Shown here piece after piece: positions 1 to 64,000 of a stretch of 64,000 bases of DNA (within the stretch, counting starts at the first letter, position 1; each line of letters opens with the position of its first letter). The DNA lies in assembly GCF_006345805.1 (NCBI RefSeq), contig NC_042999.1:73842001-73906000 (forward strand), read 5' to 3'. A model generated the notes under the pieces. It was given only the letters and a program-made list of their open reading frames with translations. It was not told where the DNA came from and made no database searches. The DNA is from Octopus sinensis. Taxonomy: Eukaryota. Position numbers and translations under genes: made by a program.

Positions 1-439
1 ACTGGCACATATCTAACATAGCCTCTCCCACTGAGCTACACCTATATTTCTCATCATTAATCATACAGTCACCTCTATCTCATCTAACCATCTTTCCTTG
101 TGTTCTTATGAAATTTTCTCCTCTCTCCCCTGCCCTGCCCATTCATCCAGTCTGATTCTCTGTACTACTTCACCTATATTTATCCTCACACCTGTTCCTT
201 GAGGGTATGTCCTGACACCCACCCACCACCATCTCTCTCACTCTCTCCATCTCTGTCTTTCTCTTGATGTCTCTTTCTCTCCTTTCTCCAACTGGGTTAT
301 CCTTTGTATTTCTTCTACAACAAGACACCTATTGCTATCCCTCTCTATCTTTTGATCACTCATCAACTGGCACAAAAACCCACGTTACTCAATACTGTTC
401 CCCCTCCCAGTTGAGGGAGCTTTGTCTTTTCCTCCAGGT

Positions 440-640
440 TACTTGGTGATCCCATAGGTGCTAGTACCTTGAAAAAAGCACCAAATACACTCTATAAAGT
501 GGTTGGTGTTAGAAAGGGCATCCAGTTGCAGAAACATGTCAAACAGACAATAGAGCTTAGTATGACCCTCTAGCTTGCTAGCTCTTGTCTAACTGTCCAA
601 CCCATGCCAGCATGGAAAATGAAAGTTAAATGATGATGAT
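440..640 (+). mobile_element. RTE-LINE-type 3' tail fragment (non-autonomous copy)
   Basis: ggttggtgttagaaagggcatccag ... ccaacccatgccagcatggaaaa ... taaa(tga)n; the same tail follows RTE ORF2 at 3718-5206 and 6983-9627. Confidence 0.65.
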
Positions 641-819
641 AACACTGAAGGAAAAAATAGAATCAACCATATCTCAAAGCTATCTTACTTCAGTATTTAG
701 TTACTATTTCTTAAAGCTGTTAATAGCACCTACAACATTTGGTTCTTTTTTATGCATGTTATTATTTTAATATATTAAAATTTTTTCAAACCAAGACACC
801 TGTTTCTTTGTCTTGCAAA

Positions 820-1110
820 TTCCTTGGTGCATCTGCTGGTGCTTGTGCCACATAAAAGGCATCCAGTCCACACAGTAAAGTGGTTGGTATTTGGAAAGGC
901 ATCTAGCTGAAAAAAAACATGGTAAAGCAGATCTCACTGATGCTGGTGCCATGTAAAAAGCACTCAGGCCCTTTTAAAAGGAAACGCATCTAGCTGCATA
1001 ATCCATGCCAAAACAGACAGTAGAGCTTGGTGCAGTCCTCTGGGTTGCCAACTCTGGCCAAACTGTTGAACCCATGTCAGCATCAGAAACATGTTGAATG
1101 CAGATGATGA
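820..1110 (+). mobile_element. RTE-type tail fragment with internally repeated ggcatc(c/t)ag module
   Basis: Several copies of the aaggcatccag-like module, ending in aacccatgtcagcat...gatgatga. Confidence 0.55.
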
Positions 1111-1892
1111 TTCATTTGACTTTTAGACTCCATTCACAATTTATGTCTGATTTGTAGACTTAAATAAATATTCTCTTGATTATATGTAAGACATTTACTT
1201 TATAAAACAATGTTCAAGTTTACATTATGCTGATGGTATCCAGTCCAACCTGTTTCAAAAGCCATGATGTGTCAATATTCATCAATTCTGAATAATTTTA
1301 TGTTTTTTACATAAAACCAGAGCCTAACTGTGTTTTTCTGCCTTTCTGGACTGTTATCTTTTATCTATGTGCATATTCTTTTTTGTTTATTGCAGCTCTC
1401 AGTTTTGATTTGATCTACTGCATTTAGATTTCCCATTTAGAACCACAGCTTGATTATATCACCATAAAAGTATGACAGGTTCTTCGAGAAAGCGGAACAC
1501 CCACATAATTGTTTTCCAGCCAATCAGTACCAGCTGGTATGTATCAGTCAACAGCAGCAAACCATAAAGAAACATTACGTATACTTCCTGCCAAATTATA
1601 TTTCAAAGGTTCTTGCCCAGGGTTATAAAAGTTGGTGATTTGAACTCCTGAGCAGAGCCAACTCAAATTCCTCACAGAACCATGTCACTTTGTTCTGCAA
1701 GATGTTCTTTCATCACCTTTAACTTGTCATATAATATATGCTGAAAATACATGTTTGATGTGGTAAAATTAAACTTGTGTTTAATGTTGACATACATGCA
1801 TCTAGCTTTATTTTCTGTTCTTCCTATAGTAATAATGGATACATGTCTCATAACAGATTTAACTGGAACATTCTCTTTATCTTACATATTGT

Positions 1893-2320
1893 AGCGCTAA
1901 GAGTACCATACAAGTGAGATCGTTGCCAGAGCAACAAGCTGGCCTTCGTGCCGATGGCACGTTAAATACACCATTTGAGCGTGATCGTTACTGCGTTACC
2001 TTACTAGCACTTGTACTGGTGGCACGTGAAACATTCGAGCGAGGTCATCGCCAGTGCTGCTGGACTGGCTCCTGTGCAGGTGGAACATAAAAAGCACCAT
2101 TTGGATGTGGTCGTTGCCAGTACCATCACACTGGCCCTCGTGCCGGTTGCACGTAAAAGCACCCACTACACTCTCGGAGTGGTTGTCGTTAGGAAGGGCA
2201 TCCAGCTGTAGAAACTCTACCAGATCAGATTGGAGTCTGGTTCGCCAGACCTCAGTCAAATCGTCCAACCCTTGCTAGCATGGAAAGCGGACGTTAAATG
2301 ATGATGATGATGTTGATGAT
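1893..2320 (+). mobile_element. RTE-type 3' UTR element with gtgccggtggcac-like repeats and (GAT)n tail
   Basis: Repeated ggtggcacgt(a/g)aaa modules, ggttgtcgttaggaagggcatccagctgtag, and tail gttaaatgatgatgatgatg. Confidence 0.75.
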
Positions 2321-2387
2321 TGTAAAGTTTAAAGTATTATATCCATACAGAAATATTTTTCAATTTTATATATTTTGTACATAGGTA

Positions 2388-2848
2388 CATGGTGCAGGTG
2401 TGGCTGTGTGGTAAGAAGTTTGCTTCCCAACATATTTTCAAGTTTAGTCCCACTGCGTGGTACCATGGACCAGTGTCTTCTACTATAGCCTTAAACTAAC
2501 TAGAGCTTTGGGAGTGGATTTAGTTGGTGGAAACTGAAAGAAGTCTGTTATATATCTATCTGTGTGTGTGTGAGTGTATGTTTGTGCATGCATGAGTGTG
2601 TGTGTTACTGTCTCCTACCATGACATCATGTAATAGTTATAAGCTAGTATCACTGCCATGCAAGTGGTGTCTTTCATTTCCAGTCTTCTGTGGAAACATG
2701 CTTGGTCATGGGTAAATATTACTTTGCTTGGAAACAAGTAAGGGCTGGAGACAGGAAGGGTATCTGCCTGTAAAAAACCTGCCCCAACAAATTCTGTCCA
2801 ACCCATACAAGCATGGAAAAGTGGATGCTAAAACCATGATGTTGATAA
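2388..2848 (+). mobile_element. tRNA-headed SINE (family A head) ending in an RTE-type tail
   Basis: A-box-like tggctgtgtgg and degenerate B-box at the start; 3' part ggagacaggaagggtatctgcctgtaaaaa...ccaacccatacaagcatggaaaa. Confidence 0.7.
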
Positions 2849-3717
2849 TATGTAAAATGCCACTCAAGTAAATAATATCTTTCAGAAGTTGATATATATC
2901 ATCATATATCATTTTATTTACACAATGGGTGTTGTGTGCTTGAATAGTTGAATGAAATATTTTAAGTAGACCAGCTGTCATACTTGGACAATAGAAGAAT
3001 GTCAATAACTGTTTGCTTTAGTTTTTATTGTCATTGTTTATCAGCCTGACTATCCCATCTTTTGGAAACAGAGTTTCTACAACTAGTTTGTCCCACCTAT
3101 TCTTCCTTTTAAAAGTCAACAGGATATATTTTATGAAAATTTTGGTTGCCATTTCTTGCATGTCAAATAACCATGTAAGATCTCTCTCAGCAGCTCATGT
3201 TCATTTGTGTGTGTGTATGTTATGTATGTATTTGAGTTTTATTTAAGTTCTTGAGATGGTTCAAAGCAACAAAGCATTTTAAGTAAAGAAAGTTCTTATT
3301 GTTTGTAAATATGTAGTTGAGTTGGTGTGTTGGTTGAACTGTCAATGCATACACTCAGGTGTGTGCATCTATTCACATAAGAATCTCAGACAGAATTTTT
3401 AGAATAACTTACAAAATGTTTACTATGTCACTAATAGATTGAATTTGGAGAATCTGCGTCATTTTTTTTTTTTTGCTTTCTCTGTGAAGTCAAGTATTTC
3501 TAGATTTTTGTGCTAATTTGTTGGTACATAACCTAATGCACCTATGATGATAGGTACAAACAATAATTCATAGTCAAGGTAAAAGAGCTTTAAGTTCTGC
3601 ATTAATTAACCAGAAATGTTCCCTGGACAGCTGACCTTTACAATAGTGCATGACTTTTGTTCCCTGCCCCATATGCATGCATGCATGTATGTATGTATGT
3701 ATGTATGTTTGTATGTA

Positions 3718-5206
3718 TCATCATCATCATCATCATCATCATCATCGTTTAATGTCCGTTCTCCATGTTAGCATGGGTTGGACGGTTCGACCGGGGATCT
3801 GGGAAGCCAGAAGGCTGCACCAGGCTCCAGTCTTATCTGGCAGTGTTTCTACAGCTGGATGCCCTTCCTAACGCCAACCACTCCGTGAGTGTAGTGGGTG
3901 CTTTTTATGTGCCACCTGCACAGGTGCCAGGCGAAACTGGCAACGGCCACAGTCGGATTGGTGTATTTTATGTGCCACCGGCACGGAAGCCAGTCGAGGC
4001 GGCGCTGGCATCGGCCACGATTCGGATAGTGCTTTTTATGTACCACCATTCCAGGGGTCCTGGCATCTGCCGGATGCCAGTCATAGGATTGGTTCAATTT
4101 CAATTCCGATTTCGATTTCACTTGCCCCAACAGGTCTTCACAAGCAAAGTGGGGTTGGCATGGGTGCCTGTCGTCGGATGAGGTTCGATATCGACTTTGC
4201 TTGCCTCCACAGGTCTTTGTGTGTCCAAGGGGGAAAGGCATGCATAAGTAGGCTGGACTCACTTGTCCTGCCTGGTCTTCTCACGCACAGCATATTTCCA
4301 ATGGTCTCGGTCGCTGGTCATTTCCTCAGTGAGGCCTAAAGTTCGAAGGTTGTGCTTCACCACCTCGTCCCAGGTTTTCCTGGGTCTACCTCTTCCATGG
4401 GTTCCCTCAACTGTTAGGGATTGGCACTTTTTCACACACCTATCTTCATCCATTCTCGCCACATGACCATACCAGCACAATCGTCTCTCTTGCATACCAC
4501 AACTGATGCTTCTTAGGTCCAACATTTCTCTCAAGGTATTAACGCTCTGTCGAGTATGCACACTGACATTACACATCCATCGGAGCATACTGGATTTATT
4601 TCTCGCGAGCTTACGCATGTCCTCAGCAGTCACGGCCCATGTTTCACTGCCATGTAGCATGGCTGTTCGTACACATGCATCATACAGTCTGCCTTTTACT
4701 CTGAGCGAGAGGCCTTTAGTCACCAGCGGAGGTAAGAGCTCCCTGAACTTTGCCCAGGCTATTCTTACTCTAGTAGTTACACTTTCAGCGCACCCACCCC
4801 CACTACTGACTTGGTCACCTAGATTACGGAAGCTATCAACTACTTCTAGTTTTTCCCCCTGGAAAGCGACGTAAGTTGTTTTCTGCAGATTTTCAGAGTT
4901 TATTGCTCCTGAGCATCTGCCACATACAAAAACTATCTTCCCAGTTAGCCTTCCTTTGACATTGCTTCACCTCTTATGTGTCCATAGTTTACACTGGGTA
5001 CATCTTACAGAGTTTCTACCTACACCTTTTCTACAGATCGAGCAGGGCCATCTTCCTGAATACATTTGTGGTTTGTCTACCTTCCTACTTATTAGTACTT
5101 TGGTTTTAGCTAGGTTGACTCTAAGGCCCCTCGATTCTAATCCCTCCTTCCACACCTGGAACTTCTCCAGTTCTGATAGTGACTCAGCAATTAGAGCAAG
5201 GTCATC
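3718..5206 (-). mobile_element. 5'-truncated RTE-clade LINE (RT C-terminal half, ORF2 end, 3' UTR, (GAT)n tail)
   Basis: ORFs 4967-5266 (DDLALIAESL...GLRVNLAKTK) and 4259-4723 (LSLRVKGRLYDACVRTAMLHGSETW...GRGRPRKTW); truncation falls at the DD of the YADD motif (5201-5206); (CAT)n at 3718-3746. Confidence 0.9.
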
Positions 5207-5267
5207 ATGTATGTATGTATGTATGAATGTATGTATGTATGTATGTATGTGTGTGTGTGTTACCATT

Positions 5268-5545
5268 ATTTAGTTCTATTTAAAATTTTCTTGCCAATAA
5301 AGAGCCAGTTTCTAACCAAGATCCAAGGTTTCTTCATTGGAATTTCAACATCAACAGGGTATTAGTGCATGTGTGTGTGCAGAATGTGGAGTCTGTGCAC
5401 GTGTAAATTTGTATGTTTTGTTAAAAATATATGTATTCTCATGCATATAGTTGCATGTCTAGATATGTGCATATATACTTAAATGATAAACTTCTGGAAA
5501 ATCTTACAAACTTTTATAGTTCCATTGATAGCTTGAATTTTTAGT
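5268..5545 (+). repeat. Dispersed repeat, copy 1 of a pair
   Basis: Matches 5760-6045 (tttctaacc(a/t)agatccaagg..cttcattggaatttcaa; tattctcatgcatatagttgcatgtctaga; tatatacttaaatgataaacttctggaaa). Confidence 0.8.
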
Positions 5546-5759
5546 CTTCAAATTAGCTTTCTCCTTTCTAGTTGTGAGAAGCTTAATTTCTCACAATTGG
5601 TACTTAGGCAGTGTGTTATATATCCCAGTGCTCCAGAAATTACAGGTATAAACCTGAACTTGTAATCCAAGTAGAGTAACTAAGTTTCTTGATAGTCCAG
5701 GGTAGGTGTTTTCATTTTTACCTTTATGTTTGTCTGTCTGTCTGTCAGTCAGTCAGTCT

Positions 5760-6045
5760 TTATTCAGTTTTTTTTTCAAGATTTTTTGCCAATAGCAAAA
5801 GAGTCGGTTTCTAACCTAGATCCAAGGCTCCTTCATTGGAATTTCAATAATACCAACAGGATATTTTTGTATGAATGTATGTATATGTGCAGATTTGTAT
5901 GCTTTGTTTTATATATGTATTCTCATGCATATAGTTGCATGTCTAGACATGCTCATATATACTTAAATGATAAACTTCTGGAAAGTTTCACAGATTTTTA
6001 CCATTCCAGTGATGGCTTGGTTCTGTAGTTTTCGAATCAGCTTTC
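5760..6045 (+). repeat. Dispersed repeat, copy 2 of a pair
   Basis: Direct-orientation match to 5268-5545. Confidence 0.8.
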
Positions 6046-6894
6046 TCCTTTCTGTCTCTGTGTGTGTGAGAGAGAGAGAGAGAGAGAGCATACGTGCGTG
6101 GGTTTGGGTAGGTGGGTGCTTTGCAGAGATTAATGTATGCATAATATATAGTTGAATAGGCAATATATGCCCACCACCCACTGTTGTTAAATGACTAAAA
6201 CAACTGATAAGAAAACCCAATAAGTCTGTTAATCAGAAAATGGCCTGGCATGTCTATATCAATAGCCTTTCTGGCAACATTTTATCTCCTGTCTGTTAAA
6301 TGTTAATTTTGCCCATGTGATGCCAAATCTAAACTGCTTCTCTAAGTTAGTGTAGTCACTAACCATCTCCATAATGATGAAGTCTGTCAAGTTTTTAATC
6401 CAGAAATGTTACATATAAAAGTTGCATGTCTCTGATGAGTCAACATTATGCCTTGATTATTCAATTTATAATAACTACCTCATGTTAATGAAATGTAAGA
6501 TGGTATAACTAAATTTGTTATAAGCAATCTCTCATGTTTTGTTTTGTTTCCTACATGTATTCTAAGTAACATTTAAACCTGGGTCTCTTAACAAAGGATA
6601 CAGTTGTGAAACATAAACTGAAATAAACATGGAGTTCTAAGTACTGGTTATTTGTTGCACAATTTAAGTTTTAAATTGTATTAGATGAACCAACAACTAT
6701 ACGTTGTAAACTCTCATCTGTCTCAGCAATATTGGAAAGGAATAACATGACAGGTTTCTTTCAGATTCCATTGACCAAATTCATTCACTGAGTTTATAGC
6801 AGGATACACCTGCCCAAGGTGCTACATGTTAGATTTGAATCTGGAATCATGTAGTCAGGAGGCAAACATCTTACCACATAACCATGTCTGTGCC

Positions 6895-6982
<88 letters not shown>

Positions 6983-6983
<1 letters not shown>

Positions 6984-9627
6984 CAGTTGAGGGAACCTGT
7001 GGAAGAGGTAGACCCAGGAAAACCTGGGACGAGGTGGTGAAGCACGACCTTCGAACTTTAGGTCTCACTAAGGAAATGTCTAGAGACCGAGACCTATGCA
7101 ACAGTATGCTGTGCGTGAGAAGACCCGGCAAGACTAGTCAGGCCATAACCCGTGGCCCCTACCTGGACGTAGTCAGTCCTCCTGTGCATACCTTCCTTCT
7201 TGTGACACTTATGAAGACCTGTTGAGGCAAGTGAAAATCAAATCAAAACAAATCAAAATGATGAACATCAGTGGAATTGTATTCTTTGTGGTACCAGTGC
7301 CGGTGGCACACAAGAAAACCACCCAAACGTGGCCGTAGCCAGTACCGCATCGACTGGCCTCCGTGCTGTGGGCACAACAAACACCATCCGGTCGTGGCCG
7401 TTCGCCAGCCTCATCTGGCACCTGTGTCGGTGGCACATAAAGACACCATCCGAAGACCCGCGCGACGTAGTCAGTCCACCTGTGCATACCTTCCCTCTTA
7501 TGACACTTGTGAAGACCTGTTGAGGCAAGTGTGTGACACTGTGAAGACCTGTTGAGGCAGTGTGTGACACTGTGTGAAGACCTGTGAGGCAGAGGCAAGT
7601 GTGTGACACTTGTGGAGACCTGTTGAGGCAAGTGTGTGACACTTGTGAAGACCTGTTGAGGCAAGTGAAAATCAAACCAAATCAAAATAGATGAACATCA
7701 ATGGAATTTGTATCTTGTGGTTCCAGTACCGGTGGCACACAAGAAAACCATCCGAACATGGCCGTAGCCAGTACCGCATCGACTGGCCTCCGTGCTGTGG
7801 GCACAACAAACACCATCTGATCGTGGCCGTTCGCCAGCCTCATCTGGCACCTGTGTCGGTGGCACATAAAAACACCATCCGAAGACCCGGCGACGTAGTC
7901 AGTTCACCTGTGCATACCTTCCCTCTTATGACACTTGTGAAGACCTGTTGAGGCAAGTGTGTGACACTTGTGAAGACCTGTTGAGGCAGAGGCAAGTGTG
8001 TGACACTTGTGAAGACCTGTTGAGGCAGAGGCAAGTGTGTGACACTTGTGGAGACCTGTTGAGGCAAGTGTGTGACACGTGTGACACTTGTGAAGACCTG
8101 TTGAGGCAAGTGAAAATCAAACCAAATCAAAATAGATGAACATCAATGGAATTTGTATCTTGTGGTTCCAGTACCGTGGCACACAAGAAAACCATCCGAA
8201 CGTGGCTGTAGCCAGTACCGCATCGACTGGCCTCCGTGCTGTGGGCACAACAAACACCATCTGATCGTGGCCGTTCGCCAGCCTCATCTGGCACCTGTGT
8301 CGGTGGCACATAAAAACACCATCCGAAGACCCGGCGACGTAGTCAGTCCACCTGTGCATACCTTCCTACTTATGACACTTGTGAAGACCTGTTGAGGCAA
8401 GTGTGTGACACTTGTGTAGACCTGTTGAGGCAAGTGAAAATCAAATCAAATCAAATCAAACCAAATCAAAATAGATGAACATCAATGGAATTTGTATCTT
8501 TGTGGTACCAGTACCGGTGGCACACAAGAAAACCATCCGAACGTGGCCGTAGCCAGTACCGCATCGACTGGCCTCTGTGATGTGGGCACATAACAAACAC
8601 CATCCGATCGTGGCCGTTCGCCAGCCTCATCTGGCACCAGCCTCATCTGGCACATAAAAACACCAACCGAAGACCCGGCAAGACTAGACAGGCCATAACC
8701 CATGGCCCCTACTTGGGACGTAGTCAGTCCACCTGTGCATACCTTCCTTCCTTCTTGTGACACTTGTGAAGACCTGTGAAGACCTGTTGAGGCAAGTGAA
8801 AATCAAATCAAATCAAATCAAAATAGATGAACATCAATGGAATTTGTATCTTTGTGGTACCAGTGCCGGTGGCACACAAGAAAACCATCCGAACGTGGCC
8901 GTAGCCAGTACCGCATCGACTGGCCTCCGTGCTGTGGGCACGTAACAAACACCATCCGATCGTGGGCGTTCGCCAGCCTCATCTGGCACCTGTGTCGATG
9001 GCACATAAAAACACCATCCGAAGACCTGGCAAGACTAGTCAGGCCATAACCCGTGGCCCCTACCTGGGACGTAGTCAGTCCACCTGTGCATACCTTCCTT
9101 CTTGTGACACTTGTGAAGACCTGTTGAGGCAAGTGAAAATCAAATCAAAATAGATGAACATCAATGGAATTTGTATCTTTGTGGTACCAGTGCCGGTGGC
9201 ACACAAGAAAATCATCCGAACGTGGCCGTAGCCAGTACCGCATAGACTAGCCTCCGTGCTTTGGGGACGTAACAAACACCATCCGATCGTGGCCGTCCGC
9301 CAGCCTCATCTGGCACCTGTGTCGGTGGCACATAAAAACACTATCCGAGCGTGGTCGTCTGCCAGCCTCGTCTGGCACCTGTGTCGGTGGCACATAAAAA
9401 CACCATCCGAGCGTGGCCGTTCGCCAGCCTCGTCTGGCACCTGTGTCGGTGGCACATAAAATCACCCACTACACTCTCAGAGTGGTTGGCGTTAGGAAGG
9501 GCATCCAGCTGTAGAAACACTGCCAGATCTGACTGGCCTGGTGCAGCCTTCGGGCTCCCCAGACCCCAGTTGAACCGTCCAACCCATGCTAGCATGGAAA
9601 ACGGACGCTAAATGATGATGATGATGA
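6983..9627 (+). mobile_element. RTE-LINE 3' end whose 3' UTR is amplified into six tandem units
   Basis: Starts with the ORF2 end (AVEGTCGRGRPRKTWDEVVKHDLRTLGLT); the anchor gacgtagtcagt recurs at 7166, 7464, 7892, 8336, 8717 and 9068; a single tail ggaaaacggacgctaaa(tga)n ends at 9627. Confidence 0.9.
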
Positions 9628-9649
9628 TATATATATATATATATATATA

Positions 9650-10645
9650 GGCTGGGCAAAGTTCAGAGAGCTCCTACTCCTGCTGGCAACAAAGGGCATC
9701 TCTCACAGAGTGAAAGTGTTTAATGCCCATGTGCAAACAGCTCTGCTACATGGCAGAGAAACATGAGCTGTAACAGCCAAGGATATGCGTAGGATTGAAA
9801 GAAATGAGGCTGGATGTGCAATGTCAGTGTGCATGTTTGTCAGAGTGTAAGCATCTTGAGAGAAAAGTTAAGCATAAGAGGTATCAGATGTGGTGTGCAA
9901 GAAAGACAACTATGCTGGTATAGTGATGAGATGCATATGAATGAGGACAGCTGTGTAAAGAAGTGCTGATCTCTAACTATGGAGGGAACTTGTGGTAAAA
10001 GTAGACCCAGGAAGACATGGGACGATGTGGTGGAGTATGATCTTTAAACTTTGAACCTCACAGAGGCAATGACTAGTAACTGAGACCTTTGGCAATGTGC
10101 TACACTTGAGAGGACCTGGCAAGCCAAGTGCACCCATGCTGGTGTCACATAAAGAACACCTTTAAAACATTGGGCCTCACAGAGGCAAAGTGACTGAGTT
10201 CCTTTCGAGCACTGGGCCTCATGGAGGCAAAGTGGCTGAATTCCTTTTGAGCGTTGAGCATCACAGAGGCAAAGTAGCTGAGTTCCTTTCGAGTGTTGGT
10301 CCTCATGAAAGCAATGACCAAGACCTTTGACATTATGTTATGCTTGAGAAGACCCATCAAGCTGAGCAAAATTATGGTCATGGCAGATACTAGTATCACA
10401 CAAATTGGCACCTGTGCTGGTGGCACATAAAAGTACCCCAGTGTCATACAAATGGCACCCATGCTGGTAACACATAAAATCCCCCATTACACTCTTGGGG
10501 TAGTTGGTATGAGGAAGGGCATCCAGCTGAACAAAACCATAACAAATCAGACTTGACTCTGATGCAGCCTTCAAGTATGCCAGTCCGGTGAAACCATCAA
10601 ATCTATGCCAGCATGGACAACGGACATTAAGTGATGATGATGATA
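9650..10645 (+). mobile_element. Degenerate RTE-LINE ORF2 C-terminus plus tail, containing a 42-bp minisatellite
   Basis: Diverged copy of the GSETW...GRPRKTW region; 42-bp unit starts at 10171, 10213, 10255 and 10297; tail gacattaagtgatgatgat. Confidence 0.75.
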
Positions 10646-10873
10646 TATTTATTGTTTTATTCTTTTACTTGTTTCAATCATTTGACTGCAGCCATGCTGA
10701 AGAACTGCCTTAAAAGGTTTCTTAGTCGAAGAAATTGACGTCATGACTTACTCTTTGTATGTACTTATTCTATTGATCTCTTTTGTTGATCCACTAAGTT
10801 ACAGGGACGTAAACACACCAATATCAGTTGTCAAGCGATGGTAGAGGGACAAACATAGACATAAAGACACACA

Positions 10874-10905
<32 letters not shown>

Positions 10906-11069
10906 ATTATATTAAGGGAGAAAGTTGAAAATTAACTTATCTCCTCCATACTGAATTAATGTCTAAAACATTACGAAGCTACCAAGAAATGTAATGTTTT
11001 AGGCATTAATTCCGTATGGAGGAGATAAGTCATGTTTCAACTTTCTCCCTTAATATAATTATATATATA

Positions 11070-11100
<31 letters not shown>

Positions 11101-11240
11101 ATCATTAATTTGATATATAAATTGCTTATTTCCATGCTGACTATGTGATAATTATCATTAATGTGATTTTTATCCTTATTTTATGTATGTATATATATAT
11201 ATATGTATACACACACACACAAACACACATATATATATAT

Positions 11241-11686
11241 GGTGCTTTTACATGCCACCGACACGGGGCCAGACAGAGCTGGCAAACGTCCACGAACGGA
11301 TGGTGCTTTTCCGTGCCGGTGACACGTAAAAGCACCATCCATTCGTGGCCGTTTGCCAGCTCTGTCTAGCCCCATGTCGGTGGCACGTAAAAGCACAATC
11401 CGTTCGTGTCCGTTACCAGCATCGCCTGGCCCCGTGCCGGTGACACGTAAAAGCACCATATGTTCGTGGCCGTTTGCCAGCTCTGTCTGGCACCTGTGCA
11501 GGTGGCACGTAAAAAGCACCCGCTACACTCACGGAGTGGTTGGCGTTAGGAAGGGCATCCAGCCGTAGAAACACTGCCAGATCTGACTGGGCCTGACGAA
11601 GCCTTCCAGCTTCACAGACCCCAGTTGAACCGTCCAACCCATGCTAGCATGGAAAGCGGACGCTAAATGATGATGATGATGATGAT
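11241..11686 (+). mobile_element. RTE-type 3' UTR element, little diverged
   Basis: Repeated gtgccggtgacacgtaaaagcacc modules, ggttggcgttaggaagggcatccagccgtag, and (TGA)n tail; 3' part nearly identical to 9470-9627. Confidence 0.8.
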
Positions 11687-11687
11687 G

Positions 11688-11845
11688 GGCGTCTTTCAGT
11701 TTCTGTCTACCAAATACACTCGCAAGACTTTGGTCAGCCTGCGGCTATAGTAGAAGACACTTGCCCAAGGTGCCACACAGTGGGATTCAACCTGGAACTA
11801 TGTGGTTGGGAAGCAAGCTTCTTACCACACAGACAGCTGCACCTA
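11688..11845 (-). mobile_element. SINE family A head (tRNA-derived)
   Basis: Reverse complement of gctgtctgtgtggtaagaagcttgcttcccaaccac...gttgaatcccactgtgtggcaccttgggcaagtgtcttctactatag. Confidence 0.75.
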
Positions 11846-12137
11846 TACATATATATATGGGGTAAAATTTCTACTAGATGGAGAGTGACCTGGTGGTGGA
11901 ACAGTGAGATAGGTGGGGCCATAATAGTAAAGAGTCAGGCTTGGAAAGACTGGAGAATTGGAAGCAGTAAAGAGCTATATCAGGCAGCCAAGAGTGAAGC
12001 TAGTTAACAGATTTATCAACCAGTGGGGAAACAAAGGAAGAGGTTTGCCAATGTCATACAGCATGAAGATCAGAGGTGTTCAGGATTGCTAGACAGTGTG
12101 TCAGAGAGAATTGAGGTGTTGTGGGAGAGAAGTGTGT

Positions 12138-12352
12138 CATCATCATCGTTATTTAACGTCTGCTTTCCATGCTAGCATGGGTTGGCCGATTTGACTGAGG
12201 ACTGGCCAACCAGATGGCTGCACCAGGCTCCAATCTTGATCTGGCAGAGTTTTACAGCTGGATGCCCTTCCTAACGCTAACCACTCCGAGAGTGTAGTGG
12301 GTGCTTTTACATGCCAGTGGCACAAGGGGCAGTCAGGCGGTACTGGCAACTG
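12138..12352 (-). mobile_element. RTE-type tail fragment
   Basis: (cat)n-ttatttaacgtc...gctggatgcccttcctaacgctaaccactcc. Confidence 0.7.
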
Positions 12353-12529
12353 TCATGGAAAATCATATTTTTTTTATATGCTTGCACTCAGTGACTCTGA
12401 AAAAAAAAAGAGGTGTGGACGGGCTATTAAATAAGGAGAATGAATGGGAGAAAGAGAACCTCCTCTATGTGAACCCAACAGAGTTGACAGCAGTATGATA
12501 GATAAGGTATGAAGACAGAGGAAGCCCCT

Positions 12530-12750
12530 GGCTTATCAGGAGTCACTGATGAGATGTTTAAGATATCTGGTGCAATAGGCTTAGTCATCTGAATAGTTAA
12601 TCAGGTTATTCAGGAAGGTGTCATCCCTAGTGAATGGTGTAGCAGTATTATAGTCAGCTGCCACAAGAGTAAGGGAGATGCCTTAGATAGAGGTAATTAC
12701 AGAGGCATCAAATTGCTGGACCAGGTCATGAAAGTGACAGAAAGAGTATA
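12530..12750 (+). pseudogene. RTE-clade reverse transcriptase N-terminal fragment
   Basis: Manual translation ...VIQEGVIPSEWCSSIIVSCHKSKGDALDRGNYRGIKLLDQVMKVTERV (NYRGI motif). Confidence 0.8.
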
Positions 12751-13325
12751 ATGGGACTAGAAGGTTCATGATACCTGTGGAGTATCTACTTCTCCCATTA
12801 CAATTATTTTTTGTAGTCTTAGGTCAGGTCCCATTACATCTAGATCTCAGCCTTCGAAAGGATTTTAGGTGGGTTTTTTGTTATAGCAGATCTACCATAT
12901 CCTATTCTGGGCATGGACTTCTTAAACCATTTTCACTTATTAGTAGATGTCAGGTGACAGAGACTCGTGAACAATTCTACGTCTTTGTTCAAGCCTACTC
13001 GTATTACTTCTAATGCTATTTTCAGTCCATCATTTTTTGTCGCCACTGCTGGTGACCAGTTCCGCTCCCTTTTAGCTTCTTTCCCAGTGCTGGTGGATCT
13101 GACTTTCACACACTCAACTCGCCATTATATCACTACTTCTGGACCACTTGTTTTTTTGCATCCACGCTGACTCGCTCCTGATTGGCTCAAAAAGGCTCAT
13201 TCTGAGCTCGGCCTTATTCACCCCCTCCCCCGGCCCTTGGGCATCTCCTCTACATTTGGCAAGGAAAAGGGATTCAGAGGTTTGCCCAGTGGGGGATTAC
13301 AGACATTTAAATGCTACGACGACAA
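12750..13325 (+). pseudogene. Ty3/Gypsy pol fragment (protease end and RT start)
   Basis: Frameshifted translation ...DLPYPILGMDFL... then HYITTSGP ... PWASPLHL...VGDYRHLNATT, matching the Gypsy ILGxDFL and SPWASPLH/DYRxLN motifs. Confidence 0.8.
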
Positions 13326-14461
13326 TGATGATTAGGCAAAATATTCTTTTCTATTCTAAGCACAAGACCCGAAATTTTTGGGGAGGGGGTCAGTCAATTA
13401 GATTGACCCCAGAACGCAACTGATATTTGATTTATCGACCCTGGATTGGGCATAATATTAAGTTAGGTAATATTGTTCTCCTGCTAGTGAAGCAAGGGAG
13501 GTAACTAGAAAACCATTTTCATCCATTGATTTACTCAAGGCTGAGCGTGTGTTAGATAATGGTTGGGTAAGTGTTGGATGACAACAATTGACTATGTAAA
13601 CTATACACTAGCTTTGTAGTAAACTTGAAAGCTCAATATCTAATATTGTTGCTCTATTTAGTCTGACTCAAAATATAAATGTGAAGAACCCTCACCACCA
13701 ATATAAATAGAATAAAGACAAATTATTTTTCTCCTTAAAATTTAATCAACTAATCTGCTTTCCACATAGGTGACTTTTTCTATAGTCTTTGGGGTTAGTA
13801 AATTAGCTGACCTAAATAGTAATATTTTGGTAATACTTGGAATATATATTAGGCTTAGCTATTTTTGACTTGTTCAGTAAATGTTTAACCACTGTAAGAA
13901 GTCTTAATATAGAATTCAATACCACCTCGATTTTAGTTTATTTACTTTTTTAATGTTTATATGTCCTCTCACTCATTGTTGGCTTTGGACAACAATGGGC
14001 AGTTTACTACTATATCCTGATGGTTCTCTGCATTAACTGTAAATAAAATGAAAGAAATTAAGAGTGCATTCTATATCAGGCACACACACATTGGAAAACC
14101 TAGAAGTGCACTGGTCAATAAGTGTAGAGCACCACCTGACCCCATGAAAACTCGTCAAGAGTCACCTCAACAACCCGTGAGCCAGCAGTGAATAGCATCT
14201 GCTTTGGTTTCACCATCTGACCTCATTCCAACCAACCCTACCTCAGTAAGTCGGAATTCACGGCAACAGACTACTATCATTACAGCAGATCAGAATTTGC
14301 TTCAACAACAACGGTCTTCTACTACCACCACCACTACTACTACATTAGGAACATTGACCAAACGGTTCTCTTTCCACCCCACATGCCAATATAGAAAAAC
14401 TTCTTTCTGTTGTTATCATTCTCAAGATATTTGAAGATTTGGATCCAGCAACACCAACAAC

Positions 14462-14727
14462 AAAGGAATCTGCCCTTTCTTCCATTCTCCCTTATGCAGT
14501 ACACTTATAAAGGACACCTGTCCATATGGTATAACAGGAAAAGACTGTTCCCATCTTCACCCTAAATGCTATCCAAGATACAAAGTCCATGGCCCTGACC
14601 CTAGGTATGGATGCACAAAAAGCAATAGGTGTGCCTTCTTCCATTTTAAACTATGCCAGAATTCTGATTCTAAGGATATGCCCAAGCTTGGATTGCAGCT
14701 ACCACCATCTGAAAGGCACAAAATGAA
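14462..14727 (+). pseudogene. Three CCCH zinc-finger motifs, probable LINE ORF1 relic
   Basis: Manual translation from 14462: KGICPFFHSPLCSTLIKDTCPYGITGKDCSHLHPKCYPRYKVHGPDPRYGCTKSNRCAFFHFKLCQNS, then after a frameshift RICPSLDCSYHHLKGTK; not in the ORF track because there is no start codon. Confidence 0.65.
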
Positions 14728-15669
14728 TGCAAAATAAACAGCAACAGGGCAGTGCAACAAAACAAAATCAAAATACAACCGCACTCCACTTACTAACACC
14801 AACCAACGAAGAATCCTATCCATCAGAAGGAACTGTCATGAAGGTGTAGGGGATGGCTGTAATGATAGACAAAGGATAAATGATATGAGATGCTGGTAGG
14901 TGAATTGAAATTGGGCTGTGTATAATGAATGCACAACACACATGAACAATTAACAAAATTTTATTTTATCGCACAAATAATTTATGTTGGTCATGAATTC
15001 GAACAAACTACAAAGTTTATATGCTGGGAAGAATATTATGTAGCTCTTACAAATAGTTGATTAAAAAGGCTTTATAACCAAGCTGCCAAAACAGGAGAAA
15101 ATATACAGACTGGATTTATGTCGGCAAACTGTAGTGGCATATCTAGGTTCAGTAAGGGCCATGATGACGACAATTAAACACAGCAAAATGAGCATGTGGT
15201 TAGCTTAGCTGTAGGCCACCATATGTGAGATGTGTGAACTGAACTGGTCTCCACAAATAAAGCAGGCAAGAGTGGGGACATTTTCTCAGAAGTCTTCAAC
15301 ATGTCTGTCAAGTTGGCGCTAAAAATATGCCTATTTATAAGTCTTGATAGAGATGTTCTGCAGGCTTCTAGAATGATCTATCATATGATATCTGGCTGCT
15401 GATTGTGCCCTAACTCAGCTGCTCACATGAAAAAGCTGTTACTAAAACCCTGATTTTAACTTGGCAATTTGTTGATTCAGTTTCCAATCTTACTACAGAA
15501 CTAAGAGAAAACCATAACAGCTTATAAAATAAACAAGCATAGCACATGACGTTATCAAATGACTAACCAAAGATGTAATTCTTTTTTACTGACTTATCTG
15601 GAGAATATGAAGGCTGGTCTAAGCCTGGCAACTCAGCAGGCTGTCAGCAGCTTTATATCTAAAGCTTCT

Positions 15670-16670
15670 CTGAACTCCTAAACCATGAGTCAGTTGTTGA
15701 TGAAACAGTGATTGATACTATGCAACAAAGACCTATCATTGGCTCCTTAAATTCCATGCCCTCAATAAATGAGGTAATGACAGCAATAAATAAATTGGAT
15801 CTTGGTAGGGCACCTGGAAAGGATGGAATTTGTGCTGAGGTCTTGCGATTTGGTGGTGATTACATCATACAGTCCCTTCATGAAATTATTAGTGCAGTCT
15901 GGAGGGATAGTGCAATGCCTAAGGACTGAAAGGATGCAATTATTCTTCCTCACTATAAAGTAAAAGGAGCCAGAACAATGTGTGGAAACTACAGAGGTAT
16001 TGCTCTACTATCAGCTGCTGATAAGGTTCTGGCAAATATTCTTCTTACCCGCCTGAATGAGTATTTCATAAATGATGTCCTGTCTGAATCTCAATGTGGC
16101 TTCTGATCTGATAGAGGGACAATGGATATGATTTTCACAAGACAGATGCAGGAGAAGTGCTATGAGCAGAATGTGAATCTTGTTCAGGTATTCATTGATT
16201 TAATGAAAGCCTTTGATACTGTGAATAGGGCCTTGCTATGGAAAATACTTAGCAAACTTGGATGTCCAGCAATATATTGTGAGCATGGTGCTTTACAGCC
16301 AGTAGTCGCTGAATTTCAGCATCATTTTCATCAAACCAGTCTCTGTGTCTGGTAGTAGTATATCCCAGTGTTTCAGCAGCACATTGAAGAGCCTGGTCTC
16401 GAAAATCTTCCCATGCTGGACAAGCAACTCTGAAGCTCTTTCCTCTACACAGCATCATAAATCTTGTGGATGCCGACTGGCGCACTTCTCTCTTTCACTC
16501 TACTCATCATCTGGGACCTTGCTCATACCAGACTGTGGTCTGTCCAGCATTCTGATCCATGAAAGGACCCATTCCTGTAGAGAATGGTGTCAAGCAGGGT
16601 GACATCCTTGCCCCAACTCTCTTTTCTTTGTACTTTGCTGCTGCTTTTACTCATGCTTTTGTTAAGGTTA
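15670..16670 (+). pseudogene. RTE-BovB-like reverse transcriptase fragment with an internal inverted segment
   Basis: GRAPGKDGI, NYRGIALLS, SESQCGF, FIDLMKAFDTVNR...LGCP and, after 16551, PVENGVKQGDILAPTLFSLY; 16271-16551 reads on the minus strand. Confidence 0.85.
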
Positions 16671-16743
16671 GCTCTCTAGGAATATATGTCAGTTTTTATA
16701 AATATGTTTAATTTTGGAGAAACTTTTTTATTTCAATACTGTG

Positions 16744-16791
<48 letters not shown>

Positions 16792-18051
16792 TATATATAT
16801 ATATATATATATATATCTTATCTTACACATATATAAAAGAAAGTTGTCTGTTTGTGTCAAGTTGCCATCTACACCTGTTAACAAATTTTCGTGAAACTTT
16901 GCAAACATGCTAAAGTAACATCCAGTTTGTTACTAAGCTCATTGAAGTTTAATAAGAATCTATAATTGGATGGCTAGGGCTTCTGGAAGGGATCCACATA
17001 AATAACTATTAATAGCCAAGGGAAATAACCCATTCATTTTCCTATCCAAGGGATTTTCTTCTTACATTTCACTTCCACTAGATATATCTATTTCCAAGCC
17101 TTTAAGCTTTTATTTTAATTCACATATCGCTCTATATTTCTCCTTTATTAGTTTTCTGCTTATTTCTTTCTTTTACCCCTTCTCTTTCTATAGGCTACCT
17201 TTGACATTATATTTATGAACATTAAAAAAAAACAACAACTTAATAGCGTTCTGTTCAGGTTCTGGACAAGCACAAACACACAGCTATTTACACCCACCCA
17301 CTCACACACACACAATGGGCTATAGTAGGAGACATTTGGTGTCACACACTGGTACTAAATCCAGAAGCATATAGCAAAGAAACAAAGTTCTTACCACACA
17401 GACAGGACTGTGTCTTACAACAGAGCTTATAGAAAAAAATAATTGGTAACCAGCTTCTGAAAAATTCTAATTAATAATTATTATTAATTTGCATTTTATG
17501 TATATTTCTTCTAGCGTAACAAGCAACAAATTAAAGTTTCTTTGGGATCTTGTTATATTACTTTCCGACTTTTGCCAGAATATTTTTAAAAGGCATAGTT
17601 TAGATGTAGCTTAAATTTATAGTTTAATGGCACCCAGCTAATGTTTTTTCCTCATTTTCCTTTTTCTTGTGCTATCAACTAATCTCCACCAAAATCGGAG
17701 GTGGGTGGGCCCTCGGAATCCACCCCACCACCTCGCCTCGGAGTTATTTTTTTTAGTATCGCCATTTTTTTTAATGTGCTATCAACTAATCTCAGCTCCT
17801 AGTATACTGAAAAGGATTTTTTTCCCCTTTGTGGAGTATTAGGAGATCAGAATAGTGGCTGTTTTCTTATGCCTAATAACTACTGTTTCTAGCATATTAA
17901 ACAACCACATTGAGGTCCAGCAACCTTTGAGTTTATCTAAAAGAAAGAGAAAAATGCTTTATACAGCAAATTCCGATATAATCGTAATCTACACCATCTG
18001 AGATATATATGTAGGAAATTTTATTAAATTATCCATGTTCTTGAAAGTTAC

Positions 18052-18087
<36 letters not shown>

Positions 18088-18123
18088 CATACATAATATG
18101 TGTATGTATGTATATGCATAAGA

Positions 18124-18487
18124 TCATCATCATCATTTAAACTCCGTTTTTGATGCTGGCATGGATTGGACTGTTTGATGGGGGTCAACAAGCCAGGGGC
18201 TACGTCTGGCACCTGTCTGGTTTGGCATGTTTTTTGTGGCTAGATTCCCTTCTTAATGCCACCATTTTACAGCGTGGACTGAGGGTTTTTACGTGGCAAC
18301 ACATGGAAACATTGTTTCAATGGCTGGATGCGCTTCCTAACACCACCACTTTACAACGTGGACTGGATGCTTTTATGTGACACCAATGTGGTGCCATTGG
18401 AGTCTGGTGCAGCCATCTGGTTCGCTGGACCTCAGTCAACTCGCCAACCCATACTAGCATGGAAAACGGACGTTAACCGATGATGAT
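18124..18487. mobile_element. Two RTE-type tails pointing outward (minus at left, plus at right)
   Basis: (cat)n-ttaaactccgtttttgatgctggcatgg at left; ccaacccatactagcatggaaaacggacgttaacc(gat)n at right. Confidence 0.65.
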
Positions 18488-19039
18488 ATATATATATATA
18501 TATATACATATACATACATACACATATACATCATATACACACACACACACACACACACACATTATACTCTGTTTTAAATAAACTGAAAGGCAGCCCATCC
18601 TTAACATGGCTGTTTAGTATACTAGAAATAGCAGTTATTAAACATACAAAACAACCACTATGTTGCAAAGGGCGAAAAAAAAAGTCCTCTGTAATTTATT
18701 AGGAGGCAAGATTAGTTGATGGCACCTGAAAACAAATTGAGGTAAAACAAAAAAATAACTCCTAGGCGGGGGAAAGGAATTTCTGAGGTGCAAGTAGACT
18801 GGGAACCTGGGGCCCACCAAAATTGTTCTGAATTGGGCCCCATATCTCCTAAGACCGGCTCTGTCTGTCTGTGTGTCTGTATGTATGTATGTACGTATAA
18901 TAATGAAATTATTGTATACAGTGCTCAGGTGCACCACAACTTGTCAGAAAGTGCGTATAAAGTGTATGCAGTAATGTACAAATGTCTGGAAAGCGAACAA
19001 TGTATGAGTCAGATACATGCTTGTGTGTGTATGTATATA

Positions 19040-19551
19040 CAGTAAATCCTCGAGTATAGTCCGCCCTTGAGTATTATACGTAGGGGAATTTTAGGGGGCT
19101 GTACTTCTGAAAAACCTAAACCTTGTGTATAGTACGCACCCCTTCTCTAACTTGAGTCAAGGCGGTTATTATAACGTCCTTGGTTTGTAAAAATGTATAC
19201 GGTAACGTCCTTTATTATTATTATATATATAACATAATGCAAACGTGTAGCGTTTTTTGGCATTTTGTTTGCAGAAAATAAAGAAATAACAGTAATAACG
19301 TTTAATAAATGTTGCTTACTGCAAGTTATGGATGATTCTTTTATGACTTCATTGCTTTCAGGCGTAGCTTAAGGTATTTTCGTACCCGATATCACAAAAT
19401 GTGTCTGAATAAACATTGCCAGACAGCAAATAGAGACTCGGACATTGCTTAGAAAATATTTTTCCTTTTTAACCTCGTATATAGTACGCACTAGGGGTTT
19501 TGACCTTTAAATTTTGGGGAAAAAATGCGGATTATACGCGAGGATTTACGG
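19040..19551. mobile_element. Tc1/mariner-superfamily (pogo/Tigger-like) MITE, 512 bp
   Basis: 25-bp TIRs CAGTAAATCCTCGAGTATAGTCCGC and GCGGATTATACGCGAGGATTTACGG (22/25 match), TA on both sides (19038-39, 19552-53), no transposase ORF. Confidence 0.85.
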
Positions 19552-19931
19552 TATGTATGTTGACAAACCGCAGGTTTGCCAAGTTCTGGCAATGAAGCCG
19601 AACAGAGTTGTTTCGCCTTGTATGATATAGGAGTTTGTCTGCTTGTATGTATATATGCATTTGTTTCGGAAACTACATGAGTATGTGACATTGACGAGTC
19701 GTAAAAACGGCGAAATGTGCTGCACATTGCTCTCGTGGTCATTTTCAGGAAAGTCTTATATATTTTTTCTCAGAAGAAAACTGCAGCTTTTCGCTTTTTA
19801 ACCATACTCATACATTAAGCATGTCACACATAAAGATATATATATGTTTATGCGTCTATGTGCGATTCTGTGTGTGTGTGTGTCCATCCGTGCATGTATG
19901 TGTGTGTCATCGCATTGACACTACTTCAGTG

Positions 19932-20129
19932 CTCTTTTACACGTTTCAGTCATTTGACTGCTGCCATACTGGAACATCGCCCTTAGTCGAAGAAATCGAC
20001 CCCAGGACCTATTCTTTGTAAGCCTGGTACTTATTCTATAGGTCTCTTTTGCCGAACCGCTAGTTTTGGAGCCATAAACACGCCAACGTCGGTTGTCAAG
20101 CGATGGTGGGGGGACAAACACACAACCCC

Positions 20130-20171
<42 letters not shown>

Positions 20172-20330
20172 CACAATGAGATTCTTTCAGTTGCCGTCTA
20201 CCAAATCCACTCACAAGGCTTTGGTCGGCCCGAGGTTATAGTAGAAGACACTTGCCCAAGGTTTCACGTAAGGGTACTGAACCCAGAACCATGTGGTTGG
20301 GAAGCAAGCTTCTTACCACACTGCCACGCC
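19932..20330 (-). mobile_element. SINE family A, full composite copy
   Basis: Reverse complement of 31607-32016: head, central (AT)n and tail ...gcagtcaaatgactgaaac..gtaaaagag. Confidence 0.85.
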
Positions 20331-20644
20331 CGTGGAGAAATTATTTATATCTTCTGTTAATAAAATACCTGACAACAGTTTGATGTGTAACGAATAGAAT
20401 GCTTTACTTCTAAAATCAAGTAAAGTTACATCTGGCTGTAGAACGCTGCATTAGAAGTCTTGTCCAATTTATACTGGTACAGATAAAGCAGACATAAATA
20501 CAATAATGATGATTATCAGGAAAAATATTAAGAGCACTAAAATAAAAACAAAAATAAAACTGAAGTGAAGAACGAATACATAGTGCGTGTGTTTATTTGG
20601 CAAGTAAAAAATGACTGTCCCGAAATATAACAGTACTAAGGATT

Positions 20645-20760
20645 CTCTCCCTCTATCCGCTCAGTCGAAGTCGACTCTCGGTCACTCGTTGGATAAGTGT
20701 CCTCCAGTCATTCTATCCTTGCCGCTTCCTTCGGACTGGTCATGTCCATTCCGGTTAGCT
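20645..20760 (-). pseudogene. RTE-BovB-like ORF2 extreme C-terminus
   Basis: Minus strand reads KEAAR..DWRTLIQRVTESRLRLSG* (one frameshift), resembling the BovB DREAWRAAVHGVAKSRTRL end. Confidence 0.6.
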
Positions 20761-21576
20761 AATATTATTAACTAGCTGGCTATGTAAGGGAGATAACTGG
20801 GAAAATAATTCCATAGATAAATATTACCCTTACTTTATAGTTGCTAGATTAGCAAGAAAAGGACATCATCGTTGATTTAATGTTCCCTTTACCATGATTG
20901 AATGGAGTTTATTGAGGCAGATTTTCTACGGCTGGATATCCTTCTTGTAGGGAAGTAAGGTAATATTTCCCTACCGTCAGACATTTTCATAGAATATTGG
21001 AAATGAATGACACAACAATTACGTGAAGTCAAGACAAAGAGACACAAACATACAAGATGCATGCACGCGTGTGCACACACGCACACATCCGGATGCTTCT
21101 TTCAATTTCCTTACAAGGCTTTGTTGACCTGGGGCTATTGTTGAAGACACTTGACTAACTGAACTTGGAATTATGTGGTTGTGAAGCAAACTTCTTGACC
21201 ATATATCTAACAGTTAAAACCATGGTCCACCAAACGGACTATCCCATACAATTTACTCAGACACAGAAAAAATCAATTAAAACATTAAAAAGAAATGGTT
21301 TAATGAATATGATTTTTTACTATGAAAGGTTTAACTGTTAAGATTTTCAACATTAAGTGCTATTAACCATTATAAGCTCTTTGATGAATCAGAAAAGAGA
21401 AACAGGTGCATTAGTGGAATATGAACCATATTTCTATCAACTGCCAAATGATTACTGAATGCATTATAGAGCAGCAGCCAATACCTCTATAATTCAATAC
21501 TAATTTAAATAATTTTATATCAACATTATAAACAAAGAGTGTCATAGCCCATCTCATTAGGGAAAGAGTCTGTTTA

Positions 21577-22780
21577 GATGAGATGCAGTTCAGTTTTGTT
21601 CCAGGTAGAAGCACCACTGATGCCATACTCCTGGTTCGACAACTGCAGGAGAAATACCTAGCTAAAGATAAACCCCTCTACTTAGCTTTCGTGGACTTGG
21701 AGAAAGCCTTTGACAGGGTCCCCGATCCCTTATATGGTGGGCAATGCGGAAACTGGATTAGTAGTGGAGGTAGATGCTCAGAGAGTGTCACCACTAGAAT
21801 ACGAATAGCCTGGGCAAAGTTTAGAAAGCTTCTACCCTACTGGTGACAAAGGGTCTCTCGCTCAGAGTGAAAGGTAGATTGTACGATGCATGTGTGCAAA
21901 CTTCCATGCTTCACGGTAGTGAAACATGGGCTGTGACTGCAGAGGACATGCATAGGCTTGAAAGAAATGAAGCTAGTATGATCCGTTCAATGTGTAATGT
22001 CAGTGTGCACACACAACAGAGTGTAAGCACCCTGAGAAAAATGCTGGACATAAGAAGCATTGGATGTGGCATGCAAAAGAGACGTTTGTGCTGGTATGGT
22101 CATGTACTATGGATGGATGAGGAGAGATGTGTGAAGAAGTGCCATTCCCAAACAGTTGAAGGAATCTGGGATAGAGGTTGACCCAGGAAGACATGGGATG
22201 AGGTGGTGAAGCATGACCTTTGAACATTGGGCCTCATAGAGGCAATGACGAAAGACCAAGATCTCTGGAGATAAGCTGTGACTGTGGAGACCCGACAAAT
22301 AATGTGAGTTCATGGCTGTTTCCTGCACCTGCTTCACATAGCAGCCCCAACCCATCCAAAGTACCTTGGATTGCAGGACGGCCTGCTGTGCTTACCCTGG
22401 ATCATAGGGTGACTTGCTGTGCTTGAGGAGACCTATTGAGTCAAGTACATCAACATCAAATGGAAATTGTAGCTGCGATACCTGTGCTGATGGCATGTAA
22501 AAAGCACCATCCAAATGTGGATGATGCCAGCGCTGCCTTGACTGGCTTCCGTGCCGGTGGCACATAAAAAGCACCAACCGATCCTGGTCATTGCCAGCCT
22601 CCCTTGGCACCTGTGCCAGAGGCACATAAAAAGCACACACTACACTCACAGAGTGGTTAGTGTTAGGAAGGGCATCTAGCTGTATAGACACTGCCAGATC
22701 AGACTGGAGCTTGGTGCTGCCTCCTGGCTTCCCAGACCCCAGTCGAACCATCCAACCCATGCTAGCATGGAAAACGGACA
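21577..22780 (+). mobile_element. RTE-clade LINE fragment with internal deletion, plus 3' UTR
   Basis: MQFSFVPGRSTTDAI...FVDLEKAFDRV joined directly to SSGGRCSESVTTRIRIAWAKF and LSLRVKG...GSETW; tail catggaaaacggac at about 22780. Confidence 0.85.
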
Positions 22781-22885
22781 AAGAGTGACCTGGTGGTGGA
22801 ACAAGGAAGTTGACAGGCCTGGAAAGACTTGAAAAATGGTGGAAGCAGATAATTATGTCAGGTAGCCAAAAGGGCAGCTAGGATA

Positions 22886-23266
22886 ATGCAAGTAAGACTC
22901 AAAAGAGATCTAAAGAAGAATGTAACAGTCAAGAAGGTGAATGACAATGACCTTTTTGTGTGCAATATCTGTAACAGACCATGCCTGTCTTTGGCTGGCC
23001 TCAAATTGCATCTGCGAATGCATGGAAAACGAACCTCCATCATCTATTCTGACTATATGTCTGTGAACACCTTTGAATGCAGTGTATGCCAGAAGGTTTG
23101 TAAACCCAATGGAGGCCTCGAAAGACATGTTAAGATCCACAAAAAGCAGAACTTATCTGTAGGTATTGGTGGTCCAAATCAGAGGTGCAATCTATGCGAG
23201 TGTCTTTTCAGAACATTGTCTGGTTTGAAAAGCCACATCAGACGCCATGATGGTGATAAGGTGTAG
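22886..23266 (+). CDS. Open frame with three C2H2 zinc fingers (probably the C-terminus of an RTE-BovB-like LINE ORF2)
   Basis: C-x2-C-x12-H-x3-H at aa 26-46, 65-85 and 101-121; 18- and 15-aa linkers with no TGEKP; hairpin ggtggt..actc..gagt..accacc (23272-23307) and a microsatellite follow the stop. Confidence 0.6.
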   Translation: MQVRLKRDLKKNVTVKKVNDNDLFVCNICNRPCLSLAGLKLHLRMHGKRTSIIYSDYMSVNTFECSVCQKVCKPNGGLERHVKIHKKQNLSVGIGGPNQRCNLCECLFRTLSGLKSHIRRHDGDKV

Positions 23267-23345
23267 GTACAGGTGGTCAAACTCTGTATAAGGAGTAGAC
23301 AACCACCATGTGTGTATGTATATACATACATACATACATATATAT

Positions 23346-23930
23346 ACTAGCAGTATAAGCCGACTTTGCCCGGGATTAAGTTAGGATTATTAAGCTAATC
23401 AAGTTCTTTATTTCAAACCAAGCTAAGTAACATTGACATCAAATTTGGGCAAAATCTGTTGAAACTGGTTTATATGTATATATATATATATATAAATATA
23501 TGGGCAACACACATACACACATGTATGTACGTACACCTATTGCATACATATTTTTTGCATGCATATATGTTCGTGTGTGTGTGTGTGTGTGTGTTGCCTG
23601 TATATCAACAAAACACTTTTTTCCTCGATGGAAAAAAACCAACAAAAGTCTTAACAAAAACTTATTCGTCGCTAGAAGGGGACTTAACTCCTGTTTGCAA
23701 ACAATGGTGATTTCTCTGACTTGAACATTGTTAAAAGTTTTGGTTGAAAATTTATTTTTACTGCTTTTTGCTGGTGCCTCTGGTAAAAATAAGTTGACAA
23801 AAATACAGCTAGGGTCATAACGAAGGTTCTCCTAAAATTGGAGCGACATGCATGCTAATTTGTGGACGTGCATAAATTACATTCATGTACACACACAAAC
23901 ACACACACACACATCCTGCCTTTTATATAT
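23346..23930 (+). mobile_element. Probable non-autonomous Helitron/Helentron-type (DINE/HINE-like) element
   Basis: Starts actagcagtataagccgactttgcccggg (short subterminal inverted motif); ends with (CA)n then cctgccttttatatat; internal microsatellite. Confidence 0.45.
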
Positions 23931-23937
23931 ATATATA

Positions 23938-24490
23938 TCATCATCATCATCTTCATCTTTTAACGTCCGCTTTCCATGCTAGAATTGGTTGGACAGTTTG
24001 GTTGAGGACTGGCAAGCCAGGAGGCTGCACCAGGCTCCATTCTGATCTGGCAAGGTTTCTACAGCTGGATGCCCTTCCTAACCCCAACCACTCTGAAAGT
24101 GTAGTGGGTGCTTTTTACATGCCACCGGCATGGGGGTCAATCAGGTGGTACAGGCATCGACCATGCTCAAATGGTGCTTTTTATGTGCCACCAGCATGGG
24201 AGCTAGTCAGGAGGCACTGGCATTGACCACACTTGAATGGTGCTTTTTATGTGTCACTGGCACAGGAGCCAGTCAGGCAGCACTGGCAACGACCATGGTC
24301 GAATGGTGCTTGTTATGTGTCACTGGCATGGGGGCCAGTCAGGTGGCACTGGCATTGACCATGCTTGAATGGTGCTTTTTACATGTCACTGGTCACGAGG
24401 GCCAGTCAGACGGCACTGGCAATGATTACACCATTCAAATGGTAGCTTTTATGTGTCACTGGCACAGAACCAGTCAGACAGCACTGACAT
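23938..24490 (-). mobile_element. RTE-type tail element with a roughly 60-bp internal minisatellite
   Basis: (cat)n tail at left; repeated gaatggtgcttttatgtg(t/c)cac.ggca...ccagtcagg..gcactggca units. Confidence 0.75.
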
Positions 24491-24579
24491 ACACACACAC
24501 ACACACATATATATACATACACACGCACACACAACACACACACACACATCGGACCATTCTGTTGGTTATGACAATGAGG

Positions 24580-24875
24580 GTCCCAGCTGATACAATCAAC
24601 AGAACAGCTTGCTCGTGAAATTAATGTGCAAAAGGCTGAGCACTCCACAGTCACATGTACCTTTAACGTAGTTCTCAGGGGGATTCAGTGTGACACAGAG
24701 TGTGACAAGGCTAGCCCTTTGAAATACAGGTAGTACTTATTTTTACCAGCTGAGTGGACAGGAGCAATGTGAAATAAAGTGTCTTGCTCAAGTTCACAAT
24801 GCATCGCCGGGAATTGAACTCACAATCTTAAGATCATGAGTGGAATGCCCTAACCACTAAGCCATACGCCTTCAC
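24580..24875 (-). mobile_element. SINE family C (tRNA head)
   Basis: Reverse complement of 60414-60690 (gtgaaggcgtatggcttagtggttagggcatt...gagttcaattcccggcga...ttgagcaagacactt). Confidence 0.75.
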
Positions 24876-25347
24876 TTATATATATATACTTGGGACGTAT
24901 TTTGAACTATAAAACTGCTTGCTGTAGTGAGAAATTTTCACATGAGTTAGTAGGTGCTAAAATACCAACAACAATGCATTTCTAGCTTCTTGGCTATGGT
25001 CATTTATGTGCACCATTAGAGAGACAAGTCTGAAATGATTCAGAAAGTCTTCACTTAAGATAAATCTGTATCAAAACATGAACTGACTATATGTGACACA
25101 GGCCTAGACTATAACAAAATATTGTAATAGGCACATGAAAGCAGTGTTGTGAGTAATTAACAGTCCATGATGACAATGAGGCAATTTTTGTAACACAATG
25201 CTTTGATGTTATTAGGAGATAAATATAGCTTTTATAAGTAGAATAAATTATAGTTCAGTAGTTTTGCAATTCTGGTTCGAATGTTATGAATGTGTTTTGA
25301 TTTTGAGAGAAAATAAAAGAAACCAGGGTCATTAGTAGTGTGTTTTA

Positions 25348-26916
25348 TCATTTGTTGCAGTTATCTTCATCACTACTGCCTGAAATATCACTTTCACCAT
25401 CACTGACGCTATCTTTGGATTCTTCATCATCTTCAATGGCTCTAATATGCTCGTAAAGCTTGTTCAGATGTGAATTAGCCTTGTTAATGCATCCTTGGAT
25501 TGTTTTGCGCTCCAGATTCTGAAATGATGCATACAGTCATGCCAGCACCTGCTTGATGATGGTGTTCATGGTGTACTATATTCCCACTTCATCCTTGACA
25601 ACGACCCATATGAGCTCGATCAGCTGCAAATTGGAATGATGCAGTGGAGAAAAGATGACCTCATGACCTCTTTCTCTTGCCATGGAACAAACGACTGGAA
25701 AGATGTGTAGTTTGTTGTACTCCCTCAGCTTTTCCCAAAGCACACACTTCAGGTCTGCTTTGAATGGAATCTCTCGTTCTTGACATGGCACCTGCATTTG
25801 AGCCTTTTTCCACCATCCTTCTGGTGTTGATTCAGGGAGATTAGAGTGATGTTTGGCATTGTTCATCACAATGATAGCATTTCTAATCCCCCAGTCATCA
25901 AGAGCTTTGAAGTGCTTCTCTATCCACTCAACAAAATACTTGTGGTTGAACATCCCATGGTAGTCTTTTGTTTGCTTTCCTCCTACAAAGACATGCAGAG
26001 TGTCCACCATTAAGTGAGCCATTTGATTTTCATTTTGAGCTTCTTCTGGCACAGTGGAGTCAGCATCAATAATGGCTATGATGAAACAGTATTGTTTCTT
26101 TTGTGTTGTGTTTTCACTTGTTGGTCCTGCTCATCATTCAGATTATACAAACTATCATCTTATTGAGCATAATTCTTGTAAATATGGCTCTCATCCATGT
26201 ACATAATTTGTCGCTTCTTTGCTGCATTGAGAGAAACTGATCTGACTGTATAGAGACCTTGCTTATGAATGTTCTTGACTCGGAGCTTGTAGCACATTAT
26301 TCCTTTCTTCTTTCCATGATGGTAGTTGTTTCACTTCAGTAATCTTAGCACAGATCTCAGAGATGCTTGGACTTGCTTTAGTTGATCACAGTTAATAGCA
26401 ATAAAACTATTTTTGATACAACAGTCCACCACATCCTAAGCAACAGTCTTAGTGTGAATTGTCCAACGATCTCTGACAAATTTCTGGATTACGGAAGTCA
26501 AATGATGAAGATCAAGAACTACCGAAGTCTATGGATTTTGATTTCCAGTCATCTTCTGCTCAGAAATTTCTTCAGTCTTAACAAATTTGGTCTACATTTC
26601 ATTGCAGAGCTTATTACTTCAATCAAGGACATTTGCAGTATGGTTTGTGGCATCTACATTCTTCTTTTTTCGATCAGGTTTCTTATTACTGAGCAGCACA
26701 TGTTCATGACAAAATTTGGCTTGCACAGAGAGAATATCCAACTTCTCCTCTTTGGTAAGGTTCCTAGGTCAATTTTTTTTCACAAAACTCTCCACAGATT
26801 TGAGAAATTCATTATCTACAACCTTTATGCATCTTCTTGACATTTCCCTGTCTTTTGTTTCTTCTTGGCTCCAAAATGTGATCTTCAACTTGACCCTTTT
26901 CTTCATTTCTTTCCAT
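25348..26916 (-). pseudogene. IS630/Tc1/mariner-group transposase relic with long second-D-to-E spacing (Sailor/DD82E-like)
   Basis: YMDESHI (first D at 26193-95), QYCFIIAI, KDYHGMFN, IIVM(N)NAKHH ... LIELIW with 81 residues between the second acidic position and E; acidic tail ends at TGA 25348; putative ATG at 26916; stops and frameshifts present; TIRs not located. Confidence 0.75.
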
Positions 26917-27263
26917 AACTTTTGATCTGGAGGGGAGAGAAAAATAATGGTGCAAAATAGGTTTCAATCATTATTTTTTTTTTACACAGAAATCAATTTT
27001 TTTCAATTGCATGGCACTTCACCTGTTAGCATTTTTAAATGCAAAATTTTGTTGTCCCTTGATATCTCAGGTTGATATTTGGGTGCTTGTATAAATTAAA
27101 GCAAAGCCAAGACAAAAATAACAACAACAACAAAATAGTTTTTGGATTTATATTCTTTCATATAAAATGGAAAATAAGAACTGAGCATAATATAAGAACA
27201 GCATTAAAAAATACAGATATATACATACATACATAATTCCTGATGTGAACTTGTATGTTGAAA

Positions 27264-27296
<33 letters not shown>

Positions 27297-27780
27297 TTAG
27301 CGTCCGCTTTCCATGCTAGCATGGGTTGGACGGTTCAACTGGGGTCTGTGAAGCCAGAAGGCTGCATCAGGCCCAGTCTGATCTGGCAGTGTTTCTACAG
27401 CTGGATGCCCTTCCTAACGCCAACCACTCCATGAGTGTAGTGGGTGCTTTTTACGTTCCACCCGCACAGGTGCCAGATGGAGCTGGCAAACGGCCACGGA
27501 CGGATGGTGCTTTTTACGTGCCACCAGCACGGGGGCCAGGCGAGGCTGGCAACAGCCACGAACGGATGTTGCTTTTTACGTGCCACCGGGGGCCAGTTGG
27601 GGCAGCACTGGCAACGGCCACGATCGGATGGTTCGCTTACTTGTCACCGGCACTGGTATCAGAGCTGCAATTTCCATTGATGTTGATCGACTTCGATTTT
27701 CGTTCTGCTTTCTGATATCTGATTTGATTTGGTTTGATTTTGATTTTGATTTTCACTTGCCTCAACGGGTCTTCACAAGT
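27264..27780 (-). mobile_element. RTE-type 3' UTR element
   Basis: (cat)n, near-identical in reverse to the 3' part of 11241-11686; also carries the tttgattt / cacttgcctcaac segment seen in the 7-9 kb array. Confidence 0.8.
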
Positions 27781-29619
27781 GGACATACATATAATTTTTG
27801 TATTTGAGAATGGTATATGACAATGATTTTTAACTTTGGTACTAGGACACTTAATTTGTAAAGCAAGTTGATTTTGGATACAGGCAAAGTTTATGCTGAT
27901 AGAATTTTGACTCAGGACATAAAGAAACACATTTAAATGTCACAAAACCTTTAATCTGACTGTTATCATTTTATCAATGCATCAACCTCAAAGAATATAA
28001 AGACATAAGACTGGTTTCAGTATATGTTAGGATTTTTGAACACTTTTCATTCCATAGGGAATCCAGTTGTTGTTGCTTCTGTCCTGGCTGGGAAAACTTA
28101 TAGTCAAAGCTATTCCAGCTATGACTACCTCACGTTTATTTTTTTGGTATCTCAGGAGAGTTGTTATAAAATAATAATAATGAACCTACTGTATACAATG
28201 TTCAGGCACATTACAAATCATCAAAAAATGTAAGCAAAATTGCATCAACAGTACATAGAATATGCATAGAATGTGACAGTAAATAAGTTGTTAGCCCCCT
28301 CCCCACAAAAACGGGGGTAGGGGACATCTGGTGTACTGTTGGTGAATTTCAGGAAGCATGGAAGTTTTGAAAGATGCAGTGTCTCAACAGCTAACAACTG
28401 ATGCAGATAGTTTACTTCACGCTTCCGCAATTCTGAGCATGAAAATATGTTTCTGAAAGTCATGGCTGCTGTGTTGTTTTTCAATTTTGTAACCATGTCC
28501 ACATGTGTTAGACATATGAAATTCAAAAAAGTGCCCAAGGTAGTAGTTGGAAAGCTGGTGGACAATCTTGTGGGTGTCTACCAAGTTAGTTGTTAGATGT
28601 TGGAACTTCCCAAGCCAAAGGAAATGAGACATTCAGAGTATGGTAGATACCTGACATTAGGTATTCATCTGGTTGCACATTTCTCAACACTTTCCAAGAG
28701 ATTGATATGCTGAGCAAGATAGAGCTTCTAGACTGATGATGTAAATTCTAAGTGTGGATGTACCATAGCCATATACAGCTTTAAATAGATAGCTGGAGAG
28801 TGGCAAACAAAGGTCATACTGAGTGATGCTAAGACACCCTCAGTTTTCTTGACAATTTTAGAGATGTGGTTTCTTCAACACAAATCACTGTTGGCAATAA
28901 TACCTAAGTCATGTTCATTAACAGATTTCTTAAGATTGGTGTTGTTGAGGAAGTATGTAAAAACTGGGTCTTTTCTTCCCAAAATGCATGGTGATGCATT
29001 TGTCCACAAACAGCTTATGTTAATAATAAAGTCCTTTCTATTCCAGGCCTACTTCAGGTCTATCTGTTAAACCTAGTTAACTTGGTTAAGTGTTAAAAAA
29101 TTGACTAATAATAATAATAATAAAAGAAGTGGAAGAGAACCACAGTGTGTCTTAATTATTGATATAATGACCCTTTTGAGATACAACAAAATATGTTTCA
29201 ATGTACATGTTCACATCAAGAATCTTCCAAACTAAATTTTAAAATTCTTCCTTTTTCAGCAATAGTGTAGCTTGAACAGGTTGAATGATCACGTAAAGTC
29301 TGGAATGGCACTACACAACAGTTGTTATTGGTGGAAGTGAATTTAGTGAAATAATTATAACAAGGATAAAGCAAAAGACAATAATTTCTAGTAATTATCA
29401 CCAGGATTGGAAGCAAATTGTTCAGATGCAAAAGGAATTCTCCATTAAAAATATGTAGGAAATATTATGTAACATGGTAGTGTGATATGAACACTGAATA
29501 CAGAAAAATTGTGAATTATGGAGAATTTGTTAAGAAAGATGTGAGAAGGATACAGAGGAGTTTAAGTGGAGAATGATCTGCGGATGGCAGCTAGCCATAA
29601 AAGGTACAGTTAGGTAGAC

Positions 29620-30154
29620 ATACACATGTGTGTATGCATGTGTGTGTGTGTGTGTCTGTCTATCTATCTATCTACATATACAGACATACACATATATCTT
29701 TACTTATGTGTGTGTGTGTGTGTGTGCATGTATGTATGTATTTATGTGTGTATATGTATTTATATATCTGTATGCACACACACACAAACACACACACACA
29801 CGTAATCACTTTCAGTAGCTTACACTTGTTTTTATAATAAAATGCATGGACTTAGAGCTGAATGCTCATGTGAAATATTTATGCCTAATCTACATATTTA
29901 CAATATGTATATGGTATTTCTTATAATTGTGCGTGATGTGCTTTGAGAATCATTATTACAAAAAGGAAATATGTACGTATATATATATGTGTGTGTATGT
30001 ATATATTAGCACATAAACATATATATATATTTACATCCATACACGCACACATATGTATGTATGTACACATCTATCTATCTGTTTGTCTGTCTGTCTATCT
30101 AAATAAAAATACACACAAACACTCACATACGTGCACGCACACACGTGTGTGTGT

Positions 30155-30213
<59 letters not shown>

Positions 30214-30409
30214 ATGCTATATAGTTATTTATTTGCGAAGGCATGTGACTGAGTGATTAAGATATTCAGCTACTTTAAGGGTACACGTGTCTGTGGGGTG
30301 CTCAGTCACTTGCACTTTAATTTCACAAGCAGGCAGTTCCATTGACTGGATCAGTTGGAACCCTTGTTGTTGTAATTGCCAGTTTTTACATATATATGCA
30401 TAGATTTAA

Positions 30410-30445
<36 letters not shown>

Positions 30446-30902
30446 TCATACACACATATACATATATGGATATGTGTGTGTGTATACATGCACACACACA
30501 CATATATATGTGTTTACACACACATGTAGATGAATATATATACATGTAAATATGTATATGAAAATATATTTATGTATGTATAAATTTATATGAAAATGTA
30601 TATATGTATAATTATATATAAATATAAATGTATATTTATGTATTTATATGTGTATAGCATGTACATACACACACACACACATGTATATAGGTATGTATAC
30701 ATTTGCAAATGCATATATATGTATATAAAAGCATATATATATTCTTTTATTTTATTGTTTTCTATATTTCAGTTATGCAGCTGCTGTCATGAACTACATT
30801 GACTATGTATTGCATACAATTATGCATACATATATATAAACATATGTATATATGTATATATGTACATATATGTATGTATAAATATGTATATGTATGATGT
30901 AT

Positions 30903-30939
<37 letters not shown>

Positions 30940-31363
30940 ATGTGTGTATGTATATGTATATCTTTTAAGTTTGTTTATGGGAAACATTTTGAATATGCAA
31001 ATAAAGCTCCTATTCTATTATGCTGGCCACAGTGTAATGGTGCTGACTGGTGAACCAGTTTTGGGGGTGGCATTGAGCTGTACCAATATAATGTAGAATA
31101 AATATAGTAATAATAACAATAATCCTTCAATAGAATTTATAAAAATTTAATGCATCCCTGTGCACGTTTCCAGAAATCATATGTCTCTTAAGATCACAGT
31201 CTGTATTCCTGGGATGATTACAGTGTAGTTTGTAGTATTGGTGGACACCAGCTAGATCATCTTCATGGATTCATTTCATGCGTAGCGATGTATTAAATGT
31301 TTATAAATTAAATTCCAGCCAAGGATTATTGTTATTATTACTATGTTTGGTATATATATATAT

Positions 31364-31395
<32 letters not shown>

Positions 31396-32014
31396 TATAT
31401 ACGTATATGCATATGTATGATTGTATGTATATATATATATATATATATATATAACGGGAAGCTTTATGAAAATAAACAAAAGATAAAGGCAGGTGGAATA
31501 CAAACAAACAATTGTATTAGTATGGCGCTCAGGAATATAAATAAAACAAGTCTTTTACGTTTTGAGCCTACGCTCATGCATATATATTTATATATATATA
31601 TATATAGGCGCAGGAGTGGCTGTGTGGTAAGTAGCTTGCTAACCAACCACATGGTCCCGGGTTCAGTCCCACTGCGTGGCATCTTGGGCAAGTGTCTTCT
31701 GCTATAGCCCCGGGCCGACCAATGCCTTGTGAGTGGATTTGGTAGACGGAAACTGAAAGAAGCCTGTCGTATATATGTATATATATATATATGTATGTGT
31801 GTGTGTCTGTGTTTGTTCCCCTAGCATTGCTTGACAACCGATGCTGGTGTGTTTACGTCCCCGTCACTTAGCGGTTCGGCAAAAAGAGACTGATAGAATA
31901 AGTACTGGGCTTACAAAAAGAATAAGTCCCGGGGTCGAGTTGCTCGACTAAAGGCGGTGCTCCAGCATGGCCGCAGTCAAAAGACTGAAACAAGTAAAAG
32001 AGTAAGAGTAAAGA

Positions 32015-32071
<57 letters not shown>

Positions 32072-32559
32072 TATATATATATATGCATATATATATGTAT
32101 GTAATATATATGTATGTATATATATATATATATACATATATATACATACATACGTATATATATATAAATGTATATGAATTTGTATATGTATGTATATATT
32201 TATATGAATATAGATAGGCATATATATATATGTGTGTGTGCATAAATGTATATTTAAGTATATGTATACATATGTATATATATGTTTGTATATATATATG
32301 TATATATATACAAGAATATAAGTATGTAAGTATATATGTATATATACAGTATGTCTATAAAGTCACGGTGGGATTTCAAAACTATCTATCGATGTAAGTT
32401 GCAAAGTTTCATATACATTCTGAATAAGTGATCAAGTATTAAAGTTTATGTACAGTTTAGTGCAGTTCAGTGTGGTTTGCCTGAGATGGGTAGTGTCCTG
32501 TCTATTTTCCAGATTTATGTTTTCTACAAACTATATATATATGTATGTATTTATACATA

Positions 32560-32592
<33 letters not shown>

Positions 32593-32620
32593 TAACACAC
32601 ACACACAAATAATAATAATA
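29620..32620. repeat. Dense field of imperfect (AT)n/(CA)n/(TACA)n microsatellites with embedded SINEs
   Basis: Direct inspection; all ORFs here are low-complexity YIYI/THTH translations. Confidence 0.9.
31607..32016 (+). mobile_element. SINE family A, intact copy (tRNA-derived head, CORE-like segment, central microsatellite, (AAAAGAGT)-like tail)
   Basis: A box tggctgtgtgg 31617-27, B box ggttcagtccc 31660-70, tcttgggcaagtg, tail gtaaaagagtaagagtaaaagag. Confidence 0.9.
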
Positions 32621-33872
32621 ATAATAATAAAAACAAAATTGCATAAACACATGTAACAGTTTTTAAAAATATTAACATATGCATGTGCACATAACTAAAT
32701 GAATATTAATGTTAATAAACTGAATCGGTCAATGATCAAACACTCCATTGAAATGTGATTCCTTCTTTATCAATTTTTAACCCTGATAAAATACTCAATT
32801 TACTACATTCAAATGCATCTTAGAGATTATTTGAATTATAGGTATGGAAACAATTGCAGGTTGTAAGGAATTGAGATTATTCGGAATTGTGTGTGTGTAA
32901 AAACATATTTACTAACAGAAAAGCGTGCTATTAAAATAAATCATGTTTTACATAAATCATCTTTTTTTTAAATCACTCTGTCACGCTAATGAAATTCCTG
33001 ATGCACATGCATACACACATACTGACAAACGCACACTCAGCATGAGTGATATACTTTTATAGAGAGTGAGAAACTTTACCATGAGAAAATGAAAGAGATA
33101 GACAAATAGAGAAAGAGAGAGAGAGATCTTTTCTGTTGCTGTTATTTATTTTGAAATTTTAAAGTGAACTGAAAATTTTCAAATTTGGTATATTGATATA
33201 TTTTTTCACTCTGAATCCAATTTTGTGATTCATTTATTCCAGAAAAAGTTTAGAAAACTGTTACAGAGGCTTAAACTTTGGACATTTTTACCCAATCAGA
33301 AAACAGGATTTGTACATGATAGCTGTCATATATTAAAAATAAACATTAGAATACAAGGTTTTAAACAAAATGAAAGTAATGCATGAGCGTTAACACATAT
33401 ACAGAGAGAGAAAGAGAGAGAGTGTGACAAAGTGTGTGATAACTAATAGAGAGTAATAGAGTGATGGTAGCATAATAAAGAGTGTGAGATTTGTAGATAT
33501 AAAACTGGAGTTATTTTTCATAGCAAATTATATTTTTTTAAAGTTATTTACGGACAACATTCTCTTTAGGATGTAGATTTCGAAAAACGAAATTGTTTTT
33601 CTCAAGGAGAACTGTTTCAGAATTTTTCAAGGCTAAACTGACATACATAACCACATACTTGCATTTACATAGTAGAAGATATATATGTAGATAGGTGAGG
33701 TAAAATCCCAGCTGTTTCCTCTTGAAGCACATCTGCTTATTCCATTATTATGATATAATAAGAAGTTGGTGTCGTTGCAACATATTAAAATTGAAAAATT
33801 CTGGAAATATTGTTTGCATAGTTATTGTATAACAAAACAAGAAGTTGGAAAATTTATTGAAATTATTATTCC

Positions 33873-33957
<85 letters not shown>

Positions 33958-34605
33958 CATACATACATATTATATATATGTATGTATACACACACACACA
34001 TACACATATGTATACATATGTGTGTGTGTGTGTGATGGATGTGGGTGCTTGTTCGTGTATGTGTATTTTGCTTATTTGTGTATGGTTAAGGAATTAATAA
34101 TCAGTATCCAATTGAACAATACTAAGGTAAGCTGCCTTCTGATTTTGTGTATAATTTACCTTAGAGTTGTGTGGTGATTTTGCAATTCCAATTTGGTCAT
34201 TTGTGCTGATATGATGTATAACAGAATGTGAGAGGGTATCCTCAGCATATTTTTCTGAATGTAGTAGGACAATGATGTTGCCTCTGCAAAGAAAATAAAT
34301 ATATTAAAAAAATTTTGAAACAACTTAAACTGTTCATATCTAAAAATGGTTTCTGATATGATTAAGTATGATTGCCATAGAAAGGTACTAACATCATGAC
34401 AAAATAAACATGTGATACAGGATCTACGAAGATGGATAAAAAGTTTATAAGCTGACAATGAAAGATTGATGCTAGTGATGTGAAATCTTGAAAGCATTTA
34501 TTCATTCTCTTCTTATTAATCATTGTATTGTTTCTTGCCAGATAAACTAACATCTGACTGTTCATAGGGCATTTCAAAAGTAACTAGTAGTGATGTCTCT
34601 AGAAA

Positions 34606-35460
34606 ATGGACAAAATCTGGCATCATAATGGGTTTAGTCCCCAGGGGATGATGCTCCAGTTTTATCAACAGTGTAAAAGTAGACATCTGAATTTAGAAGG
34701 GAAGGGAGAGTGTTGAAGAAGACCTGAAGTCTAGACATCCTGCAACTGCCACCACCAAGAAAAACATTGATTGTATTCACCACATGGTGATGGATGACAG
34801 GTGATTGACTATAAATCCAATAGCCAATGATATTAAAATATCTTGTGAGAGAGTTGAGAATACTCTGCACAATAAACTTGGCATCACAAAATTTTCTGCT
34901 TGGGGTGTCATATTTTCAAACATCTGATCAAAAGTGCACTAGGCTGATCCCATCACGGAAAAATCTGACATTGTTTCAGACAGATCCATCTGGTTTCCTT
35001 GAACATTTCCTGACCCTGGATGAGTGTTGGCTTCACCACTTTAAACCAGAGATAAAGGGACAATCCATGCAGTGTAAACACCCCTCCTTGCCTGCTGTTA
35101 AGAAGGCCAAGTTTGTTTCATCTGCAGGGAAAATTATGGCCTCAGTTTTTCCAGTTACAAAAGGTATCGTGTTAATTGACTATCTTCAAAAGAGCCACAT
35201 CATCAATGAAGAGTATGTCAATTATTGAGGCAGTTACAAAAGGCTATCAAGACCAAATGTCCAAGAAAACTGACAAAGGAGTCTTGTTTCATCAGGGACA
35301 ATGCTCCAGCACACAAATCCTTGGTTTCAATGGCTGATATGCATGACTGGCTTTGAACTGGTTGACAACTCTCCCTATACTCCTGATTTGGCTCCATCTA
35401 ACTATCATCTGTTCCTCAAGGTAGGAAAACATTCAGATGGGAGCCAGTATCACAGTAATA
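34606..35460 (+). pseudogene. Mariner (DD34D) transposase pseudogene
   Basis: MDKIW start, LDECWLHHFKPE, SAGKIMASVF, DNAPAH (frameshifted), PYTPDLAPSNYHLF. Confidence 0.9.
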
Positions 35461-35719
35461 GTTATTTAAATTTTATAACTATAAAATACCTATTTAAATG
35501 TTGAAGGTATAAGAATTTAAAGAGAAATATTTTGTATTTGAATAGAATTATGAACAAAGTTTACCTGTTTTCCTGTGTGATATAGCTAGACATCAGAATT
35601 TCTTCAGTTCCTGTACTTTTGATGAGTTTTGTTTCATAGCCATAAACTAAGTTTTGGAATCTGCATATTACAGAACATCATGTTAATTTACTAGAATTAT
35701 GGTATGGCTTATCAAAAAA

Positions 35720-36060
35720 ATTAATTAGACAATTCTTTTTTGACAATACTGTGACTGATCTCATTTACTTCAACTTAATGTAACAAGCTGTCTCATCAAG
35801 CATTCAAGATAACTTTGGAAACATGGAGTTTTATTTCCATCAAAATGAGGCACCCAACACTATCACAATAATGTAAAAGCCTACCTTGATGAAATTTTGC
35901 CAAAGATGTGGATTGGATGAAGAAGTTCAGAATACTCTTTATATACACTAGACATTTTTCAAAGGGATAATTAAAAGATGATATTTACAGAATGAAACCA
36001 ACAATGGTTGATGAATAGAAGACAGCCATTGATAGAGAATGTACACAAACACCAAGCAGA
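35720..36060 (+). pseudogene. Second Tc1/mariner-group transposase fragment (maT/DD37D-like)
   Basis: Degenerate FHQNEAP (~FQQDGAP), YLDEILPKMWIG and LDIF..G.LKDDIY motifs. Confidence 0.5.
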
Positions 36061-36393
36061 AAGTATCTTGATGTTTGGGATTCCATTACTTTGCATTATC
36101 AGTAGTTCATTAGTTTGAAATGTTTATTAGTTTGAAATCAGGCTTTCATAGAAAAAATTAAATTCTTTCAATCAAATTTTGAAAATGAATTGTATGTTAA
36201 TAAACACTGACAGTATAGTCACTCAAAATGTGTATACAGTTTTTTGGTCACTCTTTATGTATGTATGTGTGTGTATGTGTGTGTGTGTATATCATGTCTA
36301 TCTATCTATCTCTCTGGTTCTATATTTAAGAAATGAGGAATTATGTACATTATTTACATTTGACGGATATTTGTCCTCATCTTGTTTGTTGTT

Positions 36394-36440
36394 AACACAA
36401 TTTCAGCTGATATACCCTCCAGCCTTCATCAGCAGTTGTG
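36394..36440 (-). ncRNA. Degenerate minimal hammerhead ribozyme (Penelope-type)
   Basis: Minus strand CTGATGA-a-ggctg-gagggtatat-cagct-GAAA-ttgtgtt: CUGAUGA box (36426-32), stem II and GAAA box (36401-04); the stem III/cleavage part appears to lack a CG. Confidence 0.55.
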
Positions 36441-36500
36441 GGGAAATTTTGAACCTGCGATGTCATTCCTAAGGTATTATTATTATTATTATTATTATTA

Positions 36501-36565
36501 AGGTCACTGCCTGGAATCGAACTTGGAATCTTGGGGTTAGTAGCCTGCGCTCTTAACCACTATGC
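36501..36565 (-). other. tRNA-like segment followed by (TAA)n
   Basis: gcatagtggttaagagcgcaggctactaaccccaagattccaagttcgattccaggcagtgacc has A- and B-box-like motifs but no clean acceptor stem. Confidence 0.5.
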
Positions 36566-36599
36566 TCGTGGGCAATTATGGAGTGAATTTTAGGGCTTA

Positions 36600-37195
36600 T
36601 AAATCTAATATTCTCCTATCCTTCCTTAATACCAGTTCCCATATGCTGTTCATATCTGCATTCGATCTGCTTAGGAGGTTGATGTGTCCTAGCATATGTG
36701 CTGCTTCTTTTAGTTTTCATATTTTCCAGTGGAGTTCTCTGTCTATTATCTTAACTTCATCCCACAGGGGGAGGTGGTCTCCATTTTTCCATACCCGATT
36801 TATCAATATCTCCCCGTGTCACAGCTTTGTGATGTTCCTCTACCCTTATTTTGAGTTGGCGGCATGTTTTGCCTTTGTATAACTTACCACAGCTGCATGG
36901 GATGGAGTACACACACTTCTTGGTCATATTCTCTTCTATTGGTGGTTTTACTCAAAGGAGATATTTGCAAAGTGTTGTATTACTTTTGAATACTGTCCTG
37001 ATGTCATATGGGCCACATATCTTTTGTATCTTTTCGGAGAGGCCTTTCTCATAGGGTAGACAGTCTGTGGACCGTTTATCGGTTTCATCCTCCCTTTTCA
37101 TCATAACTGGAGTGGAGAGTATGCTTTTGAGGTAGTTGTTACTTAATAGATTGTTACTGAGCTTGATTATTTTTTTGTGGTGGGTATCAAGATCG
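36600..37195 (-). pseudogene. Penelope-like element GIY-YIG endonuclease fragment
   Basis: LPYEKGLSEKIQKIC...CVYSIPCSCGKLYKGKTCRQLKIRVEEH. Confidence 0.85.
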
Positions 37196-37199
37196 CTAC

Positions 37200-37855
37200 T
37201 TATATTCATTGCTCGATGTTTTAGGCACTGAGCAATCCCTCTCTTTACACTGTATGGATGGCGGGAGTTGAAGTTGAGGTATAGTCCAGGATGTTACAGT
37301 AACTGGTCCTAAGTGCAACAGCATTGTTGGAATCTTTGGCACTGTGCAGTGGTGACCCATTTTGGCATTTGTGTAGCTTTCAATGCCAAAATTTGGCACA
37401 ATCTCTTCCAAGATCTTCCAAATAATCTTCACCCCAGGAAGTAGAGTCTTAGTTGTTTCAGCCTTTCCCAGTAGCTGAGCTGTTACAATGAGACAATCTT
37501 TGTGAAGCTTCGCTGGATTGCTTCATGGTCCGCTGTTAATTTTACACTGTTGGGTGATTATAACCAGGAGCAGTAGTCCAAGTGACTGAGAACAAATGTC
37601 CTCCAGAGGACCATCATGGTTCCCTTCTCTCTAGTTTTGAAGGTTCTCAGGATCTGGCCAGCTAGCCATCTGCACTTTGTCGCTAACTTGGTAATGTGCA
37701 ATTGGAAAGAGGCATCATCACTCATGTCAATATCCAGGTCTTGCAATGATTTAGGTTCTGGGATTGTAATCTCCTGTAGGTCAGTGTACCCTGTAAGTTT
37801 TACATTCAGTTTGGGCACTGGTAGTGCAGGGCTTGGAATTTTACAGTATTAAGCT
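37200..37855 (-). pseudogene. CR1/L2-group LINE ORF2 C-terminal fragment
   Basis: ILRTFKTREKGTMMVLWRTFVLSHLDYCS, IQRSFTK, SYWERLKQL, WKILEEIVPN. Confidence 0.8.
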
Positions 37856-37865
37856 GCATATTATA

Positions 37866-38030
37866 GGCGCAGGAGTGGCTGTGTGGTAAGTAGCTTGCTT
37901 ACCAACCACATGGTTCTGGGTTCAGTTCCACTGCATGGCACCTTGGGCAAGTGCCTTCTACTATAGCCTTGGGCTGACCAAAGCCTTGTGAGTGGATTTG
38001 GTAGATGAAAACTGAAAGAAGCCCGTCGTA

Positions 38031-38075
<45 letters not shown>

Positions 38076-38163
38076 TTGTATGTATGTGTGTGTATATATT
38101 TGTGTGTCTGTGTTTGTCCCCCAACATCGCTTGACAACCGATGCTGGTGTGTTTACATCCCCT
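37866..38163 (+). mobile_element. SINE family A, 3'-truncated copy
   Basis: Near-identical to 31607-31860. Confidence 0.85.
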
Positions 38164-38691
38164 GAAGGTGAGAAAGTCTTTTTCGAGCCTACGCTTTTCA
38201 ACAGAAGGGAACACAAGAAAATAAATAGAGAGATTAAAAAAAGAAAGCTTTAATAGCTAGCGGTCAATCATGGCGATGGCTGGACAGAGGTGGTCAAACA
38301 GGAGAGTTAGGAAGAAGGGGCGATAATAAAGTGGTGGTGATCCCAAAATGAAGGTGCACATGTGTGTTTGTGTGTGAGAGCATGTGTGTGCATATGGTTA
38401 GGGACTGGTGACCTTGACATGTGGGTGTGTGCATGATGGTATGGGTGGTGGCATATAAATATAAAAATGGGACAAAAACGCAATAGAGGAAAATAAAACA
38501 TTTGGACAGATAGACGATAGAAAGGTGGACAAGTGGAACAACAATTAGAAGGACAGGCAAAAAAAGATGGGTCTCACACACACACACACACTTATATATA
38601 TATACGCAATATATATATATATATATTATATTATATATATATATATATATATATATCTATATATATATATATATTATATCTATATATGATA

Positions 38692-38748
<57 letters not shown>

Positions 38749-38991
38749 AGATAAGAAAATGGAGAAATACATCTAAATCAAATATCAATTACCAGATAAT
38801 ACTCAATCACATACTTTATTAAACCACCACATAAGAGATTGTAGGGTTAAATATAAAAAGCAGAACAAATCAGTGTACATAAAGGAATGTACATAAAAAG
38901 GTGTACATAAAAGAGTAATGTTGTATAATAAGTAGAATATATATAAAAGAGAATATAAATATAAGTAAATATAAATATAAGTATAGATTAC

Positions 38992-39118
38992 ATCTTACAG
39001 CTGTTTTGGCCATGTAGATAAGTATGTCTCATTTTACCAATATTAGCCTTTTATGGTAGGTCAATATATAGATATAAATGAGACATTTACAAAAATATCA
39101 TAAGGCCTCTTCGGAGAT
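38992..39118 (-). ncRNA. Degenerate hammerhead-like fold with long stem II insert
   Basis: Minus strand atct-CCGAAGA-ggcc-[~90 nt]-ggcc-AAAA-cagctg-TA-agat: stems I, II and palindromic III are present; both core boxes carry one substitution. Confidence 0.5.
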
Positions 39119-39345
39119 TATGTAATATAAATCAGTCTACATATATACCCACATGGGTGTGGGTACATACCCATAATACAACATATACATATACATATGA
39201 GTGCATATACTCACACTCCTATACATATAAAAATATACATATACATAATGATATAAATAAATAATATAAATTAGTAAACATATATATGTGTTCCACATTC
39301 AATGTCTCAGTTTTTCGACTTAATATTGTGATAATAAACATACAC

Positions 39346-39468
39346 AAATTAGTACATAGTCAATAGTACATTATATTACTTCATACTAATTTCTGAAGTG
39401 TCATTAAAATTAGTACATAGTCAATAGTACATTATATTACTTCATACTAATTTCTGAAGTGTCATTAA
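39346..39468 (+). repeat. 61-bp tandem duplication
   Basis: aaattagtacatagtcaatagtacattatattacttcatactaatttctgaagtgtcatta starts at 39346 and 39407. Confidence 0.9.
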
Positions 39469-39599
39469 AGTTAGCATCATTATCGTTGTCAATACCATTA
39501 ATGTTACCATTATTATAATTCATAATATTATTAATAACGCTTACATTAGGATCCAGAGTGGTACATATGTATGTCCGGGTTCAAGTTAGTAATTTTCTG

Positions 39600-39764
39600 G
39601 ATAAACTGTTTTTACTTAAATTTTTATAGATTTTTACTGATTTAATAAGATGAGTTACACCAAAACCAGTAATATTTTCTTTATAAAATTTTAAAATTCA
39701 ATTTTATTAAATCTCCTCTTAAACTGAAATGTCTTAGACATAGTTCTGTGCCATTTCCACCTCC

Positions 39765-39811
<47 letters not shown>

Positions 39812-40027
39812 TATATATATATATATTATATATATTATATATATATATATATATAAAAGATGGAGGTGGAAATGGCACAGAACTATGTCGAAGACATTTC
39901 AGTTTAAGAGGGGATTTAATAAAAATGGATTTTAAAATTTTATAAAGAAAATATTACTGGTTTTGATGTAACTCATCTTATTAAATCAGTAAAAATTTAT
40001 AAAAATTTGAAGTAAAAACAGTTTATC
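39600..40027. repeat. 428-bp palindrome (about 170-bp arms around an (AT)n centre)
   Basis: 39600-39771 is the reverse complement of 39855-40027 with a few mismatches; mirrored ORFs 39681-39878(-) and 39748-39945(+). Confidence 0.95.
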
Positions 40028-40086
40028 TTCTGTTTGACAGAAGATTAGAGATTAGATTTCTAATCATTTTTCAGCTACAATATATA

Positions 40087-40345
40087 TCATCATCATCATC
40101 ATTGTTTAATGTCCACCCTCCATGCTGGCATGAGTTGGATGGTTTGACTGAAGACTGGCAAACCAGGAGGCTGCACTAGTTTCCAGTCAGATCTAGCAAG
40201 GTTTCTAAAGCTGGATGCCCTTCCAATGCCAACCATTCCAAGAGTGTAGTGGGTGCTTTTTATGTGCCACCAGCACAGGGGTCAGTCAGGTGGTACTGGC
40301 ATCAACCACACTCAAATGGTGCTTTTTATGTACCACTGGCATGAT
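40087..40345 (-). mobile_element. RTE-type tail fragment
   Basis: (cat)n-tgtttaatgtcc...gctggatgcccttccaatgccaacc. Confidence 0.7.
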
Positions 40346-40789
40346 ATATATATATATTTAGGTTAGTTGAAATATGTTTGTCACACATTTCAACTGCTAA
40401 AGGCAAATACACTGCAGTTACCATGGAGAAAAAAATCTCCCTTATGGCAAAAAGGTGTGAAAACACCCAGTTCGTGTCGCCATCTCTCGGGAATCTCAGA
40501 TATCGATGTTTCAAGTTTATTGTCTCTTGTTGATGAGATGTATCTAAGAGATGATTCTTTATTACGATAATTATTTTTTCATACAAAGATAGGACAATAC
40601 AGGACATTACAAACAAATAGTGTGTTTATGAGTTCTTTTTAAAGTGGTTTTACAGATTTTACAATTTACACTTGTCTGTGAAGCCCAACAGTTGCACCAT
40701 ACTTTTCTTTTTATCAAGGATGAGATTAAGTAGGGTCATTCACACCTAACTTCCTTGCTACATCCTTCCATCTTTTCCTGAATATAATT

Positions 40790-42540
40790 TGCGACAGGTG
40801 TCTCCTCTCCAGCCCTATTTTGCTCTTCAGATGATATCTGAAGTAATATAGCAAACCAGGGTTGGAGATAAAAGTTCCCGTCATGACTCCTTTCATTCTA
40901 GAACTAGAACTCTTTCAACACTGTGACTGTGCACAAAAACATGCCGCATCTTCCTTTGATAGTCCGGGTGGCGGTACAATCTTGATCATGGACTCAGCAT
41001 ATAGCTGTACTCGTCCTAGATGCAACAGTATGTGTTCTATGTGAATTATCAAGTCTGAAAGCTCCAGGCACTGTACAAGAATGTGCAGAACAGTTTCATC
41101 ATCCTGCCCATACCTTGGGCATGCTGGTGGCACAGACATTCCATGCCTAGACAATTTGTCGTGAACAGGTAATGCACTCCTATAGCACTGCTAGGTAAGG
41201 GATTTCTGGTAGTTATCAGGTACCCTGGCCTGAAAGGTCTTTGAAACAGGTTGGTTAGCTGGCCCTCATCGAGTCCCTCTTATACTCTACCATCTCTCTA
41301 TAGAATACCAAGGTGATATTCCCACTACCGGCCTTATGGATTAGCATGAGTGCCTGTTGGCACTCTTTTTGCCATTCAGTCATGTTGTATCTTTTAATGA
41401 AGTCAGGTTTGAGTCCCTCCAAGGAGGCCAGTCGTGGAAAGAATTCCTCCACCAGCGAATTCCATACCTGGTCACCATTCAAATAGAGCCAGAGGTGCCT
41501 TAGCCTCAGCGCATGCCTGTACATCATTAGCCATGGCATTCCTAACCCACCCTTTAGTGGTCCTTGGCAGCAAACAGAGCACTTCACAGGCAGTTTTCCT
41601 CCCCTCCACAAAAAGCAGAAGAGAAAGCGTGCCAACTTGCTTAGCCATGAATCAGAGCAAGGGACAATGGTCAGATGGTAGGTAATAAAAGATGCAATAT
41701 ACACGTGCACCACCTCTTCCCTCCCTTTCAGGGATAGTGCCCTTCCAGACCAGGTCTGGATGAGGGCTTCCACCCTAACCGCCACCTCATACCAATTCTT
41801 CTGTCTGGGAATCTGGTCCAAACTAGATTCCAAACAACTTAACAGGACCATCCGTCCAGTGCCCCATGTCGCTGGACATTATTGTCTTGCCACTCTAGGT
41901 GCCAAGTCACAAGCTGATGGACTTATTCTTGTTAATTTTCGCTCCTGCTACCACTCATATCCTTTGATTGCATCCTCTACACAATGTAGCTGAGCTTCAT
42001 TGGACACGGTGATGGTGACATCATCCGCATATACCAAAACAGACTTATTATATCCCAATTCATTGGAGATGCCGCCCCACAAACTCTCCAGCCTCTGCAG
42101 CAATGGCTCATGGGCCAATACATGCAGAAGTGGAGACAGTGGGAACCCTTGATGAACTGTGCACTCGATCCTAAATGGCACTGACTGTTTATTGGGACTG
42201 TGGATTTGATACTGCCAAAAATGGCAGTGATCCAACCACAGAAGTCCGGGCCTAGCTCAGCCACCACCAGATACTGGTGTTCTACTCTATCAAAAGATTT
42301 ACTTTGGTCTGAATGGACCAGTGCCCCACCTTTACCAGATAGTTTACCAATCCTCTCTAAGGGGTAGTGCAGGAGATGGAGATTATCCTAGATTGACCTG
42401 CCTGGAATGGTGCATGTCTGTGCCCTCCCAACAAAATTCTCCGTGGCATGGCCAAAGAAAAGAAACTCTGAATGAACTAAATAAAGCTTATAGCTTTATA
42501 TATATTTCAGCCAGCATGTTGACTGATTTGTGCTAGTAGA
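40790..42540 (-). pseudogene. L1/Tx1-clade LINE ORF2 fragment (RT to CCHC knuckle)
   Basis: QTCTIPGRSI.DNL, VHQGFPLSPLLHVLAHEPLL, YADD at 42020-31, FLWRG...KGGLGMP, CP(R)...ETVLHILVQC. Confidence 0.85.
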
Positions 42541-42605
42541 TTGCCCAATCAAGAAAAAATATTGGAGTAACGTCACAAAGCAGTGTTTACATATAATCAC
42601 AATTT

Positions 42606-42910
42606 TTTTTTTTGTTCCTTCTCGAGCCGTGCCTGGCTCATAAGGGCCGGTTTCCCGGTTTCTTGCCGTATAGGTTCCCCACCTGGACGGGACGCCAGTC
42701 CGTCACAGGTGAATTGCAAGATGCAGGAAGAAAGAGTGAGAGAAAGTTGTGGCAAAAAAGTCAGCAGAACTTCGCCATTACCTTCTGCTGGAGCCGTGTG
42801 GAGCTTAAGTGCTTCGCTCATAAACACACACATCGCCCGGTCTGAGATTCGGACCGGTGATCCCTCGACCGCGAGTCCGCTGATCTAACCACTAGGCCAT
42901 GTGCCTCCAC
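42606..42910 (-). mobile_element. SINE family D (tRNA head, poly-A tail) with 14-bp target-site duplication
   Basis: TSD tataatcacaattt at 42592-42605 and 42911-42924; head gtggaggcacatggcctagtggttag; central ctgtgacggactggcgtcccgtccagg...agaaaccggg resembles Meta/V-type SINE domains (from memory, unverified). Confidence 0.85.
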
Positions 42911-44684
42911 TATAATCACAATTTAGGTTAGTTGAAATATGTTTGTCACATATTTCAACTGCTAAAGGCAAATGCACTGCAGTAATCATGGAGAAAAATC
43001 TCTTTTATGGCAAAAAAGGTGTGAAAACACCCATCAATGCCTGAGATTCCCGAAAGATGGCGACACTGAATGAACTGGGTATGTCAAAGAACTGGTGATT
43101 TGTTATCCTTGAGTAGACCTGTCCAGCAAAGTAAAATCAAGGCCATAAAGGCATGTCCTTAATGTCTATGCCCCCTTACCACACACAATCTGTCCCCTCA
43201 CCCAACAAACCTCCATGACCCAAATTCCCAAAGCCCTTTTCTCTTACCCATGCTCACCACCCACTGCATTCCTTTCTATTCTCCCTTCTGTACCTACCTG
43301 CACACAATATGTCTCTGTTGAATTACTTCCCCCCCCCTCGCAACGTATCCTCTACAATACACCTTTCCTCCACCTTGTGCCCACTCAACAAATCACCTCC
43401 CTCCCATCTACTACCCCCCTTTCACACAATCTCATGGACTCACCCACTCGCACTCTTGAATCCCTAGTCCACTCACTCTCACCATCATCTCCCTGTCACA
43501 TCTTCACCATCTTCTCTCTCTCCACTCTTTCCCTATGTGAGGCAGCCATGTGTATCTTCTAATGCAAAACATTTTTTTTCTGTCCCTCAATACTTCTCCC
43601 ACCTCAGGTGAGATGTCATGCCTTGCAAGTTATTTGGTGACCTCACTATTGCTGGTGCCTTGTAAAAAAAACACCCAGTACACTCTGTAGAGTGGTTGAC
43701 ATTAGGAATCAACAACCAACTGTAGAAACCATGCCAAAGCAGGCAGCAGGGACTGGTGAAGTCTTTTGATTTGCCAGTTCCTGTCAATCCATCCAACCCA
43801 TGCCAACATAGAAATCAGATGTTAAATGATGTTAATGATGATGAGGATGATGATGATGATGGTGATATGTATTAATTTTTCTTTGACCCAGCATTGAATG
43901 TCTAATAACTGAAAGAAATAGAAAAATAAAAAAAATTGCAATTACTCGCTTTGTCCTCTAACAACGATCTGTGACATAATCAGAAAAATCCCACTTGTCT
44001 GAAAGGTAAGAGTTCCGTTTTCGTTGTATGCTATTTTACTCTGAGTTCCAATAGATGAAGGGTCCCATCTAAAGAGCCCTGGAAAAAAAGATCAGAAAAG
44101 CAACAATATATTACATATGATAATAAAATAAATGACATCAGGTTTTAAAAGTGAAACTACTAGAAAATTTTAAAATTTCTAACGATGCCAGAGGGCTACA
44201 TGTTAGTGACTTTAAGGAAATAATAGATTAGATTTATTTTTGTAATCTGCAGGCATTTATTTCATTAACCTTGGAAGAACAATAGACAAAGTTAACCTTG
44301 ACAGAATGTAGCTACCAAATATAAAATTCTTGAATTTGAAGAAATATTTATATATAACATTTATGAAATTGAAGAAATATTTGTGTATTATATGATGTTA
44401 ATCCTATTTTATTTTGAAGTTCTCTAAAGTTAAAAGATACTTACTATATAAATAAAGTAGGGACTGAAGTACTAAATCGTGTATATAAAATATTCCCAAT
44501 TGAAATTTCATTCTTTGTAAGAGGAAGAATCTAATTACGATTGTCAGCAGATAATTTCAAGCAATTAGGAATTAATTTTACAGGTAAAATGTGATCTTTA
44601 TTTGCAAGTATAGGGACAGTAATGGATATATTCTGATCTCTTCCATTAAAATAAATCAGGGCTGCTTATATAATGTATGCAATG

Positions 44685-45045
44685 GCCCTGTTCAGGCACT
44701 ACCTTGAAGGGCTTTAGTCAAAAGAATCAACCCTAGCATTTATTTTTTTAAAGTTTTGTACTTATTCTACTGGTCTCTTTTGCCAAACCACTAAGTTATG
44801 GGGATGTAAACAAAGCAACACTGGTTGTCTTGCAGTGGTAGGGGACAAACACACAGACACATGCACATATATACATACACACATATACTTATGATACACA
44901 CACACATATATACTTCCAGTTTCTGAATACCAAATCCACTCACAAGGTTTTAGTCAGCATGGGACTATAGTAGAAGACACCTGCTTAAGGTGCCATGCAG
45001 TGGCACTCAACCCAAAACCATATGATTAGGAAGCAAACTTCTTAT
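44685..45045 (-). mobile_element. SINE family A, diverged copy
   Basis: Reverse match to 31607-32016 (gtctcttttgccaaacc; ccaaatccactcacaagg; ctatagtagaagacac). Confidence 0.7.
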
Positions 45046-46159
45046 ATCATCGTCATAGTTGTATGTTTGCTTTCCATGATAGAATGGGTCAGACAGGTCA
45101 CCTTAGTTAAAGTCAGCACATATTCAGAGAAACTGCTCAACTAGATGGGTCAGAAGACAGCATCACATTTGTGTACTTTATTTTTGGCTTGGTTTCTATG
45201 ACTGCCAGCTCTAGAGGGGTGTTATGTCTGAGACAAGACTAATTGTCTTTACAATTTCACACTTTACAGATTATATTACATGTATTTTCTTGTGGCATCA
45301 GCATTAAAGAGATAAGCATGTGAAGGACATGGCTAAATGGATCTCAACGATCTCAGTAATATACATATACTTTCTCATATGGTAATACTCCTATAAATGT
45401 AAGATAACACACATACAAGCACAGTCATGGAGGCATTCAGTAACTAAACCTCTCTTCCAGAGAGCATTAGATTTCAGTGACAATTCCAATATGTCTAGTG
45501 ATATGGACATTGATGTGATCATACATACTAAAAAAACCCACTTCTATTCTTTAATAACTCATTCTTGGGTCAGTTTTAATGAGATAGAGCTATTCAATAT
45601 CCTTATGGAATGCTTTGATGGAATTGAAATAAGTAACTTAATTGGATTTATATTAGATACTCTCCTGACAAAATAATTTAAACTAGAGCTAGGGCTTTAC
45701 GTCATCCACATAACCATTTTATATCTGTTTTTCTTTATGCAAGCATGGTTTGGACAAAACTTTGTTGAACTGGTATTCTATTCTAGACAAGAAAAAGATG
45801 ACAAGATCATGTGAGAATTGTATACCCAAGTTTCACCAGTCACTGCATTCTCCCCCTTGCCCTCTCTTTGTATTCACTTGAACTCCCTACTCATGCACTC
45901 TAGGCAATGCTCTGCCACCTTATTCATATTCTCATTCCTATACTTTGAAAGTTTACCCTAGCACATTGCCACCATCTTTCTTGCTCTCTCTCACCCTCAC
46001 TCTTGCTCTCCCTCTCTGACTGGAGTAACATGTATCTCCTCTATAGCAAGACACCTGTTTCTGTCCTTCTGTTAGACTCATATGCTAACCCCTCATCACC
46101 TGGCACAAAGCCTCCAAATCTTTTTCTAAACTCCAATACCACTCTCCACCTCAAAGGAT

Positions 46160-46570
46160 TTTTGTTTTGTGAGTTCCTTGGTGACCTCATCTGTGTTGAT
46201 TCTACATTAAGAGCACTCAGTCCTCTCTGTAAAGTGGTCAGCATTAGGAAGGGTATCCAGCCATGGAAATCCATGCCAAAACAGACCTTGCCAGTGCAGA
46301 TGTCATGTGAAAAAAAACCCAGCCCATTTTGTAAAGTGGTTGGCATTAGGAAGGACATCCAGCTGCGAAAACCATGGCATAATAAACCTTGCTAGTGCTG
46401 GTGAAAAGCACCCCATCCACTCTAATAAAGTGGTTGGCTTTAGGAAAGGCATTCAGCTGTAAAAACCATGCCAAAACAGTGGAGCTTGATGCAGTCCTCT
46501 GGCTTACCAGCTCCTGTCAAACCATCCAACCCATGCCAATATGGTAGACAGATATTGAATGATGATGATG
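46160..46570 (+). mobile_element. RTE-type tail with three tandem ggttggcattaggaagggcatccagc-like modules
   Basis: Module copies near 46235, 46335 and 46430; tail gatattgaa(tga)n. Confidence 0.65.
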
Positions 46571-46625
46571 ATATATATACATACATAAATAAATACATAC
46601 ATATATATATATATATCGCTGGTCA

Positions 46626-46896
46626 CATATACACATCGCTGGTCACAATGCGCTTCGCATTGTTTTAGCTTTCAAATGACACCACCCCGGTGGCTAAGCG
46701 AGCAGGCCAACAGAAGAAAGAGTGAAAGAAAGTTGTGGCCAAAGAGTACAGCAGGGATTGCCACCATCCTCTGCTGGAGCCTCGTGTAGCTATAGGTGTT
46801 TTTGCTCAATAAACACTCACAACGCCTGGTCTGGCAATTGAAACCACGATCTACGACCGCAAGTCTGCTGCCCTAACCACTGGGCCATTGCGCCTC

Positions 46897-46899
<3 letters not shown>
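46626..46899 (-). mobile_element. SINE sharing the family D head but with a different 3' tail
   Basis: gtggaggcgcaatggcccagtggttag...ggctccagcaga...gccacaactttct(t)tcactct shared with 42606-42910; afterwards unrelated (...aaacaatgcgaagcgcattgtgaccagcgat). Confidence 0.75.
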
Positions 46900-46940
<41 letters not shown>

Positions 46941-47595
46941 ATATATACACATACATACATACACACACATACAAAATAGAAAACCCTTGATCAAGGTGCC
47001 ATGCTGTAAGACTGAGTCCCAAACCACATGATTGCAAAATTTTTATAACTGTACAGCCAAGCCATCAACTACAGCCAATCTTTACAAACTCATCTCTCCA
47101 CCTCTTATCGACTTTGTTGTAACCACTCCTCCAGGCCCTGCACTAACCATTGATATGCCAAGTCATTTCTCTTTGGAAGATCATTTCTCTGGAATCTCTT
47201 CCTTGTTCGTGACTTTCAGAAGTTGGTGCTGATTTGCAATAGTGTAAGTAGAACATTTACATCAGTCTCACCAGTTGACTGACAAGGGTCGTGGGCTCTG
47301 TTTCTTCTTCACATGTAGAAAAAAAAAAAAAATTCGAGGCACCTTTCTTGGAATTCAGTCTAGAATGTCTGTGTGTTCTAAATATATCATTGATTTAATT
47401 TTGCTTTGATAAATAAAATTGCAATGACATAAATTTATTTATTGTCCACCACCACCACCACCGCCATCCCAACCATATCATCATCGTTATCGTCACCACC
47501 ACCACCACCAATACGTTTTTTTTAAAGCAATATATGATGCTGCTATAACAGAGTTTGGTATACAGTGGTCAAATTGTTTATCATTAAGCAAAAAG

Positions 47596-47654
47596 TTGGC
47601 GAGAACTGCCTGTTCGTTCATGGAGTGCAGTTATTGCTTCGGCTATCATTTCCT
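47596..47654 (-). repeat. 59-bp inverted copy of histone H1 coding sequence
   Basis: Reverse complement matches 49224-49282 at 58/59 positions. Confidence 0.95.
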
Positions 47655-49037
47655 AAGTGAAGCTCCGATAATATTGCTAGAGATGAAAAAAGGCGCTCAT
47701 TATTTGTTTGTTGTTTTTTCTGATTCTCATTTACCAAAACACTGTTGTAATCAATTCATGGCATTTCTTATTATCGTTATAAATAAACATTATGTAAAAG
47801 TAAAAGCAGACGATATCTATTACACACTGAAATTGACATTGACAGGCAATTGACACGATTTCATTTTCATCTGTGACAATGACGGGAGCGATGAGAGAGC
47901 CCCTACGAGGCCACTCACCCGCCTAGAAATAATAGCCAAATATTCTATTTTCTCATAGTCTATAAAAAAATGAGAGCATATATTGGATGATGTAATCTTA
48001 AATAAATATTGTCTGAAGATGGAAAATATTTGTAGGGTCTCCTCGATTGGAGCTCAATACCTCCAATAGTGTTGTTTATGACGATGATGTCGACGACAAC
48101 AATTCTAAAAATTATGACGATGGTAATCATATTGGCCATAATAATTCAAACTTTGTTGACTGAATTTAATTTGTATAAATAAATAAAATAAACAAAAATT
48201 GTTTAAAAGAGAAGCGATCAAAGGAAGGAACCTCGGTAACTTATATTGAATAAGCATTCATTATCATCATCATCGTCATTATTATTATTTGGTCCATTGT
48301 AATAACCTATTTAGTCCATTGTAATAACTTAATTTGCATATTATATTGTATTTCACTTGATATATTTTGTATTGAGTGATTTGATTTATTGTCAATGATG
48401 ATGCACTCATAATAAATGTTTTAACCACCAGCTTATAATTCCTCGTAATTATTTCGATATTTAAGAAAAATCGTTTCTGCGCGAACTGAAGTGAAACATT
48501 CTACACTTAGAATAGATATATTTTAACAAAAATATCCTATAGATAAGAATCCATTGATTTTTTAGGTGTGATATAAGCCTTTTTTACAGTTCTAATACAA
48601 CCACTTATTTCTTGGTTTATCCCAAATGTATGTGCGTCGCATCTCCAATGTGCATGGTTTTCTACAAAGCCATTATGCATGAAAATACCCAAACCAAATT
48701 AATTATTTAAGAACAAAGAATGGATTTCTATATATTACCAATAAATTTTATAAAAATTCAAAAAATAAGTTATAAAAAGGTATTTTTCAGATGGGCTGTA
48801 GTAATCTGCTTACCAACATGTCAAAGAAAAATTGAATGAAAATTGTAACAACAAAATTTATTGATTATTAAAGTAGATTTTAAGAAAGTACCATTAATGT
48901 AAAATAGAATTATAAAAATAAAAATATTTGTTCTATTCGTCATCAATAAAAACTAAGCATTTTTTTGAACAGTCTAAGCACATTCAAACATCTTTCCCCA
49001 TAATACCCGCTGTAAATTCGAATTTGTCTACTACTAC

Positions 49038-49091
49038 GTCCGCGAAAGCATTATAAATACAGCATCAGTCAGTCACCCTGCATCACATTCA
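49038..49091 (+). promoter_or_regulatory. Histone H1 core promoter
   Basis: TATAAATA 49052-59, cap-site-like ACATTCA 49085-91, GTCCGC 49038-43; no exact AAACACA H1 box nearby (closest is AAACATC at 48986). Confidence 0.7.
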
Positions 49092-49108
49092 TCACTAACA
49101 AGTTAATC

Positions 49109-49681
49109 ATGCCGGACACTGAAGCTGCTGCTGAGACTGCTGCTGCCCCGCCAGCTACTCCAGCTAAGACGAAGAAAGCTGTAAAAGCGAAAGCTAGAAC
49201 TACTAAAAGTCATCCTAAATACAAGGAAATGATAGCCGAAGCAATAACTGCACTCCATGAACGAACGGGCAGTTCTCGCCAAGCTATAATCAAGTATATT
49301 AAAGCCAACTTCAATCTCGGAGGTGGCGATAAAGTTATTGCTAACAACGTAAAGCAATCATTGAAGATGAGAATTTCCTCTGGCGATATTGTCCAGACAA
49401 AGGGTGTTGGAGCATCGGGATCTTTCAAGTTGGTTGCTGCAGGTAAATCTAAGGCGAAAGCTACCAAGTCTAAAACCAAGAAAGCTAAGGTGAAGAAGCC
49501 TGCTGCTAAGACAGTAAAAAAGACACCCAAAAAATCTCCTAAACCTAAGAAAACTGTTAAAGCGAAGAAAGTTGTAAAGGCAAAGAAACCCGCCAAGAAA
49601 ACTGCTAAGCCTAAAAAGGCCCCTGCCAAGAAGAAGGTTGCTAAAAAACCAGCCAGCAAACCAAAGAAGGCTAAGAAGTAA
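49109..49681 (+). CDS. H1: Histone H1 (linker histone), 190 aa, intronless
   Basis: Ala/Lys/Pro N-tail, winged-helix globular domain (SHPKYKEMIAEAI...GSSRQAIIKYI...QTKGVGASGSFKL), Lys-rich C-tail with S/TPKK motifs. Confidence 0.98.
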   Translation: MPDTEAAAETAAAPPATPAKTKKAVKAKARTTKSHPKYKEMIAEAITALHERTGSSRQAIIKYIKANFNLGGGDKVIANNVKQSLKMRISSGDIVQTKGVGASGSFKLVAAGKSKAKATKSKTKKAKVKKPAAKTVKKTPKKSPKPKKTVKAKKVVKAKKPAKKTAKPKKAPAKKKVAKKPASKPKKAKK

Positions 49682-49704
49682 ATTGTTCGCATTTTATTTC
49701 AAAC

Positions 49705-49720
49705 GGCCCTTTTAAGGGCC
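49705..49720 (+). promoter_or_regulatory. Replication-dependent histone mRNA 3' stem-loop
   Basis: GGCCCT-TTTA-AGGGCC preceded by AAAC and followed by AACAA, 23 nt after the stop codon. Confidence 0.95.
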
Positions 49721-51879
49721 AACAAAATTTTTGAGTTGGTCGCATTTCGATTATGAATGATATCTGACTTGGTCTAATGGCCGATTACCAAGTGTTTTGA
49801 TCTTTGTCTCTATTGTAATCTTGTAAATATTTTCCTTACGTGCTTTTGCTAATGGCATACTTACTCAAGTGTGTTCCACTCGATATTTTTTTCAACTTTC
49901 AGAATTTTCTATACATTTCAATTGGTTGATTTTATATCAATTTGGAAAGAAAAATTAGGCGCGCAATCTACATTTCGAGAATTTCGCGCAATCTACACCA
50001 TCTGAGGTATTATAAAATTTTATAGGTACCCATTTTGGGTGCATATTTTACGTATCTTACCCGTGTTTTTGCATGTCCCTCAGCGCTCTAAATAATGAAT
50101 AAGTTACTTACTTATTGTAAGTCATTTGGCTAGTTTGAAATGCATTCCTGTGCAGGAGTTGGGCAACAAAGTGAAACCACGGAACATTACAATTTTTCCA
50201 GAACTCATTCGCTGCTATTTCCAGTGTTAGACATGACAAATTGAAAGTAAAATATACACTATCTGAAGGGCATTTGTAGAAAATTTCATTAAATGTACGC
50301 TTTAAAGTTATAGGGAAACAGTTAAGCCATGTGAATATTATTTCTTTAATTTTATGCCTGTTTTCCAACCAGCCCAGAGTGCCAAGCATCTTGCTCTCAA
50401 ATTCTTCCGCCTCGTTTTTGAAAGAAATTTAGCTATGATTGTAATCTACACCATCTGAAAGGTATTTGCCAAGCGACCCACAAACATTTTAGGCATTCTG
50501 TGTGATTAAAACATGGTAAGTCCCATTGGGCTTACTTGGCAAGCAATTTAGAATGATCAGTCATATCCACATTTGATTTTATTTATAGGGACTATTAAAA
50601 TGGATCAGTTGCGAGTGAGACTCCTTGTTGGCTGACCGAAGCATTCAATTACTGCCATTGGCTTACAAGAAAAAAAGAATGGAAGTGTGAAGGCGCGAAA
50701 TACGAATTCGGAAACTAGTAGAAAGCTACATGCAACCATTTTGGCGCTTTTTCGTTGCGTCCATGGTTTCCGTGTTTTGAAGTGTGGGATATTAAAATTT
50801 AGAAAAAAACTCGGAGGTCAGTTTGAATAATAACAATGGTATTGATATTTGAATGAGGCATGCTTGCTGAAAATTATAATATGCAACAATCATGAAAATG
50901 TTTCATGTTTTGCAGATATATTTCCATGGACGTACTCTGGAGGCTGATCGATTGCTAACAGCTAGGCATAATTTGCATTTTCTAGTTATTTTTTAAAATG
51001 TATATTAGTATCAGCCTCTTGGTGTTTTTCTCTAAAATAACCAGCCTTACGGAGCGATAAAGTATCCCCCGGTTTGATGTTTCTAGCTCGTTTTGTTTCG
51101 CTGTTATTTGCACAGCATTCAGTCAGCTCTTCGAGACTAAAAAACATAACGACCATAACTATCCTAATTTTCTATGTTTACTATGTCGGAGAGATTTGGC
51201 TTTCTAGAAGGCAGATCGACTACGTTGAGATTGCACTGCTGGTTGTTCTGGTGTGGTGGATCTACAATTATTTTCGGAAAGACTTAGTAGCCACTCGATC
51301 TTCCACAAACATCAAAAACTTTTTAAATAATTGAAACGTGACTAGGCAGTAAAGGCATTGCAGAATCCATACCGAACATTCTAAGTGCCGTGCTGGCAAT
51401 TTTTGTTGATATTTGGGAGAATTTTAAGTTTCTTTTGTTCTGAGGCTCCTAATATACTAAGAATTTAAATCAACCATATAATGTAGCCTAACGGAACCAA
51501 ATCCTTAAGTATCTGGACTTGTCGATAACCATTTCTTCCAGCCATTAGGGTTTGAGACGTTTGAAGGGGCAAGGACCGTTTTTGGGTATGGAGATTCCGA
51601 TTCTAAAAGAAAATTGGCAAAAATAGCAACTTCAAAATTCCACCCCATTTCTTCATTTTTCACTTTTTCCAAATTTTTTTTTGGCGAAATACGGAGATCA
51701 ACTTTAAAAATTACCTAAACCCTCTCCTCTCCCGATTCTACGGCCAGGCTATCCACATCTCACAATCTTTTTGGCACATACGTACATACCGTTTCGAATG
51801 CCTTTTATTGTGTATTCCCTACACCAGTGTACCCTTGTGTTTTCCTTTTAACTTTCAGAAAAATTGATATTTTTAAATA

Positions 51880-53238
51880 AAATTTTCGGTCAATATAAAG
51901 ATCCTCACTCGGGAACCAAAAAAAAATTAACCAGCCGGGGGTGGGGGTGTGGAAAACTAAAATGAAAAATGCGCGCTGACGACCCTGGGGGTGGAAAGGG
52001 GACTTTCGTAAAATTCACAAGATCCGATTTTTCAGTCATATCTTCCGGTGAAATGGATATATATTGATCTTTTTTGCGGATTCCCACGTTTTTGGTTATG
52101 GAGGATCCGATTCTGAAAAAATTGGTTTGTAAAGTTTCAATTTTTCAAAACTCACACATACACATTTATACCCTCAGGCCTTTTACTAGAACGTATACAG
52201 ACAACAAGCGTTCATTTTCACATTTAGACAGCGGGATGACTGGGGGGATTTTGGGTAGGAGTTTTTCATAAAAAGGGGCGATCTTTCGTCTCCAGTAGAC
52301 CTTTCCGTCGATTTCCGTAAAAAAATTTTTTTTTACATATGGGCTTGTGGGAACTTTTGAAGTAATATACATACATATACACATACACCGAGTAAAAAAT
52401 TTCAGTTATCTCTCTCTTTCACACATTACTCTGTCTCTTCACACACACTAACAGAAGCACTTCACTTACACAACATACTGTCTGTCTCCCACACCCCATC
52501 AAACACACACACACATGTACATCAATGCTTCCCATGCACGGTAACTTCAAAAGAATTTCCCTCGTCATACAATCGCTTTCTCTTAGTCTCTTTCGCTCTC
52601 ATTACTTCAAAAGTTCCCGCAAGCCCATATGTAAAAAAAAAAAATTTTTTTTACGGAAATCGACGGAAAGGTCTACTAGAGATGAAAGATTGCCAAAAAG
52701 TCCACTAATTTCACATGAATATTTTGTCATTGCGAGAAATTACTCTGAAAGAAAGGTGAGTAGATTGATTGCATTATGTTATCGAAGTTTTGTGAGATTT
52801 GGCTGTTATTTTTAGCATGTGGAAGGCCTGAGGGTATATATTTTTTCTTTTTGAAAAATTGAAATTTTACAAGCCAATTTTTTTCAGAATCATAATCTTC
52901 GTATTTTTCTACGTATTTAGCAAAAGAAAACAAACAAAAAAAAAAACATTCTGGGAAAAGTGAAAAATCGGGAAGGAGGGGAAAGGAAATTTTGAAAATG
53001 CGATTTTTTAAAAACTTTCTTTTCAGAATCGGATCCTCTATAACCAAAAAACGTGGGATTTCGTAAAAAAAAGATCAATATATATCCATTTTACCGGAAG
53101 TTATGACGGAAAAGTCGGATCTTGTGAATTTTCCGAAAGTGCGCATTTTTTTTCATATCCGTTTTCCACATACTTCTTAACACCTCCCGGACTGGTAAAT
53201 TTTTTTCCGGGTGAGGATCTTTATATTGACCAAATTTT
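51880..53238. mobile_element. Foldback/MITE-like element with long modular inverted arms
   Basis: Arm pairs 51880-51975/53141-53238, 52003-52150/52850-53140, 52167-52182/52823-52838 and 52281-52366/52601-52690; low-complexity centre. Confidence 0.85.
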
Positions 53239-53369
53239 CGACATATACGTTTCAAAAGGTGTAGTTGCTGATTATGTCGCAATTTGGGGGGAAAAAGTAT
53301 TTCCTCGGGGTGGGGAAGAGTTTCGAAAAATTCCCATATTGGCAGGCTTTGTTTCTTCGTATAATTTTC

Positions 53370-53936
53370 GGTAAATTTATAGTTTTACACCAGACCCAAT
53401 ATCGGTACTAAATAATTTTTCCCGCGTTTTTTCTTTTTTTGGTGCAATCGTCTTAGTTGATCTCGTAAGCTGTTGGAAAAGTAAGATTTAAAGGAATGGG
53501 TGAAAAGGCCAGGTATTTATTCATCTCTGCTACAGAAAACAAACAATTGCATGAATTTCTTATTGAGGCAGCAAAATTACATACACCCCTCCCGGATCGC
53601 CAGTAAGGAATCAATCCCAGCACAAATCCGGAGACAAGATATACAGGACTGCCCTAGGTTCTGCCTCACCCCATCCCCTCCGTTTTCCACAGACAAAATG
53701 CATTCCCCACACTTCAATTAAGACGATTGCAATGAAAAAAAAAAAACGCAGGAGCCTGGGTTGGGAAGGGGAATTTTCGAGGTTCTGCCCCCACCCCTTC
53801 CGTTTTTTGTGGGAATAATGCATTTCCGACTGCTTATGAGGTGAAGTAAAACGATTGCACCCCGCAAAAAAAAAAAAAAAACTGGGGAAAAAATTATCTC
53901 TACCGAAATCGAGTCTGGTGTGAAACTAAATTTACC
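53370..53936. mobile_element. Second foldback/MITE-like element
   Basis: 53370-53395 pairs with 53913-53936; 53412-53451 pairs with 53851-53897 (and with about 53712-53755). Confidence 0.7.
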
Positions 53937-54070
53937 AAATTTTCTACATATATGCTTCAGATAGTGAGTGTATGTTTTCATTATTTAGGAATTTGTTGGG
54001 TGAAATAAAAAAACTGGTAAAATAATGAAAGAAATATGTAATCAATCTACTGTCTATACACACACATGCA

Positions 54071-54105
<35 letters not shown>

Positions 54106-54270
54106 ATATACAAAACAATCATGTTCATCATTGCCTTGTCATCATCAACTCTGGTTATTTTTGTTATATTCTGGAACATTTTCACAAAAATTATAAATCA
54201 TCATCGTCATCTAACATACATGTTCCTTGCTGGCATGGGGTGGACAGTTTGAAAGGATCCAATATATCCA

Positions 54271-54690
54271 AGGACTGTAGCTGTGGTAAGAAGCTTGCTT
54301 CCCAACTACATGGTTCCAAGTTCAGTCCCACTGCGTGGTGGCACCTTGGGCAAGTGTTTTCTACTATAGCTTTAAGCTGACCAAAGCCTTGATAGTGGAT
54401 TTGGTAGACAAGCCTGTTGTATATATATGTAAACACACCAATACCGGTTGTCAAGTGGTGATGCAGGGACAGACACAAAGACACAGTCAGATACATACAG
54501 ACACATATATATGTGTGTGTGTGTATCTGTCTGTACCTGCATCACCACTTGATAACCAGTATTGGTGTGTTTTTACATCCATGTAACTTAGGCTTAAAAA
54601 ATAAGTCTTGGGGGCATTTGTTGACTAAAATCCTTCGAGGTGGTGCTTTAGTATGGCCACAGTCAAATGGCTGAAACAAAAGAATAAAAA
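54271..54690 (+). mobile_element. SINE family A, diverged copy
   Basis: tggtaagaagcttgcttccc...ttcagtcccactgcgtgg..caccttgggcaagtg...atggccacagtcaaatggctgaaac. Confidence 0.75.
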
Positions 54691-55804
54691 AAAAAAGTGT
54701 GCATGGTGATCCTTTAGAGATGGTACCACCAATCCGAAACTAAAACTTGTGCTATTTTACCCATTTGGCAATCTCTGTAAAATTTATTTTCAGCTATACA
54801 TACATAAATATGCACACACATATACTTTTTTGTAATACTGTAGTGTTTGAAGCTGTTGAATTTGTTCCAATTTATACTAAATCATTCGTTTGGAGCTGAA
54901 GTCATTCTGTTTATTTTTTGCATTTGTTTCATAATGCTTAATGAAATAGTTTAAAAATTTTTTCGAACGAAGAATGCTGAAGGATACATTTCTGTTAACA
55001 TATTTTTACAAAACAAATTATCAAAGTGTTTCTACTCTCTTGATACAACTGTCTCTACTTATTCTGTTTATCTTTGTATGTGAAAGTTCATTCTTAATGC
55101 TCGACTAATTTTATCTTGCATATAATGAAATACAAAGTGTTTCACATAGATTATGCTAGCAAAAGGAAAATAAAACTGGGAGTGAGTGACAGAGATGCTA
55201 AATGCAGGCAAACTGTGATATGTTTTGCTCTGAAGTGGTTGGTATTTTTAATCAAAATGAAACTCAATTTTATTGTAAAATATATTTATTTTATCAAATA
55301 AACAATAGTTGTGAGTGTCACTGTCATGCAAGAGGTGTTCTTTGTTTTTAGTCTTCAATGTAATCATGTTTGGGCATGGTGAAATATTATCTTACTTGGA
55401 AATAGGTAAGGGTTGGTGATAGGAAGGGCATCTGATTGTATGAAATCTATTTGATCCATGTGTGCTGAAGTGGATGTTTCACATATGTGGATGACACTTT
55501 CAACTGAGACATTACAACTGTATCTGTTCATGTGCTTCAGATCTGTGTATGTACATATATTTTACTTGATAGCTGACATTTATCAATTGTTTCTCCCATT
55601 GTTTTCATGCACCATTTTCTATCATTAAAAGATAGCATTTTTGACAACACAGGCATGCTAATACACACACACACACACATATTCATCCTTTCAAGGTTAA
55701 TAAAAGAAGTGCCAGTTGAGCTCTGGAGTCAGTATAATTGACTTAACTCTTTTCCTGAGCTTGCTGGCCTTGTGCCAAAATTCAAAATCAATATTATTAT
55801 GTTT

Positions 55805-56020
55805 AAGGTAGTGAGCAGAATCATTTGCAATGCTGGGCAAAATGCTGTTAAGCACTTTGTCCATCTTTATGTTCTGAGTTCAAATTCTGCCCAGGTCAGC
55901 TTTGCCTCTGATCCTTTTTGGGGTTGATAAAATAAGTACCAGTTGAGCACTGGGGGTCAATGTAATTAACTTATGCATTTCCCCATACTTGCTGGTCATG
56001 TGCAAAATTTGAAACCAATA
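55805..56020 (+). mobile_element. SINE family B
   Basis: ggtagtgagcagaatc...gagttcaaattctgcc.aggtcagctttgcct.tgatcctttt.gggttgataaaataagtaccag; matches 58245-58455. Confidence 0.7.
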
Positions 56021-56709
56021 CTGCTTATGTTGAAAGGAAAAATGCTAAGAGTGCATTTACCATTGTTAAAGCAATGAAATATTAATTCTTTGTAGAATGC
56101 TGGCAAAGCATGCAACAGTTGAAAATGTAAAATTTAAAGCAGAGACCTATAAGATGAAATATTGCAAAGCAGTTGTTAACAGAATGTGCATTTAATATTA
56201 AAAAACAATGATGTATAAATGAAGAATATTCACTGAAAAAAAGACTGAGACATAAGATGTAATTATAAGTGTGAATCCTACTATTGAAAATGTGTCAGCA
56301 ACACACACAGGTTTAATACAAAACATTAGTATTAATGAAGCAAGAGGAAAATACACACTAATAATGATGTGTAAGAATAAAATTATGGAAATTTTTTAAT
56401 GACTTATATCATAAACAAATTGCAAATGAAGCTGTAGAGATATTCAAACATGCAATGTTTGCCAAATAGAAATTCAAATAAGAGGTTGTGTTAGTGCAGG
56501 TACATAAACTGTAGTTTGGTCATGAATACTTTACTACCAGAAGTCCATAATAAAAATATACTCTTAAATAATATTGAAGATACATTTTTTATATTTTTTA
56601 CTGGTTTCAAGTTGAGGCCGTGCCGGAGCACTTCAGTGTGATTGGGTTTCTTTTCTGCATTTCTTCTGATAGAGCTGCTCTTCTTTGTGCCTCCTGCCAC
56701 AATAAATTT

Positions 56710-57260
56710 GTTCAGATGTTCTTTGAAGACCTCCACATTTACGCCTTGCAAATCTCTGAGGCTGTTAGGCAGAATGTTGAATAGCTGTGGACCTTTGAAA
56801 TCCAAGCTGTTACAGTACTGGACCCTCATTCTAGGTTGGAGAAGACAGGAGCTTTGGTACAATGCAGTGCTGACCAGTTTGGTGGTTGGCATAGCTTCCA
56901 ATTCCAAAGCTGGGAGCTAGAGCTTCCAGGACCCTCCATATGTATATCATTGCATATCTGTCATGCTTTCTCTCTCAGGAGTAGAGCTTCAGTTCCATTA
57001 GCTCTCCCAATAGCTCATCTGTTTCACTGAATCAATCTTTGTGTAGTGTTTCTGGATTGCCTCAAGTTCCACCACCAGTTTGATGCTCTGCAGTGACCAC
57101 TGTTAGGAGCAGTAATCCAGATGACTGAGAATGAAACTTCTCCAGAGGAGTAGCATGATATTTTTTTTCTGGTTCTGAATGATCTCAGAATCCATCCAGT
57201 TATTTGCCTGCACTGTGTTGCCATCTTGGTAATACACATGGAATGTGTCATTGCTCATTC
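56710..57260 (-). pseudogene. CR1/L2-group LINE ORF2 C-terminal fragment (same family as 37200-37855)
   Basis: KMATQCRQITGWILRSFRTR, YIWRVLE, FKGPQLFNILPNSLRDLQGVNVEVFKEHL. Confidence 0.8.
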
Positions 57261-58244
57261 CCAGGTGATGCACCAACTGTGACTCTGTGATTGCACTACC
57301 TCTTGGTCCTGCGTATTCTGAGTATAGTTTGTTTCAGAGTTGATAATGAAGTGCTTGAAACCTCTCAGCATTGAACTGCATGCTATTTTCATCAAGCTAT
57401 TTATATATACAGAAATCTGGTGCAGGCTTCTGCCTGGCCAGCTCCTGTCAAACTGTTCCACCCATGCCAGCATGGAAGGTGGACGTTAAATGATGATGAT
57501 TATGATATATATGGCTTGCACATAATTCCTTTACACCTTAAAAGAGTTAAAATGGTATTAGTGTACACAATTGCAAATGTGAATTATAACAGATATTAAA
57601 AAGCCTGTGAAACAAATTTGGGTAAAATAGTTCCGAGAGAATCTTTTTTAGTATAAGCAGAAAGCCTGAATTTTTGCGGGTGGGGCATAGTCAATTATCC
57701 TGACCCCTGTACTAAACTGGTACTTATTTTATTGACTTCTGAAAAGGATGGAAGGCAAAGTGAACCTTGTCTGAAATTTAATTCAGAATGTAAAGATGGA
57801 TGAAATGCTGTTAAGCATTTTGCCTTGCATACTAACAGTTCAACAAGCTCACCACATTAAAAAGATAGGGTTCCTAGATAATAATTTGGTAATGAGGTAT
57901 ATTAGGCTAAAATATGTTAGTGGCATTTATTTTCTTGTCATAGTCAAATTTTCACATGAGAAAAGAATTGGAAGTACTTTATATATCTCTGTTTTGGTTC
58001 CAATTTTTTCCTTGACAAACTAGTTTTAACATGTTTACATATCACATGACAGTTAATGTACTTAGAACAGTAAAAAAGAGATGTTCAAATTTGAGATTTA
58101 TCAATTAGACATAGAAGTAAAAAGATATCTATTTTAGTTTTACAGTTTTTTTACCTACTAAATTCCATTTAGAAAGTATTGGTTACTCTTATACTATGGT
58201 AAAAGGTGCTTACACAGTTGGATTGAACATGGAACACTATGACT

Positions 58245-58455
58245 GCAAAGTAAAGGCAGCGAGCTGGCAGAATTGTTAGCACTGTGGGCAAAATGCTTAG
58301 CCACATTTTGTCCATCTTCACGTTCAAATTCCACCAAGGCCTTTGCCTTTCATACTTTTGGGGTTGATAAAGTAAGTACCAGTTAAACACTGGAGTCAAT
58401 CTAATCAACTTACCCCTCCTGCCGAACTTGCTGGCTTTGTGCCAAAATTTGAAAC
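58245..58455 (+). mobile_element. SINE family B
   Basis: ggcagcgagctggcagaattgttagc...gttcaaattccaccaagg..tttgcctttcat.cttttggggttgataaagtaagtaccag. Confidence 0.75.
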
Positions 58456-59399
58456 AAGTAAGAATGCAAAGTGAATTTCTTACTCACACGGGCATCATAC
58501 TTAATCCCAAGGTGGTGAAGTACAGAACAATTCTATTTGAGTGAGTGTCCATGCTATAACCCATTGGAAATTTTGATCCCTACACTAAATGAATTACAAT
58601 GGTGAGATGTTTATCTTTATGCCAGCCCAGTAGTAGCATTCCAGTTAAGACCAAAGCTGTGGAGTTGTAAGCAATTATTAGGTTACTGGAGCTGGTACAA
58701 ACTCTTGATTTAATGTATGTTGTAATATAATGCATTAATTTCCAGTTTGAAAGATACTAGTTTATTTTCTGCACTGAGAATAATCAAACTACAGTTACTA
58801 CATAGCAAAACAAAAAAAGGGAAACCAGCTAACAATAAAAAGAGTTGATATGATGTTGTTTGCTACTTCTTTACCTTATGGAATGAGACAATTAAATTCC
58901 TCTTGGTTTCCACTAATTTTGAGATATCATGGAAAGGATATGCTGGACTGTTTGATATGTGATGCTAGGTATAGAAAAGTCCATTACCTTCAATATCAAG
59001 TGCTACCTACCTATGATATTTACACTTGCTGAACTGAATTGGTGACAAGGGAAGAATAGATGCCTTTGAAATTTCTTGTCTTAGCTAACTGATACTAAGC
59101 AAAGGTAAGCCATAAAAGTTAACCCATCATAGTAGACAGAAACAAAGATACAGAAAGTGTGAACATTAACAGGGAAATCTTTACCATTATTTCCTGGCTG
59201 GTTTTTTCCACGTATGTATATCATTTCTCTAAAAAGCTGTTCCTGGAGAAAATGAAACAAAGAATAAAAGAATTAGTTCAGTTGATTATATTTTTTTATT
59301 GGAGATATATTACAAAGAAGAGCACTGGAGTCTGCTGAGATTTTTGATAAACAAAATTTCATTCATTTCGTGCACACACACATAAACGATTGTTGCTCA

Positions 59400-60200
59400 G
59401 AACGATAAAACAATACTGACTTCTAATGTCGTTCGTCCACCGTCTCAGTTGACCAACTCCATTTGTGACTGTCAATGCTCTCTCTACTGTGTCCCAAAAC
59501 TCTGTTTAGTATTCACAGTGTGTCACTGGAGCCTATTGAATGCGAAATCATGATTGGTGAAATTTTGTTGATCATATCGGCAATATTCTAGCGAATCGCC
59601 AATGAAATTTTCAGTCATGGTGAATTGAACGAAATAATAAGAACTAATTTAAAGACGAACGAGTGGTAGGTATTCCAGCCAGTTGCTGTTGTCATGATAA
59701 GCTCTAAGAGCGGGTGTCAGTTGTCGGTCGGACCGTTCCACCATGCTGTTGGCTGCAAAATGGTAAGCAGTTGTGGGGAACCTTTTTACAATCTAAGAGG
59801 CGAGTCAATTCTGAGAAGAGATGTCTGTGTCTGTTGTAATGGTAGATGTGCCAAAATAGGCAGTCCAATATTAAAGAAGAGCTTTAGCTATCATTTCTGC
59901 TGTGGTATCACGAAGAGGGACGCCTTCAGGCCAGTGAAAGAAACGATCCACACAGGCCAAAAGGTATATGCAATTTTGAGACGGTGGCAGTGGGCCGGTG
60001 ATGTCTATATGCACATGTTGAAAACGTACATTTGGTAATGAGAAAGTTCCCTGAAGCGATTTGACAAAATTTCGCTTTTTGACAAGGGACGCAACTCTTG
60101 GTGAAGTCCCTGACATCTTTGTCGATATCAGCACACATAAATCGTGCAGCATTTAACTTCAGGGTGGAATTTACTCCAGGATGTGATAAATTGTGTAGAG
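59400..60200 (-). pseudogene. Ty3/Gypsy integrase fragment
   Basis: LHNLSHPG...CVPCQKAK (HHCC), FQHVHIDITGPLP...LACVDRF..WPE, and degenerate ANSMVER. Confidence 0.85.
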
Positions 60201-60413
60201 CAGAAAAAAGAAAAGAAAAGAAATAAAATAAAGGCATATGTCTATGCTTTTTTTGGAACAGAGGGACGTTCGTGCCCAGTAGAAATGTAGCACCAAATAT
60301 AACAAGGAGAAAGTTTGAAAGAGAGAGAGAAGAATTTTGAAGTTTGAGAAGTTCATCGGTTTTCTGGCCGGCGGCTAACTTTTGGAGATTGATAGAGGCA
60401 GTAGTGTGTAATT

Positions 60414-60690
60414 GTGAAGGAGTGTCGCTTAGTGGTCAGGGCATTCTACTCACGATCGTAAGGTCGTGAGTTCAATTCCCGGCGACGCATTGTGTCCTTG
60501 AGTAAGACACTTATTTCACGTTGCTCTAGTTCACTCAGCTGACAAAAATGAGTAGTACCTGTATTTCAAAGGGCCAGCCTTGTCACGCTGAATCTCCCTG
60601 AGAGCTACAAGGGTACATGTGTCTGTGGAGTGCTCAGACACTTGTTAATTTCATGAGCAAGCTGCTCTGTTGATTGTATCAGCTGGGACC
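60414..60690 (+). mobile_element. SINE family C (tRNA head, CORE-like)
   Basis: gtgaaggagtgtcgcttagtggtcaggg...gagttcaattcccggcga...tgtgtccttgagtaagacactt; a partial copy also lies near 30241-30380. Confidence 0.75.
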
Positions 60691-60897
60691 CAGCTTATTT
60701 ACTGTATTAAATGGGTAAAGGTAAAGAAATATTTTACCATTAATTTATAATACAAATTAAATTATAATGTATATATGTATGCTATTAAGGTTCTCATTTT
60801 TGTTAAATGAATAAATAAGTCAACATTCTAATATCCGAAAGCTGATGAACCAACTAAATTGTTTCTCCATTTTTCTTATTTGTATTATATATATATA

Positions 60898-60960
<63 letters not shown>

Positions 60961-61704
60961 TATATATATATAAATATCAGATATGTGCCATCAGTAATTA
61001 TTCAGGATAGGCAGTTGTTGACCTTTATGTAGTAAAACACACAAAAAAATAAGTGAAGCACAGGCACACGACTGAGTTGAAGGCAGATTTACTTCTACCT
61101 TTATAGCATGTAAAGAAAATGGTGTTATAAGAGTGTACTCAGCATGTGTACTACAGTAATACCAAGCATAGCTTAAATACTGATATTGAAAAGCAGGGGC
61201 AAAATATGCCTACCTAATCTACAAACAAATAAAATATTTTGCATGTTATGCATAGTAATCATAATTGTATTGAATTAGGCACATATTTTGCCATACAAGT
61301 AAAATGTTGCTATCAATCTATTTTATTCAAGGTAGGTACTGCTTACCTTGCCTACCTAGGTGGCACGTTCTTGATATTCATACACACACACACACAAACA
61401 AGGAACTGGAAAAATTGGGTAAATTTTAAATTCCACATTACACATGTTTCATTGCATGATAGGAGTTACATGCAGAAAAACATGTATAGGATTTCCTATC
61501 TGTGATTCTCCAGATAAATTACTCAGTAATTGATCTGCAAACAGAAATCACCAGAAATTTCAAATGCTATGTGCTTTATCTGTAATAAAACATTTATATG
61601 CATACATTTGATTACTGCAACATGTAGATATGCTTCATGTAGACAGAACTTGGTTTATAACCCCTTCTATACATTATATATTTATATATCACTCACATAT
61701 GTAA

Positions 61705-62295
61705 TGCCATCATCATCATCATTTAATGTCCATTCTTCATGTTGGCATGGGTTGGATAGTTTGACAGGAGCCAAGAGAGCTGCCAAGGCTCCAGTTGTCT
61801 GTTTTGGCATGGTTTCTATGACTGGATGCCCTTCCTAATGCCAACCACTTTATAGAGTGTACTGGTCACTTTTATGTGGCTCTAGCATGGGTACTTGTAC
61901 ATGACACTGGCACAGGTGCTTTTATGTATCACCAGCACCTATGAGCTTGCAAGACTAGGACCCCTCAGCTGAGAAAGGGATGTAGAGAACATACCTGTAT
62001 GTAAGGATACTTCATACCGTGTCTTCCTGTGCCTACCCCTTCCACATGTTTCTTTCACAATTAGCACTTCTTGATGCAGTTGTCCCCTTCCATGCTCATC
62101 ACATGACCATACCAATGCAGTCTTCTCTCTTGCACACTACATCAGATGCCCCATATACCCATTTTTCATCTCAAATCGCTTACACTCTGTTGTACCTGCA
62201 TATTAGCATTACTCATCAAGCAGAGCATGCTGGCTTCATTTCTTTCAAGTCTTTGCATGTCCTCAATAGTCACAGCTCATGTCTCACTGCCATGT
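61705..62295 (-). mobile_element. Degenerate RTE-LINE ORF2 C-terminus plus tail
   Basis: Minus strand SETWAVTIEDMQRLERNEASML...VQERRLHWYGHV; (cat)n tail at left. Confidence 0.75.
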
Positions 62296-63079
62296 AGCAA
62301 AACACACACACCACCATCATCATCATCATCATCATCATTATCATCATCATCATCATCATCATTTTCTCATTATCACAGGTTTTGTTGGAGCTCCTGGAGT
62401 TTTCCATGCATAGCGGGCTTACTACCTGCAACCCTCGGTATCATGCTATTTGTTCTTTTCAGCTATCTAATACTTTCTTGATTGTTCTGGCTATGCCAAG
62501 GAGGCAAACCTTTGTAACAGTTCTACTGGGTACTCTATTCCAATTTCCTTTATATTCCTCTTAATGCCTTCTGATACTGATCTTAAGGACCCAACAATAA
62601 TTAGCACTGTCTTCACCTTCTATAGTAGAAAGGATTATTATTGTTATTATTATCATTATTTCACTTAGGCATAGTGGTACTAATAACCTAGTATTAGAAC
62701 TCAGCATGCATCAGTTGAGTACAACAGAACAAAACATCAGTTGAGTGCAGAGCAGTAATAAGAAATTAAAATGATGAGAGAAAAATGTCTGCCGTAAAAT
62801 GCAATGCGCTTGTAGTTGAGTGTGTAGGTGCAGTTATCTCCCCTGACAGCGGCTGCCAATGGAGGGCACACGCAACATTAAGGTTCAGACACTCACCTCT
62901 TCTTTCGGCATCTAGATGTCAGACATTGAAGACATAATCTAGTTGGCTCTCTCACAAACGCAGCAACTAGCAGACAGGAGGTAATGCACAGAAGAGGATC
63001 ATGGCCTCCATGAATCAAACCATTTCCATTTATCATTCATCTTGTATATACTCGTATGTGTGAGGTTGACATTAAAGGT

Positions 63080-64000
63080 ATTTAAGGTTACAGCCTTGTT
63101 CTATGTATTTCTTTGTATCATGTTCCTGTCAAATGATATTGCAGCCTTCTGAGTAGAGTCATATTTAGATGGCTCCACAACCCTGATTCAAACCACCATC
63201 TAAAATGGTGACCCAATGCAGCACACATCACAATTTCTTCTAAAGTGGTGAATCCCAGACGAATTCTGACCAGTGGATACGTATTCCTTTTTCTCCTTCT
63301 TGACTTCATCTATTCGACCAGACCGCCATTCCTCATATAGGAACATACCACTGATATCTCTCGTCTCCATATTGTCTACTTCATCACAAAAGTTTGGCGT
63401 CATTTTCAAGCAGGAAACTGCACATCATTTTTCCTTGTGCTGTAATTGAATATACAACTTGGTCCTTCGAAGACACAGCATCCCAGGAGAATTTCTTCTT
63501 GCGTGTAAAAAAAAAAATTCATCTGGAATTTTCTCCAGAATTCACATGGATAACAACTTTTCCTATATGAGTTTCTTTCTCTCAATCCCACCTGGATTAT
63601 CCACATGTTGGATATGTTTTCTTCTTCATCTGTTGGCAAGGACTTCTCCTATTTCATCCTCTCCTACTGAAAAATAAGAAAATCCTAGTTTGATGCTCGT
63701 CGTATCTTCTTTCAACTAGAGTGTTTGACTGCTATTTCTAATGGCATTTCTTTCAACAAGCTTGTTCTTTGTGGCATTCTGTTTCCTATTATCATCAAGA
63801 TGAGTCCTTTTTCTTTGTCTCAATGTGCTTCTTCATCCTCCTCTTGAGCTTGTACTTCTGCTCCAGACGATACGCAATCCTCCGAAATCATGCAGGCCAT
63901 TGGAGAACTGACCCATCAAGTCACACACTTGTGCAGGGACCGTTCTTTTTCATGGAATCATTCTGCAAGTAGAATCGGACGTCATCCTTTCTTGCACAGA
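63080..64000 (-). pseudogene. Unassigned decayed coding-like sequence running off the window end
   Basis: Protein-like frames broken by stops (e.g. CARKDDVRFYLQNDSMKKNGPCTSV*LDGSVLQWPA*FRRIAYRLEQKYKLKRR); no motif recognised. Confidence 0.35.

What the first reader, a model, noticed from the sequence alone, without database searches (positions are those of the whole stretch)
47596..49282. A 59-bp piece of the H1 coding sequence is copied in inverted orientation 1.57 kb upstream of H1
Seen: 47596-47654 is the reverse complement of 49224-49282 (start of the globular domain, about KEMIAEAITALHERTGSSRQ) at 58/59 positions. The one difference is at 49267 (ACG vs ACA, synonymous, a CpG-type transition). 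The match stops abruptly on both sides, with no TSD, tail or other histone sequence. Established: coleoid ADAR editing needs complementary sequence, and DNA repair can capture short local templates. Inference: (a) a templated repair insertion, (b) if transcribed on the plus strand, an antisense RNA against H1 mRNA, or (c) an editing-complementary arm in a read-through transcript from upstream. The normal TATA-driven H1 mRNA would not contain it.
Basis: partly seen in the sequence, partly recalled or inferred. Interest (0 to 1): 0.7.

Follow-up and report, generated by a model that had tools for sequence, protein, structure and literature searches.

The report
Inverted repair scar copied from H1
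A 59-base stretch of the octopus histone H1 gene was copied backwards into non-coding DNA 1.6 kb upstream after this lineage split from Octopus bimaculoides; it looks like an ordinary scar of error-prone DNA repair or replication, and nothing shows that it has a function.

Summary
Window 47596-47654 is the reverse complement of 49224-49282 (H1 codons K39-Q58) at 58/59 positions, there are no other copies in the window, and no shuffle reproduces the match. The window is Octopus sinensis chromosome CM016861.1. The orthologous, collinear locus of O. bimaculoides lacks the copy. At that site it has 14 nt (TT-ATTTGCTAAA-CT) where O. sinensis has TT-[55 nt of H1 antisense]-CT. So the event was a deletion-insertion that removed about 10 nt, with 2-nt microhomology at both junctions, and no target-site duplication, tail or transposon. 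Two Argonauta H1 loci also lack it. The single difference is a C>T change at a CpG in the copy. With 6% flank divergence, 1/59 fits neutral decay at any age up to the ~34 My split, so the high identity needs no selection to explain it. The best explanation is a long-range inverted templated insertion: snap-back synthesis during end joining, or a replication template switch (MMBIR-type). H1 lies inside an annotated minus-strand gene in both species, so a host pre-mRNA would contain both arms and could form a 59-bp duplex. There is no evidence of transcription, editing or small RNAs. Raw-read confirmation and O. vulgaris could not be checked. Interest is low to moderate.

The parts
47596..47654 (-). 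H1-derived insert. Read on the minus strand it equals H1 sense codons K39(2nd base)-Q58. The terminal TT (47596-47597) and CT (47653-47654) are shared with the ancestral site, so 55 nt are unambiguously templated.
   Evidence: 58/59, unique in the window; absent from O. bimaculoides; microhomology.
49224..49282 (+). Donor or template segment inside the H1 coding sequence, at the start of the globular domain.
   Evidence: The sequence is conserved as coding sequence in O. bimaculoides (57/59) and Argonauta (48/59, 81%).
47611..47611 (+). The single difference: T in the copy opposite G49267 in H1. This is a C>T change at a CpG on the plus strand of the copy, after insertion.
   Evidence: Both Octopus H1 genes have ACG.
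47586..47595 (+). Left junction flank (AAGCAAAAAG), collinear with O. bimaculoides AAGTAAAAAA.
   Evidence: 36/40 identity in the left 40 nt.
47655..47664 (+). Right junction flank (AAGTGAAGCT), collinear with O. bimaculoides AAGTAATGCT.
   Evidence: 37/40 identity in the right 40 nt.
49109..49681 (+). Intronless histone H1 gene (190 aa, 'H1-delta-like') with a TATA box at 49052 and a 3' stem-loop at 49700-49745. It is nested in a minus-strand gene model.
47446..47510 (+). (CCA)n microsatellites 85-150 nt left of the insertion site, length-variable between the two Octopus species. They are a possible fork-stalling or breakage context (inference only).

Best explanation
This is a lineage-specific, long-range inverted templated insertion (a deletion-insertion scar). 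It arose in the O. sinensis lineage after the split from O. bimaculoides. A break or stalled fork about 1.5 kb upstream of the H1 promoter was repaired by priming DNA synthesis on H1 coding DNA 1.57 kb away on the same chromosome. The geometry fits an intra-strand snap-back. After resection of at least 1.7 kb, the 3' end of the minus-strand tail (...CACTTAG-3') folds back and pairs its terminal AG with the CT of ...TTTCCT in the same strand inside H1. It copies about 55 nt, dissociates, and its new ...CCAA-3' end pairs with the TT of the other break end. About 10 nt (ATTTGCTAAA) are lost. A replication template switch (four-point type 1-4-3-2, MMBIR/FoSTeS-like) gives the same product. The copy has since decayed neutrally, with one CpG transition. 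Shown: the repeat, its absence at the orthologous site, the replaced bases, the junction microhomologies, and the lack of retroelement hallmarks. Inferred: the polarity (insertion, not loss), the enzymology, and neutrality.
For: The repeat is real and unique. The O. bimaculoides locus L004 is collinear (window 47060-50181 matches L004 7889-11079) but has TTATTTGCTAAACT in place of the 59-mer. The net 45-nt gain is the largest indel in the 2-kb upstream alignment. Two Argonauta H1 loci lack any inverted copy within +-10 kb. Microhomology of 2 nt at both junctions occurs in only 0.7% of random local 59-mers. No TSD, poly(A), TE sequence or extra H1 pieces are present. Orientation and cis proximity match the published signature of MMBIR templated insertions: inverted, near the template, with microhomology at the junctions (PMC8421209). 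They also match the reverse-complement F2 fragment of the four-point template-switch model (PMC5453318). The abstract of PMC11292364 reports Pol theta unimolecular stem-loop synthesis primed by two terminal base pairs. One difference in 59 is what neutral decay predicts at 6.1% flank divergence (P(<=1)=0.44 even at the full 34 My). The difference is a CpG C>T in the copy.
Against: The template distance (1.57 kb) and length (55-59 nt) exceed those of the catalogued short-range events, although those catalogues search only within 100-200 bp by design. The polarity rests on one sister species, because the site does not align to Argonauta. Two-nucleotide microhomologies are weak evidence and assume that O. 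bimaculoides shows the ancestral bases. The base left of the insert differs between species (G vs A) and is unexplained. Raw reads and a second O. sinensis or O. vulgaris assembly could not be examined.
Confidence: 0.8

Rival explanations
1. The element is an exapted RNA element. The insert gives the minus-strand host pre-mRNA (or an unannotated plus-strand read-through RNA) a 59-bp intramolecular duplex with H1 sequence. That duplex is used as an ADAR substrate or as a hairpin-RNA (endo-siRNA) precursor that acts on H1 or on the host gene.
For: A gene model on the minus strand spans the whole 20.5-kb locus in both Octopus assemblies, so both arms would lie in one intron. The stem is predicted in the MFE fold of 1.8-kb transcripts of either strand (57-58 of 59 pairs; arm duplex -116 and -112 kcal/mol). 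In the minus-strand RNA the only mismatch is A opposite C. From general knowledge, long perfect duplexes are ADAR and Dicer substrates, and coleoids edit heavily. Template switching is reported to create RNA hairpins and miRNAs (PMC8794818, PMC10710096; titles and abstracts).
Against: No expression, editing or small-RNA data could be examined. The element is absent from O. bimaculoides and Argonauta, lies outside the conserved promoter block, and is no better conserved than neutral expectation. The canonical H1 mRNA contains only one arm. No plus-strand gene is annotated within 10 kb upstream. The host gene model itself was not verified, and no exon was found in the shared 20 kb.
Confidence: 0.07
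2. The insert came from RNA. A reverse-transcribed fragment of the abundant H1 mRNA was captured at a double-strand break (a class of templated sequence insertion without LINE hallmarks).
For: The 59 nt lie entirely within the transcribed, intronless H1 mRNA. The window carries reverse-transcriptase-bearing elements, so RT activity exists in this genome. There is no TSD or tail, as described (from my own knowledge, not checked here) for non-LINE templated insertions.
Against: A trans-acting cDNA could land anywhere in a ~2.7-Gb genome (size). Landing 1.57 kb from its own gene strongly favours a cis DNA template. The microhomology-flanked, inverted, nearby geometry is the DNA template-switch signature.
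Confidence: 0.05
3. It is an assembly or polishing artefact of the long-read O. sinensis assembly.
For: Only one assembly contains the locus, and no independent contig or read could be retrieved.
Against: Both flanks continue collinearly with the O. bimaculoides sequence right up to the insert. The insert is short, inverted, differs from its donor at one CpG site and has microhomology junctions. Mis-joins or chimeric reads do not produce that combination.
Confidence: 0.05
4. The insert is ancestral to both Octopus species and was deleted in O. bimaculoides.
For: One difference in 59 is statistically compatible with an age as old as the split (P=0.44). No outgroup aligns at the site.
Against: It requires a deletion that removed exactly the H1-derived bases and left 10 unrelated nucleotides in their place. 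That is much less parsimonious than one templated deletion-insertion.
Confidence: 0.03

Closest known systems
Template-switch mutations under the four-point model (Loytynoja & Goldman 2017, PMC5453318), event type 1-4-3-2
   Same: A stretch of the descendant sequence is explained by a reverse-complement copy (fragment F2) of nearby sequence on the same chromosome. The copy replaces a few ancestral bases and creates a perfect inverted repeat. Flanks are otherwise collinear with the sister species.
   Different: Those events were searched for only within 100-200 bp, with F2 of 10 nt or more. Here the template is 1.57 kb away and F2 is 55-59 nt. Flank identity (36/40 and 37/40) is below their 95% filter, because the species pair is more diverged.
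MMBIR/FoSTeS templated insertions (MMB-TI; PMC8421209)
   Same: The insertion is inverted relative to its template, lies near it, and has microhomologies at both junctions.
   Different: The published detection window is 100 bp or less from the insertion. This is a germline, fixed or assembled event in a mollusc, with a template 1.57 kb away and microhomology of only 2 nt.
Polymerase-theta-mediated end joining with snap-back templated insertion (PMC7165422, PMC11292364, PMC2943611)
   Same: The junction is a deletion plus a templated insertion with short microhomology. Snap-back on the same resected strand necessarily gives an inverted copy. Priming from two terminal base pairs has been reported.
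   Different: Typical templated inserts are shorter and copied from within tens of bases of the break (for example, mostly ~5-34 bp in yeast, abstract of PMC11724301). Polymerase dependence cannot be tested here.
Drosophila-type hairpin RNA (hpRNA) loci and template-switch-born miRNA hairpins (PMC10710096, PMC8794818)
   Same: An inverted partial copy of a protein-coding gene can form a long duplex in one transcript. Template switching is a reported source of new RNA hairpins.
   Different: The loop here is 1.57 kb and includes the gene's promoter, and there is a single 59-bp arm pair. There is no evidence of transcription or small RNAs, and no conservation.

Membership tests
Template-switch mutation (four-point model) | The novel segment is a reverse-complement copy of sequence on the same chromosome | tested here: met
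   58/59 reverse-complement identity, unique in the window.
Template-switch mutation (four-point model) | The segment replaces ancestral sequence at a site whose flanks are collinear with a close relative | tested here: met
   The O. bimaculoides site has TTATTTGCTAAACT; flanks are 36/40 and 37/40 identical.
Template-switch mutation (four-point model) | Short range (template within about 200 bp, as the published search defines it) | tested here: not met
It works like this class but falls outside the short-range definition.
MMBIR / TMEJ templated insertion | Microhomology at both junctions | tested here: met
   TT on the left and CT on the right are shared by the ancestral site and the template. 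This occurs in 0.7% of random local 59-mers. The evidence is weak because each is only 2 nt.
MMBIR / TMEJ templated insertion | Dependence on Pol theta or on a break-induced replication polymerase | not testable with these tools
   This needs genetics or break-repair assays.
LINE-mediated retrocopy / processed pseudogene | Target-site duplication, 3' poly(A) or 3'-end-anchored copy of the mRNA | tested here: not met
   There is no TSD, about 10 nt are deleted instead, there is no A-tail, and the fragment is internal to the CDS.
Transposon-carried gene fragment | The insert is flanked by transposon sequence or terminal repeats that are absent from the empty site | tested here: not met
   The net gain equals the H1-derived bases only, and no repeat family overlaps 47000-49100.
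ADAR editing-complementary sequence for H1 mRNA | It lies in the same transcript as the edited site | tested here: not met
   For the canonical mRNA, the TATA box is at 49052 and the 3' stem-loop at 49700-49745, so the copy lies about 1.4 kb upstream of the transcription start. A read-through transcript cannot be tested.
ADAR editing-complementary sequence for H1 mRNA | A-to-G editing observed in the paired region | not testable with these tools
   No RNA-seq data are accessible.
Hairpin-RNA / endo-siRNA locus | Both arms are transcribed in one RNA and yield small RNAs | not testable with these tools
   A minus-strand gene model spans both arms and the stem is predicted to form, but there are no expression data.
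Linker histone H1 (the donor gene) | PF00538 globular domain with a lysine-rich tail | tested here: met
   PF00538, E=1.4e-26, residues 35-108; KKAK-rich C-terminal tail.

The most novel reading that the evidence does not exclude
A template-switch insertion has just created a hairpin-RNA locus. The host gene's intron now contains antisense H1 followed by a 59-nt sense H1 segment, giving a near-perfect 59-bp dsRNA with one A:C mismatch. ADAR or Dicer could process it, tying H1 dosage or host-gene processing to host-gene transcription. It would be a caught-in-the-act example of how inverted-repeat regulatory RNAs against a parent gene are born.
Probability: 0.05. Interest if true: 0.6.

Novelty: new member of a known kind. 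Interest (0 to 1): 0.25.

Why it matters
This is a clean, polarised example of a long-range (1.57 kb) inverted templated insertion in a cephalopod germline. Both junctions and the empty site are readable. Published catalogues of template-switch mutations search only within 100-200 bp, so events like this one are systematically missed. A genome-wide scan of this kind could show how often coding fragments are scattered in cis and how often they create long intramolecular RNA duplexes in a lineage known for heavy RNA editing. For this locus alone the practical message is modest: the repeat is real but needs no functional explanation.

Tried and rejected
(1) A longer, degraded H1 pseudogene around the copy: rejected, because sensitive blastn finds no other H1-derived piece in the 20.5-kb locus. 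(2) A transposon or SINE carrying the fragment: rejected. The SINE-like repeats end near 46610, nothing in 47000-49100 recurs in the window, and the empty site shows that only H1-derived bases were gained. (3) Homology-guided conversion seeded by the TTATT(T)GCT similarity between the ancestral site and the insert: rejected as chance (longest common substring 5 nt, p=0.54). (4) Dating or inferring selection from the 98% identity: rejected, because 1/59 is compatible with neutral decay over the whole ~34 My. (5) Polarising with Argonauta: only ~440 bp of promoter (48628-49071) aligns and the insertion site does not. The two synonymous H1 differences inside the arm are uninformative: one is derived in O. 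bimaculoides and the other is three-state. (6) Independent confirmation of the junction through exact look-ups of two junction-spanning ORFs and a metagenome scan for the arm core: nothing was found. (7) Identifying host-gene exons from conservation peaks (42.9-43.8 kb, 55.1-56.3 kb): no convincing coding ORF. (8) Splice-like AG...GT around the copy on the plus strand: the GT is also present in O. bimaculoides without the insert, so it is treated as chance. (9) Rfam: no known RNA family overlaps the copy.

Full report
OBSERVATION. The finding is accurate. Window 47596-47654 is the reverse complement of 49224-49282 over 59 nt with one mismatch. Allowing three mismatches, these are the only two copies in the 64-kb window, and no dinucleotide-preserving shuffle produces a match. 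The H1 arm encodes (K)EMIAEAITALHERTGSSRQ at the start of the linker-histone globular domain (PF00538, E=1.4e-26, residues 35-108). The mismatch is G49267 (ACG, Thr) against T47611 in the copy (ACA when read in the H1 sense). Identity stops abruptly at both ends. A word-size-7 blastn of H1 +-100 bp against the surrounding 20.5 kb finds no further H1-derived sequence.

CONTEXT. The exact H1 protein is encoded on Octopus sinensis chromosome CM016861.1 (GCA_006345805.1), and locus L001 equals window 39109-59681. H1 is a single intronless gene (49109-49681). It has a TATA box at 49052 and a histone 3' stem-loop at 49700-49745 (Rfam RF00032, 30.4 bits, E=1.3e-5, slightly under the gathering score). 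No core-histone ORFs are in the window. In both O. sinensis and O. bimaculoides, a called gene on the minus strand (270-aa and 274-aa products, no Pfam hit) spans the whole 20.5-kb locus, so H1 and the copy are annotated as lying in an intron of an opposite-strand gene. I could not identify that gene or any of its exons in the shared region. The window is otherwise rich in transposon debris.

COMPARATIVE TEST. The 90% protein cluster of this H1 has one other member, O. bimaculoides XP_014789044.1. Its locus (L004) is collinear with the window: 47060-50181 matches L004 7889-11079. L004 contains no inverted H1 fragment within +-10 kb, and neither do the two Argonauta hians H1 loci. The pairwise alignment shows the empty site. 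O. bimaculoides reads ...CATTAAGTAAAAAA-TT-ATTTGCTAAA-CT-AAGTAATGCTCC.... O. sinensis reads ...CATTAAGCAAAAAG-TT-GGCGAG...(55 nt)...CATTTC-CT-AAGTGAAGCTCC.... The event therefore replaced about 10 nt with 55 nt of H1 antisense sequence. The TT and CT at the two junctions are shared by the ancestral site and the template. Such 2-nt matches at both ends occur in 0.7% of random 59-mers from the neighbourhood. The flanking 40 nt are 36/40 and 37/40 identical between the species. The net 45-nt gain is the largest indel in the 2-kb upstream alignment. There is no target-site duplication, no A-tail and no transposon sequence.

AGE AND DIRECTION. Substitution divergence in the 2 kb upstream of H1 is 6.1% (JC 0.064). 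With the ~34 My split quoted in PMC10700109, that is about 0.9e-3 per site per My. A neutral 59-mer would collect about 1.9 changes in 34 My, so P(<=1)=0.44. The 98% identity is therefore uninformative about selection or gene conversion, and it constrains the age only loosely. Both Octopus H1 genes have ACG at the variant codon (Argonauta has ACA), so the simplest reading is a C>T transition at a CpG in the copy after insertion. Of the two synonymous H1 differences between the Octopus species inside the arm, the copy carries the O. sinensis state at both. One is derived in O. bimaculoides and the other is three-state, so they do not sharpen the dating. The polarity (insertion in the O. sinensis lineage, not loss in O. 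bimaculoides) rests on parsimony. A loss would have to excise exactly the H1-derived bases and leave 10 unrelated ones. The site itself does not align to Argonauta, where only ~440 bp of promoter (48628-49071) is conserved.

MECHANISM. The anatomy has these features: an inverted copy, a template in cis 1.57 kb away, a small deletion at the target, microhomology at both junctions, and no retroelement hallmarks. This is the published signature of templated insertions made by template switching. MMBIR templated insertions are described as located close to, and inverted relative to, their template and flanked by microhomologies (PMC8421209). The four-point model describes the reverse-complement F2 fragment (PMC5453318); this event is type 1-4-3-2. 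A concrete path that fits the bases is as follows. A break occurs near 47597 and is resected by at least 1.7 kb. The 3' end of the minus-strand tail (...CACTTAG-3') folds back on the same strand and pairs AG with the CT of ...TTTCCT inside H1. About 55 nt are copied, and the new ...CCAA-3' end pairs with the TT of the other break end. Pol theta is reported to do unimolecular stem-loop synthesis from two terminal base pairs (abstract of PMC11292364). A replication-fork template switch gives the same product, and the sequence cannot tell the two apart. The (CCA)n tracts 85-150 nt to the left vary in length between the species and are a plausible but unproven trigger. The event differs from the catalogued cases in scale: the template distance is 1.57 kb and the length 55-59 nt. 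Those catalogues search only within 100-200 bp by design.

FUNCTION. Nothing found here requires a function. The element is lineage-specific, lies outside the conserved promoter block, and has diverged as expected for neutral DNA. The canonical H1 mRNA contains only one arm. A continuous transcript of either strand would form the 59-bp stem: 57-58 of 59 pairs in the MFE fold of a 1.8-kb RNA, with arm-duplex energies of -116 and -112 kcal/mol. The one candidate for such a transcript that the annotation offers is the minus-strand host pre-mRNA, where the single mismatch would be A opposite C. That makes an intronic ADAR or Dicer substrate conceivable, but it is untested, and I give it about 5-7%.

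LIMITS. I could not obtain raw reads, a second O. sinensis assembly, O. vulgaris or any RNA data. Exact look-ups of two junction-spanning ORFs and a metagenome scan for the arm core returned nothing. An assembly artefact is unlikely, given the collinear flanks, the single CpG difference and the microhomology junctions, but it is not excluded.

VERDICT. Options (b) and (c) are unsupported. This is a new instance of a known kind of mutation. Its interest is low to moderate, and lies mainly in being a clean long-range example of a kind that could be scanned for genome-wide.

Noticed in passing
window 39109-59681 (L001) and L004 1-20573: In both O. sinensis and O. bimaculoides the intronless, stem-loop-bearing H1 gene is a solitary 'orphon' nested inside a long minus-strand gene model (270-aa and 274-aa products, no Pfam hit). 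No core histone genes are nearby. No such host gene is called at the two Argonauta loci.
   Followed up: partly
window 48628-49071 vs L002/L003 9486-9938: About 440 bp immediately upstream of H1 is conserved at 68% identity between Octopus and Argonauta. Between the two Octopus species, 48759-49048 is at least 97.5% identical. This is probably the H1 promoter and regulatory block.
   Followed up: partly
window 49086 (5' UTR) vs L004: O. bimaculoides has an extra 28 nt (TTTGTAGATCTTTCTGCTAGTTATCTTT) between the TATA box and the ATG, relative to O. sinensis.
   Followed up: no
L002 and L003 (Argonauta hians GCA_054771915.1, two contigs): Two loci encode the identical 194-aa H1 protein, but their coding DNA is not identical. 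They share the upstream promoter block. They could be a recent duplication or uncollapsed haplotypes.
   Followed up: no
window 46205-46610 and at least 15 other places (e.g. 3685-3905, 9458-9649, 27283-27454, 61668-61859): A ~170-220-nt SINE-like repeat family at ~70-77% mutual identity is scattered on both strands. Three tandem partial copies lie at 46205-46476.
   Followed up: partly
window 41258-42235 (-), 25579-26052 (-), 34827-35225 (+), 59874-60152 (-): Transposon protein fragments: reverse transcriptase (PF00078, E=2.9e-9), DDE_3 transposase (E=1e-4), mariner-type Transposase_1 (E=7e-7), and a weak integrase core (rve, E=2.5e-3).
   Followed up: partly
window 22886-23263 (+): A 126-aa ORF with C2H2 zinc fingers (PF00096, E=4.4e-11). 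It may be an exon of a zinc-finger gene or part of a mobile element.
   Followed up: no
window 4262-4723 (-) and 21843-22178 (+): Two related ORFs (MTKGLSLRVKGRLYDACV...HGSETWAV...) with no Pfam hit. They look like the C-terminal region of a repeated retroelement ORF.
   Followed up: no
window 47446-47510: (CCA)n microsatellites just left of the insertion site differ in length between the Octopus species (24-nt and 16-nt indels).
   Followed up: partly
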